Source: an uncultured Holophagales bacterium (GTDB lineage: Bacteria; Acidobacteriota; Thermoanaerobaculia; Multivoradales; UBA5704). From it: a DNA stretch of 64,000 nt. Where the stretch lies: assembly GCA_963741305.1 (NCBI GenBank), contig CAVUHL010000003.1:4403973-4467972 (forward strand), read 5' to 3'. The notes under the pieces are model-generated. The model was given only the letters and a program-made list of their open reading frames with translations. It did not search any database and was not told the origin of the DNA. Both the position numbers and the translations under genes were made by a program. Shown piece by piece: positions 1 to 64,000 of the stretch (position 1 is the first letter of the stretch; each line of letters opens with the position of its first letter).

Positions 1-198
1 CGCGCCGGCAGCCTGGAGACCTTCGGCGCCAGCCTGACGCCGCAGGAAATCGCCCAACTCGTCTGGGACGCCGCCCACGGCCAGAAGGTCCACTGGGTTC
101 CGGGCGCCCTACTCAAGACCCTGAACTACCTCGGCGGCGCGCTGCCGTTCGTCTCGCGGCCGACCATGAAGCTGGTGGACCGGCGCAAGGAGAGGTGA
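1..198 (+). CDS. 3' end of an upstream gene (partial; C-terminus ...LVDRRKER), function not assignable
   Basis: Open frame 1 runs from the window edge to TGA at 196-198. Coding-like composition. No recognisable motif. Confidence 0.3.
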   Translation, partial: RAGSLETFGASLTPQEIAQLVWDAAHGQKVHWVPGALLKTLNYLGGALPFVSRPTMKLVDRRKER

Positions 199-269
199 CT
201 GGCACTGCTCTTGCTCAAATGAATGACTCCACGGCAATTCTTCTTTGTCGTACACCAGGAGGCAACATC

Positions 270-935
270 ATGAGCAAAAAAATCATCCCCGCAATCGCCG
301 CCGCCGGCCTGCTCGCGCTGACCCCGGCTTTCGCCCAGAGCCAGGGCACCACTTCGGGCACAGGCACACAGGGAACGGGCACGGCAACGCAGGGAAGCCA
401 CGACACCCACACCCATCAGGGCGACCAGGGCACGACCGGACACGAGCACGGCGCCCACGGCAGCACGGTCGACACCAAGGGAACAGCTCACGCCAATCAG
501 GATGAGCACTTCGTCCACGAGGCCGCTGCCGGCGGCATGATGGAAGTCGAGCTCGGCCGTCTGGCGGCGGAGCGGGCGGCGAACGCCGACATCAAGGCCT
601 TCGGGCAGCGGATGGTCACGGACCACGGCAAGGCGAACCAGGAGTTGATGAAGATCGCGACCAGCAAGGGGATCACCCTCCCCAAGGCGCTCCCGGCCGA
701 CAAGCAGCAGGAGCGCGACAAGTTCGCCCGCCTCTCCGGCGCCGAGTTCGACCGTATGTACGCGCAGCACATGGTCAAGGACCACAAAAAGACCGTGGCG
801 GATTTCGAGAAGCAGGCTGAGAAGGGCGCCGATGAGGCCCTGCGCACTTTCGCCCAGAAGACCCTCCCCACCCTGCGCGAGCACCTGGCCCTCTCCCAGA
901 CCCTGGCCAGCAAGCAGGCCGCTCTGAAGAAGTAG
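270..935 (+). CDS. DUF4142-family secreted/periplasmic protein
   Basis: ATG at 270 preceded by AGGAGG (256-261). N-terminal signal peptide MSKKIIPAIAAAGLLALTPAFA. Thr/Gly/His-rich linker followed by a helical domain typical of DUF4142 proteins. Confidence 0.6.
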   Translation: MSKKIIPAIAAAGLLALTPAFAQSQGTTSGTGTQGTGTATQGSHDTHTHQGDQGTTGHEHGAHGSTVDTKGTAHANQDEHFVHEAAAGGMMEVELGRLAAERAANADIKAFGQRMVTDHGKANQELMKIATSKGITLPKALPADKQQERDKFARLSGAEFDRMYAQHMVKDHKKTVADFEKQAEKGADEALRTFAQKTLPTLREHLALSQTLASKQAALKK

Positions 936-949
936 TTAGAATCCGGGGG

Positions 950-2041
950 ATGCTCGACCGCGTCCCCCTTACTTATCAAACCCTGAAAGACGGCATCCAG
1001 GCTGGGCTCCACCTCGGAGCCCAGCTCTACGCCTCCCTGAACGGCGAGGTGGTCGCCGATGGCGCCGTAGGCGACCTCACCCCGGACCATCTGATGCTGT
1101 GGCTCTCCTCTACCAAGCCGGTGGCGGCGGTCGCGATCGCCCAGATCTGGGAGCGCGGCAGGCTGGAATTGGACGATCCGGTCGCCCGGCACATCCCCGA
1201 GTTCGCAGTCAACGGCAAGGAGCGGATCACCCTCCGCCACCTCCTCACCCATACCGCCGGCATCCGGATGCTCGACACGGGCTGGCCGCGCGAGCCGTGG
1301 GAAGCGATCATCGCCCGCATCTGCGCGATGAAGCCGGAGCCGCGCTGGGTACCTGGCGAGAAGGCCGGCTATCACCAGGCGTCGAGCTGGTTCATCCTGG
1401 GAGAGGTGATCCGCCGGCTGGATGGCCGGCCCTTCGACCGCTACGTCCGCGAAGAGGTCTTCGAGCCGCTGGGCATGGCCGACTCCTGGGTCGGCATGCC
1501 GCGCGGCCGGTACCTCTCTTACAAGGAAGCGGGCCGGATCGGCGCCATGTGGAACATGGAGACCTCGGAGCCGCACGGATGGGATGCAGAGGAACGCTGC
1601 ACGACCGTCCATCCCGGGGGGAACGGCTACGGTCCCATGCGCGAGCTCGGCCGCTTTTACGAGATGCTGCTCGAGCGTGGCGATCGTGGTGGGCAGATCA
1701 TCTCTCCGCAATCCGTGGAGGCCCTGACCGCCCGCCACCGGGTTGGGATGATGGACAGCACCTTCAAGCACAGGATGGATTGGGGACTCGGCTTCATCCC
1801 CAATTCAGCGATGTACGGCGTCGAGACCGTCCCCTACGCCTACGGCCACCACGCCTCGCGCCGGGCCGTTGGCCACAGCGGCTACCGCTCCTCGGTCGCC
1901 TTCGCCGATCCCGAGCACGGCCTCGCGGTCGCCCTGGCCTTCAATGGAATCCCCTCCAACGATGCGCACGAGCAGCGGATCCGCGCCGTTCTCGACGCTC
2001 TCTATGAGGATCTGGAGATCCGGGCCCCCGCCTCCGGATGA
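950..2041 (+). CDS. Serine hydrolase of the beta-lactamase/transpeptidase superfamily
   Basis: SxxK active-site motif (SSTKPV) near the N-terminus. Length and composition are typical of class-C-like esterases/beta-lactamases. Confidence 0.7.
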   Translation: MLDRVPLTYQTLKDGIQAGLHLGAQLYASLNGEVVADGAVGDLTPDHLMLWLSSTKPVAAVAIAQIWERGRLELDDPVARHIPEFAVNGKERITLRHLLTHTAGIRMLDTGWPREPWEAIIARICAMKPEPRWVPGEKAGYHQASSWFILGEVIRRLDGRPFDRYVREEVFEPLGMADSWVGMPRGRYLSYKEAGRIGAMWNMETSEPHGWDAEERCTTVHPGGNGYGPMRELGRFYEMLLERGDRGGQIISPQSVEALTARHRVGMMDSTFKHRMDWGLGFIPNSAMYGVETVPYAYGHHASRRAVGHSGYRSSVAFADPEHGLAVALAFNGIPSNDAHEQRIRAVLDALYEDLEIRAPASG

Positions 2042-2067
2042 GGACGACGGGCCCGTTCAGGATTGGC

Positions 2068-2442
2068 TTAGTTCAGGGACTGAAGGAAGCTGGCGAGGTC
2101 GTTCGGCTGGGAGCTGGCGCCGCCGCCGCTGCACGCGTCCGCGGACTTCAGGGAAACGCCGGCCTGCCGCCGGGTGCAATCGTTGCCGTAGGTCTTGTTG
2201 TCACAGCCGCACACCGGGTCGTACTGCTGGGTGCAGCCTTCCGGCTTGACCACGCAGCTGCCCTGCGCGCCGGAGTTCTTCTTCGGACAGGTGCCGGCCG
2301 CAAACTCGCAGAACTCGTTCGCCGCGCAGTCGCTGTCCTTCAGGCACATCGTCTGCGCATCGGCAGGCGCCGGCTGGGCGAGGCCGATGGACAGGACCAG
2401 GACGAGTCCCAGGAAGAGGTGGGTGTAGGTTCTCTGATGCAT
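2068..2442 (-). CDS. Secreted cysteine-rich protein with a Kazal-type inhibitor domain
   Basis: Signal peptide MHQRTYTHLFLGLVLVLSIGLAQPAPADA. The motif C-x-QQYDPVCGCDNKTYGNDC matches the Kazal signature (Y-x-PVCG-x-D-x-KTY-x-N-x-C). Confidence 0.6.
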   Translation of the reverse strand: MHQRTYTHLFLGLVLVLSIGLAQPAPADAQTMCLKDSDCAANEFCEFAAGTCPKKNSGAQGSCVVKPEGCTQQYDPVCGCDNKTYGNDCTRRQAGVSLKSADACSGGGASSQPNDLASFLQSLN

Positions 2443-2533
2443 GACTGACCTCCTTGGGTCCATTTCAGGTTCGGCTGCACGCAGCAGCCACTTATAGCCG
2501 CGGCCCTATGGCTGCAATGCCCGTGCCCCCTCC

Positions 2534-3142
2534 TCACACGAGGAAGAAGTGCAGGCCCTGCCAGATCCACCAGATCCCGACCAAACGGAAGACCCAGAGC
2601 AGGTTACGGACGCCGAGGAGGAAGAAGTTGTGAACCGGGAAGGGGACGGCCACGGGGGACCGGCCCTGGACAAAAAGGTACCCGAAGGCTGCCAGATTGA
2701 CCGTGATCCCGACGACCAGCTTGAAGAAGGCAGTGACTTCCTCAACCGGCGGCTCCACGCCGAAGGCGGCGGCGGCAAGGGCCGCCAGGAGGAGCAGGAG
2801 GGGAATGAAGATCCCGGCGCGCAAGACCCAGCGCCAGGAATCGAGGAAGGCGAAAAACTTCGCCGCGGGCTGGCGGTGGCCCGGGCAGCACCGGGCTTGG
2901 ATGGAATGCAAATCCAGTGTCTCGGCTCCCTCGGCAGGTGGGACCCGGTTGCACCACACGCACTTCACCGGCAGCACCCGCTCCATGTAAAGCTGGGCGA
3001 GGAGCCGGTGGCCCACCATCAGGACCACGCCCGCGATCAGGCTCGCCCCGATCGGCTCGGGGTGCCGCACGAAGAGGAACAGCACCACGGGGATGAAGAG
3101 GAAGAGCAGCACGCCCGTCGCTTGGACCTTGAGGGGTTGCAC
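2534..3142 (-). CDS. Hypothetical polytopic membrane protein with CxxC/CC motifs
   Basis: Several hydrophobic helices. Motifs CVWC and CCPGH. No family recognised. Confidence 0.4.
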   Translation of the reverse strand: MQPLKVQATGVLLFLFIPVVLFLFVRHPEPIGASLIAGVVLMVGHRLLAQLYMERVLPVKCVWCNRVPPAEGAETLDLHSIQARCCPGHRQPAAKFFAFLDSWRWVLRAGIFIPLLLLLAALAAAAFGVEPPVEEVTAFFKLVVGITVNLAAFGYLFVQGRSPVAVPFPVHNFFLLGVRNLLWVFRLVGIWWIWQGLHFFLV

Positions 3143-3162
3143 GGTGGCGGATTATGGCACGG

Positions 3163-3478
3163 GGATGTACCTGAGTGACTCGGGTGTACATTCCAGCGGC
3201 CCGCGTGTACATCCGAGTGACTCGGGGACGTACCCGAGAGGCTCGGATGTACATCCCAGCGCCTCGCGTGTACAGCCGAGTGACTCAGGGACGCACCCGA
3301 GAGGCTCGGGTATACATTTCAGCGGCTCGGATGTATACCCGAGTGACTCCGATGTACATTCCAGCGGCTCGGGTGTACATCCGAGTGACTCGGGGACGCA
3401 CCTGGGAGGCCCGGATATATATCTCGCGGCTCGGATGTACATCCAAGTGACTCCGGGATCTACCCGAGCGACTCGGGG
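3163..3478. repeat. Tandem array of 15 copies of a 21-bp unit (consensus ~ rTGTACAyCCGAGTGACTCGG), each carrying a 5-bp-stem hairpin
   Basis: Direct reading shows period exactly 21 bp. Units alternate CCGAG-TGA-CTCGG, CCGAG-AGG-CTCGG and CCAGCGGCTCGG hairpins separated by palindromic TGTACA/GTAC. Confidence 0.85.
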
Positions 3479-3537
3479 AAATGACATTCCTGACCCGTTT
3501 TACGTCTCTACAGAGGGTGTTTACAGAAAGGCACCCT

Positions 3538-4476
3538 ATGCGCCCATATGATCAGAGTTACCGTCTTCTCTTCTCCCAACCCCGCATGGTCGAGGATCTC
3601 GTCCGCGGCTTTGCCGGCGAGCCCTGGATTGAGCAACTCGACTTCTCGACGCTGGAGAGGGTCAACGCCTCCTATGTATCGGACACACTGAAGGAACGCG
3701 AGGGCGATGTCGTCTGGCGGCTCCGGCACCGGGACGGGAGCCCGATCTACGTCTACTTCTTGATCGAGTTCCAGTCCGAGGTCCAGAGGTTCATGGCGGT
3801 GCGCCTCCTGGCCTATGTGGCGCTCCTCTACCAGGACCTTCTGGCCCGCAAGGAGCTCACTTCCTCGGGCGAGCTCCCCCTGGTCCTGCCCATCGTCCTC
3901 TACAATGGAGAGGATCGGTGGTGGGCGCCGCTGGAGCTGTCGGAGCTGATCCAGGCTGTGCCCGAAGAGGCGCAGCCTTACGTGCCCCGGTTGCGTTACA
4001 GGCTAATCGACGAGGGGAGCTACTCCCCAGAGGAGTTGGAAGGCCGCAAGAACCTAGCTGCCGCGCTGTTCGGTCTGGAGAAGAGCCACCGGAGGGATGA
4101 CCTCGAGCGATGGTCCGGACGCCTGACCGGCTGGCTGCGAAGACCTGAAGATGCCGGATTGCGTCGCGCCTTCGTCGTCTGGTTCGAAGCCGTTTTCCTG
4201 AACAGCCGCAGTCGGGAGGAGATCCCGGAGGCCCTTGGCCTGGAGGAATTTGAAACCATGCTGGCAAAACGAGTCGTCGAATGGGGTCGGGAGCTACGCG
4301 AGGAGGGGCGGCAGGAAGGGGAAGCCCACCTGCTGCTCCGGCAGCTCGAGACGAGGTTCGGACCTCTCGAAGAGAGGACGCGGACCCGCGTTCTGTCCGC
4401 AGGAGCGGAGCGGCTGCTGGAATGGGGTGAACGCTTCGTATTTGCTGAGCGTCTGACCGACGTCTTCGGAGATTGA
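3538..4476 (+). CDS. Rpn-family (YhgA-like) recombination-promoting nuclease / putative transposase with C-terminal DUF4351-like region
   Basis: The N-terminal motif (M-x-YD...YRLLFSQPRMVEDLV) resembles the Rpn/YhgA N-terminus. C-terminus matches DUF4351 (EGRQEGEAHLLLRQLETRFGPL...RLLEWGERF). Confidence 0.65.
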   Translation: MRPYDQSYRLLFSQPRMVEDLVRGFAGEPWIEQLDFSTLERVNASYVSDTLKEREGDVVWRLRHRDGSPIYVYFLIEFQSEVQRFMAVRLLAYVALLYQDLLARKELTSSGELPLVLPIVLYNGEDRWWAPLELSELIQAVPEEAQPYVPRLRYRLIDEGSYSPEELEGRKNLAAALFGLEKSHRRDDLERWSGRLTGWLRRPEDAGLRRAFVVWFEAVFLNSRSREEIPEALGLEEFETMLAKRVVEWGRELREEGRQEGEAHLLLRQLETRFGPLEERTRTRVLSAGAERLLEWGERFVFAERLTDVFGD

Positions 4477-4749
4477 GCCAAGGAACCCACAATCAGGAAC
4501 TCTCCCTGGCTCGCGGCTTGCATTTCGATAACCGCGAACGATGGCTGTTTCGCACTTGGCGGTGTCCATACGCGGGGAGACGGGAGGAGCACCGGCGGCG
4601 CCGGGCTTTGAGAGGGTCTCCGCCGAGTTCCCTTCCGTTGGGTTCGAGCTGGGAGAGATTGAAAACCTTCCATCCCTCTCGCTCACAGCCGAGGAGTGGG
4701 AGTCTCCTTGTTTCCCCTTCTATGAGTTCGACACCCGCGTGGAGGACAT

Positions 4750-5392
4750 GCCGCGCCTCGATCTTGCCGCGGAGCCCGGACGCCTGCCGGGGATGACCCT
4801 GGAGGTGCTCACCCGCTGCCAGCGGCTGATCGGCCGGCGCAACGCCGCTTCCTCCAACCCGATCTTCGATCTCGTCCTGGACCGGCACCGGTCGCTCCAC
4901 GATCTGGACAAGCCGCTGGTCCGCGCCGATTGGGCCCACGCCCTGGATGTCTGGCAGTGGACGGTCCGCCTCGATCCCGAAGCGGGCTTGGCGGTCCAAC
5001 TCGCGGCGCTCTTCCACGACATCGAGCGGCTGGCCTCCGAGGCCGATACCCGCGTCGAGCACCGGGCCGGCGACTACCAGGCGTTCAAGGACGAGCACGC
5101 CCGGCGCGGGGCCGAGATGGCGGACGGCGTCCTGGAGCAGGCCGGGGTCGACGCGCAGACACGGATGCAGGCGGCCCGGCTGATCGCGGGGCATGAGCGT
5201 ATGCCGGACGTGCTCAACGACGCGGACGCCCTCTCCTTCTTTTCGCTGAACAGCCCCGGGTACGTGGACTACTTCGGACCCGAAGCCGCGCGGCGCAAGA
5301 TCGCCTGGACCCTGGCCCGCCTCCGCCCCGATGCACGGCGACGGCTGGAGGGGGTCCGCCTGCGGCCGGACGTGGCGGAGATGCTCCCATGA
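4750..5392 (+). CDS. DUF4202-family (HD-like) protein
   Basis: HD-like motif LAALFHDIER. Start uncertain; the ORF is open from 4541 and candidate starts lie at 4750 and 4793. Stop overlaps the next gene's start (ATGA at 5389-5392). Confidence 0.5.
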
Positions 5393-6273
5393 TCGAAGCC
5401 GTCAAGATCTGGAACGAGCCGAACAACATGTCCCACTGGGACTTCGAGGTGGACGAGGGATGGACCATTTTCGCCCGCATGGCCACGCTCGCGGGCGATG
5501 CCATCGCCTCCGAGCGGCCTGGCCTCCCCCGCGTCCTGGGCGGGATCTCGCCCATCGACCCCAAGTTCGTCCAGAACATGAAGGACCAGGGGGTGCTCGA
5601 CCACGTGGATGCCATCGCCATCCACGGCTTCCCCCTCGACTGGAACCATTGGCAGATCCACGAGTGGCCCGATCGGCTGGCCGAAGTCCATGCCCTCACC
5701 GACCTGCCCGTCTGGGTGACGGAGGTAGGAGTTTCGACCTTTGGGGCCGAGGAGGTCCAGGAGTTCGGGCTGAAGCGGACCGCCGAGCTCCTCCTGGGCA
5801 AGGCGCCCCGCGTCCACTGGTACAGCCTGTACGACCTGCCCAAGGCCTGGCCGGCGACGACCCGGCACCGCGAAGCCGAGGGCTCGTCCTACTACCGCCA
5901 CTTCTACATGGGATTGATCAAGGAGGACGGCACCCCCAAGCTCGCCCTGAAGCACTTCGCGGATTACACGCCCGGGCTCGGCATCTGCCAGTGGTTCCAC
6001 TTCGAGGACCATCGCCTCGATGACGCGGTGCGCTGGATGAAGAGGCTGGGGATCCGCCATGTCCGCACAGGGCTCTCGTGGGCCGACAGCTTCCGTCCGG
6101 ACGCCGATGCCTGGTTCGACCGGCAGATGAAGGCGCTGGAGGGCTTCGACCTGACCCTGACCTACTGCTTCACGCCCGAGCACTGCGGGGTGCGACCCCA
6201 CCATACGAGCCCACCCAAGTGCGTGGAGGAATTCGCCGACTTCTGCGCCCGGATGACCCGCCGCTACGCTTGA
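5389..6273 (+). CDS. Clan GH-A-like glycoside hydrolase (TIM barrel), possibly circularly permuted
   Basis: Acid/base-type motif KIWNEPN at residues 6-12 and nucleophile-type motif VWVTEVG ~100 aa later. The C-terminal ~100 aa (GIRHVRTGLSWAD...) resemble the beta1-beta3 strands usually found at the N-terminus of such barrels. Confidence 0.5.
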   Translation: MIEAVKIWNEPNNMSHWDFEVDEGWTIFARMATLAGDAIASERPGLPRVLGGISPIDPKFVQNMKDQGVLDHVDAIAIHGFPLDWNHWQIHEWPDRLAEVHALTDLPVWVTEVGVSTFGAEEVQEFGLKRTAELLLGKAPRVHWYSLYDLPKAWPATTRHREAEGSSYYRHFYMGLIKEDGTPKLALKHFADYTPGLGICQWFHFEDHRLDDAVRWMKRLGIRHVRTGLSWADSFRPDADAWFDRQMKALEGFDLTLTYCFTPEHCGVRPHHTSPPKCVEEFADFCARMTRRYA

Positions 6274-8102
6274 GACATCTCACCCAGCAGCCGAATGAGG
6301 GCCGCGGGATCGACCGGCTTCGTGAGGTGGAGGTCGAAACCGGCCTCCCGGGCGCGGCGCTGGTCCTCCTCCTGGGCATAGCCGGTCAGGGCGATCAGGC
6401 AGATCTCCGGCAGCTCCGCCCTCAGGCCGCGGGCCACGTCGTACCCGTTCATCCCGCCGGGCAGTCCGATGTCGCAGAGCACCACCTGGGGCGGCAGCCT
6501 GCGGGATGCGTCCAGGCCGTCCTTGCCCGTGTAGGCCACCTCCGCCTGATGGCCGGAGAGCTCCAGCAGGATCTGCAGGCTGTCGGCCGCGTCCTGGTTG
6601 TCCTCGATGATCAGGACCCGCAAGGTTTTTGCCTCCGGAGTTGCGGCAGCTTCCCCGGGAACCGGGGTGGGCTCGCGGGCCTGGAGCGGGAGACGGAGCG
6701 TCAGCACCGATCCATTTCCCCCGCCGCCACTATGGGCCTCCACGCTCCCGCCGTGCATTTCGACGAGCCCCTTGACCAGGGCGAGCCCCAGGCCGAGCCC
6801 GCCGCGGCTGCGGTCCAGGGTCTGGTCCGCCTGGCTGAAGGGCTGGAAGAGACGGGCCAGGATCTCGGGCTCCATTCCTACTCCCGTGTCCTCGACGATG
6901 AGCTCGGCCGCGCCTCCGCGTTCTGTGAGCCGCACGGTCACCCGGCCCTCCGGGTTGGTGAATTTGATCGCGTTCTGGAGCAGGTTGCCCAGTGCCTGGG
7001 AAAGACGGGTGGGGTCGCCATCCATCCACAGGGGCAGGTCCGGCACTTCGAGGAGCAGGGCCAGGCCGGCGCCTTCGAGCAGGGCGCGGTGGTCTTCGAC
7101 CGTGGAGCGGACCAGCGCGGCAAGGTCGACCGGCTCTCGGCGGATCAGGATCTTGCCCTGGGAGATGCGCGACACGTCCAGGAGGTCGTCGATGAGCCGG
7201 GCCATGTGCGCCACCTGGCGGTCGATCATGCTCCGGGCCTTCTCGAGCCGGTCGGGACCGAGCCCGGCCATCCGCAGCACCTGGGCGGCATTGCGGATCG
7301 GGGCCAGCGGGTTGCGCAGCTCGTGCGCAAGCATCGCCAGGAAATTGTCCTTGCGGTGGTTCGCCTCCTGAAGCTCCCTCTCTGCTTGCCGGGCCGGGGT
7401 GACGTCGCTCAACGCGCCGATCCACTCGCGCACCCTGCCGTCTGCCTCGAGCACCGGCACTCCCGTCGCCCGGATGAAGCGGAAGCCGCCTGCCAGGCTC
7501 TTGATCCGGTACTCGGACTCGTAGAGGGCCCCTGTCGTCATCGAATTGGTCCAGCTCGCTTGCGCCTGCTCGCGGTCGTCCGGATGGACCAGGTCCAGCC
7601 AGCCCACGCCCGCCTGCTCCGCAGGGTCCTGTCCCGTGATCTCCTGCCACCAGCGCTGGGTCTCGTCGAAATTACCGGCCCCGGTCTCGGGGTCCCATGA
7701 CCAGACCGCCTGGTTGCTCGCCTTGGACAGGGCGCGGTACCGCTCCTCGCTGCGCCGCAGCGCCTCCTCGGCCCGCTTGCGCTTGCTGATGTCGCGGGCG
7801 TAGACGGCGATGCCCTCGGTCCAGGGGTGGACGATCACCTCGTACCAGTTCCCCGAGTAGGCCCCCTGGTCTTCGATGTGGACCGGCACCCGCTCCGTCA
7901 TGGCCCGCCGGTAGGCGGCTCCGGTGGGCGAGCCGTCCAGGACCGGGAAGCGCTCCCAGATGTCATGGCCGACCACCTCCCCGGCCGCGGCACCGATGGG
8001 TGCCAGCGCCACGGAGTTGGCATAGGTGATCCGCCACTGCCGGTCGATGATCAGGAACGCGTCGGAGAGGCTGTCAAGAAGGGCGAATACTTCCGTGCTC
8101 AC
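6264..8102 (-). CDS. Hybrid sensor histidine kinase / response regulator (PAS-PAS-HisKA-HATPase_c-REC)
   Basis: Two PAS-like segments. H-box AHELRNPL. G1/G2 ATP-lid motifs (DTGVGM, GGLGLGL). C-terminal receiver with conserved Asp (VLCDIGLPG) and Lys (LTKP). Confidence 0.85.
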   Translation of the reverse strand: MSTEVFALLDSLSDAFLIIDRQWRITYANSVALAPIGAAAGEVVGHDIWERFPVLDGSPTGAAYRRAMTERVPVHIEDQGAYSGNWYEVIVHPWTEGIAVYARDISKRKRAEEALRRSEERYRALSKASNQAVWSWDPETGAGNFDETQRWWQEITGQDPAEQAGVGWLDLVHPDDREQAQASWTNSMTTGALYESEYRIKSLAGGFRFIRATGVPVLEADGRVREWIGALSDVTPARQAERELQEANHRKDNFLAMLAHELRNPLAPIRNAAQVLRMAGLGPDRLEKARSMIDRQVAHMARLIDDLLDVSRISQGKILIRREPVDLAALVRSTVEDHRALLEGAGLALLLEVPDLPLWMDGDPTRLSQALGNLLQNAIKFTNPEGRVTVRLTERGGAAELIVEDTGVGMEPEILARLFQPFSQADQTLDRSRGGLGLGLALVKGLVEMHGGSVEAHSGGGGNGSVLTLRLPLQAREPTPVPGEAAATPEAKTLRVLIIEDNQDAADSLQILLELSGHQAEVAYTGKDGLDASRRLPPQVVLCDIGLPGGMNGYDVARGLRAELPEICLIALTGYAQEEDQRRAREAGFDLHLTKPVDPAALIRLLGEMSQA

Positions 8103-8111
8103 GGAGGGATT

Positions 8112-9425
<1,314 letters not shown>

Positions 9426-9476
9426 GGCCTGGAAAGCTGCAACTCACGTGCCATCAATGAGGTACACTGAGCCTCG

Positions 9477-9821
9477 ATGGACGACGAGCGGCCAATCGTC
9501 TGCGTGGACCTGAACGGGGTGCTTGACGCCTACACGGGGTGGAAGAGCCCGGAGCATTGGGACCTGCCCGTGCCCGGGGCCGGGGAGTTCCTTCGTTCCC
9601 TGAACGAGCGCGGGTTCCGGGTCGTGGTCTTCACCACCCGCTGGCAGGACGGCGCCCGCTCCTGGCTGGAGGAGCACGGGCTGCTGCAGTGGGTCTCCGA
9701 GGTCACCGACCGGAAGCCGGCCGCCCACGTTTTCGTGGACGACCGGGCTGTCTGCTTCCGGGGAGATTTCGCGGAGACGCTACGGCAGGTGATCGGATTC
9801 CGGGCTCACTGGGAGGAGTGA
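9477..9821 (+). CDS. Small HAD-like hydrolase-fold protein
   Basis: Motif VCVDLNGVLD matches HAD motif I (DxDG/N-T/V). 114 aa. Function unclear. Confidence 0.45.
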   Translation: MDDERPIVCVDLNGVLDAYTGWKSPEHWDLPVPGAGEFLRSLNERGFRVVVFTTRWQDGARSWLEEHGLLQWVSEVTDRKPAAHVFVDDRAVCFRGDFAETLRQVIGFRAHWEE

Positions 9822-9830
9822 GGGCGCTCC

Positions 9831-10745
9831 TCAGACCGCCTTGATCACCTCGAGCTCCCGGGCCTGCCCCTGGAACCGGACGTCCGGCGGGATCTGGCCC
9901 AGCTTCTTCGACAGGCCGAGCCTTCCCGAAGGGTACTGCGCCCAGACTTCCTCGGCGTGGTCGTTGTCCTTGGCGACCCCGTCTGGATACCGGGCTACGT
10001 GCCCATCCTCGAACCGGTCGACGACGAGCCGGTTGTTGAGCTTCGGCATGCGTCCGCCGGTGGCGTTGCCGAAGCCGATGCCCGCCTGGATCTGCCGCGC
10101 CAGCGCCGCGCCCGCGCGGTCCGGGGCTTCCAAGGTCAGGTCGAAGAACTTCGGACCGGTCTTGGAGATCACGTTGTCCTTCCCGCGGGTGATCATCTGG
10201 TGGATGACGTTGTTCACCTTGTCGGTGTTCGGATCGTCGCTCTCCTTGGAGCGGGCGCCGGGGAGCCAGACCTCGCCCCGCCGGGGACCGGACGCGATCT
10301 CGCCGAGCATGTTCAGGGTGGTGTGGAACTCGATCCAGTCCAGGACGAGCTGCTCCAGGTCCTTGTACTTGCCGCCCCGCGCGGCGAGGCGGTTGCTCGT
10401 GAGGCGCAGGCTCATGATGGCGCGCCACCAGATGGGGGCATGGCTCAGGGTCAGCGCCTCGTCCGTACCGCCGACGCACTGGTGCCCCTTTGCCAACTGG
10501 CCCTCGAAAAGCTGGATGGTCCCCTGGAGCGACTGCGCCGCCTTGCCCGGATCCGGCTGGACGAAGTGGTAGAAGGCGATCCGGTTTGCCCAGCGCTCCG
10601 TCTTCTGATTGGGGGTCCCGCCCCCCTTCTCGATGTCGACGACCTGCGGGTTCGGCATCGTGCCGTTGAGGTGGAACTGCACCGTGTTCTCGCCCAGAGC
10701 ACGGTTCAACTGCTTGCCCGCCTGCGGATCGGGTGGCTCGTTCAT
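9831..10745 (-). CDS. Hypothetical protein
   Basis: 304-aa ORF with balanced composition. Lies 58 bp downstream of, and co-directional with, the kinase-like gene. No family recognised. Confidence 0.4.
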   Translation of the reverse strand: MNEPPDPQAGKQLNRALGENTVQFHLNGTMPNPQVVDIEKGGGTPNQKTERWANRIAFYHFVQPDPGKAAQSLQGTIQLFEGQLAKGHQCVGGTDEALTLSHAPIWWRAIMSLRLTSNRLAARGGKYKDLEQLVLDWIEFHTTLNMLGEIASGPRRGEVWLPGARSKESDDPNTDKVNNVIHQMITRGKDNVISKTGPKFFDLTLEAPDRAGAALARQIQAGIGFGNATGGRMPKLNNRLVVDRFEDGHVARYPDGVAKDNDHAEEVWAQYPSGRLGLSKKLGQIPPDVRFQGQARELEVIKAV

Positions 10746-10803
10746 ACTCCCTCCTTTACGCCCGTTAGACGTACGGTACAGGAGAATTCCTCACCTGAGG
10801 AGC

Positions 10804-12699
10804 TTATAGCCCACGCCGCAGCCGATGCGCGTAGAGGTCCGCCCTCTTCCGCAGTGCCTCCGCTTCCTTTGCGTCCATCCCTTCCACTGCCTGCGCCGCG
10901 AGCGTGTAGTACCCAAGTTGGAACGCCAGGTAGGCCTGGGTGTAGAACCGGAGCTGGTCGGCCGGCGTCTTGACCCGGCGGGAGCGCTCCACCTGCTCCA
11001 GGAGACGGCCCCGCTCCTCGTCTGACAGCTCCAGCTCCACGACCGCGCCAGCCAGGTCCCAGGCAGGGTCCTGCGCTCCAATGAGGTCGTTGGAGGCGTA
11101 GTGGTCGAGGGCATCGGCCTTCCAGACCTTCCCGTCCGGGGTCACCAGCCACTCCCAGGCGTGCATCCGGTTGTCCGTGAGGACCGGCCGGGCCAGGGAG
11201 GATAGCTCCGGCAGGCGCTCGCGCCAGGAGCCGAGGGGCTCGGCGGCCTGCTTGCCCAGGGCTTGCTCGACGTTGAAGGCCGCCATCTCCAGCAGCTTCT
11301 CGGGAGAGGCGCCGACCGTGCCGGGCAGCTTCCGCGCCCGGAAGGAGATGTAGCGGGCTACCCGGTCGAGCAGCGCCTCGCGGTCCACATCCGGAACGAG
11401 CGGCAGCGGCTTGGCATCCTCCAGCCAGGGGCTGACCAGGAAGCCGTGCCGCAGCCCGGTGACAGGCAGCGTGAAGCCCCCCTTCTCCAGCTCGGAGGCC
11501 AGCTCCAGCTTCTCCCGCCCGTAGCGCCCCAGGCCGGCGAACTTCAGCAGCCAGGTCTTGCCTCCCGCTTTCAGCAGGTACTTGCGCCGCTCCTGTTGCA
11601 GGTGCGCGGGCGGGCGTGACGCCTTCTTGTTCTTGGGGAACACCCGATCCCGCCAGCGGCCCGCCCCGATGTCTTCGAGCGGACCCTCGGCCGGGCCGGT
11701 GAGGTCCTCGACCCAGCGCTGCAGCGACCAGGGAGAGCCGGAACCGAGGAACATCTCCTCGAACTCCACTACGTACTTGCGCGCGGTCTCCCAACGCTCC
11801 CGGTGCCGCTCGCTCGCATGGGGTCCGAGCGGGCCGCGGTGGCTCGGGAGGAACACGATCTGCTCCTGCGATACGCCGTGCTCCTCCAGCCAGTCAGCCA
11901 TGGCGCCGAAAGAGCTGCCCGACAGCCCCGGCCCCTCGTCCGCCACCGCGAACAGCGGCCGGCGCGTGCCCGTGGCGTCCGCGGCGACCAGGAGCTTGCC
12001 CGTCATCCGCTCGCCGATCGACAGCGTGCGCGCGAACGGATGCCCCCCGGGGCGTACGCTCGCCGAGGTCTCCCCCTTGCCCGCCGCCGCCACCACCGCC
12101 GCCAGGCTCGTGCCGATGCTGCGGATGCCGATCACCCGCAACGACCCGGCCCATTCCTCCCGCAGCTGCTCGCCCGCGCGCAAATACATTTCCGGGTAGA
12201 CCCCGTAGAACGCATAGCCCTCGGGCACCACCACCTCGATCTCCTGCGGGATCCGCGCCGTGCCCAGCTTCCGCAACGCGCGCTGAGCGCTGCCCACCCC
12301 GACCAGCGGCGGCGCGGCCCCCTTCCTCCCCTCCCAGGCGGGGAGCTGGCCCGCGAAGCGGAACGACCAGAGCAGCGCCTCCGCGGTCCCGCGGGTCAGG
12401 TCCGCGGACAATTGCCCCACCGGCGTCGGCCTTTCGCGTCCGAGCATCTCGAGCTGATCGTCGAGCAGCCCCTGCTCCAACTCCCCGGCCTCCACCAACA
12501 GCTCCACGATCTCGGCATGCCGTTCGATGCCGGGAGCCATCCCCTCCAAAGCCGTCAGGCCGGAGCGGATACGCTCCAACTTGGCTTCCGTGTCTTCATT
12601 TCGCTTCAGGTCTCCGTAAACGATCATTTGTCCCTCGTTAGAGAGCAAGAGCCGTACCCGATGAATTCGTTCTTCTCGATCACTTGACATGTCAACCAT
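10804..12699 (-). CDS. Large hypothetical protein with C-terminal protein-kinase-like (APH/choline-kinase type) phosphotransferase domain
   Basis: C-terminal segment HAWEWLV...DALDHYASNDLIGAQDPAWDLAGA resembles the catalytic-loop and D-x-x-x-x-DLA motifs of the APH/ChoK/CotS kinase fold. N-terminal half unassigned. Confidence 0.45.
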   Translation of the reverse strand: MVDMSSDREERIHRVRLLLSNEGQMIVYGDLKRNEDTEAKLERIRSGLTALEGMAPGIERHAEIVELLVEAGELEQGLLDDQLEMLGRERPTPVGQLSADLTRGTAEALLWSFRFAGQLPAWEGRKGAAPPLVGVGSAQRALRKLGTARIPQEIEVVVPEGYAFYGVYPEMYLRAGEQLREEWAGSLRVIGIRSIGTSLAAVVAAAGKGETSASVRPGGHPFARTLSIGERMTGKLLVAADATGTRRPLFAVADEGPGLSGSSFGAMADWLEEHGVSQEQIVFLPSHRGPLGPHASERHRERWETARKYVVEFEEMFLGSGSPWSLQRWVEDLTGPAEGPLEDIGAGRWRDRVFPKNKKASRPPAHLQQERRKYLLKAGGKTWLLKFAGLGRYGREKLELASELEKGGFTLPVTGLRHGFLVSPWLEDAKPLPLVPDVDREALLDRVARYISFRARKLPGTVGASPEKLLEMAAFNVEQALGKQAAEPLGSWRERLPELSSLARPVLTDNRMHAWEWLVTPDGKVWKADALDHYASNDLIGAQDPAWDLAGAVVELELSDEERGRLLEQVERSRRVKTPADQLRFYTQAYLAFQLGYYTLAAQAVEGMDAKEAEALRKRADLYAHRLRRGL

Positions 12700-12712
12700 T
12701 CACGCGTAGATT
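12684..12712 (+). promoter_or_regulatory. Sigma70-type promoter (TTGACA-N17-TAGATT) overlapping a palindromic operator TTGACATGTCAA; probable MarR autoregulation site
   Basis: -35 TTGACA at 12684-12689, 17-nt spacer, -10 TAGATT at 12707-12712. The -35 box sits inside the perfect 12-bp palindrome TTGACATGTCAA. A related motif GTTGACAGATCAAC lies upstream of yceI at ~13236. Confidence 0.5.
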
Positions 12713-12809
12713 AGCACACGTGAGCGAACGAGAGAGCCGCCGAGAGAGCGCAATTCAGCGTGAAATCCAGCAGACGAGGCCGTTCCGGTCCTTGAGCCAG
12801 GAGGGAGTC

Positions 12810-13211
12810 GTGGCCCTGCTCCGCACGGCGGACGTGGTCCGCCGCTACATCGCCCGGGTCCTGGAGCCGTACGGGATCACGCCGCAGCAGTTCAACGTGC
12901 TGCGCATCCTCCGCGGCGCCGGCCCTGATGGCACCCCGACCCTGACCATTGCCGAGCGGATGATCGAGGAGGCGCCAGGCATCACCCGGCTCCTCGATCG
13001 CCTGGAGATCAAGGGAATGGTGCGCCGGCAGCGCTGCCCCGAGGACCGCCGCCAGGTCCTCTGCCATGCCACGCCCCAGGCGCTCGACCTGCTGGGCAGG
13101 ATCGACGGGGCGATGAACGAGGCCGATGAGGCCTCACTGGGAACGCTCTCCGAGGAAGACAAGGCGCAGCTCATCCGCCTGCTGGACGCCGTCCGCAGCA
13201 GTCACGCATAG
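12810..13211 (+). CDS. MarR-family transcriptional regulator
   Basis: Winged-HTH region TPQQFNVLRILRGAGPDGTPTLTIAERMIE...DRLEIKGMVRR. Start uncertain; I favour GTG 12810 with GGAGG 5 nt upstream. The ORF is open from TTG 12684, but the predicted promoter lies inside that extension. Confidence 0.65.
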   Translation: MALLRTADVVRRYIARVLEPYGITPQQFNVLRILRGAGPDGTPTLTIAERMIEEAPGITRLLDRLEIKGMVRRQRCPEDRRQVLCHATPQALDLLGRIDGAMNEADEASLGTLSEEDKAQLIRLLDAVRSSHA

Positions 13212-13277
13212 CACGCTTAAAAAAATTTGCACAGGTAGTTGACAGATCAACCGTTGCAAGATCAAGGAGATGAACCA

Positions 13278-13892
13278 ATGAGTCGCAAAAATATCACCGC
13301 CGCGCTGTTCGCCGCTGTCCTGACCACGATGCCCGTGCTCGCCGCCGAGGTGCACAACATCGACGCGAGCCATTCCGAGGTGTCGTTCCAGCTCCGCCAC
13401 CTGGTGACCCAGGTCCGCGGCAACTTCAACGACTACGAGGGGACGATCAACCTCGACCCGGCCAACCTCGAGAAGTCCAGCGTCGATTTCCGGATCAAGG
13501 CCACGAGCATCGACACCAACAACGCGGACCGCGACAAGCACCTCCGCGGCGAAGACTTCTTCTTCGTCGAGAAGTTCCCGGAGATCACCTTCAAGAGCAA
13601 GAGCATCAAGAAGGCCGACAAGGACACCTACGACGTCGCCGGAACTTTGACGATGCGCGGGGTGGCCAAGGAAGTGACGCTGCCCGTGACCTACCTGGGC
13701 GCGGTCAAGGATCCCTGGGGCAACCAGAAGGCCGGCTTCGCCACCGAGGTGACCCTCAACCGCAAGGACTACGGCATCAACTGGAACGCCGCCCTCGACA
13801 ACGGCGGGTTCGTCCTTAGCGACGAGGTGAAGGTCTCCATCAACCTGGAGACGCAGCAGAAGAAGGAAGCCGCGGCCGCCAAGGGCAAGTAA
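13278..13892 (+). CDS. YceI-family periplasmic polyisoprenoid-binding protein
   Basis: ATG 13278 with AAGGAG 8 nt upstream. Signal peptide. Conserved YceI blocks (HSEVSFQLRHL, GTLTMRGVAKEVTLP). Likely operon with marR. Confidence 0.8.
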   Translation: MSRKNITAALFAAVLTTMPVLAAEVHNIDASHSEVSFQLRHLVTQVRGNFNDYEGTINLDPANLEKSSVDFRIKATSIDTNNADRDKHLRGEDFFFVEKFPEITFKSKSIKKADKDTYDVAGTLTMRGVAKEVTLPVTYLGAVKDPWGNQKAGFATEVTLNRKDYGINWNAALDNGGFVLSDEVKVSINLETQQKKEAAAAKGK

Positions 13893-13935
13893 GCAGATTC
13901 CGTCCGCGCTCCGCGCGCGTGCGTTCCATATAAAG

Positions 13936-13972
13936 ATAGAGCCGGGGCGGCCGCCGCCCCGGCTCTTCTGCC
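13936..13972 (+). terminator. Stem-loop terminator downstream of yceI
   Basis: GAGCCGGGGCGGC-CGC-CGCCCCGGCTC forms a ~12-bp GC stem, followed by TTCT. Confidence 0.45.
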
Positions 13973-14005
13973 GTACAATCGGCCTACCCGCTTTCGGGGT
14001 CTCTC

Positions 14006-15067
14006 ATGGCCGAGCTCAAGTACTCCGACCTCCTGCTTTCGGTGACCGTACCGGCCGCCCTCGCCGCAGCTCGCCCGGCCAGTTCCCGCCATCAGCCCGT
14101 TGCCGCCCGGATGCTGCACGTCACCAACGGCGACATCGCTGCCGATCTGATCCGAGAGGCAGAGATCCAAGGCGACATCACCCTCTCGGCCGACGTGCTC
14201 CACGAAGGGCCGGCGCCGGCGGGGTTGCAGCCTGAGCGCTGGCGCAAGGTGCGCGCCCGCTACCTCGCCGAGTGCGGCTATGCGGATTACGACCGCTGCC
14301 TCGCCGACCTCACCAAGTGGGACCACAAGCTGGAGGGCTACCGCAACTACGACGAGGTGGTGCTCTGGTTCGAGCACGACCTGTTCGACCAGCTCCAGCT
14401 CCTGCGCCTGCTCGACTGGTTCGGCTCGCGCGATCTCACCCTCATCGGCCGCGGCCGGCTCAGCCTGATCCGTACCGATGATTTCCTCGGCGAGCTCACG
14501 CCGGAGCAGATGGCCTCCCTCCTGCCCGAGCGCCAGCCGGTCACGGACCATCAGGTCTTCCTCGCCCGCCATGCCTGGCGGGCCTTCTGCTCTCCCGAGC
14601 CCATCGGCGTCGAAGTGGCCCTGCGGCGCGACACCTCCGCCCTCCCCTTCCTCGCCGACGCCCTCCGCCGCCACCTGGAAGAGTTCCCCTGGACCCGGGA
14701 CGGTCTCTCCCGCACCGAGCGCCAGGCCCTGCTGGGCCTCGACGCCGGCTTCGAGACCTTCGAGTCGCTCTTCCGCGCAGTCCAGGCCCTGGAGAAGAGC
14801 CCCTACCAGGGGGATACCTCCTTCTTCCACTGCCTGCGGGGGCTCGCCTCCCCGCCCATGCCCCTGATCCGCCTGGAGGCGGGGCCCGGAGGCTCCATCC
14901 GCAATCAGAGGATCTCCCTCACCGCCACCGGTCGCGACGTGCTCGCCGCACGGGAAGACTGGGTCCGCCTTCACGGCATCGACCGCTGGCTGGGTGGCGT
15001 CCACCTCCACGGGCGGCAGGCGCAGTGGCGCTGGGACGGCGAGCACGCCCGGCTCGCTCCCGGGTAG
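14006..15067 (+). CDS. DUF1835 + DUF3658 domain protein
   Basis: MLHVTNGD motif typical of the DUF1835 N-terminus. That Met is at 14111, so the true start may be 14111 rather than 14006. Confidence 0.55.
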   Translation: MAELKYSDLLLSVTVPAALAAARPASSRHQPVAARMLHVTNGDIAADLIREAEIQGDITLSADVLHEGPAPAGLQPERWRKVRARYLAECGYADYDRCLADLTKWDHKLEGYRNYDEVVLWFEHDLFDQLQLLRLLDWFGSRDLTLIGRGRLSLIRTDDFLGELTPEQMASLLPERQPVTDHQVFLARHAWRAFCSPEPIGVEVALRRDTSALPFLADALRRHLEEFPWTRDGLSRTERQALLGLDAGFETFESLFRAVQALEKSPYQGDTSFFHCLRGLASPPMPLIRLEAGPGGSIRNQRISLTATGRDVLAAREDWVRLHGIDRWLGGVHLHGRQAQWRWDGEHARLAPG

Positions 15068-15108
15068 GGGTGAGAAATAACCCCCCGCCGGGGAACGTTT
15101 TTCAGAAT

Positions 15109-16269
15109 ATGAACCATCTGCGCGCCATAGGTGTGCTCCTCATACTGCTCGCGGCTCCTTCTGCCCAGGCTCAGCCGGCGTCCATCCTCCATGACCCCGT
15201 GTTCCAGGACGAGGCGCGGCTCGGCCTCAAGTACATGTACGACATGGACTTCGGCGCCGCGGACGAGGTTTTCGGACGGCTGACCGCGCGCTACCCCGAT
15301 CACCCGGTGGGTCCTTACCTGCAGGCGATGCTCCCCTGGTGGGCTATCCAGCTCGAGCCGGAAGACCCATCCCAGGACGAGCGCGTCTTCGACGGCATGG
15401 AGCGGGTCATCGACCTTTCCGAGCGGCGGCTCAAGAAGAATCCCGCCGATCCGGACGCCCTTTTCTTCAAGTCGGGCGCCCACGCCCTGCGTGGAAGGCT
15501 CCACGCCGACCGGCGGCACTGGCTCAAAGCCGCCCGCGACGGCCAGCAATCGCTCACCGCCCTGAAGGAAGTCGTCAAGCGCGATCCGGACAACCACGAC
15601 CTCTACTTCGGGCTCGGCCTGTTCGACTACCTGGCCGACGTGGTGCCCAAGCAGCACAAGATCCTGCGTCCGTTCTCCCGCCTCTTCCCCAAGGGGAACA
15701 AGGACCGGGGGATCACCGAGCTCGAGCGCGCCATGACAAAGGGCCAGTTCGTCGCGACCGAGGCGGCCTACTCGCTGCTCCAGGTGCACTACGTCTTCGA
15801 AAAGGACTACCAGGCGAGCCTGCGTTACGCCCTCTGGCTGCGCGCCCGGCATCCGGACAACTCGATCTTTCACGTCTATGAGGGCCGGATTTACGAACGG
15901 CTGGGGCGCTTCCGCGAAGCGGCGAGGGTGTTCCAGGAAGTCCGGGGCCGCCACGCCAAGGGGCAGAGCGGCTATACCGACGCGATGGCCGAGCAGGCCC
16001 TCTACCTGCTGGCCCGGGTGGAGATGTGGCAGAGCCGGAACAACGAGGCGCTCGCCTACATCGAGCAGCTCGAGCGGCTCACGGCCACCCGTCCGGCTGT
16101 TACGGAGTACAGGGCGCTCGGCCGCCTGCGCAAGGGCATGGTCCTCGACGCCATGGGCCGCCGGCAGGACGCGATGCGCTGCTACCGTGACGTGCTGTCG
16201 ATGAAGGGCGGAGACAGCACCATCCGCAGCCGGGCGAAGACCTTCCTCAGGAAGCCGTATCGGAGCTAG
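15109..16269 (+). CDS. Secreted tetratricopeptide-repeat (TPR) protein
   Basis: Signal peptide MNHLRAIGVLLILLAAPSAQA, followed by helical repeat architecture. Confidence 0.6.
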   Translation: MNHLRAIGVLLILLAAPSAQAQPASILHDPVFQDEARLGLKYMYDMDFGAADEVFGRLTARYPDHPVGPYLQAMLPWWAIQLEPEDPSQDERVFDGMERVIDLSERRLKKNPADPDALFFKSGAHALRGRLHADRRHWLKAARDGQQSLTALKEVVKRDPDNHDLYFGLGLFDYLADVVPKQHKILRPFSRLFPKGNKDRGITELERAMTKGQFVATEAAYSLLQVHYVFEKDYQASLRYALWLRARHPDNSIFHVYEGRIYERLGRFREAARVFQEVRGRHAKGQSGYTDAMAEQALYLLARVEMWQSRNNEALAYIEQLERLTATRPAVTEYRALGRLRKGMVLDAMGRRQDAMRCYRDVLSMKGGDSTIRSRAKTFLRKPYRS

Positions 16270-17551
16270 GCTCCGGCCGCCTCCGCATCGCGTACAACCC
16301 CAACCCCACCACCACCGCGATCGCTCCGGCGATCAGGTGCCGCGGCTCGGCACTGGCCGCAAAAACTACGCAAAGGAGCAGGGCGGCGATCGGAATGACC
16401 GGCCCGCCCGGGGTCCTCACGATGTTCGGCGCGTCCGGGAACTTGCGCCGCAGCTTCAGCACCGCCGCGGCCGTGCCGAAGTAGGTGGCGAGCCGCGCTA
16501 TCACCGACAGCGTGGCGAGTTGGGTGAACGATCCGGACAACGCAAGCGGCAGCGCGATCGCCGTCTGCGCCAGGATCGCCACCGTCGGGGTCCTGAAGCG
16601 CGGATGGATGTAGGTCAGCGCGCGGGGGCCGAAGCCGTCAGCGGCCAGGGCCCAGAGGTAGCGCGGCCCGGCCAGCACCGTGTTGCTGTTCGTCCCCAGG
16701 ATCGAGAGCACCGCGCCCACGGTCAGCAGCAACCCTCCCCATCCCCCGAGGAAGATCTGCGCGGCGTCGGCCAGCGGCGTCTTGGACTCGACCAGGTTCG
16801 GCAGCGTGCCGAGCGCCACCCACTGCACCGCCGTGTAGATCAGCGTCACGATCGTGATGTTCGCGACCAGGGCGAAAGGGATGTCCCGGCGCGGGTTCTT
16901 GAACTCGCCGGCGGGCGCGGCCGTGTTCTCGAACCCGGCGTAGGCGAAGAGCAGGAGCAGGGCCGCCCCGCCCAGCGTGCCGCTGCGCTCGGTCGGCTGC
17001 GTGGCGAGCGTCCGCGAGACGTAGAAGATCCCAATGCCAATGAACATCAGGAGCGGCACGATCTTCGCCACGGCCAGGAAGACCGCCGTGCGCACCCCCG
17101 ACTTGACGCCGACCAGGTTGATTGCAGTCAGGACGAGCAGCGGCAGAACGATCGCCAGCATCTGCCCGGTGGTGCCCTCCTTGGTCTTCATCGCCAGGGA
17201 GAAGCCAACCGAGAGCGAGGCCACCGACGACACCCGCGCCAGCCAGGTCATCCACCCCACCTCGAACCCAATCAGGTCGCCGAACGCCTCCCGCGTATAA
17301 AGGTAGGCGCCGCCGGGACGGTCGAAGTAGCTCCCCGCCTCCGCGAAGCAGAGCACCAGCAGCGCCACCGCGAAGCCGGCCAGGACCACCGCCCAAACGC
17401 TGGTCGGACCGAGGACCGCCGCCGCCGCCGCCGGCAGCAGGTATACGCCGCTGCCGATCACGTCGTTGAGCGAAAAGGCGACGATCTCCCAGCGCGACAC
17501 CGCGCGCCGGAAGCCGACGTTAGTTACAGGGCTAACGATCTCGGACATGGC
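16247..17551 (-). CDS. Amino acid permease (APC superfamily)
   Basis: 12 predicted TM helices with the APC signature region (SLNDVIGSGVYLLP...). ATG at 17551 lies 4 nt downstream of the MFS gene's stop. Confidence 0.8.
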   Translation of the reverse strand, partial: AMSEIVSPVTNVGFRRAVSRWEIVAFSLNDVIGSGVYLLPAAAAAVLGPTSVWAVVLAGFAVALLVLCFAEAGSYFDRPGGAYLYTREAFGDLIGFEVGWMTWLARVSSVASLSVGFSLAMKTKEGTTGQMLAIVLPLLVLTAINLVGVKSGVRTAVFLAVAKIVPLLMFIGIGIFYVSRTLATQPTERSGTLGGAALLLLFAYAGFENTAAPAGEFKNPRRDIPFALVANITIVTLIYTAVQWVALGTLPNLVESKTPLADAAQIFLGGWGGLLLTVGAVLSILGTNSNTVLAGPRYLWALAADGFGPRALTYIHPRFRTPTVAILAQTAIALPLALSGSFTQLATLSVIARLATYFGTAAAVLKLRRKFPDAPNIVRTPGGPVIPIAALLLCVVFAASAEPRHLIAGAIAVVVGLGLYAMRRRPEPSSDTAS

Positions 17552-17552
17552 T

Positions 17553-18746
17553 TCAAACCTCGATCCGCGTGCCCACCGTCTCGGGCAGGGTCCATACCCA
17601 GGCACCCGCCAGGACGGCGAAACCGGCGGCCAGCGCAATACCGCCCGCCAGGCCCCAACGGCCTGCCACGGCGGCGATGACAAAAGGCGTCGCGAACTGC
17701 ACGCCGCGGGTGACGTTCATGATCACGGACATCGCCGCACCCCGCACACGGGTGGGGAACAGCTCCGAAAAATAGGGGCCGTAGCAGGACCAGGTACCCG
17801 TCCCGACCCCGGCGACGAGCATGGAAGCGAGCCCAAGCGCGGAGCTTGAGGCCACCGCATCCGAGAGCAGCAGGGCCAATCCCAGAGCGGTCACGGCACA
17901 GTAGGCCGCGAAAGCCGGACGGCGGCCGATCCGGTCCGAGACCCAGCCGAAAGTCAGATACCCGGTAACCGATCCCGCCACGAAGGCGAGCGTCCACCAG
18001 CCTGAGGCGAAGATGGACAATCCCCTCTGCTCCTGAAGGTACCGGGGCAGCCACACCACCGCGAACCAGTAGGCCGACATGTTGAGCGCGGTCAGCAGGA
18101 AGGCGCGGCTGAACAGCCCGGCCATGTCGCCTGCCACGAGCTGCGCCAGGATCGGCCCCCGCCGTGGCTCCTGCTCGCGCCGGCGGCGGTGCTCCAGCCA
18201 GATGTCCGACTCGGGCAGCCGGCGCCAGAGGAAGACGACCACGATCGGCAGGGCCGAGGCCAGGAAGACCGTGCGCCAGCCGAGCGTGGGGGCCAGGAAC
18301 GAGCCGACGACCGCGGCCAGCCCCAATCCGGCCGGCGCGCCGCTCTGAGCCAGGGCGCCATAGCGTCCACGCAGAGCGGGCGGGATCGTCTCCCCGAGCA
18401 TCGCCTGCCCCGCCCCCCAGGCGCCGCCGATGCCCAGACCGGCCAGGGCGCGGGCCAGGATCAGCATCCCCAGGTCCGAGGACAGGCCGCACAGCGCGTT
18501 GCCGATCGAGAACGCCGCGATGGATACCGCCATCGAAAGCCGCCGCCCGAGCCTGTCGCTCATCCAGCCGAAGAGCAGGCCGCCGACTCCGGTCATGCCC
18601 ACGCCCACGGCGGTCAAAAGCGGCAGGTCCTCCTTCGCCAGGCCAAGCCCTTCCTGGATCGGCTTCAGGAGGAAGGAGAGCAGCATCAGGGAGTAGAAGC
18701 CGGTGCACCAGGCAGCCCAGGCGAAGGCGAGGATCCCCCGGTGCAT
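17553..18746 (-). CDS. MFS transporter
   Basis: 12-TM architecture with MFS motif A (GWMSDRLGRR; second copy GWVSDRIGRR). Likely start MHRGILAFAW at 18746. The longer upstream ORF extension runs into repeats and is rejected. Confidence 0.75.
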   Translation of the reverse strand: MHRGILAFAWAAWCTGFYSLMLLSFLLKPIQEGLGLAKEDLPLLTAVGVGMTGVGGLLFGWMSDRLGRRLSMAVSIAAFSIGNALCGLSSDLGMLILARALAGLGIGGAWGAGQAMLGETIPPALRGRYGALAQSGAPAGLGLAAVVGSFLAPTLGWRTVFLASALPIVVVFLWRRLPESDIWLEHRRRREQEPRRGPILAQLVAGDMAGLFSRAFLLTALNMSAYWFAVVWLPRYLQEQRGLSIFASGWWTLAFVAGSVTGYLTFGWVSDRIGRRPAFAAYCAVTALGLALLLSDAVASSSALGLASMLVAGVGTGTWSCYGPYFSELFPTRVRGAAMSVIMNVTRGVQFATPFVIAAVAGRWGLAGGIALAAGFAVLAGAWVWTLPETVGTRIEV

Positions 18747-18829
18747 CCGGGTGGGACGCTCGTGATCGCTGAGGCGCGCGGGGGCCGTCGTTTCGAGCAA
18801 GCGGGAAGATCCTAACAGCACCGAGCCTG

Positions 18830-19098
18830 GCGCGTTGCGTTTGCAGGACGGCACGCTCCGTTTGGAGCCTGACGCGCTGCATTTGGAGCATGGTGCGCTC
18901 CGTTTGGAGAATGGCGCGCTCCGTTTGCAGGATGGCGCGCTGCATTTGGAGCGTGGCGTGCTCCCTTTGTAGGCTGGCGCGCTGCGTTTGGAGCGTGGCA
19001 AGCTGCGTTTGGAGGATGGCGCGCTGCAATTGGAGGATGCCATCCCCCATTTGCCGGATGCCATCCTGCGTTTGCCGGATGCCGCGCCGCAGTGGAGC
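18830..19098. repeat. Degenerate tandem array of ~13 copies of a 21-bp unit (GCGCGCTCCGTTTGGAGnnTG), each unit with a CTCCGTTTGGAG hairpin
   Basis: TTTGGA/TTTGCA recurs at exactly 21-bp spacing for ~270 bp. Lies in the divergent intergenic region between the MFS gene (minus) and the SBP gene (plus). Confidence 0.8.
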
Positions 19099-19229
19099 AT
19101 CTACGTTGCCTCTCCAAGTGACGAGGGCCGTTTCAAAATACTTGCAGTAGCTGATTCCTCACCTCGAGGGGTGCCACGCGGGACCATTCGCGGTATCCTA
19201 GAGGCACACAAAGTCAGTCAGGAGGTGGC

Positions 19230-20651
19230 ATGGCGGACAAGACGCTGCGGGTGGGAGTGCTCGCGCCGGTCAACACGCTGAATCCCAGGGAGGCGCAGGA
19301 TTTCACCAGCATCCTGGCCGTCGAGCAGGTGTTCGAGACCCCCTTCGCTCAGCCGGCCAATGCCGGCGAGATGACCGAGCCCCTCCTGCTCGCAGAGCGC
19401 CTGCGTCCGGACGGCGACCTGGTCTACTCCGCCCGGGTCCGTCCCGGAATCTTCTTCTCGGATGGCACGCCGATGACCGCGCGCCATGTGGCCGACTCGC
19501 TGTCCAGGGTGAACCCATTCCGCGAGCAGGCCACGGCCGAGGCGCAGGACGACCGCGTCGTCTTCCGGCTCACGCGCCCGAACACGCGGTTCGACCTCGC
19601 GCTCGCCCGGCGCTTCTGCGGCGTGATGCTGGAGTCCGGCGGCAAGCTCCTCGGCACCGGCCCCTACATGCCCGCTCCGGACTCCACCCCCGAGCACACG
19701 AGGATGGTGCGCAACCCCCACTACCGCAAGCCGCCGGCGATCGGCGAGCTCGTGTTCCAGCTCTATCCGCCTGACGCCCAGGGCCGGCCCACGGCCCTCA
19801 CCACGGCCCTGGAGGCCGGGGAGGCGGATTTCACGAACATGCTCTCCCGCGAGGACATCTCGCAGCTCAAGAAAGTGCGGCGCTGGACCGAGCCGGGCAG
19901 CTCCACCGCGGTCTTCTACATGAACACCAGCCGTCCCGGGCTCGAAGACCGGCGCGTCCGGCGGTCGATCGCCCTCGCCATCGACCGCATGGAGGTCGCC
20001 AAGATGTTCTTCGCGAACGCCCTGGCCTTCGCCGCCTCCAACCTGCTCCCGCCCATGCTCGGCCGGTCGCAGGATGGCCTGGCCTACGATCCGTCCCAGG
20101 CAGCCAACCTCATGGCCTCGGCCGGATCGCGCAAGCCCAGCCGCCGCCTGTCGCTGCTGCTGATCTACGGCCCGCGCCCCTACCTCCCCGGTCCGCAAAG
20201 GGTGGGCGAGTACATCGCGGCCCAGCTCGGCAGGCTCGGCCTCACGGTCGACCTGGTGCCCACGGCCAACCGCAAGGAGTACTTCGCCCGGGTGCAGCGT
20301 GGAGAGTACGACTTCGCGCTCGCCGGCTGGATCGCGGACACTCTCGATCCCGTGGACTTCCTCCAGGCGAGCCTGGGCTCGGAGTCGATCCCCTCGCCGC
20401 TGCGCAAGACCACCGAGGCCGGCAACCTGAGCCGCTGGTCGAGCCCGGAAATGGACGAGGCCCTGGCCCGTCTGCGCGAAGAGCCGCGGGACGACCTCCG
20501 CGCCGCCCTCCTCAAAAAGGTCGGAGAGGAGGCGCCGTTGCTCCCCCTGCTCTACGGCGCAACCATCTTCGCCCACACCTGGAAGCTGAAGGGCTTCAAG
20601 CCTTCGCCCCTGGGCAAGGCGAGCTTCGCGGAGCTGGACCTGCAGGAATGA
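19230..20651 (+). CDS. ABC-transporter family-5 (peptide/nickel/opine type) solute-binding protein homolog, orphan, no signal peptide
   Basis: Length and conserved blocks of SBP_bac_5. RBS CAGGAGG. No adjacent permease or ATPase genes. N-terminus lacks a signal peptide. Confidence 0.65.
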   Translation: MADKTLRVGVLAPVNTLNPREAQDFTSILAVEQVFETPFAQPANAGEMTEPLLLAERLRPDGDLVYSARVRPGIFFSDGTPMTARHVADSLSRVNPFREQATAEAQDDRVVFRLTRPNTRFDLALARRFCGVMLESGGKLLGTGPYMPAPDSTPEHTRMVRNPHYRKPPAIGELVFQLYPPDAQGRPTALTTALEAGEADFTNMLSREDISQLKKVRRWTEPGSSTAVFYMNTSRPGLEDRRVRRSIALAIDRMEVAKMFFANALAFAASNLLPPMLGRSQDGLAYDPSQAANLMASAGSRKPSRRLSLLLIYGPRPYLPGPQRVGEYIAAQLGRLGLTVDLVPTANRKEYFARVQRGEYDFALAGWIADTLDPVDFLQASLGSESIPSPLRKTTEAGNLSRWSSPEMDEALARLREEPRDDLRAALLKKVGEEAPLLPLLYGATIFAHTWKLKGFKPSPLGKASFAELDLQE

Positions 20652-21568
20652 CCCGCCCGCGCGGGCCTGTTGCTCTCCTCGTGAAGAAGAAGCTCCTCCC
20701 GCTGCTGCTCGCTTATGCCTTCCTGGCCCAGCCCACGGCTTCTCGAGCCGACGTGCGCCAGGATCTGCTCCGCCTGATCAACGCGGAGCGCTCGCGGGCA
20801 GGCTCGCCGCCGCTCCGCCTGAACGACGCCCTCAGCAGGGCGGCCCAGCAGCACGCCGACGACATCTCGCGCACCGGAGACTTCCAGAAGGGCTCCTCGG
20901 AGACGATGCGGGACCGGCTCCAGAAGGCCGGCTATCACGCGTACGAGTGGACCGAGAACCTCACCCAGTCCGGCGCCGATCCCGAAGGCCTCCTCAGCTA
21001 CTGGAAGAGGCGCAACCCGTCCACTTTCCAGGATCTGATGAGGGCGGACTACCGCGACATCGGCTTCGGGCTCTCGCGCCTGGATGGCACCCCGCTCTAC
21101 AGCTTCCTCTTCGCGGTCCCGCAGTCGGATTACTTCGCCCGCGAGACCAGCGCCCTCCGCGATCCCGGCGCGGTGCACGAGGAGATGCTGGCCCGCGTCA
21201 ATGCCCACCGCAAGAAGGCCGGGCTCAAGGCGCTGCGGCTGAATTCCGTGCTCGCCAAGGCCGCCCAGGGCCACGCCGAGGACATGCTGGCCCGCGGCTA
21301 CTTCGCCCACGAGAGCCCCTCCGGCACCACGGTCCGCGAGCGCTCCAGGAAGGCCGGCTACGATTGGGCCGCCATCGGCGAGAACATCGCCTTCGGCCAG
21401 ACTACGGTCGAAGAGGTCGTCGAGACCTGGATGGACAGCCCGGGCCACCGCAAGAACATCCTCAGCCCCAACTACACCGAGATGGGAATCGGCCTCGCCA
21501 TGGGCAAGGGCCCAGACGGCAAGCACCAGATCCTCTGGGCCCAAAACCTGGGCGCGCCCCGCCGCTGA
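20648..21568 (+). CDS. Secreted protein with two tandem CAP (SCP/PR-1-like) domains
   Basis: Signal peptide. Two copies of the CAP signature (GENIAFG...SPGHRKNIL; YTEMGIG). ATGA overlap with the SBP gene's stop. Confidence 0.7.
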   Translation: MTRPRGPVALLVKKKLLPLLLAYAFLAQPTASRADVRQDLLRLINAERSRAGSPPLRLNDALSRAAQQHADDISRTGDFQKGSSETMRDRLQKAGYHAYEWTENLTQSGADPEGLLSYWKRRNPSTFQDLMRADYRDIGFGLSRLDGTPLYSFLFAVPQSDYFARETSALRDPGAVHEEMLARVNAHRKKAGLKALRLNSVLAKAAQGHAEDMLARGYFAHESPSGTTVRERSRKAGYDWAAIGENIAFGQTTVEEVVETWMDSPGHRKNILSPNYTEMGIGLAMGKGPDGKHQILWAQNLGAPRR

Positions 21569-21642
21569 TTCTCCCCTATCCACCGGCACTTTCCTGATGT
21601 ATTCTATTTGGCACATATACGCTGCCTTCTACGAGGACATCC

Positions 21643-22539
21643 GTGCTGCCGGTATTGCTGCTGGTCACCGCGTTGTCTCCTGCGCCCGATCTGGACCGGG
21701 TGCGTCAGGATCTCCTGCTCCGGCTCAACGCCGAGCGTGAGCACGCCGGAGCTCCGCCCTTCCGTCTCGTCCCTGTTCTGAACCAGGCTGCTCAGCAGCA
21801 AGTCGAAGAGACCGGCCGCCGCGGGTGGGGAGGCCGCTTGTCAGAGGAAACCGCGGCCGTGCAGGCGCGCTTGGGGAACGTCGGCTATCTCGCCTATACC
21901 TGGAAGGAGAGCTTCGTCGTCTCCGATGGCGATCTCCACGAGGTGGTCGATCAGTGGCGGCGCCTGGACCGCCGGTCCCGCGAGCTGAGCCCCCAGCTCC
22001 GGGACGTGGGCATCGGCATCGCCGAGTACCGCGGCGCTACGCTCTACGCCCTCCTCTTCGGCTGGCACCAGGGGGACTACTTCGCCCACGAGACCGCATC
22101 GCTGCGCGACCTGGAGGCAGTGCGGTCCGAGATGCTCGCCCGGGTCAACGCCGCCCGAAGATCCGTGGGGCTCGCCCCGTTGAGACGGAGCCCCGACCTC
22201 GACCTCGCCGCCCAGGAGCACGCCCGCGACCTGCTGGAGCGCGGCTACTTCGAGCACGTCAGCCCGGAAGGATCCACTCCCCTCTCCCGGGCGAGCGCAG
22301 CCGGCTACCGCGGCCTGATCTCCGAGAACCTGCACCGGCGCCTCGGTTCGCTCGAGGTTGTCCTCGACGACTGGCTGCGCAGCCCGGGCCACCGCCGCAA
22401 CCTCCTCGACCCCGGAGCTAGCGATCTCGGCGTCGGCCTCGCCATCGGCCCCGGGTATGGACTGGACCCGAGCGGCTACCGGGTGATCTGGGTGCAGAAC
22501 TTCGGGCGGCGGGCGGGAACAGTTGGACTGGCGCCCTGA
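21643..22539 (+). CDS. Paralogous secreted protein with two tandem CAP domains
   Basis: Same architecture and motifs (SENL...SPGHRRNLLD) as the upstream gene. GTG start. Tandem duplication. Confidence 0.65.
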   Translation: MLPVLLLVTALSPAPDLDRVRQDLLLRLNAEREHAGAPPFRLVPVLNQAAQQQVEETGRRGWGGRLSEETAAVQARLGNVGYLAYTWKESFVVSDGDLHEVVDQWRRLDRRSRELSPQLRDVGIGIAEYRGATLYALLFGWHQGDYFAHETASLRDLEAVRSEMLARVNAARRSVGLAPLRRSPDLDLAAQEHARDLLERGYFEHVSPEGSTPLSRASAAGYRGLISENLHRRLGSLEVVLDDWLRSPGHRRNLLDPGASDLGVGLAIGPGYGLDPSGYRVIWVQNFGRRAGTVGLAP

Positions 22540-22545
22540 GGAGGC

Positions 22546-22770
22546 TCAGGCCTGTTGCTTGAGCTCTTTTCTAGTGGCTCTCAGCAGGAATCGAAGGGCC
22601 TCGTTGACCGCTGCTTCATCAGGGAATGCTTCAGCCACGTCGGGTGCGAGCTGCACCGTGCGATTCGACGCAGCCTCCCTGCCGGGTCCGCGCCTCACGA
22701 GCCGAAGAGTCTTTAGGTCGTACTCCGGCCGAAGGTCGTCTTCTAGGTCGAGATCATCATTCTTGCTCAT
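22546..22770 (-). CDS. brnA: BrnA-family antitoxin
   Basis: 74 aa. Acidic N-terminus DLDLEDDLRPEYDL and C-terminal RHH-like region. Overlaps the brnT stop by 14 bp. Confidence 0.65.
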   Translation of the reverse strand: MSKNDDLDLEDDLRPEYDLKTLRLVRRGPGREAASNRTVQLAPDVAEAFPDEAAVNEALRFLLRATRKELKQQA

Positions 22771-23029
22771 AGTCTCTGCGCTCGCGCCGGGTCGCCTCCC
22801 GTGCGCTGATCAGGCGAACCGATTCAGCCCGATCCGTGTAGGCAACAAAGAGTAGCCGTCCTTGGCTAGACCTACCGATGATAAGGAGACGCTCTTCTTC
22901 CAGAGAGTGGTCCGGGTCGGAGTAGACGAGAAAGCGATCATCGTCGAAAACCGTCCGTGCTTCCTCGAAGGAGACCCCGTGCTTGCTGAGGTTGTGGGCT
23001 GCCTTGCGGGGATCCCACTCGAATGGCAC
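22757..23029 (-). CDS. brnT: BrnT-family (DUF497) ribonuclease toxin
   Basis: MPFEWDPRKAAHNLSKHGVSFEEARTVFDD matches the DUF497/BrnT N-terminal signature. Toxin-first arrangement as in brnTA operons. Confidence 0.75.
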   Translation of the reverse strand: MPFEWDPRKAAHNLSKHGVSFEEARTVFDDDRFLVYSDPDHSLEEERLLIIGRSSQGRLLFVAYTDRAESVRLISAREATRRERRDYEQE

Positions 23030-23058
23030 ACCTGAAAGTATACCTCCTCGGAGGTGAC

Positions 23059-23346
23059 ATGACCCGCCAAAACGTAGGCATCCTGATCTTCGACGATGTC
23101 GAGGTCCTCGACTTCGCGGGGCCTTTCGAGGTCTTCTCCCGCACGCGGACGGTCCCCGGGCCGGAATCCCGCCGGTCGGAGGACAGTGCGCCCTTTCACG
23201 TCTTCACCGTGGCGAAATCCAAGGACCCGGTCACCACGACCGGCGGCTTGGTCGTGATCCCCCGCCACGACTTCACGGACGCTCCCCGCCTCTGCGGGCG
23301 GGACGTCGCCGACGAGACGGCGCGCTACATCGAATACCTGCGGTAG
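23059..23346 (+). pseudogene. Truncated DJ-1/PfpI-family gene remnant (N-terminal ~95 aa only)
   Basis: GILIFDDVEVLDFAGPFEVFS is the DJ-1/PfpI N-terminal strand-helix. The ORF terminates before the nucleophile-elbow Cys region, so it is about half the normal length. Confidence 0.4.
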
Positions 23347-23572
23347 GAAACTCACTTCCCTGTCCAGGTAAGTCACTCACCCGCTCGGTAGAAATGATGA
23401 GTCGCTCACACTCAAGAAGCACCCCACTTCCCCTCCCCGATCTTCCCGGAAGAGCTACCCTGAGTAACCCGAACTCAGGTCTGGAATGCCGGCTGTCCCG
23501 AGCCTGTTGGAGGAAGTACGGATCGTTCAGCCCTGAATCTTCTGGCTGGGCGAGAAAGGGATAAGGAAAGAA

Positions 23573-26035
23573 ATGTCCGAAAGAATGACGCTTCCCGTGC
23601 TCCCCCTGAGGGACTTCGTGCTGTTCCCGGGCGTCACCGCGCCGATCAACGCGGGGAAGCCTGCCACGCTCCGGGCGATCGAGGCCGCGCTGGCCACCCC
23701 GGAACGCCTGGTGTTCGCCGTGTCGCAGCGGGAAGACGTCCCGCAGGTGACGCCGGAAGCTCTCCATACCATTGGTACCGTGGCCAAGATCGGCCAGATC
23801 CAGAGGGGCCTCGGCGGCATGCAGCTCCTGCTGCAGGGCGAGCACCGCGGTATCGCCATGAGGATCATCGAGAAGGACGGCCATCTCGAAGCCACCGTGC
23901 GCGAGGCCGACGAGATGCTGCCCCTGGACGCCAACGATCCGGCGTTCGTCGGCCTCTTCCGCGAAGCGCGCGAGCGCGCCGCCGAGCTGGGCACCAAGTC
24001 GGGCCTGCCCGAGGAGGTCGTCCACCAAGTGCTCGAGGGCATAACCGACCCCGGCCGGCTCGCCGACGTGGTTGCCGCCTACACCGACGTACCCGCCAAG
24101 CAGCGCCAGATGCTGCTCGAAACCCTCTCCGTCGAGGAGCGGCTGAGGCGCGTCCTGCTCCACGTCCAGCGGCAGCTCGAGGTGCTCGAAGCGCAGGAGG
24201 ACATCAAGAGCCGCGTCCAGGAAGAGCTGGGCGACCGGCAGCGCGAGATGTTCTTGCGCGAGCAGCTCAAGGCCATTCAGAAGGAGCTGGGCGAGGGCGA
24301 GGGCGGCAACGAGATCGAGGAGCTCCGCGAGCGCCTCGACAAGCTCGAGCTGCCGGCCGACGTGCGCAAGGAAGTCGACCGCGAGCTCTCCCGCCTCGGC
24401 CGCATGGGCCGCGAGGCCATGGAGACCCAGGTCATCCGCAACTACCTGGAGACCGTCGCGGAGCTGCCCTGGAACGAGCGCAGCCCCGAACACCTCGACA
24501 TCCCCGAGGCCGCCCGGATCCTCGAAGAGGACCACTACGCCCTCGGCGATGTGAAGGACCGCGTTTTGGAGTTCCTGGCGGTGCGCCAGCTCCGGATGCA
24601 GGAGGAGAAGGCAGAGGCGGCGGAAGCCGAGGAAACCGAGGAGACCGAGGACGGCAAGGACAGCAAGGACGCCAAGGACAACAACGACGCTCGGAGCTCG
24701 AAGGGGCCGATCCTGTTGTTCGTTGGTCCTCCGGGCGTGGGCAAGACTTCGGTTGCCAAGTCGATCGCCCGGGCCATGGGGCGCAAGTACGTGCGCATCT
24801 CCCTGGGCGGCGTTCGGGACGAGGCCGACATCCGCGGCCACCGGCGCACCTACGTCGGCGCCATGCCCGGCCGGATCATCCAGGGCATGAGGCAGGCCGG
24901 CACCAAGAACCCGGTCTTCCTGCTCGACGAGGTCGACAAGCTCGGCGTCTCCTACCAGGGTGATCCGTCGAGCGCGCTCCTCGAAGTGCTCGACCCGGCC
25001 CAGAACGACTCGTTCACCGACCACTACCTCGGCGTGCCGTTCGACCTGTCGGAAGTGCTGTTCGTCGCCACGGCGAACTTCATCCAGAACATCCCCGGGC
25101 CGCTGCTCGACCGGATGGAAGTGGTGCAGTTCTCCGGCTACACCGAGCAGGAGAAGCGGACGATCGCGCGCCGCTTCCTCGTGCCCCGTCAGCTCAAGGA
25201 GAACGGCCTGAACACGCAGCAGATCGACATCACCGAGGAGGCCATCCGCGAGACGATCACGGGCTACACCCGGGAGTCCGGCGTGCGGCAGCTGGAGCGG
25301 GAAATGGGCAAGCTGTCGCGCAAGGTGGCGCGCAAGATCGCGGCGCGGGAAGCCGACAAGGTCGTCGTCGACCCCGCCAAGGTGCGCGAGCTCCTCGGCC
25401 GGCCGAAGGTCCACCCGGAACGGGCACAGGCCCAGGACCAGGTGGGCGTCGCCACGGGCATGTACTACACGCCGACCGGCGGAGACATCATGTTCGTGGA
25501 GGCCTCGACCATGCGTGGCAAGGGCGACCTGGTGCTCACCGGCCAGCTCGGCGACGTCATGAAGGAGTCTGCCCGTGCCGCCTGGACCTACGCCCGGGCA
25601 CACGCGGACACCCTCGGCATCCCCGAGAACTGCTTCGAGCGTGACGTGCACGTGCACGTTCCGGCCGGAGCGATCCCGAAGGACGGCCCCTCGGCGGGCG
25701 TGACCATGGCCACGGCCCTGATCTCCGCCCTCTCGAACCGTCCGGCGCGCCACGACATCGCCATGACCGGCGAGATCACGCTCTCCGGCCGGGTGCTGCC
25801 GATCGGCGGCGTCAAGGAAAAGGTCCTCGGCGCGGTACGCGCCGGCCTCACCGAAGTCCTCCTGCCCAAGGACAACGAGGCCGACCTCGAAGACCTGCCG
25901 CAGGAGGTGGTCGACACCATCCACATCCACTTCGCGGCCGAGCTGGGCGACGTCCTCGCCCTGACCCTCCGCGGAGCCACCTACAGCGAAGGCCGCCTCT
26001 CCTTCGGAGAACCGGCGAGCCTGGCACTGCACTGA
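23573..26035 (+). CDS. lon: ATP-dependent Lon protease
   Basis: LON N-domain, AAA+ motifs (GPPGVGKTS Walker A; FLLDEVDK Walker B) and the S-K dyad protease domain ([13 protein letters not shown]). Contains an acidic Glu/Asp/Lys-rich insertion, aa ~335-365. Confidence 0.95.
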
Positions 26036-26090
26036 CCCCGTTCCCCCTCTCCCCAGCCCTCTCCCCCGTTCCGGGGGAGAGGGAGCAAGA

Positions 26091-26130
26091 CAAAAAGGCC
26101 GGCGGTGCGACCCGCCGGCCTTTTCTTTTT
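26091..26130. terminator. Bidirectional Rho-independent terminator between lon (plus) and the OMP gene (minus)
   Basis: CAAAAA-GGCCGGCGG-tgcgac-CCGCCGGCC-TTTTCTTTTT: 9-bp GC stem with an A-tract on one side and a T-tract on the other. Confidence 0.8.
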
Positions 26131-26197
26131 CCGGTCCCCCCTCTCCCGGGAGGGTGTGAGTGCGTGTGGGAGAGGGGGTCAGGGGGTGAGGGTCACA
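26131..26197. repeat. ~67-bp GGGAGAGGGG-containing palindromic intergenic element, copy A
   Basis: CCGGTCCCCCCTCTCCCGGGAGGGTGTGAGTGCGTGTGGGAGAGGGGGTCAGGGGGTGAGGGTCA is ~92% identical to 40659-40735 and inverted-similar to 40579-40640. Confidence 0.8.
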
Positions 26198-26897
26198 GGT
26201 TCCACGAAATCCCGGCCACGAACTCCCGGCCGGAAAGATCGATGTCCCCCAGGTTCTCGAAATCGCCGTCCAGCTCGTCGTCCACCCGGGTCCAGCGCGC
26301 CTCCCCGAAGACGGAGATGCGGTGGGTGATCGGCGCCTCCAACCCTACCAGCCAGTAGAAGCCGAAGGCCTCGCCCTCGGACTCAAGCGCGGCGTTGAAG
26401 ATGTCGTCGTTCGAGTCGATGAAGTCGCCGTCCTCCTCCAGCCGCCAGAGGTAGAGGCCGCCGCCCGCACCCACGTAGGGAACGACCGGCGCATTCGGCC
26501 CGAGGAAGCTGAAGTTCAGGCCCGCGGTCAGCGAGTTAATCTCCAGCGTGGCATCGTGCCGGATGTCGTCGCCGAAGTTGTCCACGAAGTCGCGGTAGGC
26601 CTGGGTCTGATCCCCCTCGTAGTGGCTGCCCGAGAAGAGCAGGCCCAGGTGCCGGTTGAGGCTGAGCAGGTAATCGGCGCCAAACGAGACGTTCTCGAAG
26701 TCATCGATGTCGCCCGTGAAATCCTCGAACTTGTCGTCCCAGTACTCCGAGTCGCCCTCCGGCTGGAAGGAGCCCAGGTGGAGCCGGAACGCTCCATCCC
26801 TCTCATACGTTCCCCGCTGTGCCCAGGCCGGGGTGGACGCCACCAGCAGTCCGGCCAGCATCCAGATCGCGTGCGATCGCTTGCTCGTCATTGTCAT
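26193..26897 (-). CDS. Outer-membrane beta-barrel protein (OmpW/porin-like)
   Basis: Signal peptide ending AWA. Alternating amphipathic beta-strands rich in Gly, Asp and aromatics. C-terminal residues GISWNL. Confidence 0.65.
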   Translation of the reverse strand: MTMTSKRSHAIWMLAGLLVASTPAWAQRGTYERDGAFRLHLGSFQPEGDSEYWDDKFEDFTGDIDDFENVSFGADYLLSLNRHLGLLFSGSHYEGDQTQAYRDFVDNFGDDIRHDATLEINSLTAGLNFSFLGPNAPVVPYVGAGGGLYLWRLEEDGDFIDSNDDIFNAALESEGEAFGFYWLVGLEAPITHRISVFGEARWTRVDDELDGDFENLGDIDLSGREFVAGISWNL

Positions 26898-27085
26898 CTC
26901 CTTGCGTCTCCTGTCATCGAGACGTTCTGGAATGAGCCCAGGAGCAACGGCGGTGCCAAGGCAGGAGGAAGAGGGCGGATCCGCCCTAACTCATCTGTTC
27001 TCAACAAATTCGAACGGCCCCGCAGCTTCCCGCGAGGCCGTCGCAAACGTCCATTCTAGAGGACGCTCTTGTTTGGATCGGTAGA

Positions 27086-28558
27086 TCAGTTCGCTTCGAC
27101 CGTCACCGACTCCGAGGGGTCGGAAGCGACCGTCCCCTTCTTCGCTGTCACCCGGAAGGTATAGCTCTTGCCCGAGGCAAGGCCGACGACCGTGGCGCTC
27201 GTGACGTTCTTCTTCACACTCCCGACCGCCTTGTACTTCTTGCCCTTCTTCATCTCGACGACAAACACGGTCTCGTTGTTCGAATTGTCGGACCAGGTGA
27301 GCCGGACGGAGCGCGACAAACTTTCCGCTTCCAGGTCCGAGGGGGCAGCCGGCTTGTTCGGGTTGCCGGTGGAGTAGAGCGAAGCGATGCCGGCCTTGTC
27401 GTCCTTCTGGATCGTCGCGCCGCGTTCGTCCGAGTGCGCGATCGCCCGCATCAGCGCATCGCCCTTGTCCTTGGTGTTGCATGGGCCGTTGCTGGTGTCG
27501 CCGCAGGAGTGGCCCAGGCCCAGGGTATGCCCCAGCTCGTGGCCATAGATCTGCTCCGCACGCTTGCCGGACGTGAACCAGCAAACCGCGCCGTCGTTGA
27601 TCACGATGTCGCCGGCGGCGATCGTCGCCGGTGTCGTCCTGTCGTCGAACCAGGTGCCGCCGATCGCCAGCACGCCCTCGCCCCGGCCAGGGCTCGGGCA
27701 AATGAAGGTGCCAGGAGCTTCGCTGTGGACGTCCTGGAACAGGATGACGTTGGCCTCGTCGAAATCCGAGAACCCGGTGTTGTCCGTCGTCGTGCCGTCG
27801 TACCTGTAGCGGATGTTCGTCGCCGAGTCATTGTTCCAGGCCTGGAGCGCGTTCTGGAACTCCGCGAAGCCGCCGCCGGGGAAACCGGTCTGGCCCGTGA
27901 CGTGCGCCTTCCAGACGACGTCCTCACCGCGGTCGAACTGCAGCCAGCGCTGCTTGACCTTGCCGAGGTAGGAGAACGCCTCCCAGGTGACTCCCATCTT
28001 CGGCGGCGCCACGAAATAGTCCGCCTCCCGCTGCACGCCCGCGGCGCGGTCGGCCAGCCAGTTGCCGAAGCGCTGCAGGTCGCGCACGCCCTCGGAACCG
28101 GCCGCCTCGACCTCATAGACCTCGGAAAGGTCGCGGATGGCCAGGCGGCGGCCCTCCGAGCGCAGCTCGTGGAACGTGCCCTGCGCGAGATGGAGAGGGC
28201 CGAACGAGCCGTCCCCGTTCGCCGCCAGGAAGACCAGCGCCCGCTCGCCGATCCGGAAATCCGGAGCGCCCCAGATCTTCAGCTTGAGGCCGTTGGCCGC
28301 GGTGCCGCCGGGCACCCGCACGACCACCGTGCCGCTCTGGATGTCGCCCTTGACCAAGCGCTCGACACGCAGGCGGTACTCCGTTGCCGGCCGGCCGGCC
28401 GAGGAACTGGGACCGGTCCCGATGACCGTGCCCTCGGCGATTACGGCAGCCTGATCGGCCAGCGAGCTGTCCCGGATCGGCAGCACCGAGGTCGCCGAAG
28501 CGGTGTGGACCGCCGCGATCAAGAATAGAATTGAAAACAGGAACGTGGCCTTGCGCAT
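27086..28558 (-). CDS. Secreted metzincin-type zinc metalloprotease with C-terminal fibronectin type-III domain
   Basis: Signal peptide. HELGHTLGLGHS zinc-binding motif followed by an ALM Met-turn. C-terminal ~90 aa have FN3 character (PSDLEAESLSRSVRLTWSDNSNNET...YTFRVTA). Confidence 0.75.
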   Translation of the reverse strand: MRKATFLFSILFLIAAVHTASATSVLPIRDSSLADQAAVIAEGTVIGTGPSSSAGRPATEYRLRVERLVKGDIQSGTVVVRVPGGTAANGLKLKIWGAPDFRIGERALVFLAANGDGSFGPLHLAQGTFHELRSEGRRLAIRDLSEVYEVEAAGSEGVRDLQRFGNWLADRAAGVQREADYFVAPPKMGVTWEAFSYLGKVKQRWLQFDRGEDVVWKAHVTGQTGFPGGGFAEFQNALQAWNNDSATNIRYRYDGTTTDNTGFSDFDEANVILFQDVHSEAPGTFICPSPGRGEGVLAIGGTWFDDRTTPATIAAGDIVINDGAVCWFTSGKRAEQIYGHELGHTLGLGHSCGDTSNGPCNTKDKGDALMRAIAHSDERGATIQKDDKAGIASLYSTGNPNKPAAPSDLEAESLSRSVRLTWSDNSNNETVFVVEMKKGKKYKAVGSVKKNVTSATVVGLASGKSYTFRVTAKKGTVASDPSESVTVEAN

Positions 28559-28674
28559 CGTGCAACCTCCAGCATGTGCGGGTTTGCTATTGAGACTTGC
28601 TTTACAGGATACCAGACCCGCCCCTTCCCTTCCAGACGCGTGTCTATAGAATCACCCCCGAAAGAGGAGGAGAT

Positions 28675-28915
28675 GCCCATGGTTCAGTTGTTCGACAAGC
28701 AGACGGGTGCCGAGGTCGGCATCCTCACCGACGACCAGTTCCAGTTCCTCGTGGACCACCTCGAAGAGGAGTCCTCGGACGATGACGACTATTACTTGAA
28801 CCGCTCCACCGTAGACCTCCTGGAGAGCGCGGGCGCGGATCCCGAGCTGGTCCAGGTCCTGCGCCGTGCCCTTGGCGACCGGGACGAGATGGACCTGCGC
28901 TGGACGCGTTCCTAG
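28675..28915 (+). CDS. Small acidic hypothetical protein (80 aa)
   Basis: AGGAGGAG RBS then ATG 28675. Highly acidic (SSDDDDYY). Ends 15 bp upstream of the TPR-AAA gene. Probable operon partner. Confidence 0.5.
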
Positions 28916-28930
28916 GAGCCCCGATCGCCA

Positions 28931-30277
28931 ATGTCCAGCGAATCCTCCATCGAGGCCCTGCGGCAGGCGCTCCGCGTCTCGCCGGAAAACCTGCCGCTGC
29001 GCCTCCACCTCGCCGAAGTCCTGTCCCAGGCGCAACGGTGGGGCGAAGCGGAAGCGGAGCTCCGCGAGGCTCTGCGGATCGAGCCGGAGGAGGAAGAAGC
29101 CAAGATCGAGCTGGCGCGGGTGCTCCACCGGCAGAAGCGCTCCTCCGAGGCGCTCTTCCTGCTGCGCCAGCTCGGATCGCCCTCGGACCGCCTCCGGGGG
29201 CGCTCCCACCGCCTCGCCGCCGATGTGCTGCTAGACCTCGGCCAGGTCGAGCGGGCCCGCGAGGAGTACCGCAAGGCTGTCGAGGCAGACCCGTCCCAGG
29301 AGGATGAGGCCTTCGCCGAGCAGATCGATCCCGACGACGACGACGATCTGACCGCCGGGCGCGGACCATCCCGGATCTCCCTCCGCAACGACGACGAGCC
29401 GGACACCGTGCGGATCGAGCCTGAGATGCCGACCATCTCCTTCACCGACGTGGGGGGGCTGGAAACGCTCAAGGAAGAGATCCGCCTCAAGATCATCCAC
29501 CCGATGAAACACCCCGACCTCTTCGCCGCCTACGGCAAGGAAGTGGGCGGCGGCGTGCTCCTCTACGGCCCCCCGGGCTGCGGCAAGACGTTTCTGGCTC
29601 GGGCTACGGCCGGCGAGGTTCGATCTCCGTTTCTGGCCGTGGGCATTCACGACGTGCTCGACATGTGGCTCGGGCAGAGCGAGCGCAACCTCCACGGCAT
29701 CTTCGAGCAGGCGCGCATCAAAAAGCCATGCGTGCTCTTCTTCGACGAAGTCGACGCCCTCGGCGCCAAGCGCACCGACCTGCGGACGAGCGCCGTACGC
29801 CAGATCATCAATCAGTTTCTGGCCGAGCTCGACGGCGTCCGCGGCTCCAACTCGGGCGTGCTCATCCTGGCCGCCACCAACGCGCCCTGGCACCTCGACT
29901 CCGCGCTGCGCCGGCCCGGGCGGTTCGACCGAGTCATCTTCGTGCCGCCGCCCGACTTCCCCGGCCGCGTCGAGATCCTGCGCCTGCTCGTGCGCGGCAA
30001 GCCGGTCGAAAAGATCGACTTCGAGCAACTGGCCAAGAAGACCGCCGAGTTCTCCGGCGCCGACTTGAAAGCCGTCGTGGACCGCGCCGTCGAAGGGAAG
30101 CTCATGGAAGCCATGCGCTCCGGAGTCGCCCATCCCCTGACCAACAAAGACCTCCTCGAAGCGGCGTCCAAGGTCCGCTCCTCCACGGCGGAGTGGTTCG
30201 CCACCGCGCGCAACTACGTGCTCTACGCCAACCAGGAGGGGATCTACGACGAGGTCCGGAGGTACCTGAAGCTTTGA
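28931..30277 (+). CDS. TPR-repeat + classic-clade AAA+ ATPase
   Basis: N-terminal TPR-like helices. Walker A GPPGCGKT, Walker B VLFFDEVDAL, and the second region of homology with an Arg finger (RRPGRFDRVIFVPPPD), characteristic of the CDC48/FtsH/katanin AAA clade. Confidence 0.8.
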   Translation: MSSESSIEALRQALRVSPENLPLRLHLAEVLSQAQRWGEAEAELREALRIEPEEEEAKIELARVLHRQKRSSEALFLLRQLGSPSDRLRGRSHRLAADVLLDLGQVERAREEYRKAVEADPSQEDEAFAEQIDPDDDDDLTAGRGPSRISLRNDDEPDTVRIEPEMPTISFTDVGGLETLKEEIRLKIIHPMKHPDLFAAYGKEVGGGVLLYGPPGCGKTFLARATAGEVRSPFLAVGIHDVLDMWLGQSERNLHGIFEQARIKKPCVLFFDEVDALGAKRTDLRTSAVRQIINQFLAELDGVRGSNSGVLILAATNAPWHLDSALRRPGRFDRVIFVPPPDFPGRVEILRLLVRGKPVEKIDFEQLAKKTAEFSGADLKAVVDRAVEGKLMEAMRSGVAHPLTNKDLLEAASKVRSSTAEWFATARNYVLYANQEGIYDEVRRYLKL

Positions 30278-31527
30278 TCCCCACGGGGGGATTGGAGCGC
30301 TCCTCGCTCCTTCTCGAACAGGGCCGCTTCGACCTCGCCGAGAAAGAGCTGCGGCGCCAGCTCACCGAGGACCACCAGGACGCGCTCGCCCATGCGCTGC
30401 TCGCCTTCTGCCTGCTGAAGCAGAAGCGGCTCCCGGAAGCCGAGCGCGAAGCGCGGGAGGCCGTGTCGCTCTCTCCGGACGCCTCCGTCAGCCACTTCTA
30501 CCTCGGCCAGGTGCTCGACCACCGCAACCGGCTCGATGAGGCCGCGGCGGCCTTCCAGGAAGCCATCCGGCTCGATCCCGAAGAGGCGGACTACCCCGCG
30601 GCCCTCGCGTCCATCCGCGTCCAGCAACGCCGCTGGGACGAGGCGCTGACCGCTGCCGACCAGGGCCTGCAGCTCGAACCTGATCATGACGGGTGCATCA
30701 ACATGCGGGCGCTGATCCTCACCCAAACGGGGAAGACGGACGAGGCCCACTCCACCCTCGACGACGCCTTGGCGCGCGATCCCGACAACGCCTTCACGCA
30801 CGCCAACCGCGGCTGGACCCTGCTGCGCGAAAGCCGTCCGGCGCCGGCCATCGAGCATTTCCGCGAAGCCCTGCGGCTCGATCCCTCGATGGAATACGCG
30901 CGCATCGGCATCGTGGAAGCGATGAAGGCGCGCAATCCGGTCTACCGTCCGATCCTGCGCTTCTTCCTCTGGATGGGGAGCCTGCAGGGCCGCTCCCAAA
31001 TGTGGCTGATCCTGGGTCTCTTCCTCGGGGTGCGCGTATTGCGGAAGGTGGCCCAGTCGCAGCCGGCTCTGGCGCCGTTCCTCTACCCCGTGATCTTCCT
31101 CTACCTGGCCTTCGTGCTGCTCACCTGGGTGTCGGACCCGCTGTTCAACCTGCTGCTGCGGCTCGATCGTTTCGGAAGGCTGGCGCTATCGCGCGAGCAG
31201 GTGCAATCGAGCAACTGGTTCGGTGGGGTGCTCGGCTTGGCCCTCGTGGCGCTCGCCGCCGGCCTGGTCACGGGATCGGAGACCCTGCTGCTGGTAGCCC
31301 TGGGCGCCGCCGCCCTGATCCTCCCGGTCACGGCGATCTTCCGCTGCCGGCCCGGCTGGCCCCGCTGGACCATGACCGGCTACACCGCCCTGATCGTGAT
31401 TCTCATGTCCGTAGCCCTCTACCAGGGAGCGGTCGCGGGCTTCATTGGATTCGCCCTGATCGGATCGGTGCTCTCGACCTGGATCGGCTCCGGGCTCTCG
31501 CTCGCCCGGAGCCGGTCGAAGGACTAA
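30274..31527 (+). CDS. TPR-repeat protein with C-terminal multi-pass membrane domain
   Basis: Likely TTG start overlapping the AAA gene's TGA (TTGA). ~7 TPR-like repeats, then 5-6 hydrophobic helices (aa ~235-415). Confidence 0.55.
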   Translation: MIPTGGLERSSLLLEQGRFDLAEKELRRQLTEDHQDALAHALLAFCLLKQKRLPEAEREAREAVSLSPDASVSHFYLGQVLDHRNRLDEAAAAFQEAIRLDPEEADYPAALASIRVQQRRWDEALTAADQGLQLEPDHDGCINMRALILTQTGKTDEAHSTLDDALARDPDNAFTHANRGWTLLRESRPAPAIEHFREALRLDPSMEYARIGIVEAMKARNPVYRPILRFFLWMGSLQGRSQMWLILGLFLGVRVLRKVAQSQPALAPFLYPVIFLYLAFVLLTWVSDPLFNLLLRLDRFGRLALSREQVQSSNWFGGVLGLALVALAAGLVTGSETLLLVALGAAALILPVTAIFRCRPGWPRWTMTGYTALIVILMSVALYQGAVAGFIGFALIGSVLSTWIGSGLSLARSRSKD

Positions 31528-31620
31528 AAGGACCCGGAACACCCCTCCGAGTCCTTGCTGTCCTTTATGTCCTTGTTGTCCTTTACGTCCTTTCAGCCTC
31601 AAACCTGCGCGGAGTGCGGC

Positions 31621-32123
31621 TCAAAACCCCTTCTCATCCGCCGTCGGCCCGTAGAGAGAGGGGACCGGAATGTCGTTGAGGCGCAGGTACACGGTCAACT
31701 GTCCCCGGTGATGAGCCAAGTGATTGAAAGCACTGTCGCGGATCATGATGTACCGCGAGTCCTCCGCGACCACCTGCCCCTGGACGAGCAGCCGCCACGG
31801 CGTCATCAGGTGTTCGTCGGTGGTCGAGGAGAGGGCCTCCCGCGCCTGGTCCAGGGCCTTGTCGAACTCCTCCAGGAGCTCGCGGTTCGTCCGGTTCTCG
31901 CGCGTCTGGTACTCGCCCGGAGCGGCGAGATCCAGATCATCCTGGTTGACTATGGCCGCGGCCCAGCTCGGAATCGTCGCCACGAGCGCCGCCAGATAGC
32001 CGAGAGGCATCGACTTCTCGTGCGGCTTCCAGTCGTCCTTCCCCTCGGGCACGCGCTCCAGCGCCTTGCGAGTCCCGACCGCTTCCCGTTCCAACTCGGC
32101 CAACAAAAGCTCTGTGATCTTCA
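31621..32123 (-). CDS. DinB/YfiT-like (DinB_2) four-helix-bundle metal-dependent protein
   Basis: ATG at 32123 with GGAGGAGGGG RBS. His-containing helices typical of the DinB_2 family (HLAHHRGQL). The N-terminal extension of the longer ORF is rejected. Confidence 0.65.
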
Positions 32124-32645
32124 TGGTCCCCTCCTCCCTTCTTGAAGATAGGCTATCACCTGCTCGACCCGCTCTGGGAGAGCGCCCGTGACCTCCACCA
32201 CATTCATCTCGAAATCCAATGAATCGTCCAGAAGAATCTCCTTGAGTTGCTGGTCCACGTCCAGCCTGAAGCCGGCGTCCTGCGACGATGGAAGATCGAT
32301 TCGGTCCGGCTCTTCGACAGGCAGAAAGACGATCAGATCGAGCGTGTCGATCGCGGCCTGAACGCGAGGCAGCCACTTTTCCAGATGAAAGGCGTCGGCG
32401 TCCGGGTGGGCAAGGAGGTAGCCGAGCATGTCGATCGGGCAGCGGTCGAAGATGACATCCGGCTCGTTCCCGCTCAGGAGCTCGATGGAACGTTCGAGCT
32501 GCAGCTCGAAGTCGAATTCATGGCCCTCCTCCATCAGGAGGTAATAGGGCTCTTCCACGGTCAGGTATCCAGGAAGGACTGACGAGAGCTCCTCGACCAG
32601 CGTGGACTTGCCCGAAAAGTGAGTGCCTGAGACCGCAATCCGCAC
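32121..32645 (-). CDS. P-loop NTPase (AAA_28/NadR-kinase-like ATP-binding protein)
   Basis: Walker A GTHFSGKST at the N-terminus. Walker B-like DLIVFLPVEE. 174 aa. Stop overlaps the dinB-like start. Confidence 0.6.
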   Translation of the reverse strand: MRIAVSGTHFSGKSTLVEELSSVLPGYLTVEEPYYLLMEEGHEFDFELQLERSIELLSGNEPDVIFDRCPIDMLGYLLAHPDADAFHLEKWLPRVQAAIDTLDLIVFLPVEEPDRIDLPSSQDAGFRLDVDQQLKEILLDDSLDFEMNVVEVTGALPERVEQVIAYLQEGRRGP

Positions 32646-32648
32646 GGC

Positions 32649-32957
32649 TCACCCGAGAAAGATGCCCGCCTGGATGGCAAGCACTGCCAGCATCAATGCC
32701 ACGAGAGTTACGATCAACAAGATCCAGTAACGAATCCGCAGATTGAAAACATACTTTACACCCGCGGCACAGAGCGCCGCGAGTCCGATTCCGCTCAGGA
32801 GCGGAAAAAAGTCTTCCGGAGACGGTTCCGCGGATGAGGAGATCCCGGCCAGCACGGAACCGTAGGTCAGAAGCTCGATCGCCACCAACGCAGCGACCAG
32901 GGTCGGCAGAACTGCCAGCACGCGAAGGATCAGGCGACGTATCCGCGGTTCCATTCT
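32649..32957 (-). CDS. Small membrane protein (2-3 TM), hypothetical
   Basis: MEPRIRRLILRVLAVLPTLVAALVAIELL... is hydrophobic. The ORF extension upstream into the repeat array is rejected. Confidence 0.35.
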   Translation of the reverse strand, partial: RMEPRIRRLILRVLAVLPTLVAALVAIELLTYGSVLAGISSSAEPSPEDFFPLLSGIGLAALCAAGVKYVFNLRIRYWILLIVTLVALMLAVLAIQAGIFLG

Positions 32958-33039
32958 CGCAACCTTAGGCCAGGGATCGTGCTGCGTCAATGGCGGCCCA
33001 GGCGTGCGCAGAAGCCATCGATGGTCGAGTTGAAGCCAC

Positions 33040-33455
33040 CCGAGGTCCAGCCGCAGCGCGCGAGGATCGAGCTGCAACCGCTCAGGCGTCAGCGAGTGCT
33101 TCCCGGGCGTTAGAGAGTGCCGCTCACGGGTTAGAGCGCTCCGCTCAGGCGTTAGCGAGCTTCGCACACGGGTTAGAGCGCTCCGCTCGGGCTCCAGCGG
33201 CAGTGCCGCGGGCTCGTGCGCGATCCGCTGGGGGTCGAGCGGAGCCGCCCGACCTCGATCACGTTCCGCCGGAGCTCGGGGAGCAACGGCTGGACCCCGA
33301 GTGGCAGCGGCAAGGGGTCGGGCGTAAGCTGCAATCGGTCGAGCGGAACCGCACGAGGTCGAGCAGAGCCGGCTGGAGCCTGGAAGGCAGCGGCTGGGAG
33401 TCGAGGACAAGCCGCCAGGAGTCGAGTGCGGGCCGCTGGAGGTCGAGCGGCAAAA
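33040..33455. repeat. Degenerate ~20-unit tandem array with 21-bp period (subfamilies TTAGAGCGCTCCGCTCAGGCG and GGAGTCGAGnnnnGCCGCTG)
   Basis: 21-bp spacing of TTAGAG (33080-33190) and GTCGAG (33320-33455) blocks. Located immediately 3' of the TIR-WD40-Roc gene. Confidence 0.7.
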
Positions 33456-33456
33456 A

Positions 33457-36400
33457 CTATCGCGTGGGCCTCGCGCTCAGCACGCTATCCCGCCAGCGAC
33501 GCACGCTCATCACGTCGAAGCGCTCCCCCTCGAAGACGATCTGCTTCACGGGTTTCTTGCCGTTGTCGCTGGCGCGCGTCAACCAGTCGCGGATCTCCAT
33601 CCAGCGGACTTCGCCGTCGGAGTTGCGGATCACCAACAGCACGGGGAATGCCTGGTCCATCCAGTAGCGGGCGTGGCGCTCCTTCTTGATCGTGAAGATC
33701 TCTTGACCATCACTTGTCCGCTTGCGTAGGTAGCCCTCACCCGACTTCAGCTGCAGATACAACCGCTGGCCGGTCGCCTCACCAGCATCCGACTTGAATT
33801 CGATCTCCATGTCGATGCCGTGGTCGCTCACGTTGAATTCGCGACTGATCTGCCCAGCCAGCGCAACGGTGGAGATGACATCGCCGACGAGCGCACGCTC
33901 CTTGCTCTCGCTGTCTAGCACGATCGCGGACTGCTCTTGGAGATCATGCACGCGTTGCTTCATCTCCGGGCTGGCAAACAGCTCCTCCAGCTGGTCCCAG
34001 AGAGGAATACGCCTCTCGCAATTCACACAAAGGATGCCCTGCTTACCCTCATCCAGCCTCCTCATCGCCACTTCCCTATTGCCTACAGGTGTGCCGCAAT
34101 TCGGGCAGACATGATGCCTCAGTCGTACTACGTCTACGGCATTCTGGAGCAGATGCTCGTGAACATACTTGCTGAAGATGATCTTCTCCTCCAGCGGAAT
34201 CGTGGGATCGAAGTAGACCTCCAACTCGCCCGCGCCTTCCGCCCGACGGGCCAGCTTCACGCCCAACTGCTTACCGGTGAGCGTTTTGAAGTCGGCGGCG
34301 TAACGCCAGAGTTCGTCCTGTTGGAAAGGTTTAGTGTGATGCAGCCGCACCACGAGCGTAGCGTAGACGTCGTCGAGGAAACCGCTAAACCGGTAGCTCA
34401 CCAGCACCGCCGGATGCCCCACCAACTCCGGGCGTTCGCGCCGGTAATAGCTCGGAAAGACCAGCAATGCACCTTCGCCAGTGTGTTCGCGCAGACAGAG
34501 CCCGCGCTCCACCAGTGTCTGGTGCATGGCCAGTAGGACGAACCGCTCCTCGTCGTCTTTAAGGCGTGCCATGGAAGAGTGGTACGTAAGGTCGCCGCTT
34601 AAGACTCGTTCTTCCGGCAGACAACCTCGTTCGTGTTTATCCTCGCGCATCGTCTGGATCACAGCTTGGGCGTAGGCATTGATGCGTTCCGGCTGCAGTA
34701 GCACCCAGCTGCCGAACTTCAGCTCCCATACCACACCGGGGCCGGCCAGCAGGCTCACCACTGCCTTCAGCTCTTCATCGGTGAATCGCGCACCTTCGCC
34801 GGACAATCGCAGCTGCAGCGTGTCCCGTAGCTCATTGAAGCGCATCAGCGCTCGGCCTGAGTCCTTAAGGTGGATGATCTCCTCCTTGAGCCGCTTGAAG
34901 AGCAGCGGCGAGGAGCGCCACGGAATATCCTCCCACCGGATGCCGTCGAGAATGGCTTGCTTGAGTTCCTCGCAACCGAGGCTGGTCTTGGCGCTGGTTT
35001 CCAGTAGTTGCAGGTAGCCGCGCTCATTTCTGAAAGCTTCGATCTGAGTGCGGCTGACGCGTAGGCCGCCCGCATCCACGCGCCCAGCAACCAGCAGCTT
35101 GGAGAACGCCTTGCGCGAGGCACGGGTGAGATCACGGTCCCACTGGCCAAGCGTCTCGAAGAGATCTTCCTTCTGGCCGTCGAAGACTAGCAACGCCAGC
35201 GCGGTTTCATCCATGTAAAGCTGGTGGATGAGCCGCTGGTCTGCTTGCCCACCGAAATCCCAGAGCCAGATTTCTCGCTCGATGCCGTCGCCTGCAGCCA
35301 CGGGTAGTTTCCACTGCGTCGCCCATGCGCCGACCGTTGAGTCGCTGGGCTGCCATTCTTCGCCCGCCAGAACCTTGGAAAGCCCCGTCTTACCCGCGCC
35401 GCTCTCGCCAACGAGGAGGACTTTGGCATTCGTGTATTGGACCTGAGCAGGCGCCAATGAAAAGGTGGGTGCGGTGGCTCTAGGTGTTCGCGCCTCAGCG
35501 AAAACCTCCGCCAGATTCCACACACGGACACTGCCGATTCGATCGCCGGAAAAGGCGCGGAGTTGGTCGACACTCCATGCCACTTGCTTGACGCTGTCCG
35601 TGTGGCCTTCAAACACGCGCAAACAGCGCCCCGTCTCTATATCCCATAACCTTACTGTCTTGTCTCTAGAACCGGATAGGGCATGGCGATAATCGGCGCT
35701 CCACGCCACACTCAAGACGCCTTGAGTATGGCCTTCGAGCACGCGCAGGCAGCGTCTCGTTGTCACATCCCACAGTCTCACGGTGTTATCAGCAGAGCCC
35801 GAGAGAGCGATACCTCCATCGGCCCTCCACACTACGCTCAAGACATCGCCGCTGTGGCCTTCGAACACGCGCAAGCAGCGTCCCGTTGTCACGTCCCAAA
35901 GTCGCAAGGTGTTATCAGCAGAGCCCGAGAGAGCGTAGCCTTGATCGGCACTCCACGTTAAGCTACGCACCCCCGCAGAGTGGCCTTCAAACTCGCCTAG
36001 GCAGTCCCCCGTCTGCAAGTCCCAAAGCCGCAACATATTATCATTGGATCCGGATAAGGCTTGTAATTTACTCGGGCTCCACGCCAACGTCAAGATGGTG
36101 CCCATGTGACCCTTGAGGATCTGTAGGCAGCGCCCCGACTCCACGTCCCATAGGCGCACGGTTCGGTCTTCTGAACCGGATAGTGCGAAACGTTGATCGG
36201 TGCTCCACGTCAAGCTCCTGACCGGGCGCATGTGGTGATCGAACACGCGCAAACAACGCCCTATTTCCAAATCCCATAGTCGAACTGTATGGTCGTGGGC
36301 ACCAGTGAGCGCATATTTTCCATCCGGATTGAACGCATAGGAACTAATCCCGCCCAGATAGCGAAGCTTAATTTCCTTTTCCTGAAACCGCTCGTCTATT

Positions 36401-36837
36401 ACCAGTGCTGTCAGCGCCGGTCGGCATGCTTCGAGGAGTTTCGCATACTCCTGCTCACCGCCCCAGGGCAACCAGTTGATGTAGGAGGATTGTGCCCGTG
36501 AGTCCTGAATAGGGGCCTTATCGAGTCGCAGGGAAATAAAACGACGCTCCTTGTTCAGTGGGTCGCGGAATCGGAACGTCCCGGCTTCCAACTGTGTCCA
36601 TTCGGACCCTAACGCATTCGCCGACATGCAGAGCACGAGCACGCGGGATTGCTCCAGCCCTTCCTCGATCTTCTTAGCTCGCTGAGCTTTCGTCGTGAGT
36701 AGACTGATCTCCCACTCGTCAAACAACACGCGCAACCCATCCGACCGCAGCCGCTCCGCAATTCCGCGAGCAACCTCCCTATCCTTCGAGCTATGGCTGA
36801 GAAAGACATCAAACTTGAAGTCAGTTGTCGGCGGCAT
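33457..36837 (-). CDS. Multidomain TIR / WD40 propeller / Roc-COR GTPase / Zn-ribbon / PD-(D/E)xK-like (DUF4365-like) protein; candidate NLR/ROCO-like defence protein
   Basis: Domain order, N to C: TIR (aa ~7-135, FDVFLSHSSKD...); seven WD40 blades (aa ~158-445, each ending (V/L)RLWD); Ras-like GTPase (G1 GESGAGKT 475-482, G3 DFGGQ 526-530, G5 SAK 615-617); COR-like region; Cys4 ribbon (CPNC...CVNC, aa 911-940); C-terminal domain with D1009-x-E1011-x-E1013-x-K1015 (IDMEIEFK) nuclease-like motif. RBS GGAGAA. The gene's GC (~55-60%) is well below its neighbours (~68-70%). Confidence 0.85.
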   Translation of the reverse strand: MPPTTDFKFDVFLSHSSKDREVARGIAERLRSDGLRVLFDEWEISLLTTKAQRAKKIEEGLEQSRVLVLCMSANALGSEWTQLEAGTFRFRDPLNKERRFISLRLDKAPIQDSRAQSSYINWLPWGGEQEYAKLLEACRPALTALVIDERFQEKEIKLRYLGGISSYAFNPDGKYALTGAHDHTVRLWDLEIGRCLRVFDHHMRPVRSLTWSTDQRFALSGSEDRTVRLWDVESGRCLQILKGHMGTILTLAWSPSKLQALSGSNDNMLRLWDLQTGDCLGEFEGHSAGVRSLTWSADQGYALSGSADNTLRLWDVTTGRCLRVFEGHSGDVLSVVWRADGGIALSGSADNTVRLWDVTTRRCLRVLEGHTQGVLSVAWSADYRHALSGSRDKTVRLWDIETGRCLRVFEGHTDSVKQVAWSVDQLRAFSGDRIGSVRVWNLAEVFAEARTPRATAPTFSLAPAQVQYTNAKVLLVGESGAGKTGLSKVLAGEEWQPSDSTVGAWATQWKLPVAAGDGIEREIWLWDFGGQADQRLIHQLYMDETALALLVFDGQKEDLFETLGQWDRDLTRASRKAFSKLLVAGRVDAGGLRVSRTQIEAFRNERGYLQLLETSAKTSLGCEELKQAILDGIRWEDIPWRSSPLLFKRLKEEIIHLKDSGRALMRFNELRDTLQLRLSGEGARFTDEELKAVVSLLAGPGVVWELKFGSWVLLQPERINAYAQAVIQTMREDKHERGCLPEERVLSGDLTYHSSMARLKDDEERFVLLAMHQTLVERGLCLREHTGEGALLVFPSYYRRERPELVGHPAVLVSYRFSGFLDDVYATLVVRLHHTKPFQQDELWRYAADFKTLTGKQLGVKLARRAEGAGELEVYFDPTIPLEEKIIFSKYVHEHLLQNAVDVVRLRHHVCPNCGTPVGNREVAMRRLDEGKQGILCVNCERRIPLWDQLEELFASPEMKQRVHDLQEQSAIVLDSESKERALVGDVISTVALAGQISREFNVSDHGIDMEIEFKSDAGEATGQRLYLQLKSGEGYLRKRTSDGQEIFTIKKERHARYWMDQAFPVLLVIRNSDGEVRWMEIRDWLTRASDNGKKPVKQIVFEGERFDVMSVRRWRDSVLSARPTR

Positions 36838-36852
36838 TCGATTCTCCGGCGG

Positions 36853-37173
36853 TCATTGTTCGCGCCTCCGGGCCGGCAACGCAGCACCGATTCCGCCCCC
36901 AATAACAGCTCCCACAACCATCGACCAGTGTACCGCGGCATCCCGCAAGCGAGGGCCCCCCTCCCAGGCGACAGGCGGGGCCATGGTCACAGTCAGCATC
37001 ACCAGGATCGCAATAGAATGTCCGACCACCCCTCCCCAGAAGACCCGGCGCCAGAGAGGCGGGCGGCGGCGCAACCGGTGTCCGAGTGCCAGAAGCAGCG
37101 CCGGCACCACGAACAACCCCACCAGCAGAGCCAGATTCTCCAAGCTCATGAGCGGGCCCTTGGAAAGAGCCAC
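36853..37173 (-). CDS. Small membrane protein (3 TM), hypothetical
   Basis: Hydrophobic 106-aa ORF. Its stop is 15 bp upstream of the TIR gene's ATG. Overlaps the PepSY gene's end. Confidence 0.4.
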   Translation of the reverse strand: MALSKGPLMSLENLALLVGLFVVPALLLALGHRLRRRPPLWRRVFWGGVVGHSIAILVMLTVTMAPPVAWEGGPRLRDAAVHWSMVVGAVIGGGIGAALPARRREQ

Positions 37174-37652
37174 AACCAGTAGCCGCTCAGCAGCAGGATC
37201 GTGAGAGCTACCGCGGCGGCATCCGACAGGAGGACCCAGCCGTCACCGAAGATCTCGCCCGAGTGGAGCTTCTCCAGGAAGACGTCGTTCCTCTCCCCCA
37301 CGTGCAGGACTCGGCCGGTGTTGAGATCCACGTCGACCTCCAGGACAGTCCGGTTGTCGAAGCGCACCTTGACGAGACCGTCGCCTGGACGGACATCCAT
37401 CCGGTCGATTCCGGCCGCGGCCACTTCCGGTCCGACCGCGGCTTCGGCGCGGCGCGCCAGTTCGGCCAGGGGGAGGGCGCTCTCGAAGGAGCCGGTCGGC
37501 GTGTGGGCGACGTCGGGCATCAGCCCGAGCGGGCGCTTGTGGTTGAGCAGAATTCCGGTTATCGAGACGAGCAGGATGACTCCGGTGGCCAGGAGCCCGA
37601 GCCAGAGGTGCAGGTAGAAGGTCCAGCGCGAAAACGTCCGCAGGCGGGACAC
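37146..37652 (-). CDS. PepSY-domain membrane protein (PepSY_TM-like)
   Basis: N-terminal TM helix of the PepSY-associated type (WTFYLHLWLGLLATGVILLVSITGILL), a periplasmic PepSY-like region and a C-terminal TM helix. Confidence 0.55.
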   Translation of the reverse strand: MSRLRTFSRWTFYLHLWLGLLATGVILLVSITGILLNHKRPLGLMPDVAHTPTGSFESALPLAELARRAEAAVGPEVAAAGIDRMDVRPGDGLVKVRFDNRTVLEVDVDLNTGRVLHVGERNDVFLEKLHSGEIFGDGWVLLSDAAAVALTILLLSGYWLWLFPRARS

Positions 37653-37694
37653 GGTCCCCTCCTCTCCCGCCGGACCTGGCCCTGACGGGCTTCG

Positions 37695-38012
37695 TCAGTT
37701 TTTCAGGCCGGCACGGACATCATAATGCTGGGAGCGCCCGTCGAACCGGGAGAGCAGGGCCCGCGCCTGGGGAGGGACCACCGCTACCTCGTAATCTTCC
37801 CCGGCGAAGGCACGGACGGCTTCGAGGGTGTCGAACCACATGATCGTGATGAATTCCACCTCCGCGTCCAGGCTGCGGCGGAGGAGTTGGATCTCGCGGA
37901 AGCCGGCGATCTTGCGGCCCTGGATGCCCTCGAAGATCTCGTGCCGGAGAAGCGACTCGTAGGCGTCCGCATTCTCCGGGGCCGTCCAGCCATGCCAGAC
38001 TCGACCGATCAC
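37695..38012 (-). CDS. ABM (antibiotic biosynthesis monooxygenase)-fold / Dabb-like small protein
   Basis: 105-aa ferredoxin-like ORF. Moderate-confidence fold call only. Confidence 0.45.
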   Translation of the reverse strand: MIGRVWHGWTAPENADAYESLLRHEIFEGIQGRKIAGFREIQLLRRSLDAEVEFITIMWFDTLEAVRAFAGEDYEVAVVPPQARALLSRFDGRSQHYDVRAGLKN

Positions 38013-38533
38013 CTTTCCGTTTCCGGATTGAGGGCGTACTCGAACTCGTACGAGTGCTTGCCGCCCTCGATGATGATGTCCATCCTTCCCGTAAGGCCCA
38101 CCAATCTGCCGGTGCCGGAGTCCGGCACGACCGTGACCGACAATTGGGGCTCGCCGCGGTTCATGGTGCCGGTGTGCTGGAGCACGAAAGTGCCGGTGCG
38201 GCCATGCAGCGTGCCGTCGACCTGCTCCATCGCAACGTAACCGGCGGAACCCTTGACGGCCGTGCCCGCGGCCAGCATCTGACCCTTGCTGGTCGCCTCC
38301 AGGTCGCCGTGGAACTGCTTGTCGAGCAGCATCCTGCCTATCGGCGGATTCTCGGACCCGGTATCTGCCTCGGCAGGGGCGACCTGGGGTATCACCTTGA
38401 CCTCGAAGGTTCCTGTTGCGCGGCTCGTCATTACCGTCTCCGTTCGGATTGTGTCAGGGGTTGTCGAGGGGGCCTGCGTCGGCGCGCAGGAGCCCAGGAC
38501 CATGCACGCGACCAAGAACGCGGCTCCTCGCAT
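38009..38533 (-). CDS. DUF3224-family lipoprotein
   Basis: Lipobox LGSCAP. Conserved DUF3224 blocks (GTFEVKV, LEATSKGQML, GTFVLQHTG). Confidence 0.6.
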   Translation of the reverse strand: MRGAAFLVACMVLGSCAPTQAPSTTPDTIRTETVMTSRATGTFEVKVIPQVAPAEADTGSENPPIGRMLLDKQFHGDLEATSKGQMLAAGTAVKGSAGYVAMEQVDGTLHGRTGTFVLQHTGTMNRGEPQLSVTVVPDSGTGRLVGLTGRMDIIIEGGKHSYEFEYALNPETER

Positions 38534-38543
38534 GCCGGAGATC

Positions 38544-39248
38544 CTACTTCATCTCGAACCGCCCGGCCTCGATTTCCGGATTGACCTGCACCTTTTCCAC
38601 ATTCAGCGACACGTGCCGGATGGAGTACTCCTGGTCCTGGCGGTGAGCGATCACCAGTCCTTCCACTGGGCGGAAATCTGAGTAGTAGGTCCAGCGCTCC
38701 TTGGCCTCGGGCAGGTCGAGCGTGCGGTCGAAGCGCGCCAGCTCGAGGTGGGTGGAGGGGTCGAGGTACCACGTCTCCTCGAACCCGTCCTTCCGGGTCA
38801 CCTTGAGCTTGAGGGCGGGCTGGCCGTCGACCTCGTCCTTGCCGAGGAGCTCCACCTTGTTGCCCTTGGCAGCCGCATCCAGGAGAGGGCTCTCGAACTC
38901 GGCGGCGTGCCGGACGAGAACGGCCTCGGCCTCGGGGACCGCCGTCGGCTTCACGATCTCCATGATGGGATGGATCCACCAGGTGACCTTGCCATCGTGC
39001 CCGATCGTCATCTTCTGCCCGAGCAACGAATGTTCGAAACGGATGGAGTCGGGCCGCCGCCATTCGAAGACGAAGGGGACGGCGTCGCTGAAGATGACCT
39101 CGGTGCCGGTGACGATCAGCGAGCTCACGGCGCGCCACTTTTCGAGGCCGCCATGGGCTGCGGCGTGCTTCGCGAGCACTTCGTCGAGCGTTTGGGCTCC
39201 GGCCACCGGCGCGAGCAGGGAGAGGACCAGGAAGAGCCGGCCGATCAT
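38544..39248 (-). CDS. Secreted LolA-like / outer-membrane lipoprotein-sorting-like protein
   Basis: Signal peptide MIGRLFLVLSLLAPVAGAQ. Beta-rich composition. Confidence 0.45.
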   Translation of the reverse strand: MIGRLFLVLSLLAPVAGAQTLDEVLAKHAAAHGGLEKWRAVSSLIVTGTEVIFSDAVPFVFEWRRPDSIRFEHSLLGQKMTIGHDGKVTWWIHPIMEIVKPTAVPEAEAVLVRHAAEFESPLLDAAAKGNKVELLGKDEVDGQPALKLKVTRKDGFEETWYLDPSTHLELARFDRTLDLPEAKERWTYYSDFRPVEGLVIAHRQDQEYSIRHVSLNVEKVQVNPEIEAGRFEMK

Positions 39249-40519
39249 TGCATCCCCTTTGCCGCGGTTGTTCCCGTGGAGGGAGTCCGCACGTCGAGGA
39301 CGAGCATCTCGTCTTCATCCCGGAGATAGAGCCGGCCGTGGGAGAGCACCGGAGCGGTCCACGTCTTGCCCTCCATCACCTTGACCTTCCCCTTTTCCTG
39401 AAAGCCCGCGGGCGTAGCCTCGGCGAGGATGAGCTGTCCCTGGTCGCTGAGGATGTAAAGCAGACCGTCAGCCAGGATCAGCGAGCCCTTGCCGTAGCCG
39501 CGCTGGACCCACTTCTGCTCACCCGTCTGGGCCACGAGGCACTTGAGGCTCGCGTTGTCGAAGCCGTAGATGTGCCCCTCGTAGAGCACCGGGGAGCTGA
39601 AGTGATTCTTCATCAGCCGGTTGTTCCAGACTTCCTTGACCGTTCCACCCTCCGCTCCCTTGGCGACTTCCAGCAGGACGGCGCCCACGTCTTCCGATGC
39701 CGACGCGAAGATCCGGTTGGGCGGGAGGAACAGGGGGGAGGCGATGGCTCCCGTCTTCCAGGGGTACTTCCAGTAGATCTTGCCGTCCGGAAGGAGGGAG
39801 ACGATGTCGCCCTCGATCGTGCGGACGAACACATACTGCCGGACTCCGTCGATGGTCACGGCCAGGGGCGTCACATAGCCCGGCTTGCCGTCCAGGGCCG
39901 ACCAGAGGATCTTCCCGGTCTTCTTGTCCAGGCCCACGACCGCCTTCCCCTCTTTGCCGCCGGCCTCGAGGACCAGGAGGTCGCCGTCCACGAGCGGCGA
40001 TTGGGAGAACCCGCGGTTGGGCGTGGTGCTGCCCAGCTCCTTGACGAGGTCCAGCTCCCAGAGCCGGGCGCCGTCCTTGGTCTTCAGGGCGTGCAGCCGG
40101 CCCGTGGCGGAGAGCATGTAGACCACGTCTCCCTCCACCATGGGCGTCGAGCGCGGACCGTTGCCGAACGTTTCGGGGAAGACGGGACCGAGGGGAACGC
40201 GCCAGACCACCTCGCCATCCGACTCGCGCAGGCGGTAGGCCATTTCGTTCTCCCCCTCGGCCGCCATGGTGTAGAGGGCGTCGCCGGTCGCGGTCAAGCT
40301 GGAGAACCCGCTGCCGATCGGCTTCTTCCAGAGGACCTTCGGCCCGCTCTCCGGCCAGCTCCGGAGCATTCCCTTCTCGGCGGAGACGCCGTTCTGCTGC
40401 GGGCCACGGAACTGCGGCCAGTCCACCCCCTTGGACGGATCGGCCCCCGCGGACGGCGCCAGAACGGCCCCCAGGAGCAGGACGCTGACAGGAATGCCCA
40501 GGGAACACCACATCTTCAT
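39245..40519 (-). CDS. PQQ-repeat beta-propeller protein (BamB-like)
   Basis: Signal peptide, then repeated PQQ-like blades (GDVVYMLSATGRLHALKTKDGARLWE; GHIYGFD...LKCLVAQTGEQKW). Confidence 0.7.
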   Translation of the reverse strand: MKMWCSLGIPVSVLLLGAVLAPSAGADPSKGVDWPQFRGPQQNGVSAEKGMLRSWPESGPKVLWKKPIGSGFSSLTATGDALYTMAAEGENEMAYRLRESDGEVVWRVPLGPVFPETFGNGPRSTPMVEGDVVYMLSATGRLHALKTKDGARLWELDLVKELGSTTPNRGFSQSPLVDGDLLVLEAGGKEGKAVVGLDKKTGKILWSALDGKPGYVTPLAVTIDGVRQYVFVRTIEGDIVSLLPDGKIYWKYPWKTGAIASPLFLPPNRIFASASEDVGAVLLEVAKGAEGGTVKEVWNNRLMKNHFSSPVLYEGHIYGFDNASLKCLVAQTGEQKWVQRGYGKGSLILADGLLYILSDQGQLILAEATPAGFQEKGKVKVMEGKTWTAPVLSHGRLYLRDEDEMLVLDVRTPSTGTTAAKGMQ

Positions 40520-40578
40520 TGGATAGACCTCCTCTTCATGATGATGGGCCTTTGTACGGAGGAGCCTGCGGAAAGTTG

Positions 40579-40735
40579 CTGACCCTCACCCCCGTCCCCT
40601 CTCCCATCCGCACTCCCGTCCCCCGGGAGAGGGGCGCCCCCACCCAGAAGATTCAGATCCGGTTCCCCCCTCTCCCGGGCGGGTGTGAGTGCGGGCGGGA
40701 GAGGGGGCCAGGGGGTGAGGGTCCATGCTATCTTT
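40579..40735. repeat. Composite ~155-bp palindrome made of two inverted copies of the GGGAGAGGGG element (40579-40640 and 40659-40735)
   Basis: Arms are reverse-complementary, separated by an 18-bp loop. Right arm is ~92% identical to 26131-26197. Sits in the divergent promoter region between the PQQ gene and glnS. Confidence 0.8.
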
Positions 40736-40759
40736 CCGGGTTCCAAGAGGACCGCTGCA

Positions 40760-42778
40760 ATGACTGATACAGCCCCCATCACCCCCGGACGCGACTTCAT
40801 CCGCGAGAGGGTTGCCCAGGACCGCGCCGCCGGCAAGTGGGACGGCCGGGTGGTCACCCGTTTCCCCCCGGAGCCGAACGGCTATCCCCACATCGGCCAC
40901 GCCAAGTCGATCTGCCTCAACTTCGGCCTCGCGCTGGAAAACGGCGGGAGATGCCACCTTCGGCTGGACGACACCAATCCCGAGACCGAGAAGAAGGAGT
41001 ACGTCGACGCGATCCGGGAGTACGTGCGCTGGCTGGGCTTCGAATGGGGCGAGCACTTCTACCACACGTCGGACTACTTCGAGCAGCTCTACGACTTTGC
41101 CGTCGAGCTGATCCGCATGGGCAAGGCCTACGTGGACAGCCTGAACGAGGACGAGATCCGCGAGTACCGGGGCACCGTCACCGAGCCCGGTCGGAACAGC
41201 CCGTACCGCGACCGCTCCGTCGAGGAGAACCTCGACCTCTTCGCCCGCATGCGGGCCGGCGAGTTCCCGGACGGCGCCCACGTGCTGCGCGGCAAGATCG
41301 ACATGTCCTCGCCCAACATGAAGATGCGCGACCCGCTCTTCTACCGCATCAAGCACGCCACCCACTACCACCGCGGCGACGCCTGGTGCATCTATCCGTT
41401 CTATGACTTTGCCCACCCGCTCTCGGATGCGATCGAGGGCATCACCCATTCGCTCTGCACCCTGGAGTTTGAGAACAACCGGGACATCTACGACTGGCTG
41501 GTCGACACCCTGCCCTTCCCCGAGCCGCCGCGGCAGATCGAGTTTGCCCGCCTGAACCTCTCCTACACGGTGATGAGCAAGCGCAAGCTCCTGGATCTCG
41601 TCACGCGCAAGCTCGTCTCGGGCTGGGACGATCCCCGTCTGCCCACCCTCGCCGGCCTGCGCCGCCGCGGCTTCACCCCCGCGGCGATCCGCGACCTCTG
41701 CGACAGGGTCGGCGTCGCCAGGGCGAACAGCACCGTGGATGTCAACTTCCTGGAGCACTGCCAGCGGGAGGACTTGAACCCCCAGGTCCCGCGAGTGATG
41801 TGCGTGCTGCGGCCTCTGAAGCTGGTGATCGAGAACTACCCCGAGGGCCTCGCCGAGGAGCTCGACGCGCCGTTCTATCCGCGCGACGTGCCCAAGGAGG
41901 GAGAGCGGAAGGTGCCCTTCTCGCACGTCCTCTACATCGAGCAGGACGACTTCGCGGAGGACCCGCCGAAGGGATTCCACCGCCTCTCCCCCGGCCGCGA
42001 GGTACGGCTGCGCTACGCCTACATCATCCGCTGCGAAAGCGTGGTCAAGGACCCTGCGACCGGCGAGGTCGTCGAGGTCCGCTGCACCTACGACCCTGCC
42101 TCCCGCGGCGGTTCAGCCGCGGACGGCCGCAAAGTGCCCGGTACTGTGCATTGGGTTTCAGCGGACCATTCGGTGCCAGTCGAGGTAAGGGTTTACGACC
42201 GCCTCTTCAAGGTCGAGCGCCCGGACCTGGAAGAAGGCGCCATCGATGCCACCCTCAATCCCGACTCCCTCGAAACGCTCACGGAAAGCCGCCTGGAGCC
42301 GGCGGCGGCGGACCCGGCGCTGGGAGAGCGGCTGCAGTTCGAGCGGCAGGGCTACTTCTTCCGCGATCCGGTCGATTCAAAGCCCGACCGTCTCGTCTTC
42401 AACCGCATCGTGCCACTCCGGGACTCCTGGGCGCCGGAAGCGCAGAAGCAGGCGCCAGCTCCCACCCCGCAGAAATCGCCGCCCGAGCCGAAGAAAGAAA
42501 AGGTCAAGGAAGAGAAGGCTCCCGAGCCGCTCACGCCCGAGGAGTTGGAGCTGCTGGAGCAGTTGCGTCCCACGCTGCTGCCCGTCATCGAGGGAGTGAT
42601 CGCCGCGCACCCCAAGGAAGTCGAGCGCTACCGTTCCGGGCAGACCGGCATCCTCGGCTTCCTTGTGGCTCAGGTGATGAAGCAGGGGGCGCAGGGTGGC
42701 GGTGGTAAGCCTAATCCCAAGCTGGTCAATGCGATGCTGACCGGGGAGCTGGGCCGACAGGCGCCTGAGGCCTTATAG
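40760..42778 (+). CDS. glnS: Glutaminyl-tRNA synthetase with appended C-terminal GatB/YqeY-like domain
   Basis: HIGH motif ([12 protein letters not shown]) and MSK-type motif (VMSKRKL). ~120-aa C-terminal extension: Lys/Pro-rich linker plus [27 protein letters not shown]...[11 protein letters not shown], closely matching the GatB/YqeY C-terminal domain. Confidence 0.9.
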
Positions 42779-42831
42779 ATCCGAGCCGCTTCTGATTGCC
42801 GCTGCGGCTCCATCGGCGTATCATCTTGACG

Positions 42832-43080
42832 ATGAAGACAACCCTCAATCTTGACGACGACGTGTATGAAGCAGCGCGGGCGCGCGCGCAGGCGACCGGC
42901 AAGCCGCTCGGCCGTGTACTGTCGGAGATGGCTCGGCAGGCGCTCCAATCCTCCGGACCAAGGTCTAAGCGGGCGGCGAGGGGAACTTCTCGCTTTCCTG
43001 CCTTCGAGGTGCCGGCAGACGCCCAGATGATTCCGGCCTCGCGCGTTCAGAAAGCCCTCGACGAGGATGGCATCGTCTGA
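42832..43080 (+). CDS. vapB: VapB-type antitoxin (Rv0623/PSK-like)
   Basis: MKTTLNLDDDVYEAARARAQATGKPLGRVL matches the Rv0623-like antitoxin N-terminus. Overlaps the vapC start. Confidence 0.65.
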   Translation: MKTTLNLDDDVYEAARARAQATGKPLGRVLSEMARQALQSSGPRSKRAARGTSRFPAFEVPADAQMIPASRVQKALDEDGIV

Positions 43081-43510
43081 GAACCGACCGCTTCTGCTGG
43101 ATGTCAATGCCCTGCTGGCATTGGCTTGGCCAAATCACCAGTTCCACGACGCGATTCTGCTGCGACTCGAACGGCGACCGGAGCCGCGATGGGCGACCTG
43201 CGCACTGACTCAGCTCGGTTTCGTGCGTCTGTCCTCCAACCCAAACATCGTGGAGGTGCGCAAGACTCCGGCCGAGGCGGTCGCTTTGCTAGCGGATCTA
43301 ACCCGCGATCAGCAGCATGTCTATCTGGAAACCTTGCCTGCCCTTCCCGATACGGCGAGAGTATTCCGTCAGCTTTTCGGCCATCAGCAGGTGACGGATG
43401 CCTACTTGCTCGGGGTTGCTGAAGCGAGCGGCGCGACGCTCCTGACGTTCGATCGGCGTATGGTGCCGCCCGGCAAGACAAGTGCCCACGTCGAAATCGT
43501 AATTCCCTAA
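43067..43510 (+). CDS. vapC: PIN-domain VapC-type toxin
   Basis: LLLDVNALLALAW (first acidic residue) and later acidic residues. ~147 aa. Paired with the upstream antitoxin. Confidence 0.65.
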   Translation: MASSENRPLLLDVNALLALAWPNHQFHDAILLRLERRPEPRWATCALTQLGFVRLSSNPNIVEVRKTPAEAVALLADLTRDQQHVYLETLPALPDTARVFRQLFGHQQVTDAYLLGVAEASGATLLTFDRRMVPPGKTSAHVEIVIP

Positions 43511-45180
43511 GGAACGCTGCCGCTCGGAGCCTGCTCACCCCTCGGTGCTCTCATGTCCCTTCCGTTCTGATGCAGAACGACCGCGACGACCTTGCCGGCC
43601 GCGTTGCGCTCGAAGGTCAGCTCCGCTTTGACTACATCGTACTCGAACCGGTCCTTTCCGATGGCGAACACCGGGAATGCCGGCTGCCCCGTAAGCGTCA
43701 CCAGGAGAACCACCTCGGGCGGGGGCGTGGTGCGCACGGAGATCGTGGCCGCGTGCAGGAACTGGCCGAAGTCGTACTCCCCCACGTACTCCGCAAGCGT
43801 AGCGGCGCCGGGGAACTCGATGTGCGGCGCCGGACCTTCCTCGCGGATGGCAGGAAGGTCACGGCCGTTCTGGTGCAACGTCAAGCTTTTGATCTTGCCC
43901 GATGCGTCGCGATGGAAACTGAGCTGCGCGTCCACGATCTTGTAGAAAAACTCATCCTTTGCGGAAGCGAAGAGCGGAACAAACGGCTGGCCGGTGAGCC
44001 GCGCGACCAGGCCCTCACCTCGGCGAAGCAGCGTGAAGCGCGCCGACGAGTCGATGGCGTATACACCCACGTACTCGTCGAGCGCCTCGGCCGGTAACGC
44101 GACTTCCGAACGCTTCACGGGCTCGCGCCCCGCCGCCTGCCAGGCCGAGAGCAACGCTTGCGGCTCCGCCGCGGCGTTGCTCGCCAGCACGACAACGGCA
44201 CGGCCGCTGCCTGGGCGAACCTGGATCGTGCTCCGAAAGCCTCCCGTCCCGCCGTCGTGCAGGTAGGTGTCCTCGCCATGGTCCTTCACCTGGATGAGCG
44301 CCAGGCCGATCTTGCCGCCCACGCCCGGCATTTCCGCGTGGCCGGCGGCGAGCAGAGGCCAGACGTGCCCCAGCGGACCCTTGGCTCCCGCGAGCAGCGC
44401 GTCCGCGAATTTGCTCATGTCAGCGAGAGTCGAGCGCAGGGCACCTGCTCCGGCGATGGCCTTGAGCGTCCACGGGTGCGCCCGCTCGGCGCCATTCCAG
44501 GGCTCGGCGAAACGCGAGCGTTGCGCCTCCGAAAGCTCCTGCACCGTGTCGGTCATGCCGAGCGGAGCGGCGATCTTCTCCCGCACCAGCTCCGCCCATG
44601 GCTTGCCCCAGGCCGTCTCGAGGACGACGCCGAGGATGCCGAAGCCTAAATTTGAGTAGGCGACGGCACAGGGCGGCTTCCCCTCGAGCTTCGCACTGGC
44701 GAGATACTCGAACAACGCCCGGTTGTCATACTTGGCGTAGGGGTCGTCGGCATCACCGTTCAAGTTGTCAGGCAGCCGCGGCAGACAAGAAGTGTGAGTC
44801 GCCAGTTGCTTGAGCGTCACGGTACCAATGGCAGGATCAGCGAACTTCACGGGCAGGCGCTGGGCGAGCGTGTCGTCGAGCCCGAGCTTGCCGGCCTGCA
44901 CGGCGTCGGCGAGCAGGATGCCGGTGAAGACCTTGCTGATGGAGCCGATCTCGAAGATCACCCGCTCGGCCGGGACCTGCGCCTGCCCGGCCGCGAACGG
45001 CTGGCCCGCCATTGCGAAGGTCCACTTGCCGTCGCGCTTCTCGGCCGTGGCTATGGCGCCATGGGCGCCATGGCCGAGGCTCGCGGCCCAAGCCGCGGCC
45101 TGTTCTCCGAGCGGCGGCAGCTCGGCGGCACCCGCCGCTCTGCCCAGGGAAAGCAGCAGAAAAATGATGAGCGTTCGCAT
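43507..45180 (-). CDS. Secreted serine hydrolase (beta-lactamase family) with two C-terminal DUF3471-like domains
   Basis: Signal peptide. SxxK motif (GSISKVFTG). YSN-like motif (AYSNLG). Duplicated C-terminal beta-sandwich modules (GVYAID.../GEYDFGQ...). Confidence 0.75.
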   Translation of the reverse strand: MRTLIIFLLLSLGRAAGAAELPPLGEQAAAWAASLGHGAHGAIATAEKRDGKWTFAMAGQPFAAGQAQVPAERVIFEIGSISKVFTGILLADAVQAGKLGLDDTLAQRLPVKFADPAIGTVTLKQLATHTSCLPRLPDNLNGDADDPYAKYDNRALFEYLASAKLEGKPPCAVAYSNLGFGILGVVLETAWGKPWAELVREKIAAPLGMTDTVQELSEAQRSRFAEPWNGAERAHPWTLKAIAGAGALRSTLADMSKFADALLAGAKGPLGHVWPLLAAGHAEMPGVGGKIGLALIQVKDHGEDTYLHDGGTGGFRSTIQVRPGSGRAVVVLASNAAAEPQALLSAWQAAGREPVKRSEVALPAEALDEYVGVYAIDSSARFTLLRRGEGLVARLTGQPFVPLFASAKDEFFYKIVDAQLSFHRDASGKIKSLTLHQNGRDLPAIREEGPAPHIEFPGAATLAEYVGEYDFGQFLHAATISVRTTPPPEVVLLVTLTGQPAFPVFAIGKDRFEYDVVKAELTFERNAAGKVVAVVLHQNGRDMRAPRGEQAPSGSVP

Positions 45181-45293
45181 AAGTTCAGTTTACCAGATCG
45201 CACCGAAACTTCATCACCGGTTCATACAGCCTCCATCTATGAACCGCATGCTCCTCTTGTGGCAAGGCATTCCGCCTGCCCAGGAGGAAAACA

Positions 45294-47264
45294 ATGACAC
45301 GGTCGTGGAAGGCAGTCTCCCTGGTCCTCTGGCTGGCGCTCGTGTTTGCACGTCCCGGCGCCGCCGACGACGAGGCGAACGCGGACGAAACTCTGTCGCC
45401 GTACTTCTTCGTCGAGAACGGCGATCCCGAGGTCGACCGGCTGCCGCTCAAGGAAACGAGGGCCGACGTCCGCATCGCGGGCGTCATCGCCGACGTCGTG
45501 GTCACGCAGGTCTACCGCAACGAGGGCACCCACCCCTTGAATGCGAAGTACGTGTTCCCGGCCTCGACACGGGCCGCGGTGCATGGAATGACGCTGCAGA
45601 TCGGCGAGCATCGCATTCAGGCGAAGATCCGCGAGAAGAAACAAGCACAGCAGGAGTTCGACACGGCTCGCAACGAGGGTAAGAGCGCGGCATTGCTCGA
45701 ACAGCAGCGGCCCAATGTCTTCAGCATGAACGTGGCCAACGTCATGCCGCAGGACGAGATCCGGGTCGAGCTTCATTACAGTGAGCTTCTCGTGCCGACC
45801 GAGGGCACCTATGAGTTCGTCTACCCCACCGTCGTCGGCCCTCGTTATCAGGGTCAGCCGGAGCCGGACGACAGCTGGGTGAAGAGCCCTTATCTGCACC
45901 AGGGAGCCCCCCCGTCCTACAAGCTGGAGATCCAGACGCGCATCGCGGCCGGCATGCCGCTCCAGGAACTGCTCTGCCCGACCCACAAGACGATCGTCGA
46001 TTGGGAAAACGACAGCTCGGCCCGGGTCACGCTGGATCCGGAAGAAGCGAACGGCGGCAACCGTGACTACATCCTGCGCTATCGCCTCCAGGGCCAGCAG
46101 GTGCAGACCGGACTGCTGCTCTATCCGGGCAAGGATGAAAACTTTTTCCTGCTGATGGTACAGCCGCCGCAACGGGTGGAGACCGGACAGATCCCGCCGC
46201 GCGAGTACATCTTCGTCCTCGACGTGTCCGGCTCCATGCACGGTTTTCCGCTTGACACGGCGAAGGTGCTGATGCGGGAGCTCATCGGTGGCCTGCGACC
46301 GACCGACAGCTTCAACGTGATCCTGTTCTCGGGTGGTTCGCGCCTGCTCGCGCCGAGATCGCTGCCCGCTACGGCGGCGAACGTCAGCCATGCGATCGCA
46401 GAGATCAGCCGCGAATCGGGAGGTGGGGGGACGGAGCTCGGCCAAGCTCTGGACCAAGCCTTGGCGCTGCCGGGAAACGACGGTGTTTCGCGCACCACGA
46501 TCGTCGTCACCGATGGTTTCATCTCGGCGGAGGCCAGCGTCTTCGATGGGATCCGGAAGAATCTGAACCGTTCGAACCTGTTCGCCTTCGGCATCGGCAG
46601 CTCCGTCAACCGCCACCTCATCGAGGGCATGGCGCACGCCGGGCAGGGCGAGCCGTTCGTCGCCATCGACGGCGACGAGGCGAAGGAGGTTGCGAAGCGC
46701 TTCCAGGAATACGTGCAGTCACCGGCGCTCACGGATATTGCGGTCCACACCGAGGGCTTCGAAACGTATGACATCGAGCCGTTGTCTATACCTGACCTGT
46801 TCGCGGATCGTCCGCTGGTGGTCTTCGGCAAATGGCGTGGCCAGCCGACTGGCACGATCCACGTCACCGGCGTTGGCGGCGAGGGTGATTACAAAAAGGT
46901 TTTCGACGTGACGGAGGTGGAATCCTCGGAGGACAACCGGGCGTTGCGCTACTTGTGGGCACGTGAGAGGGTGAGGCGCCTTTCGGATCATGGACCCGAA
47001 GACGACGAGACCCGCCTTGCAGTCACGGAGCTTGGATTGAATTACGAGCTGCTGACCCGGTACACATCCTTCATCGCGGTGCACGATGTGGTCCGGAACC
47101 TGAACGGCCAGGCGAAGAACGTCGCTCAGCCTCTGCCCCTGCCGCAGGGCGTCGAGGATACTGCCGTCGATGCCGTCGCCGTTCCCGAGCCTGAGCTGCC
47201 GATGCTATTGGTGCTCATTCTCTTGCTCCTCGGCCTGACACGTGTGAGGCGGGTGTGGAGCTGA
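45294..47264 (+). CDS. VIT + von Willebrand factor A domain protein with PEP-CTERM sorting signal
   Basis: Signal peptide. N-terminal VIT domain. vWA MIDAS motif DVSGSM. C-terminus AVPEPELPMLLVLILLLLGLTRVRRVWS is a PEP motif, a TM helix and basic residues. Confidence 0.8.
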   Translation: MTRSWKAVSLVLWLALVFARPGAADDEANADETLSPYFFVENGDPEVDRLPLKETRADVRIAGVIADVVVTQVYRNEGTHPLNAKYVFPASTRAAVHGMTLQIGEHRIQAKIREKKQAQQEFDTARNEGKSAALLEQQRPNVFSMNVANVMPQDEIRVELHYSELLVPTEGTYEFVYPTVVGPRYQGQPEPDDSWVKSPYLHQGAPPSYKLEIQTRIAAGMPLQELLCPTHKTIVDWENDSSARVTLDPEEANGGNRDYILRYRLQGQQVQTGLLLYPGKDENFFLLMVQPPQRVETGQIPPREYIFVLDVSGSMHGFPLDTAKVLMRELIGGLRPTDSFNVILFSGGSRLLAPRSLPATAANVSHAIAEISRESGGGGTELGQALDQALALPGNDGVSRTTIVVTDGFISAEASVFDGIRKNLNRSNLFAFGIGSSVNRHLIEGMAHAGQGEPFVAIDGDEAKEVAKRFQEYVQSPALTDIAVHTEGFETYDIEPLSIPDLFADRPLVVFGKWRGQPTGTIHVTGVGGEGDYKKVFDVTEVESSEDNRALRYLWARERVRRLSDHGPEDDETRLAVTELGLNYELLTRYTSFIAVHDVVRNLNGQAKNVAQPLPLPQGVEDTAVDAVAVPEPELPMLLVLILLLLGLTRVRRVWS

Positions 47265-47971
47265 GACGTCTTCCCTGGGTATCCTGGGGGGCGGCGATGC
47301 TCGCGGCATATGGTTTGAAGTTATCCTACAGTCGGTCCGCGGCCGAGGATCTCGCGTGGATCCTCGGGCCGACGGCCCACGCTGTCGGGTGGCTGCGCGG
47401 CGAAACGCTCACGTTGAGCCCCGGCGCCGGTTGGATGGCACCGGATGGCTCGTACGTCATCGCTCCGGCCTGCGCCGGGGTGAACTTCATGATCCTCGTG
47501 CTGACCGTCGCGGTGCTCGGCTTCGCTCATCGGCTGCGCTCCCCCGGGCAGCGGCTGTGCTGGTGGATCGGCTCGCTCTCCGGAGCCTACGTCCTTACGA
47601 TCGCCGTCAACACGCTGCGCATTCTGGCTGCCGTGGAGCTGTACAGGGTCGGACCCGTCACGTGGCTCACCCGGGAGCAGGAGCACAGGCTCCTCGGCAC
47701 GGTGTTGTACCTGGGCGTTCTCTGGGCGGTCTTCGCGGTCCTCGACAGGAACACCGGGCAGGCGGGGCAGGGTGCCCATTCCAGGCTCGCTCTCCTGGTC
47801 CCGGGCGCCTACCTCGGAATGACCGTGGTGGTGCCACTCGTGAATGGCCACTCGGGCGGCCAGTACGCCGAACATGCCATGATGGTGTCCCTGGCCACGC
47901 TCTTGCTCTGCGTGATCATGATCGGGAGAAAACGTGATGGACAAACCGACCATCCTGGTCGTAGAGGATGA
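47255..47971 (+). CDS. Exosortase-family transmembrane protease (short form; XrtN-like by context)
   Basis: Conserved Cys in APACAGVNFM and the N-x-x-R motif VNTLRIL. Multi-pass membrane protein. Directly follows its PEP-CTERM substrate candidate. Confidence 0.6.
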   Translation: MELRRLPWVSWGAAMLAAYGLKLSYSRSAAEDLAWILGPTAHAVGWLRGETLTLSPGAGWMAPDGSYVIAPACAGVNFMILVLTVAVLGFAHRLRSPGQRLCWWIGSLSGAYVLTIAVNTLRILAAVELYRVGPVTWLTREQEHRLLGTVLYLGVLWAVFAVLDRNTGQAGQGAHSRLALLVPGAYLGMTVVVPLVNGHSGGQYAEHAMMVSLATLLLCVIMIGRKRDGQTDHPGRRG

Positions 47972-48638
47972 ACCGGCGATCGCCGACACGATCCAGTACG
48001 CGCTCGAATCGGAAGGGTTCCGGTGCCAGCGCCTGGAGGTGGGCGCCGGCGTGGTCGAGGTACTCGACAGTCAGCCGGTGGCGCTGGTAGTCCTCGACAT
48101 CGGCCTGCCGGACATGAGCGGCATCGAAGTGTGCCGGAGGATCCGGGAACGGCACGACGTACCGGTCATCTTTCTCACGGCGCGCAGCGGCGAGGTGGAC
48201 CGCGTCGTCGGGCTGGAGCTCGGGGCGGATGACTATGTGACCAAGCCCTTCAGCCCGAGGGAGCTCGCGGCCCGGGCGAAAGCGGTTCTGAGGCGCGCCC
48301 AGCGTGGCGGCGCTACTTCGTCGACGGCACCAACGCCGCCCTCTGGCACCACTTTCGTTCTCGATGAGGAGCGGCGCCAGATCTCCTACTTCGGCACGCC
48401 CCTCGATCTGTCGCGTTACGAATACAAGCTGCTGTGCGTCCTGCTCAAAAAGCCTGGCCGCGTCTACAGCCGCGATCAGCTCCTCGACCTCGTCTGGGAT
48501 TCGCCCGAGGCCAGCCTGGACCGCACGGTCGATGCCCACGTCAAGAATTTGCGCGCGAAGCTCCGGGACATCCGGCCGGACGCCGATCCGATCGCAACCC
48601 ATCGCGGAACCGGCTACTCGCTCAAGGAAGGCTTATGA
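47934..48638 (+). CDS. OmpR-family response regulator
   Basis: Receiver domain (VVEDEP...VVLDIGLPDMSG) and a winged-helix trans_reg_C DNA-binding domain (RVYSRDQLLDLVWD). Confidence 0.85.
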   Translation: MMDKPTILVVEDEPAIADTIQYALESEGFRCQRLEVGAGVVEVLDSQPVALVVLDIGLPDMSGIEVCRRIRERHDVPVIFLTARSGEVDRVVGLELGADDYVTKPFSPRELAARAKAVLRRAQRGGATSSTAPTPPSGTTFVLDEERRQISYFGTPLDLSRYEYKLLCVLLKKPGRVYSRDQLLDLVWDSPEASLDRTVDAHVKNLRAKLRDIRPDADPIATHRGTGYSLKEGL

Positions 48639-50071
48639 AGCTCGGCTTCCGGATCTTTCTCTTTTACCTCGCCATCTTCACGGCCTGTCTCTACTTCACC
48701 ACCGACTGGATCTGGACGACGCTCCGCACGCGCTACCTGGAAAGCATGGAAGAACCGCTCGTCGACGCGGCCAACCTCCTCGCGAGCCGGATCGAGCAGG
48801 ACATGACGCGGCCGGGTTTCGACCTCGCCGACCTGGAAGCCTCTCTGCACCGGGCCCATTCCCGCAAGCTCTCCGCCCGGATCTACGACCTCGATAAGTC
48901 AAAAGTGGACCTGGAGGTCTACATCACCGACGCCTCCGGCAAAGTCGTGCTCGACACGCGCCATCCCGGGGCGGTGGGCGAGGACTACAGCCGTTTCCAC
49001 GACGTGAAGCTCACCCTGGCCGGCCAGTACGGAGTCCGCGCCTCTCTCCGGGATCCGGGCGATCCGTTCTCAACCGCGCTTTACATCGGCGCGCCGATCT
49101 ATCGGGACAGGCACGTGGCCGGAGTGCTGACCCTCGTCGAGCCGACCGCCAACATCGACGCCTTCCTGCAACTCGCCCGGCCCGCCTTCGTCCGCGCAGC
49201 GCTCCTCACCGTCTGTGCCGCGGCTCTGCTCAGCCTCGCCCTCTCCTATTGGTTGACCCGCCCCATCGATCGCCTCGCGCGCTACGCAGACGACATCAGC
49301 CAGGGGAAACATCCGTCCTTTCCAAAGCTCGGACGCACCGAGATCGCCGACCTCGGCCTGGCGCTCCGCCGCATGCAGGAGGCATTGGAAGGCAAGCAAT
49401 ACGCGGAAGAGTACGTCCAGACGCTCACGCACGAGCTCAAGAGCCCGCTCTCCGCGATCCGCGGAGCCGCGGAGCTTTTGCACGAGGGAATGCCGCCGCC
49501 ACAGCAGGCCCGCTTCCTCGCCAACATCCGCAACGAAGCCGAGCGGATCGCGCGCATCGTTGATCGAATGCTGGAGCTGGCCCGGCTCGAGAACCGCCGC
49601 GAAAAACCGGACATGGAGCCGGTAGACCTGAGCGCGATGGTGCGCACCGTCGTCGAAAGCCACGAGCCCCTGCTGGCCACTAAGAACGTCAAGATGGAAG
49701 TCAGCCTTCCAGACCGGCCGATCCTCGACGGCAACACGTTCCTCCTGCATCAGGCGCTGGAAAACCTCGTCCAGAACGCAATCGAGTTCAGTCCGAGCGG
49801 CGGGATTGTGAGCGTGGCAGTGATCAACGAGCCCGACCAAGTGACGATTACCGTCAAGGACGAGGGCCCCGGAATCCCCGAGTATGCCCTCGACCGGATC
49901 TTCGAACGCTTCTACTCGCTGGGCCGCCCCGACACCGGCAAGAAGAGCACGGGCCTGGGGCTGAACTTCGTCAGGGAGGCGACGAAATCACACGGAGGGA
50001 CGATCGAAGTGACCAATCGTCCCGAGGGCGGAGCGCTCGCGGTGCTCACGCTGCCGCGGGGGAGGAGCTGA
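48635..50071 (+). CDS. Sensor histidine kinase (two TM, HAMP, HisKA, HATPase_c)
   Basis: H-box LTHELKSPL. N/G boxes (QNAIEFS, DEGPGIP, GLGL). ATGA overlap with the response-regulator gene. Confidence 0.85.
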   Translation: MKLGFRIFLFYLAIFTACLYFTTDWIWTTLRTRYLESMEEPLVDAANLLASRIEQDMTRPGFDLADLEASLHRAHSRKLSARIYDLDKSKVDLEVYITDASGKVVLDTRHPGAVGEDYSRFHDVKLTLAGQYGVRASLRDPGDPFSTALYIGAPIYRDRHVAGVLTLVEPTANIDAFLQLARPAFVRAALLTVCAAALLSLALSYWLTRPIDRLARYADDISQGKHPSFPKLGRTEIADLGLALRRMQEALEGKQYAEEYVQTLTHELKSPLSAIRGAAELLHEGMPPPQQARFLANIRNEAERIARIVDRMLELARLENRREKPDMEPVDLSAMVRTVVESHEPLLATKNVKMEVSLPDRPILDGNTFLLHQALENLVQNAIEFSPSGGIVSVAVINEPDQVTITVKDEGPGIPEYALDRIFERFYSLGRPDTGKKSTGLGLNFVREATKSHGGTIEVTNRPEGGALAVLTLPRGRS

Positions 50072-50136
50072 GATCCTGCAATCTCCGGCCGCTTCGTCTC
50101 ACTTACTTCTCTGAAACAAACTGGAGGAGGACTGGG

Positions 50137-51798
50137 ATGACTGACTCGAATGGCTCAGGCTGGACCCGCCGCAATTTCCTGGAACTGGCAGGCAAGGCCG
50201 GAGGCGCCGCGGCCGTCTACGAATCCATGGTAGCCCTGGGGCTCCTGAAAGTACCCGCGGCGTGGGCGGGTCCACCGGAGATCCCCGACGGCATCGGAGC
50301 CGGCAAAAACGTCGTCATCCTCGGCGCTGGCATCGCAGGCCTCACGGCCGCCTACATGCTGCGCGCGAAGGGGTACAACTGCATCGTCCTGGAGGCCCAA
50401 GCGCACGCGGGTGGCCGCAGCCTCACGGCCCGGAAGGGAACCAAGGTGGCCGAGATCATCAACTCCAAGCCGGTCACCCAGACCTGTGAGTTCGATCCCG
50501 GGCTCTACCTCAACCTCGGCCCCGGGCGCATTCCCTATCATCACCGCCGCGCGCTGCACTACTGCCGCGTGCTCGAGGTTCCACTCGAAGTCTATGTGAT
50601 GGAAACCACGGCTAACGTTCTCTATGGAGGACCGGATGCGTTCGCAGGTGAGGCGATGGTCAACCGGCGCATTGCGAACGATACCCGCGGCTACATCGCC
50701 GAGCTTCTCACCAAGGCCGTATCGGCCGGGGCCCTCAACGATCAGTTGCCGACCGAGGAGATGCGGATCCAGCTCAAGAGCCTCCTCACCGCCTTCGGTG
50801 ATCTCAAGGACGGGAAATACACCGGCTCCAGCCGTTCGGGTTGTACCCCGCCTAGCGTCTCTCGGAACTGCACCCCGGCACCTGCTCTGACGCTGGACGA
50901 GCTTCTCAAAGCCCGGTTCTGGAACAGCAGGGAGGCGAACCTCCGCTTTTACCAACCGGTGGACTTCCTCTGGCAACCGACCCTCTTCCAGCCCGTGGGT
51001 GGGATGGACATGCTCGTCAATGGTTTCGAAAAATCGCTGGGCTCGATAATCCGCAGGAGCTGTGTGGCGACCGCCATCCAGATCAAGGACAACAGCGTCG
51101 TCGTTGCCTTCAAAGATCAGAGCGGCAGGCCGCAGCAGGTGGAGGCCGACTACTGCATCAGCAACATTCCGCTCCCGGTCCTCCAGAAGATCCCGGCCAA
51201 CTTCCAACCCAAGTACAAGGATGCCATCCAGAAAGCCATCTTCGATCCCTCCTGCAAGGTGGGCTGGCAGGCCGAAAGGCGGTTCTGGGAAGAGGAAGAT
51301 GAGATCTACGGCGGGATCAGTTGGTCATCCGACCCCATCACCCAGATGTGGTACCCGTCAAACGACTGGCAGACCGGCAAGGGAACTCTGACGGGCGCGT
51401 ACAACTATGGCGATCACGCCAAAGCTTTTGGTGCGGCGGAACCGCCGGCGCGCCTGCTCTGGGCAAGGGAGCAGGGTGGCCGCCTTCATGCCGCCATCAA
51501 GGACTCGAAGGTGGTGGGCCGCGGCATCTCCATCGCATGGCAAAACGTTCCCTACCAGATGGGCGCCTGGGCCAACTGGCAAGGCACCGGTGACGCATAC
51601 GGTACCCTCCTCGTCCCGGACCGCCGCTTCTTCGTGACCGGGGACCAGGTCTCGCAGCTTCCTGGCTGGCAGGAAGGGGCGATGATGTCCGCCGAGCACG
51701 TCGTGAAGCAGATCGCGGGCGTCCTCCCCAAGGCCCTGGAAGGGCTCGAAGCCGTCGAGGCCCCCGACACCCGGGCTCTGGTGGAAGGAAGCAACTAG
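50137..51798 (+). CDS. Tat-secreted flavin-containing amine oxidase family protein (L-amino-acid/monoamine oxidase-like)
   Basis: Twin-arginine motif RRNFLEL. FAD-binding GxGxxG (VVILGAGIAGL). Amino_oxidase-type C-terminal region. Confidence 0.75.
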   Translation: MTDSNGSGWTRRNFLELAGKAGGAAAVYESMVALGLLKVPAAWAGPPEIPDGIGAGKNVVILGAGIAGLTAAYMLRAKGYNCIVLEAQAHAGGRSLTARKGTKVAEIINSKPVTQTCEFDPGLYLNLGPGRIPYHHRRALHYCRVLEVPLEVYVMETTANVLYGGPDAFAGEAMVNRRIANDTRGYIAELLTKAVSAGALNDQLPTEEMRIQLKSLLTAFGDLKDGKYTGSSRSGCTPPSVSRNCTPAPALTLDELLKARFWNSREANLRFYQPVDFLWQPTLFQPVGGMDMLVNGFEKSLGSIIRRSCVATAIQIKDNSVVVAFKDQSGRPQQVEADYCISNIPLPVLQKIPANFQPKYKDAIQKAIFDPSCKVGWQAERRFWEEEDEIYGGISWSSDPITQMWYPSNDWQTGKGTLTGAYNYGDHAKAFGAAEPPARLLWAREQGGRLHAAIKDSKVVGRGISIAWQNVPYQMGAWANWQGTGDAYGTLLVPDRRFFVTGDQVSQLPGWQEGAMMSAEHVVKQIAGVLPKALEGLEAVEAPDTRALVEGSN

Positions 51799-51810
51799 AG
51801 GAAGAAACCG

Positions 51811-51841
51811 TCTTCGGCCCCGGTCCGCGCCGGGGCCGAAG
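51811..51841. terminator. GC-rich stem-loop between convergent genes
   Basis: CTTCGGCCCCGG-tccgcg-CCGGGGCCGAAG forms a 12-bp stem. No clear U-tract. Confidence 0.35.
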
Positions 51842-51843
51842 GT

Positions 51844-52368
51844 TCAGCGGTTCAGGATCAAGAGGTACTCGCGCCAAACACCGACCTCCTGCGTGTACCG
51901 CTTTGCCATGACGCGAGCGATCTGGGCGATGTGGTTGAGGTCGTGAACGGCCCATGCCGCCAGAAGTTGTCGCAGATTGACCGAACCGAGCTCGGGATGG
52001 CGCCCCGGCAGTGCCAACTGAGCATCGGTGAGCTGCCAGCTCCTGACGATCTCGAGATTGGCTTGGCGAAGCTCCGCGAAGCTGTCGAGGAGCTGGTCCA
52101 GCGGCCAGCCTGCAAAGCGATTGAACTGGGCAAAGCGGTCAAACGGTTCGAACGGCCGGCTTTCGCCGTGTTCCAGGATGATCCGGGCGCGAGGAACCCA
52201 GTCGGTCTCCTCGCCGTGGATGAGATGGCCCACAACGTCGAACGCGCTCCAAGTGTCGGGGCCTTCGTCGATGCTGTGCCAGGAAGCGCTCGTGCCGCGA
52301 AGGAGGGTATCCACCACGGCAGGAGTGCGCTCCAGAATGTCGAGTGTCTCAGAAAGGTTGAAACTCAC
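51844..52368 (-). CDS. DinB_2-family protein
   Basis: Conserved His-containing helices (HLIHGEETDW, HDLNHIAQI) of the DinB/YfiT superfamily. Confidence 0.65.
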   Translation of the reverse strand: MSFNLSETLDILERTPAVVDTLLRGTSASWHSIDEGPDTWSAFDVVGHLIHGEETDWVPRARIILEHGESRPFEPFDRFAQFNRFAGWPLDQLLDSFAELRQANLEIVRSWQLTDAQLALPGRHPELGSVNLRQLLAAWAVHDLNHIAQIARVMAKRYTQEVGVWREYLLILNR

Positions 52369-53123
52369 GTGGTCCTCTCGTCCGTTCGTCCCATGTCTGG
52401 TGCCCCCCCGGGAGGCGGCAGTATCTTCCTGACGAGAGCTATGACAGCTTGGCGGTCAGCCTCAGTAGCTAGCTGCGACCCCCGAAAGATAACCTGTGTA
52501 TCGTGACTCTCCCAAAGACCAGAAAAGATATCGGCAACAGCTTGGACTACCGCCGAGTGGCGCAAGACTACTGCCGCCACGTTGTTGTTTCCGCCTGCCA
52601 TCGGAAAACCGATAACGGCGACATCATCTGCAATCATAAAATCGAACTGAGGGCCACCGCCAATGAAATACCGGACCTCAGCGAAATCCCGATAGAGGAA
52701 ATCTCTGACGAGGCTGTCCACGTGTCCTCTGGCGTTCGGCGCAAGCCTAATCAAGCGACGAAAGTCTTCAAGTGGAGAGGAGCTGCTGGCAAGGTTCTCC
52801 ACAATAATGCTAAAGTACCTCTCCTCGCCAACGCCGTCACCGGCATGAGTTCGGGCGGTCCAGACCCTTAGCCGGGCGTGCCGGGCAAGGAGCTCCAGAA
52901 ATGACATAACGTTCCTGTAGCCCACAACTACAAATGACTTGCGACTGAATGCAAGTAACAGCCACAAAAGCGAAGCCCCGCCTGCAGTCCATAGAATGAC
53001 TCGGATCGGTCCCTGAGGTTCCGAGGTGAAGCCGGGCACAGCGCTAAGGCCTAGTGATAAAAAAGTTGCAAGTGCAGCAAGAATTTCGAGACGAGTCCAC
53101 TTTCGCAAGAGGTAGCGCAGCAT
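52365..53123 (-). CDS. Hypothetical N-terminally anchored membrane protein
   Basis: Two N-terminal TM helices and a soluble C-terminal domain. Lies in the lower-GC (~50-55%) segment. Confidence 0.4.
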   Translation of the reverse strand: MLRYLLRKWTRLEILAALATFLSLGLSAVPGFTSEPQGPIRVILWTAGGASLLWLLLAFSRKSFVVVGYRNVMSFLELLARHARLRVWTARTHAGDGVGEERYFSIIVENLASSSSPLEDFRRLIRLAPNARGHVDSLVRDFLYRDFAEVRYFIGGGPQFDFMIADDVAVIGFPMAGGNNNVAAVVLRHSAVVQAVADIFSGLWESHDTQVIFRGSQLATEADRQAVIALVRKILPPPGGAPDMGRTDERTT

Positions 53124-53798
53124 ATTCCTCCGTTGCTTGCCTGGGATGCGCTAGCCAACAGCGCGATATAATACCGCCTAGCCTTAGATTAGTAATTCGC
53201 CTTTCCGTGCCCTACGGCAGATGCCGGCAATTCGGACTCCCGCGTAAGATTCGCAAAACACATAGACTTAGCAAGTTTAAACCTGGCTCGGATAGGTGTC
53301 AACCTCGACACAGAGACCGACCGAAGCTACCCCGCATCTCCGGGTCCGGCTTCGCTGATGCGGAAGGCTTCGCGGTGAGTGGGGAAACTCCCCGAGGCGG
53401 GTAGGGGCTTTCCTCGACGACCGTGGAAACTTCCGGGACGTCCAGGAACCTCCCACGACGAGTGAGGAGACGCATTGGACTCGATCTCGGCGCATCCGAA
53501 AAGACTTTCGGCGCTTCAGATTTGCATCTGGCGCACTCGAAAAGACTTCGAGTCCATTAGATTGGAGAGCAGCGCCCTCGAAAAGACTTCGGCTCCCTGA
53601 GATCTCGATTTGAATTCGACCGCGCTATTTGTCTTTTTTACGCGCTCGTTTTTCATTTCGGAGAGGTCCGACCTGATTCCGGCTCCAATATATTGAATAC
53701 CGTCGCGCTCGACGGCATTTTCAGGGCATCGAGCTCATCTTCGACGCGCCGTTTCTGATTTTAGCGCCCTTGCGGCGATCCGCCGCTTGATGCCCTGG

Positions 53799-54443
53799 CT
53801 AGAGCGCACCGTTAGCACCTTCCGCACGTTGGCGAGCGTGGGCGTCATAGTCGTCGAAACGCCAACGCTGGTACACGTAAAACAAATACGTAAGTAGCAG
53901 TGCACCGGTAATTCCCGCAACAGCATTCACCCAGGAGGGCGCGGAAGGGCTTAGAAAACGGATAAGAAGGGCCATACCCACACCGGCCACGACATTGTTG
54001 ATGACCGCGATCATGCTTGCTGTGGTGCCGAAAAACGCGAGTGCGGAACCAAACCTCAGTGCGGGCGATTCCACTTCCGGCCAGCGGCCGTATTTCGATG
54101 CGAAGTGGCGCGCCGCCTCGGGGCCGAGAGTGCGATAGTAACCACGGATGCGAGCGATTCCGGTCAGGTACTGCATGCTTTCGAGCGCGGTTTCGACCAA
54201 CCTTATAACGGTGAAAACCCCAAGCAAAAAAATTGCTGGCAGCGAGATGGCGGCGAATGGGACTAGCAGGTTGGTGGAGCCTGCGACAAATCCCATCGCA
54301 ACCAGCGAGCTAGAAAGCGCCATGACATAGAGCGTGCTGCGGGCGGAAGCTTCCGAGTATGTGGAATTGTTTGCTGTTTGCAGTACGAAGTGCTCCGTAG
54401 TGAGGGCCGAGAGCAAAGCGGTCTGCTCCGCTTGTTCATCCAT
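53799..54443 (-). CDS. Hypothetical multi-pass membrane protein
   Basis: Hydrophobic helices throughout. Probable start MDEQAEQ at 54443. Lower-GC segment. Confidence 0.4.
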   Translation of the reverse strand: MDEQAEQTALLSALTTEHFVLQTANNSTYSEASARSTLYVMALSSSLVAMGFVAGSTNLLVPFAAISLPAIFLLGVFTVIRLVETALESMQYLTGIARIRGYYRTLGPEAARHFASKYGRWPEVESPALRFGSALAFFGTTASMIAVINNVVAGVGMALLIRFLSPSAPSWVNAVAGITGALLLTYLFYVYQRWRFDDYDAHARQRAEGANGAL

Positions 54444-54588
54444 CTGTGAGCCCCTTAAGCTTGCGAGTAGTATTAGAATAGACTTAGGAAGTCTACGCAC
54501 GTCAACCAGGAGGTGTCAAACACGGCGGTTGAAATCGGGATGCGGATGGTTGAACCCGCGGGTTGGGAGGCCGGCCCGCGGGGTTTGT

Positions 54589-55101
54589 TTACTCCATCAG
54601 CTTGTGGTCGTAGCTCACGACCCGCGCGAGCTTCCAGCCGCTGGCGTCCTTCTTCCAGACCTGGGTGAATTTGGAGATCTCCACCAGCTTTTCCGGCTGG
54701 CCTTCGGTTAGCTTGTAGAAGCGGTGGACTCCCACCTCGACGGCACCGTAGTTGTTGAGGGGGTAGACCTCCAAGGTGCCTTCGACAAGTTCCCGTCTCG
54801 CCCGGTAGTCCTCGCCCGTCTTCTGCCTCTCGCACATCCCCCGGATGTTCTCCACGAACTGGGCTCCGGAGGTCGAAACCAGCCCGCCCTTGTCGTGGTA
54901 CATCTCGAAGTCGTCGGTCACGAGGCCCGCCAGGGCCTGGGTGTCGCAGGTGTCGAAGACGGCGCCGAAGAGCTTCTGGTCGTGGGCGGCGATTTCGTCG
55001 TAGAGTTCCTTCGTGGCGACCGGGCCGGCCGTTTGAGCGCTCAAACCGGTCGCAGCCAGCAGCAAGGCCAGACAGGTGTTCCGGAGTATTTTGATGGTCA
55101 T
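54589..55101 (-). CDS. Secreted SnoaL-like/DUF4440 (NTF2-fold) protein
   Basis: Signal peptide. GGAGGAGGAG RBS. NTF2-like length and composition. Confidence 0.5.
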   Translation of the reverse strand: MTIKILRNTCLALLLAATGLSAQTAGPVATKELYDEIAAHDQKLFGAVFDTCDTQALAGLVTDDFEMYHDKGGLVSTSGAQFVENIRGMCERQKTGEDYRARRELVEGTLEVYPLNNYGAVEVGVHRFYKLTEGQPEKLVEISKFTQVWKKDASGWKLARVVSYDHKLME

Positions 55102-55150
55102 GGGTCCTCTCCTCCTCCCCCGCCCCTACGGAGAGCCCGCGAAGGAGGTT

Positions 55151-55579
55151 TCAGGGCACCGAGGCCTCCAGGCGGCGCCAGAAGAAGTACGAGAGCCCCC
55201 AGAGCACGCTGGTGGCCGCCGCAAAGCCCCACGCCTCCGGGCCATCTCCCACAGAGAGGTGGGCGATGAGCGCAGAGCCGAGGGTGATGGCGAAGCCGGC
55301 GTAGGCCCACTCCTTGAGACGCGCCGGCACCGGCGCAAGCAACAGCACCACGCCGAGGAGCTTGGCCCACGCGAGCTCCACCCGGAAGTAGCCGGGGAAG
55401 CCGAGAGCGGTGAACGCCTCCGCTACCTGCGGCAGGCGTAGTTGCGCGTAGGCCGTGAAGCCTATCTGCAGGCAGAAGAGCGCGGTGACGATCCAGAAGC
55501 CGATGACGACTCCTTTGGAGCGGGGCATGCTCAAGTCCATGGGTGAGACGGCGCCGCTGCTTTCCAATGTCGTATTCAT
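55151..55579 (-). CDS. DoxX-family membrane protein
   Basis: 4-TM ~140-aa protein. AAGGAGG RBS before ATG 55579. Divergent from the ECF sigma gene. Confidence 0.55.
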   Translation of the reverse strand: MNTTLESSGAVSPMDLSMPRSKGVVIGFWIVTALFCLQIGFTAYAQLRLPQVAEAFTALGFPGYFRVELAWAKLLGVVLLLAPVPARLKEWAYAGFAITLGSALIAHLSVGDGPEAWGFAAATSVLWGLSYFFWRRLEASVP

Positions 55580-55655
55580 GTCATCCTCCTTGTCAGTATG
55601 ACGGACCACTCGTCCGTCAGTTACCATGACGAAGCGCGACGAGAAAGTGTGACCG

Positions 55656-56540
55656 ATGACCGAACACGATTATCTGGCCGAGCGATTCGAAGAGCACCGA
55701 ACCCACCTGCGCGCCGTGGCTTACCGGATGCTCGGCTCGTTGAGCGAGGTGGACGACGCCGTTCAGGAAGCGTGGCTGCGACTGAGCCGCGCCAATGCCG
55801 CCGATGCCACGGGCATCGACAATCTTGGCGGATGGCTGACCACGGTCGTCGCGCGCGTATGCCTCGACATGCTGCGGTCGCGCCAATCGCGGCGCGAGGA
55901 GCCGTTCGCCTCAGACGCGCCGGAGCCGGCCGCGACTGGCACGCGCGGGAGCAGCCCCGAGCAGGAAGCGCTCCTCGCGGATTCGGTCGGGCTCGCGCTG
56001 CTCGTCGTGCTCGACAGGCTGACGCCAGCGGAACGCCTCGCCTTTGTGCTGCATGACATGTTCGCCGTGCCGTTCGAGGAGATCGCGTCCATCGTCGGCC
56101 GTTCCGCGGAGGCGGCGCGGCAGCTCGCCAGCCGCGCGCGGCGCCAGGTGCGCGGCGGCGCGGCGGCGCCCGACCCCGATCTCGTTCGGCAGCGCGAGGT
56201 CGTCGATGCCTTTCTTGCCGCATTACGCGGCGGCGATTTCGAAGGCCTGCTCGCCGTCCTCGATCCGGATCTCGTGGTTCGCACGGACATGGTCCCGCCC
56301 GGCGCGCCGGCCGAGACCCGTGGCGCGGCGGTCTGGGCGAAGCAGGCGGTGGTCTTCGGGCACCTCGCGCAGCTCGTGCGGCCCGCGCTCGTGAATGGGG
56401 CCATCGGCGTCGTAATGGCGCCGCGAGGACGATTGTCCAGAGCGCTCACCTTCAAGACCGCGAACGGAAAGATCACTGAGATCGAGGTCATCGGCGATCA
56501 GGCGCGGCTCGGCGAGCTCGACGTGTCTATCGTCGACTGA
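55656..56540 (+). CDS. ECF sigma-70 factor (SigJ-like, with C-terminal SnoaL-like extension)
   Basis: Region 2 (DAVQEAWLRL) and region 4 (LTPAERLAFVLHDMFAVPFEEIA) motifs. ~100-aa C-terminal extension. Confidence 0.8.
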   Translation: MTEHDYLAERFEEHRTHLRAVAYRMLGSLSEVDDAVQEAWLRLSRANAADATGIDNLGGWLTTVVARVCLDMLRSRQSRREEPFASDAPEPAATGTRGSSPEQEALLADSVGLALLVVLDRLTPAERLAFVLHDMFAVPFEEIASIVGRSAEAARQLASRARRQVRGGAAAPDPDLVRQREVVDAFLAALRGGDFEGLLAVLDPDLVVRTDMVPPGAPAETRGAAVWAKQAVVFGHLAQLVRPALVNGAIGVVMAPRGRLSRALTFKTANGKITEIEVIGDQARLGELDVSIVD

Positions 56541-56684
56541 GAGCACGCCCCCCGGTCATCATCCATCCCTGTGCACCCGGGCGGGGACAAGCCCCGCCCC
56601 TACATCCTCCACCCCGGCTTTGCCTCGCCAGATCCCCGCGCGCCTACGCAGAACGCGGCAAAAGGTTGCAGCCTGACAAGCCTT

Positions 56685-56745
56685 GACATTCTAGGCATGG
56701 GCTCCCTAACATTGCCTTGTCGTTCTAGGTATCACCTTTCAGCCT
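56685..56745 (+). promoter_or_regulatory. Putative padR promoter (TTGACA-N18-TAACAT) with direct repeats TTCTAGGCAT / TTCTAGGTAT
   Basis: -35 TTGACA at ~56686, -10 TAACAT ~18 nt downstream. Two copies of TTCTAGG(C/T)AT flank the -10 and are likely PadR operator half-sites. Confidence 0.35.
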
Positions 56746-56758
56746 GGAGGCCAGACGA

Positions 56759-57103
56759 GTGACGCGACAGAAAGCGGATAAGAAAGCGGACCTGCTGCAG
56801 GGCACGCTCGACATGCTCATCCTGAAGGCCGTCTCGCTCGGCGCGCTGCACGGCTACGGCATCATTCAGCGCATCCGCCAGATGTCTGACGAGATGCTGG
56901 ATGTGGAGCAGGGCTCTCTCTACCCGGCGCTCTACCGGATCGAGCAGCAGGGCTGGGTCTCTTCGAAATGGGACGTGAACGATACGGGCCGGCGCGCCAA
57001 GTTCTACACGCTTACCAAGACCGGCAAGGCCCAGCTCGAATCCGAGGAGGCGAGCTGGGACCGCCTAGTCCTTGCCGTCGCCAAAATCCGGCAGGCCACC
57101 TGA
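56759..57103 (+). CDS. PadR-family transcriptional regulator
   Basis: GTG start with GGAGG 9 nt upstream. PadR wHTH (LDMLILKAVSLGALHGYGIIQRI...GSLYPALYRIEQQGW). Confidence 0.8.
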   Translation: MTRQKADKKADLLQGTLDMLILKAVSLGALHGYGIIQRIRQMSDEMLDVEQGSLYPALYRIEQQGWVSSKWDVNDTGRRAKFYTLTKTGKAQLESEEASWDRLVLAVAKIRQAT

Positions 57104-57112
57104 GGGAGCCAT

Positions 57113-59776
57113 ATGAATCTTTTCAAAACGATCGCGGCACGCCTGCAAGGCCTGCTCCAGCGCGAGGCGGTCATCGGCGACATCGATGAGGAGATGCGTC
57201 TCCACCTCCAGATGGTCGTGGAGGAGAACATCGAGCGGGGGATGCCGCCCGAGGAGGCGCGGCGCGCCGCTCTCCGTAGCTTCGGCAACCTCGACAAGAA
57301 CAGGGAGAGGGCCTGGGAGGTGCGGGGCGGCGGAGTGATCGAGGCCTTTATGCAAGACGTCCGCTACGGCGCGAGGCTTCTCGCCAGGAACAAGGGCTTT
57401 ACGGCGGTCGCGGTGCTCACCCTTGGTCTGGGGATCGGGGCGAACACGGCCATCTTCTCCGTCGTCAACGAGCTGCTCCTCAACCCGCTGCCCTACCCCG
57501 GCGCGGAGCGGATCGTCATGCTGTGGGAGATCTCCCCGGAGGGCACACACCAGAACCCGACTTCGGCCGCCAACTTCCGGAGCTGGCGCGAGCAAGGCAC
57601 GGTCTTCGAGAGCATGGCGGCGTTCACCGACCGGCGCTTTAACCTGACAGGAAGCGGCGAGCCCGAGGAGGTCCCGGTTCAGCTCGCTACCCCCGAGCTG
57701 TTCCGGGTCCTGGGCGTCAAGCCGTTCCTCGGCCGGGCCTTGACACAGGAGGACGCCCTTCCCGACGCGCCCGACGTAGCCGTCCTGGGCCACGACTTCT
57801 GGCTGAGGCGATTTGGCGGCGACGGTGAGATTGTCGGCAGGCCCATCATGCTCAACGGCTCGCCCTCCACCGTGGTCGGAATCCTCCCTCCCGGCTTCCA
57901 GTGGCACCTCCGGCAGATTTCCAATGTCACGAGGCCTCCCGAGATCTGGGTGGCGCTGACACTGCCCGCGGAAGAGCCCTACTCGCGGGGCCGGTCCCTC
58001 TCGGCCGTGGCGCGCCTCAAGCCCGGCGCCTCCATCACGCAGGCTGAAGCAGAGATGAAAACCATCCATGCCCGCCTCGAGCAGGATTCGCCGAAGTACA
58101 ACAAGGGGACCCGCGCGGAAGTCATCCCGCTGCGCGAGCAGCTCGTCGGCAAGGTCCGGCCCGCGCTGCTTATCCTTTTCGGTGCGGTCGGCTTCGTGCT
58201 GCTGATCGCATGCGCCAATGTCGTCAACCTCCTGCTCTCCCGCGCCGCGGCCCGGGAGAAGGAGATCGTGCTGCGGACAGCGCTCGGCGCGCACCGGGTC
58301 CGGGTGATCCGGCAGCTCCTCACGGAGAGCCTGCTGCTCGCGGCCCTGGGCTGCGCGCTCGGCCTGCTGCTCGCGGCCTGGGGCATCCGGGCGCTCGTGG
58401 CGATCAGCCCGAGCGATCTGGTCAATCTCCAGGGTGTCGGCCTGAATTTTCAGGTGCTCGCGCTGACCGTGTTGGTGTCTCTGGCGACCGGCCTCCTCTT
58501 CGGCCTGGCGCCCGCACTCGAGGCGACGCGCCTGAACCTCGGCGACGCGCTCAAGGAAGGCGGGAAGGGGGCCGGGGGGCACAGCGCCCGGAGCAACCGT
58601 CTCCGCGGAGCCCTCGTGGTCGCGGAGATTGCGCTGGCGCTCGTGCTCCTGGCCGGCGCGGGGCTGCTGATCAAGAGCTTCCTCCGCCTGCAGGGGATCG
58701 ATCCCGGCTTCAAGCAGGACAAGGTGCTGACCATGGTGATGCGCCTGCCGGGCGCCAAGTACACGGAAGACCAGCAGATGGTCGCCTTCTACGGCAAGGT
58801 GGGGGAGCGCCTCCGGGCTCTTCCCGGAGTCCTCGACGCGGGGATGGTCAACTACCTGCCGCTCTACGGCGGGCTCGGCGCCAGGACCAGTTATACCGTC
58901 GAGGGCCGTCCCGCGCCGCCGGATGGCGAGGGCCCCGGCGCCGACGTCCGAGTGACCGACGCGAGCTACTTCCGCACGATGGGCATCCCGCTCCTGCGCG
59001 GCCGCGGCTTCACGGGCTCCGAGACCGCCGAGGCCAGGCACGTCGTCCTCATCAGCGAGTCGATGGCCAAGCAGCACTTCCCCGGAGAAGATCCGATCGG
59101 GAAGCGCATCACGGTCCCGATGTCCGCCGAGCCCATGCCCACGGAGATCATCGGCATCGTCGGCGACGTCCGGTACGAGAGCCTCGTGGACGAAGCGTAC
59201 CCGACCGTCTACATGCCGATTCCGGATCTCATCTACCCATTCATGACCCTCGTCCTCCGCACCGACGGAGATCCCGCGCAGATCGCTCCCGCGGTGCGGA
59301 AAGCACTGCGCGAGATCGACCCGGACCAGCCGGTCTCCGACGTGCGGACGATGGACGAGGTGATGGCCACCACGGTGGGCCGCGCCCGTTTCAATACCTT
59401 GCTGCTCGGGCTCTTCGCGGGCTTGGCGACCCTGCTGGCCGCGATCGGCATCTTCGGCGTGACCCACTATTCGGTGACCCTGCGGACCCGCGAGATCGGA
59501 CTCAGAATGGCGCTCGGCGCGCAGCCGGGCCAGGTTCTGATGCTCATCCTGAGGCAGGGGCTCCTCCTCACCGCCATCGGCATCGCCACCGGCCTCGCCG
59601 GCGCGCTCGCGCTGACACGCGTCATGTCGGGCCTCCTCTTCGGGGTGGGCTCGACAGACCCGGCAACGTTCGCGGCCATCGCGCTGCTTCTCACCTTCGT
59701 GTCCCTGGTCGCCTGTTATCTCCCCGCTCGGCGGGCCACGCGAGTGAGCCCGCTGATCGCGCTGCGTTACGACTGA
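57113..59776 (+). CDS. ADOP-family duplicated FtsX/MacB-type ABC transporter permease
   Basis: Two MacB_PCD + FtsX modules in one 887-aa protein. N-terminal conserved ADOP leader (GDIDEEMRLHLQM...). Classic PadR-ADOP pairing. Confidence 0.8.
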   Translation: MNLFKTIAARLQGLLQREAVIGDIDEEMRLHLQMVVEENIERGMPPEEARRAALRSFGNLDKNRERAWEVRGGGVIEAFMQDVRYGARLLARNKGFTAVAVLTLGLGIGANTAIFSVVNELLLNPLPYPGAERIVMLWEISPEGTHQNPTSAANFRSWREQGTVFESMAAFTDRRFNLTGSGEPEEVPVQLATPELFRVLGVKPFLGRALTQEDALPDAPDVAVLGHDFWLRRFGGDGEIVGRPIMLNGSPSTVVGILPPGFQWHLRQISNVTRPPEIWVALTLPAEEPYSRGRSLSAVARLKPGASITQAEAEMKTIHARLEQDSPKYNKGTRAEVIPLREQLVGKVRPALLILFGAVGFVLLIACANVVNLLLSRAAAREKEIVLRTALGAHRVRVIRQLLTESLLLAALGCALGLLLAAWGIRALVAISPSDLVNLQGVGLNFQVLALTVLVSLATGLLFGLAPALEATRLNLGDALKEGGKGAGGHSARSNRLRGALVVAEIALALVLLAGAGLLIKSFLRLQGIDPGFKQDKVLTMVMRLPGAKYTEDQQMVAFYGKVGERLRALPGVLDAGMVNYLPLYGGLGARTSYTVEGRPAPPDGEGPGADVRVTDASYFRTMGIPLLRGRGFTGSETAEARHVVLISESMAKQHFPGEDPIGKRITVPMSAEPMPTEIIGIVGDVRYESLVDEAYPTVYMPIPDLIYPFMTLVLRTDGDPAQIAPAVRKALREIDPDQPVSDVRTMDEVMATTVGRARFNTLLLGLFAGLATLLAAIGIFGVTHYSVTLRTREIGLRMALGAQPGQVLMLILRQGLLLTAIGIATGLAGALALTRVMSGLLFGVGSTDPATFAAIALLLTFVSLVACYLPARRATRVSPLIALRYD

Positions 59777-59789
59777 GAGGAACACACCT

Positions 59790-61088
59790 ATGAAAAGCTT
59801 TCTTCTAGCCGTCGTGGTGACGACAGCAACCCTGTCCGTCGCAGCACAACAGCCGGTGGCCGACCACCATACTCACCTGATGAGCCCGACCGCCGTGAAG
59901 CTGGTCAACGACCCGCCTCTTCCGGGGATTGCTCTGCCCGAGGACCTCGCCCGCCTGCTCCGCGCAAAAGAGAAAGGCTGGAACGACAAGGCGGCCCTCA
60001 CCGCTCTCTACACGGAAGACAGCCTTATCTTCGATTTCCGTGAAACCCGCTGGATCCAGGGCCGCGATGAGGTCACCACCTTCATGGCCTCAAACTTCGC
60101 CCGGCCCTTTCGGATAACCCCGGTCTCTTACGGAGTGGATGGCAGATCCGGCCACATCGCCGTTTATTTCACCCGCGGTGAAGGGGACGCCGCCAAGCAC
60201 TTCGGGCAGGGTCTCTTCACTTTGCGGAAAAGCGACGACGGTGCTTGGCGGATCGCGGCTGAATATCCCACCTTTCCGGGTCCCCAGCTCCGCGAGCCGA
60301 CCACGGCCGAGCAGCTCGTCGCGCAGTTGGATGAGGCCGGCATCAAGCGCGGAGCGGTGCTTTCGTCCGCCTACTGGCACGGCAGTCCGCTGATGCGGAA
60401 GATCGGCGGCGACGAATACGCGAACGTCAAGGCGGAGAACGACTGGACCGTTCAGGAAGTCTCGCGCGTCCCGGACCGCCTTGTCGCCTTCTGCAGCTTC
60501 AACCCCCTGAAAGACTACGCCCTCCAGGAGATCGAGCGCTGCGCAAAGCTCCCTCACGTCAAGGGCTTCAAGCTGCACCTCGGCAACTCGGGCGTGGAGG
60601 TGCTGAACCCGGAGCACGCGGAGAAGGCCCGCCGGGTCTTTGCCGCGATAAACGAGCGCCGCCTCGCGATCGTCGTCCACCTGTGGACGCTGGAAGAGGC
60701 CTATGGCCGCAAGCACGCCGAGGCCTTCCTGAGCCAGATCCTTTCGGCCGCGCCGGACATCCCGGTCCAGATCGCGCACTTCGCCGGCGGCGGCCCCGGC
60801 TACACCGACGAAGCCCTGGAGGTCTACGCGGAAGCCATCGCAAAGGGCGACCCGCGGACGAAAAACCTTTACTTCGATTTCGCCACCGTTGCAGACGGCC
60901 AGTCGAAGGAAGTCCTGCAGAAGCTCGCCGAGCGCATCCGTCAGGTCGGACCTGGCCGTGTCCTCTACGGCACCGACCTCGGTCCCCCGGCGGCGCGCCA
61001 GTCCTGGCTGAACTTCCGGATGACGGTGCCGCTGACGGACGAAGAGTTCAAGACGATCGCAGGGAACGTGGCGCCGTACTTCCGCTAG
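59790..61088 (+). CDS. Secreted SnoaL-like N-terminal domain + amidohydrolase-2 (TIM-barrel metal-dependent hydrolase) protein
   Basis: Signal peptide. N-terminal NTF2-like ~150 aa. C-terminal amidohydrolase blocks (VVHLW..., HFAGGGPGY, LYGTDL). Confidence 0.6.
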   Translation: MKSFLLAVVVTTATLSVAAQQPVADHHTHLMSPTAVKLVNDPPLPGIALPEDLARLLRAKEKGWNDKAALTALYTEDSLIFDFRETRWIQGRDEVTTFMASNFARPFRITPVSYGVDGRSGHIAVYFTRGEGDAAKHFGQGLFTLRKSDDGAWRIAAEYPTFPGPQLREPTTAEQLVAQLDEAGIKRGAVLSSAYWHGSPLMRKIGGDEYANVKAENDWTVQEVSRVPDRLVAFCSFNPLKDYALQEIERCAKLPHVKGFKLHLGNSGVEVLNPEHAEKARRVFAAINERRLAIVVHLWTLEEAYGRKHAEAFLSQILSAAPDIPVQIAHFAGGGPGYTDEALEVYAEAIAKGDPRTKNLYFDFATVADGQSKEVLQKLAERIRQVGPGRVLYGTDLGPPAARQSWLNFRMTVPLTDEEFKTIAGNVAPYFR

Positions 61089-61331
61089 GGCAACCCCGAG
61101 CCCCGTTCAGCCCCGAGGGGCGATGGACGGGCGAGGCTAGTACACTGTCACGCCGGAAAAGATGGGTCATCCTTCTGTAGGGGCACCTCTTGTGGGTGCC
61201 CTCCGGAGGGCGGCCACAAGAGCCGCCCCTACATGAAACGCTATCCGTCACTCGGACTGTGACGAGACACTAGTCGTCTGATTAGGCAGACTTCTGGACA
61301 AACAGGACACGTTTTTTGATAGGTTTTATCG

Positions 61332-61877
61332 CTATGCAGCCTTCTTCTTGTCGGAAGGAAATGCCGCGGTGATGAGAGTATCGAGCTCATGGTCGACTCT
61401 GGCGAAAGCCCGCGAGAGTTTTGGCCAGAGCGTCGATCGGTTGTACCTGAACGGGTCGATCGCAGCCGCGACAACCGGCTGCCCGGGTGGCACGCTCGCT
61501 ATAGCAGCCGCAACGGCGTTGTTGTCTCGATCTTGAAGGCAATAGAGGGCAGCCTCGTGGCCCTTGCAAAACTCCTTCTGCCCGCTACCAGCCTCGATAG
61601 AAGCCTCGAGAACCATGCCCTTTGGAAGTACCATGCCCGATTTAGAGACCCGTACGTCGTTCTTGAGTCTGGCGAATTCTACTTCCGAACGTTCGAATTG
61701 CGAGTATAGAACCTCGCCCGTGCCTACCTCGCTTTCGGTTTCCAGCGGTGGAACGGAACCTTTGTTGACCCGCGTTACGTCATCCCCCGATGCAGGCCTC
61801 GTAATCAACAATGCAAGAGCCACAACGACTGAAGCCGCAGCATTTCGAGACATCATGCAATTCCTTACCAGCATCAA
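61332..61877 (-). CDS. Hypothetical secreted protein
   Basis: Signal peptide MMSRNAAASVVVALALLITRPASG. Lower GC. No family recognised. Confidence 0.35.
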   Translation of the reverse strand: MMLVRNCMMSRNAAASVVVALALLITRPASGDDVTRVNKGSVPPLETESEVGTGEVLYSQFERSEVEFARLKNDVRVSKSGMVLPKGMVLEASIEAGSGQKEFCKGHEAALYCLQDRDNNAVAAAIASVPPGQPVVAAAIDPFRYNRSTLWPKLSRAFARVDHELDTLITAAFPSDKKKAA

Positions 61878-61949
61878 GCTCTTCTCCCTCGGCGACTAAC
61901 GTTGTATAGCGTCGCACCGTAGTCGTGCGCAAGGCCAAGCCTGCAGTGC

Positions 61950-62297
61950 TTACTTGTGGATATCAAAGCGCCTGATCAAACCGTCCTCGATCTGGAAAAC
62001 ATGTTCGGCCTTCTCGTCGAACAACACGTTCCCGCTGAGATCGCGCGCGGTCAGATGAACCTCGACGTAGCCTGTTCCATCCTCGCCGATCGAAAAGCTG
62101 ATTGGCTCCGCGCGTGAGTCCATCATCGCCCATTGTCGCGTCCAGTACTCGCGGACGCCGTCGTGCCCATGGACATGCCCGCCCTCCAGCCCGTTGGCCC
62201 ACATGACTTCCGGGTGCATTGCCGCCAACGCCGCTTCCATGTCGCGGGCATTGAAATGGGCGTACAGACGCTCGAGAAATTCTATGTCGCTACGCAT
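61950..62297 (-). CDS. SnoaL-like / NTF2-fold small protein
   Basis: 115 aa. Conserved acidic residues and aromatic pocket typical of ketosteroid-isomerase-like proteins. Confidence 0.5.
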   Translation of the reverse strand: MRSDIEFLERLYAHFNARDMEAALAAMHPEVMWANGLEGGHVHGHDGVREYWTRQWAMMDSRAEPISFSIGEDGTGYVEVHLTARDLSGNVLFDEKAEHVFQIEDGLIRRFDIHK

Positions 62298-62500
62298 AGC
62301 GCGCTCCTTGGGCCGGCCTTGATCACCGTGCCCGATCTGGAGATCTCACCCCCGCAGGCAATCAGCTCTCGCCCTCCGTCCCCGCGCGATGCCAGACACG
62401 TTCGCACTGCTGCCGTTGGCGGGCACACACAGTCGGCCGCGGCCGCGACGAGAGGAAACGCCAACATGAGGAGAAGGGAATTGGGCGCCAGGTTCTTCAT
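62282..62500 (-). CDS. Small secreted Cys-containing hypothetical protein
   Basis: Signal peptide MKNLAPNSLLLMLAFPLVAAAA. 72 aa. Overlaps the downstream gene's start by 16 nt. Weak call. Confidence 0.25.
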   Translation of the reverse strand: MKNLAPNSLLLMLAFPLVAAAADCVCPPTAAVRTCLASRGDGGRELIACGGEISRSGTVIKAGPRSALCVAT

Positions 62501-62580
62501 CGCTTGAGGTTGCTCCTGGCCTGATCTTACCCTGAACACCTCAACAGGGCTCTACAGATGGGCATCGCCTGACAGGGGAG

Positions 62581-63318
62581 GGTCATCCGGGCAGCTGCCC
62601 GGATGACTTGGGCTGCTACCCGGATGACTTGGGCAGTTGCCCGGATGATTTGGGCAGCTGCCCGGATGACTTGGGCAGCTGCCCGGATGATTTGAGCAGT
62701 TGCCCGGATGATTTGGGCAGCTGCCCGGATGACTTGGGCAGCTGCCCGGATGACTTGGGAAGCTGCCCGGATGATTTGGGCAGCCGCCCGGATGACTTGG
62801 GCAGCTGCCCGGATGATTTGGGCAGCTGCCCGGATGACTTGGGCAGCTGCCCGGATGACTTGGGCAGCTACCCGGATGACTTGGGCAGCTGCCCGGATGA
62901 CTTGGGCAGGTGCCCGGATGACTTGGGCAGCTACCCGGATGACTTGGGCAGGTGCCCGGATGATTTGGGCAGCTGCCCGGATGACTTGGGCAGGTGCCCG
63001 GATGACTTGGGCAGGTGCCCGGATGACTTGGGCAGCTGCCCGGATGACTTGGGCAGCTGCCCGGATGACTTGGGCAGCTGCCCGGATGACTTGGGCAGCT
63101 ACCCGGATGACTTGGGCAGCTACCCGGATGACTTGGGCAGCTACCCGGATGACTTGGGCAGCTACCCGGATGACTTGGGCAGCTACCCGGATGACTTGGG
63201 CAGCTGCCCAGATGACTTGGGCAGCTGCCCGGATCATCCGGGAAGGTTCCCGAATCGTCCGGGCAACCCCTAAAACTTTTTAGGCAACTTCCCGGGTCGT
63301 CCGGGCAACTGCCCGTAC
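62581..63318. repeat. Near-perfect tandem array of ~34 copies of the 21-bp unit GGCAGCTGCCCGGATGACTTG; each unit forms a GCTGCCC/GGGCAGC hairpin
   Basis: Exact 21-bp period over ~660 bp. Only sporadic point variants (GAC/GAT, AGC/AGT/AGG, TGC/TAC/CGC). Degenerate tail at 63240-63318 ends in CCTAAAACTTTTTAGG. Confidence 0.95.
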
Positions 63319-63362
63319 CAAAGCCGGCGGGACGCCGGCCTCCCAGGGAATGCAGGAGCCAG

Positions 63363-63644
63363 CTACCCGCCGCTTACAGCGGGCAGGATGTAGATCTCCG
63401 CGCCGTCGCGCACCGGAGCGTCGAGGTCCCCGGAGTCGCGGATGTTCAGACCGTCTACGAAGATGTTGACGTGGGGCCGTACTTCTCCAAGCTCGGTGAG
63501 CACGCGGTCGCGGACCGCGGGGCAGGAGGCCCAGAGGAGCGACAGCGCCTCACCGACCGAACCGGCTGCGCCTTCGACGCGCACCTCTCCACGATCACCG
63601 GCCAGCTCGCGCAACGGCCCGGGGATCATGAACGTGAAGGCCAT
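63363..63644 (-). CDS. MoaD/ThiS-family sulfur-carrier protein
   Basis: 93 aa, beta-grasp composition, C-terminal Gly-Gly. Confidence 0.7.
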   Translation of the reverse strand: MAFTFMIPGPLRELAGDRGEVRVEGAAGSVGEALSLLWASCPAVRDRVLTELGEVRPHVNIFVDGLNIRDSGDLDAPVRDGAEIYILPAVSGG

Positions 63645-64000
63645 CAGATCCGGACCGCCTTGACCGAGACGACCGGGGGGAGCCCGTCGATGAGCTCGGA
63701 CCAGCTATCCCCCTCGTCGGCCGATCCGTAGAGCTTTCCACTCCGGGTCCCGAAGTAGACCCCCGTCGGAGAGAGCGGATCGACGGCCATGGCATCGCGG
63801 AGCACGGTCTCATAGGCATCGTTCTGCGGCAGACCCTCCGCCATCGCCTCCCAGTTCTTGCCGGCATCCCGCGTCCGGTAGACGCGGAGCTTTCCTTCCG
63901 GTGTGCAGCGGAACTGGTCCGACTCGACCGGCACGATCCAGGCGCAGTCCGGATCTTCCGGATGGATGGACATGCAGAAGCCGAAATCGGAGGGCACTCC
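63644..64000 (-). CDS. 3' part of a gene running off the window edge (BNR/propeller-like hypothetical)
   Basis: Frame is open to the window end. Its stop overlaps the moaD-like start. Repeated SxDxGxxW-like motifs (TRDAGKNWE, SADEGDSWS) suggest BNR/Asp-box repeats. Confidence 0.4.
   Translation of the reverse strand, partial: GVPSDFGFCMSIHPEDPDCAWIVPVESDQFRCTPEGKLRVYRTRDAGKNWEAMAEGLPQNDAYETVLRDAMAVDPLSPTGVYFGTRSGKLYGSADEGDSWSELIDGLPPVVSVKAVRI

Follow-up and report, generated by a model that had tools for sequence, protein, structure and literature searches.

The parC centromere of plasmid pSK41 is composed of 20-bp tandem repeats, and the iterons of R6K are 22 bp long. Bacterial minisatellites or VNTRs of the MIRU type form intergenic tandem arrays at many loci, contain higher-order blocks, and are gained and lost rapidly between close relatives. 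Plasmid centromeres (parC/ParR of pSK41 and R1) and iterons are phased tandem repeats to which small dimeric proteins bind cooperatively (PMC5016525). In Thauera sp. MZ1T, short GTAG-1 REPs with a 5-bp stem are tandemly reiterated (Di Nocera et al., 2013, PMC3733652). In this work we analyzed a 21-bp tandem array at positions 3164-3478 of the window (the whole stretch of DNA under study, 64,000 nucleotides in length), which lies in an 8.83-Mb genome (66.6% GC) of a Thermoanaerobaculia soil MAG lineage, and compared it with these systems.

Structure of the array and its likeness to described repeats

A sequence-only reading of this DNA had claimed 15 tandem units of exactly 21 bp at 3163-3478, formed by two alternating hairpins and separated by TGTACA palindromes. 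The tandem repeat is real: TRF, a 21-bp row layout and shuffles place 15 head-to-tail units, with no strand assigned, at 3164-3478. The lag-21 identity is 0.57, compared with 0.26 +/- 0.026 (maximum 0.35) in 1000 shuffles, and the array matches its own reverse complement with an E value of 1.5e-18. The row layout shows that 14 units measure 21 bp while one (3416-3435) measures 20 bp, so the period is exact in all units except one. Each unit begins with a 7-nt spacer (TGTACAT or GACGYAC) followed by the dyad core CCGAG-N3-CTCGG; the dyad takes up 13-15 bp of the 21 bp (a 5-6-bp stem with a 3-nt center). Hairpins with TGA and AGG centers are both present as described, but the array contains three unit subtypes, not two: subtype A (TGTACAT + CCGAG-TGA-CTCGG), subtype B (GACGYAC + CCGAG-AGG-CTCGG), and subtype C (TGTACAT + TCCAG-CGG-CTCGG) with a poorer hairpin. 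Exact TGTACA is found seven times, and the remaining spacers are variants of it. The subtypes succeed one another along the array in the order A C A B C A B C A C A B C A A', which gives rise to a 63-bp higher-order period. When TRF was run on 3160-3455, it reported periods of 21 bp (10.6 copies), 42 bp, 63 bp (84% matches), and 105 bp (85% matches), the latter two being the cleanest rows. This pattern points to an array that grew as blocks of several units were duplicated, and a make-up of such blocks is the mark of slippage or unequal exchange.

Short palindromic repeats with regular spacing are also typical of CRISPR. The array was correctly set apart from CRISPR in the earlier reading, since the whole 21-bp unit including the spacer is repeated and there are no unique spacers; unlike CRISPR, such arrays are dispersed over hundreds of loci. 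With MIRU-type minisatellites and VNTRs the arrays share the many intergenic loci, the higher-order blocks and the rapid turnover between close relatives. They differ in having palindromic, orientation-independent units, one period that dominates throughout the genome, and a preferred size of ~10 units. Iterons and plasmid centromeres resemble the arrays in having tandem direct repeats at whole helical turns with dyad elements, and a subset of the array class adjoins small coiled-coil proteins (no Pfam match) in fixed geometry. In contrast to these systems, there is no adjacent partner gene at the array or at 21 loci of its sequence family, the neighbors here being a membrane protein and an Rpn gene, and in contrast to plasmid iterons the arrays number hundreds per chromosome. 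A BLAST search of plasmid and phage collections with the array found no match, and a plasmid or phage origin was rejected on this ground.

REP and BIME elements offer a further comparison. Like them, the array family consists of short GC-rich palindromes with 5-6-bp stems that are extragenic, present in many dispersed copies, grouped into lineage-specific families and sometimes tandem beside genes, and some of its arrays carry a GTAG-like tag. The unit dyad of 13-15 bp is shorter than typical REPs (20-40 bp) and similar to the Thauera GTAG-1 REPs (PMC3733652). The units might accordingly be viewed as a REP-type element spread and clustered by a RAYT, like BIMEs or the tandem Thauera repeats. 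Such a view is in keeping with the many loci of short extragenic palindromes, with GTAG next to the stem in the spacer of some family arrays of the congeners G001 and G008, with five strong Y1_Tnp matches in the genome, four of which are palindrome-flanked on both sides, and with the record of tandemly reiterated REPs (Di Nocera et al., 2013, PMC3733652). However, the REPs that flank the RAYT genes (34-37 copies each) are spaced irregularly at 36-124 bp and do not form 21-bp arrays, and the family core does not flank any of the five Y1 genes. The tag position has GTAC in the array at 3164-3478 and GTGC, GTAA, GTAT, GTGG, or GTAG in other family arrays and thus is not conserved, and ~77 array sequence clusters stand against five RAYT-like genes. 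Also unlike REPs and BIMEs, the units stand in strict head-to-tail order in arrays of 10-15, dozens of unrelated families have one period (21 or 20 bp) in common, and the array family has neither a conserved tag nor an associated RAYT in the genome. We rejected a RAYT/REP origin for the family because the RAYT-flanking REPs differ in sequence and are unphased; the earlier statement that the array is unlike REPs agrees with its difference from the classic REPs of the same genome. A classic REP/RAYT origin of the family appears unlikely from these comparisons, and we leave a small chance to spread and clustering by a RAYT.

Several reading frames are open through the array, and 21 bp could correspond to seven codons of a coding heptad repeat; alternatively, the array could specify a structured RNA gene, and the predicted folds of both strands are indeed much more stable than those of shuffles (-180 and -167 kcal/mol, z = -9.4 and -10.2). 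The open frames crossing the array have codon log-odds of -7 to -31 and a GC3 of 0.60-0.62, compared with +85 and 0.88 for the neighboring membrane gene, and no frame through the array has a Pfam match above threshold. The class also includes arrays with a 20-bp period, which cannot encode heptads. As to RNA, the two strands fold about equally well, as a DNA palindrome should; within units, 81% of the plus-strand and 75% of the minus-strand cells of the 6-bp stem are paired, and no covariation above shuffles was detected in the array stems. The array has no Rfam match: its best hits, to eukaryotic miRNA models, reached 21-23 bits where the gathering scores are 69-90. The coding heptad was rejected on the negative codon log-odds, the GC3 of ~0.61 and the lack of a Pfam match; the structured RNA or leader was rejected on the lack of an Rfam match, of strand asymmetry and of covariation. 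The heptad or RNA-gene reading is already largely refuted, and we find it scarcely credible. For the same reasons (equal folding of the strands, no covariation, no Rfam match) the proposed role of the array as a 5' leader found no support.

The genome-wide class of 21-bp arrays

The earlier reading had made its case depend on an excess of tandem arrays at 21 bp in the genome. Genome-wide TRF found this excess: a fundamental period of 21 bp accounts for 456 clusters (65 kb), and the next most frequent period, 9 bp, accounts for 119. When only arrays of 100 bp or more are counted, 21 bp is the period of 201, 20 bp of 26 and 42 bp of 11, while every other period is represented by at most eight. 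Unit-to-unit distances within arrays are narrowly distributed (21 bp, n = 711; 20 bp, n = 58; 22 bp, n = 12). The arrays fall into ~77 sequence clusters, ~25 of which have several members. Array lengths are bimodal, with the second mode at 180-240 bp or ~10-11 units. Perfect stems of at least 6 bp are found in 20% of the array consensus units and in 4% of shuffled units. The gene calls cover 81% of the main chromosome contig and leave 156 out of 201 long arrays outside of genes; they were made by a crude codon-usage finder, which under-calls genes and prolongs some ORFs through arrays. Relative to background gaps, the intergenic arrays show some excess between convergent genes (49 of 156 vs. 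21%) and a deficit between divergent genes (30 of 156 vs. 26%). Array orientation is independent of the direction of the flanking genes.

Four arrays sharing a 21-bp period and differing in sequence had been proposed for the window, and all four were recovered by TRF. The second (18823-19083, no strand assigned) belongs by clustering to a five-member family of the genome with a sequence different from that of the array at 3164-3478. The third (33040-33455, no strand) has degenerate flanks: TRF scores only 33106-33192, and the degenerate 21-bp period of the remainder was read from the sequence. The fourth (62589-63234, no strand; TRF and clustering) consists of 30.8 copies that are 93% identical and have a perfect 12-bp palindrome at their core, and its family comprises 14 arrays of up to 1.1 kb. 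We also observed that five of the six copies of an IS3-type transposase (Pfam rve match) adjoin 20/21-bp arrays, including arrays of the 62589-63234 family.

A general MITE model for the arrays was rejected, since terminal inverted repeats (TIRs) around the arrays are not above control: inverted repeats between the flanks of 183 arrays were not longer than those of controls. One small subfamily does carry an 11-bp TIR; it is a 313-bp array element present in two copies with 90% identity, and the existence of this pair indicates that whole arrays can be copied.

To sample relatives, 200 kb was taken from each of four genomes. One congener has long 20-bp arrays and two other genera of the same family have 21/22-bp arrays; the 200-kb sample from the fourth genome, which belongs to a different family of the same order, contained no such arrays. 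The relatives are mostly fragmented MAGs, in which the assembly of repeats may be incomplete and synteny breaks at arrays may in some cases be assembly artifacts. The arrays of this class are tandem, non-coding and dyad-symmetric, keep strictly to a period of 21 bp (sometimes 20 bp), and number hundreds per genome in this taxonomic family of Thermoanaerobaculia. A period of about two helical turns that is common to hundreds of sequence-unrelated arrays points toward a common generating or selection mechanism, as had been suggested from the window. Full-text literature searches returned no description of such arrays in Acidobacteriota, and this very abundant class of 21-base palindromic arrays of soil Acidobacteriota was apparently undescribed before.

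The array at 3164-3478 clusters with six other arrays of the genome, where its sequence family occupies ~8-10 loci. BLAST with the array as query found matches in five out of 10 congeneric genomes (G001, G003, G006, G007, and G008; at up to ~20 places each, with up to 21-23 matches) and no match in the other five (G002, G004, G005, G009, and G010) or in 50 genomes of other genera. From these searches, the family appears to be restricted to its genus. We aligned the consensus units of 24 family arrays from six species together with two consensus units of an orthologous array in G003. The core CCGAG-YGA-CTCGG(G) is strongly conserved over the 24 arrays while the 7-nt spacer varies (TGTACAT, GATGCAC, GATTTAC, or GATATAC, and GTAGATC on the other strand). 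Subtypes B and C each form homogeneous arrays elsewhere in the family. The flanks of the seven family arrays in the genome have no gene in common, and the only DNA matches between them are degenerate array edges; a shared neighbor gene or flank was therefore rejected. A single-copy core acting as the operator upstream of a regulator gene was also considered; the loose search pattern returned mostly chance matches in coding sequence and no convincing candidate, and this possibility was dropped.

History of the locus and the neighboring Rpn gene

The array occupies the whole gap between two divergent genes. On the minus strand, the gene at 2534-3142 encodes a 202-aa membrane-like protein with no Pfam match (codon log-odds +84.6, GC3 0.88); it is the host gene whose upstream region took the insertions, and orthologues are present in 20 out of 31 relatives and at 27 loci in Thermoanaerobaculia MAGs. 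On the plus strand, a conserved leader at 3479-3537, defined by BLAST against the genome and Rpn loci and by alignment, forms the left end of an Rpn cassette. The first 35 nt of this leader (3479-3513) have six further copies in the genome, upstream of unrelated genes. The leader is followed at 3538-4476 (plus strand) by a gene for an Rpn/YhgA-like PD-(D/E)xK protein of 312 aa (PF04754, E = 2.2e-32, plus DUF4351), whose likely start codon is the ATG at 3538, ~60 bp past the array end; the N-terminus MRPYDQSYRLLF is conserved among relatives. A strict scan of 3050-3620 detected no sigma-70 promoter and no terminator was found in the array; both were rejected as functions located within the array. 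Reading the minus-strand sequence at 3151-3156 gave a candidate -10 box, CATAAT, which precedes the GTG start codon of the membrane gene by 8 nt. Were this box real, transcripts of the membrane gene would lack a leader, and the -35 position would be taken by the first array unit. The same ATTATG adjoins the Rpn cassette in G007, a relative without the array.

In the ancestral state of the locus, seen in ~14 species, a homologue of the gene at 4541-5392 is the direct divergent neighbor of the membrane gene, with neither Rpn gene nor array between them. An Rpn cassette is found at the locus only in G000 (the genome under study), G003 and G007. Homology with the closest paralogous Rpn locus (in G006; 83% aa identity, the same leader, no array) starts exactly at 3479. 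The closest relative, G003, whose membrane gene is 92.2% identical in DNA, carries an array of ~19 units at the identical site and an Rpn gene with a frameshift near residue 200. The 21- and 63-bp periods are kept in G003, and the unit is remodeled, with 4 nt fewer between GTAC and GAGYGACTC and 4 nt more in the remainder. This orthologous array is too diverged to give a BLAST match to the array at 3164-3478. G007 (88.5% identity) has a dead Rpn gene that has lost its start codon and residues ~27-101, and it provides an exact empty site, in which the host sequence GGATT-ATG runs directly into the leader ACATT. The pairwise identities give the topology ((G000, G003), G007), and therefore one gain or one loss explains the array distribution. 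A 3-bp ATG is present at both ends of the insert and is ambiguous; insertion with a tiny duplication and deletion by microhomology fit it equally well. The array arose at the junction between the host promoter and the incoming Rpn cassette and is found only in G000 and G003. Both the Rpn cassette and the array appear, from this comparison of loci, to be recent additions to the ancestral intergenic region. Turnover of the array sequence has far outpaced that of the flanking genes, with no change in the 21-bp period. At one orthologous site elsewhere, three species carry 21-bp arrays of three different unit sequences.

A PF04754 gene does lie next to the array, as the sequence-only reading had pointed out, but a special tie of the array to Rpn was not borne out. 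The array might be a locus-specific control region (operator, iteron, or 5' leader) of the Rpn or the membrane gene. It lies directly upstream of both genes, it is seen only in genomes with an Rpn cassette at the site, and one other of the only five PF04754 loci detected in a whole-genome search has a short 21-bp array ~40 bp upstream. Enrichment near particular gene classes had been put forward as a check; near Rpn genes, enrichment of arrays was not significant in related genomes: an array of five or more copies lies within 650 bp upstream at three out of 28 Rpn loci, compared with 3.6% of genes (P ~0.08). The closest Rpn paralogue (83% aa) has the same leader and no array, and family arrays elsewhere adjoin unrelated genes. 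No PF04754 match was found in five genomes of genus g7, and one of them, G016 (same taxonomic family), has 21-bp arrays nonetheless. Moreover, the membrane-gene orthologues do without an array in ~25 species, and the array lacks an Rfam match, strand asymmetry and covariation. The non-significant enrichment, the array-free paralogue and the Rpn-free genome with arrays led us to reject Rpn as the partner of the array. We concluded that the array is probably not a control region built for the Rpn nuclease gene, and any locus-specific control function for either neighbor seems to us very improbable.

Possible phased docking sites or a selfish repeat

Our leading reading, which we hold at about even odds, is that the array is a fast-evolving, DNA-level minisatellite whose phased dyad would serve as a docking lattice for a trans-encoded factor. 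Under this reading, the array would act, if at all, at the DNA level. A dyad at every two helical turns would set all sites on one face of the helix, and the phased lattice could then dock a dimeric DNA-binding factor whose gene lies at another locus of the genome. Effects on the two flanking genes would be incidental: the array would set the divergent promoters 315 bp apart and take the place of the membrane-gene -35 region. Four observations support the docking lattice: the two-turn period is held tightly across ~77 unrelated sequence clusters; the period was kept at 21 bp through the remodeling of the unit in G003; the spacer varies freely beside a conserved dyad core (24 arrays, six species); and there is a preferred array size of ~10-11 units.

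Docking within the class is further supported by small-protein genes that are enriched beside other arrays. Six paralogous small-protein families (F1 to F6), with no Pfam match above threshold, show this enrichment, for example with 12 out of 32, seven out of 13, and five out of six members near an array. The geometry is fixed and every member adjoins a different array sequence. Among the F1 members near an array (12 of 32), the array is located 58-405 bp downstream in 11 cases; among those of F2 (seven of 13), it is always located 85-454 bp upstream of the gene. Several of the families have coiled-coil N-termini, and some of the C-termini look winged-helix-like by eye. The pairing of an array with an adjacent putative binder applies only in part: it fits a subset of the arrays and not the array at 3164-3478. 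Genes of F1 to F6 are absent beside all 21 family loci examined in six species, which, together with the lack of a common flanking gene, counts against the docking lattice for this family. The absence of the array from G007 and all more distant relatives makes it dispensable and counts against docking as well.

The main alternative is a purely selfish or neutral minisatellite without binder or function, which we regard as possible though somewhat doubtful. In that case a hairpin unit may have been seeded or inserted at this site, and replication slippage together with unequal exchange would have expanded it, a course of events that we can propose only tentatively, and the 21-bp period could have been inherited from a common ancestral array type and not selected, which we hold with the same reserve. 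The 63/105-bp higher-order blocks, the fast turnover of orthologous arrays (including the one site at which three species have different unit sequences), the exact empty site in G007 and the dispensability of the array all speak for this alternative. So do the lack of any gene-class association of the family, with no partner at 21 loci, the arrays above background between convergent genes and below background between divergent genes, and the 313-bp array pair at unrelated loci (90% identity), since it implies that whole arrays get copied. The fast turnover, the presence/absence differences and the convergent-gene bias fit a selfish or neutral repeat equally well as a docking lattice, and a conserved hairpin core is also expected if the core were recognized by an enzyme and not by a structural binder. 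On its own, however, selfish or neutral expansion leaves several features unexplained: the skew of the unit distances (711 at 21 bp, 58 at 20 bp, 12 at 22 bp), the remodeling of the G003 unit with the period held at 21 bp, the conservation of the dyad core between species beside a variable spacer, the second length mode at ~10 units, and the specific small-protein families enriched beside other arrays.

The docking lattice can be extended to the class as a whole. More speculatively, the genome may contain many matched pairs, in which each of ~70 small, putatively DNA-binding paralogues would have its own lattice family (~77 clusters) and form segrosome-like or chromatin-organizing filaments. 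The array at 3164-3478 would then be an "orphan" lattice bound in trans, with its period and its size of ~10-15 units under selection.

For the annotation of related genomes, spurious ORFs are to be expected through such arrays, and arguments from gene neighborhood at these arrays, such as the link to Rpn, deserve discounting. One period of two helical turns dominates the tandem repeats of an 8.8-Mb genome (201 arrays of at least 100 bp), and dozens of unrelated palindromic sequences change fast between species while the period is retained. Should the arrays prove to be docking lattices, uncultured soil bacteria of a major group would possess a new layer of regulation or chromosome organization; should they prove selfish, they would represent a new kind of bacterial satellite DNA with a length-measuring amplification.

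Transposase genes, arrays and palindromes

In the source genome (G000), five out of six copies of one IS3-family transposase gene (rve + HTH_21; for example L021, at C3:3080413-3081258) adjoin 20/21-bp arrays. The adjoining arrays include the family with a 12-bp palindrome core, which is present at window 62589-63234 and at 13 other loci of the same genome and reaches a length of up to 1.1 kb. This suggests that the arrays are targets of the IS3-type insertion sequence. Four classic REP-associated tyrosine transposase genes (RAYT; Y1_Tnp) are located at C3:3639006, C3:2994296, C3:2320407, and C1:14449, and each has its own REP (repetitive extragenic palindrome) of 18-26 bp on both sides. Two of these flanking REPs are found in 34-37 genomic copies with irregular spacing; set against the phased arrays, the RAYT-flanking REPs of G000 provide a useful contrast inside one genome. 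The palindrome flanking the RAYT gene at C3:2320407 is related to the arrays with the 12-bp palindrome core and has a spacing of 40-62 bp.

Small-protein families beside arrays, and other repeats

Small proteins from six paralogous families, none of which gave a Pfam match above threshold, are overrepresented beside the 20/21-bp arrays in G000 and are arranged in a fixed geometry relative to them (examples: C3:5472284-5472733, L019; C3:1205027-1205530, L020; C3:3779842-3780279, L022). Family F1 (149 aa) has 12 of its 32 members near an array, the array in most cases lying 58-150 bp downstream; in F2 (167 aa) the array is found 85-454 bp upstream in 7 of 13 members. In F3 (145 aa), five out of six members are near an array. 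The array sequence differs from member to member of these families.

Other repeats were also observed. The region C3:328900-348400 of G000 (20 kb) has few gene calls and contains several small arrays and a further 21-bp array at C3:338523-338758, as well as the CCGAGTGACTCGG core of the main-array family (window 3164-3478) in exact single copies. A 126-bp tandem repeat at window 35692-36033 (2.1-2.4 copies, 80-82% matches) falls within a long minus-strand ORF (33457-36837).

The Rpn cassette, its leader motif and the membrane gene

The leader upstream of the Rpn gene (PF04754; window 3538..4476) begins with a motif of 33-35 nt, AATGACATTYCNGACCCGTTTTMCGTCTCTAC (window 3479-3513), which is also found on contig C3 near 3946029(-), 4232448(+), 5275860(+), 5847512(+), 1607500(-), and 3195934(-). 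Unrelated genes of G000 carry the motif 10-60 nt 5' of the start codon: besides the Rpn gene, the downstream genes include several small ORFs and two genes whose products of 306-312 aa match Y1_Tnp weakly. No 21-bp array adjoins the motif at any of the six other G000 sites. The motif may be a common promoter or leader, or a cassette end.

The membrane gene (2534..3142, minus strand) has a CATAAT hexamer 8 nt 5' of its GTG start (window 3140-3156); should this hexamer be a -10 box, transcription would yield a leaderless mRNA. In G007, a relative that has no array here, the hexamer immediately adjoins the leader of the Rpn gene. The orthologous Rpn gene of G007 (L014:4600-5325) no longer has its start codon or residues ~27-101, and that of the closest relative, G003 (L013:2131-3079), has a frameshift near residue 200; of the three genomes with this Rpn cassette, two therefore show it in decay.

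Copied arrays, and a site with differing arrays

A discrete element of ~313 bp is present in two copies with 90% identity at unrelated loci of G000 (C3:595350-595660 and C3:1108120-1108430). It consists of a 21-bp array with the core ACCCGCGGGTT and carries an 11-bp terminal inverted repeat, CTGGAGCCTCC, at its ends; a third copy with the same terminal inverted repeat is located near C3:1618852. The duplication at unrelated loci demonstrates that whole arrays can be copied. At one orthologous intergenic site, three congeneric genomes carry 21-bp arrays with three different unit sequences (G000, C3:249184-249372; G008, L068; G003, L066). This site reflects either sequence replacement within a persisting array or a hot spot of repeated insertion.
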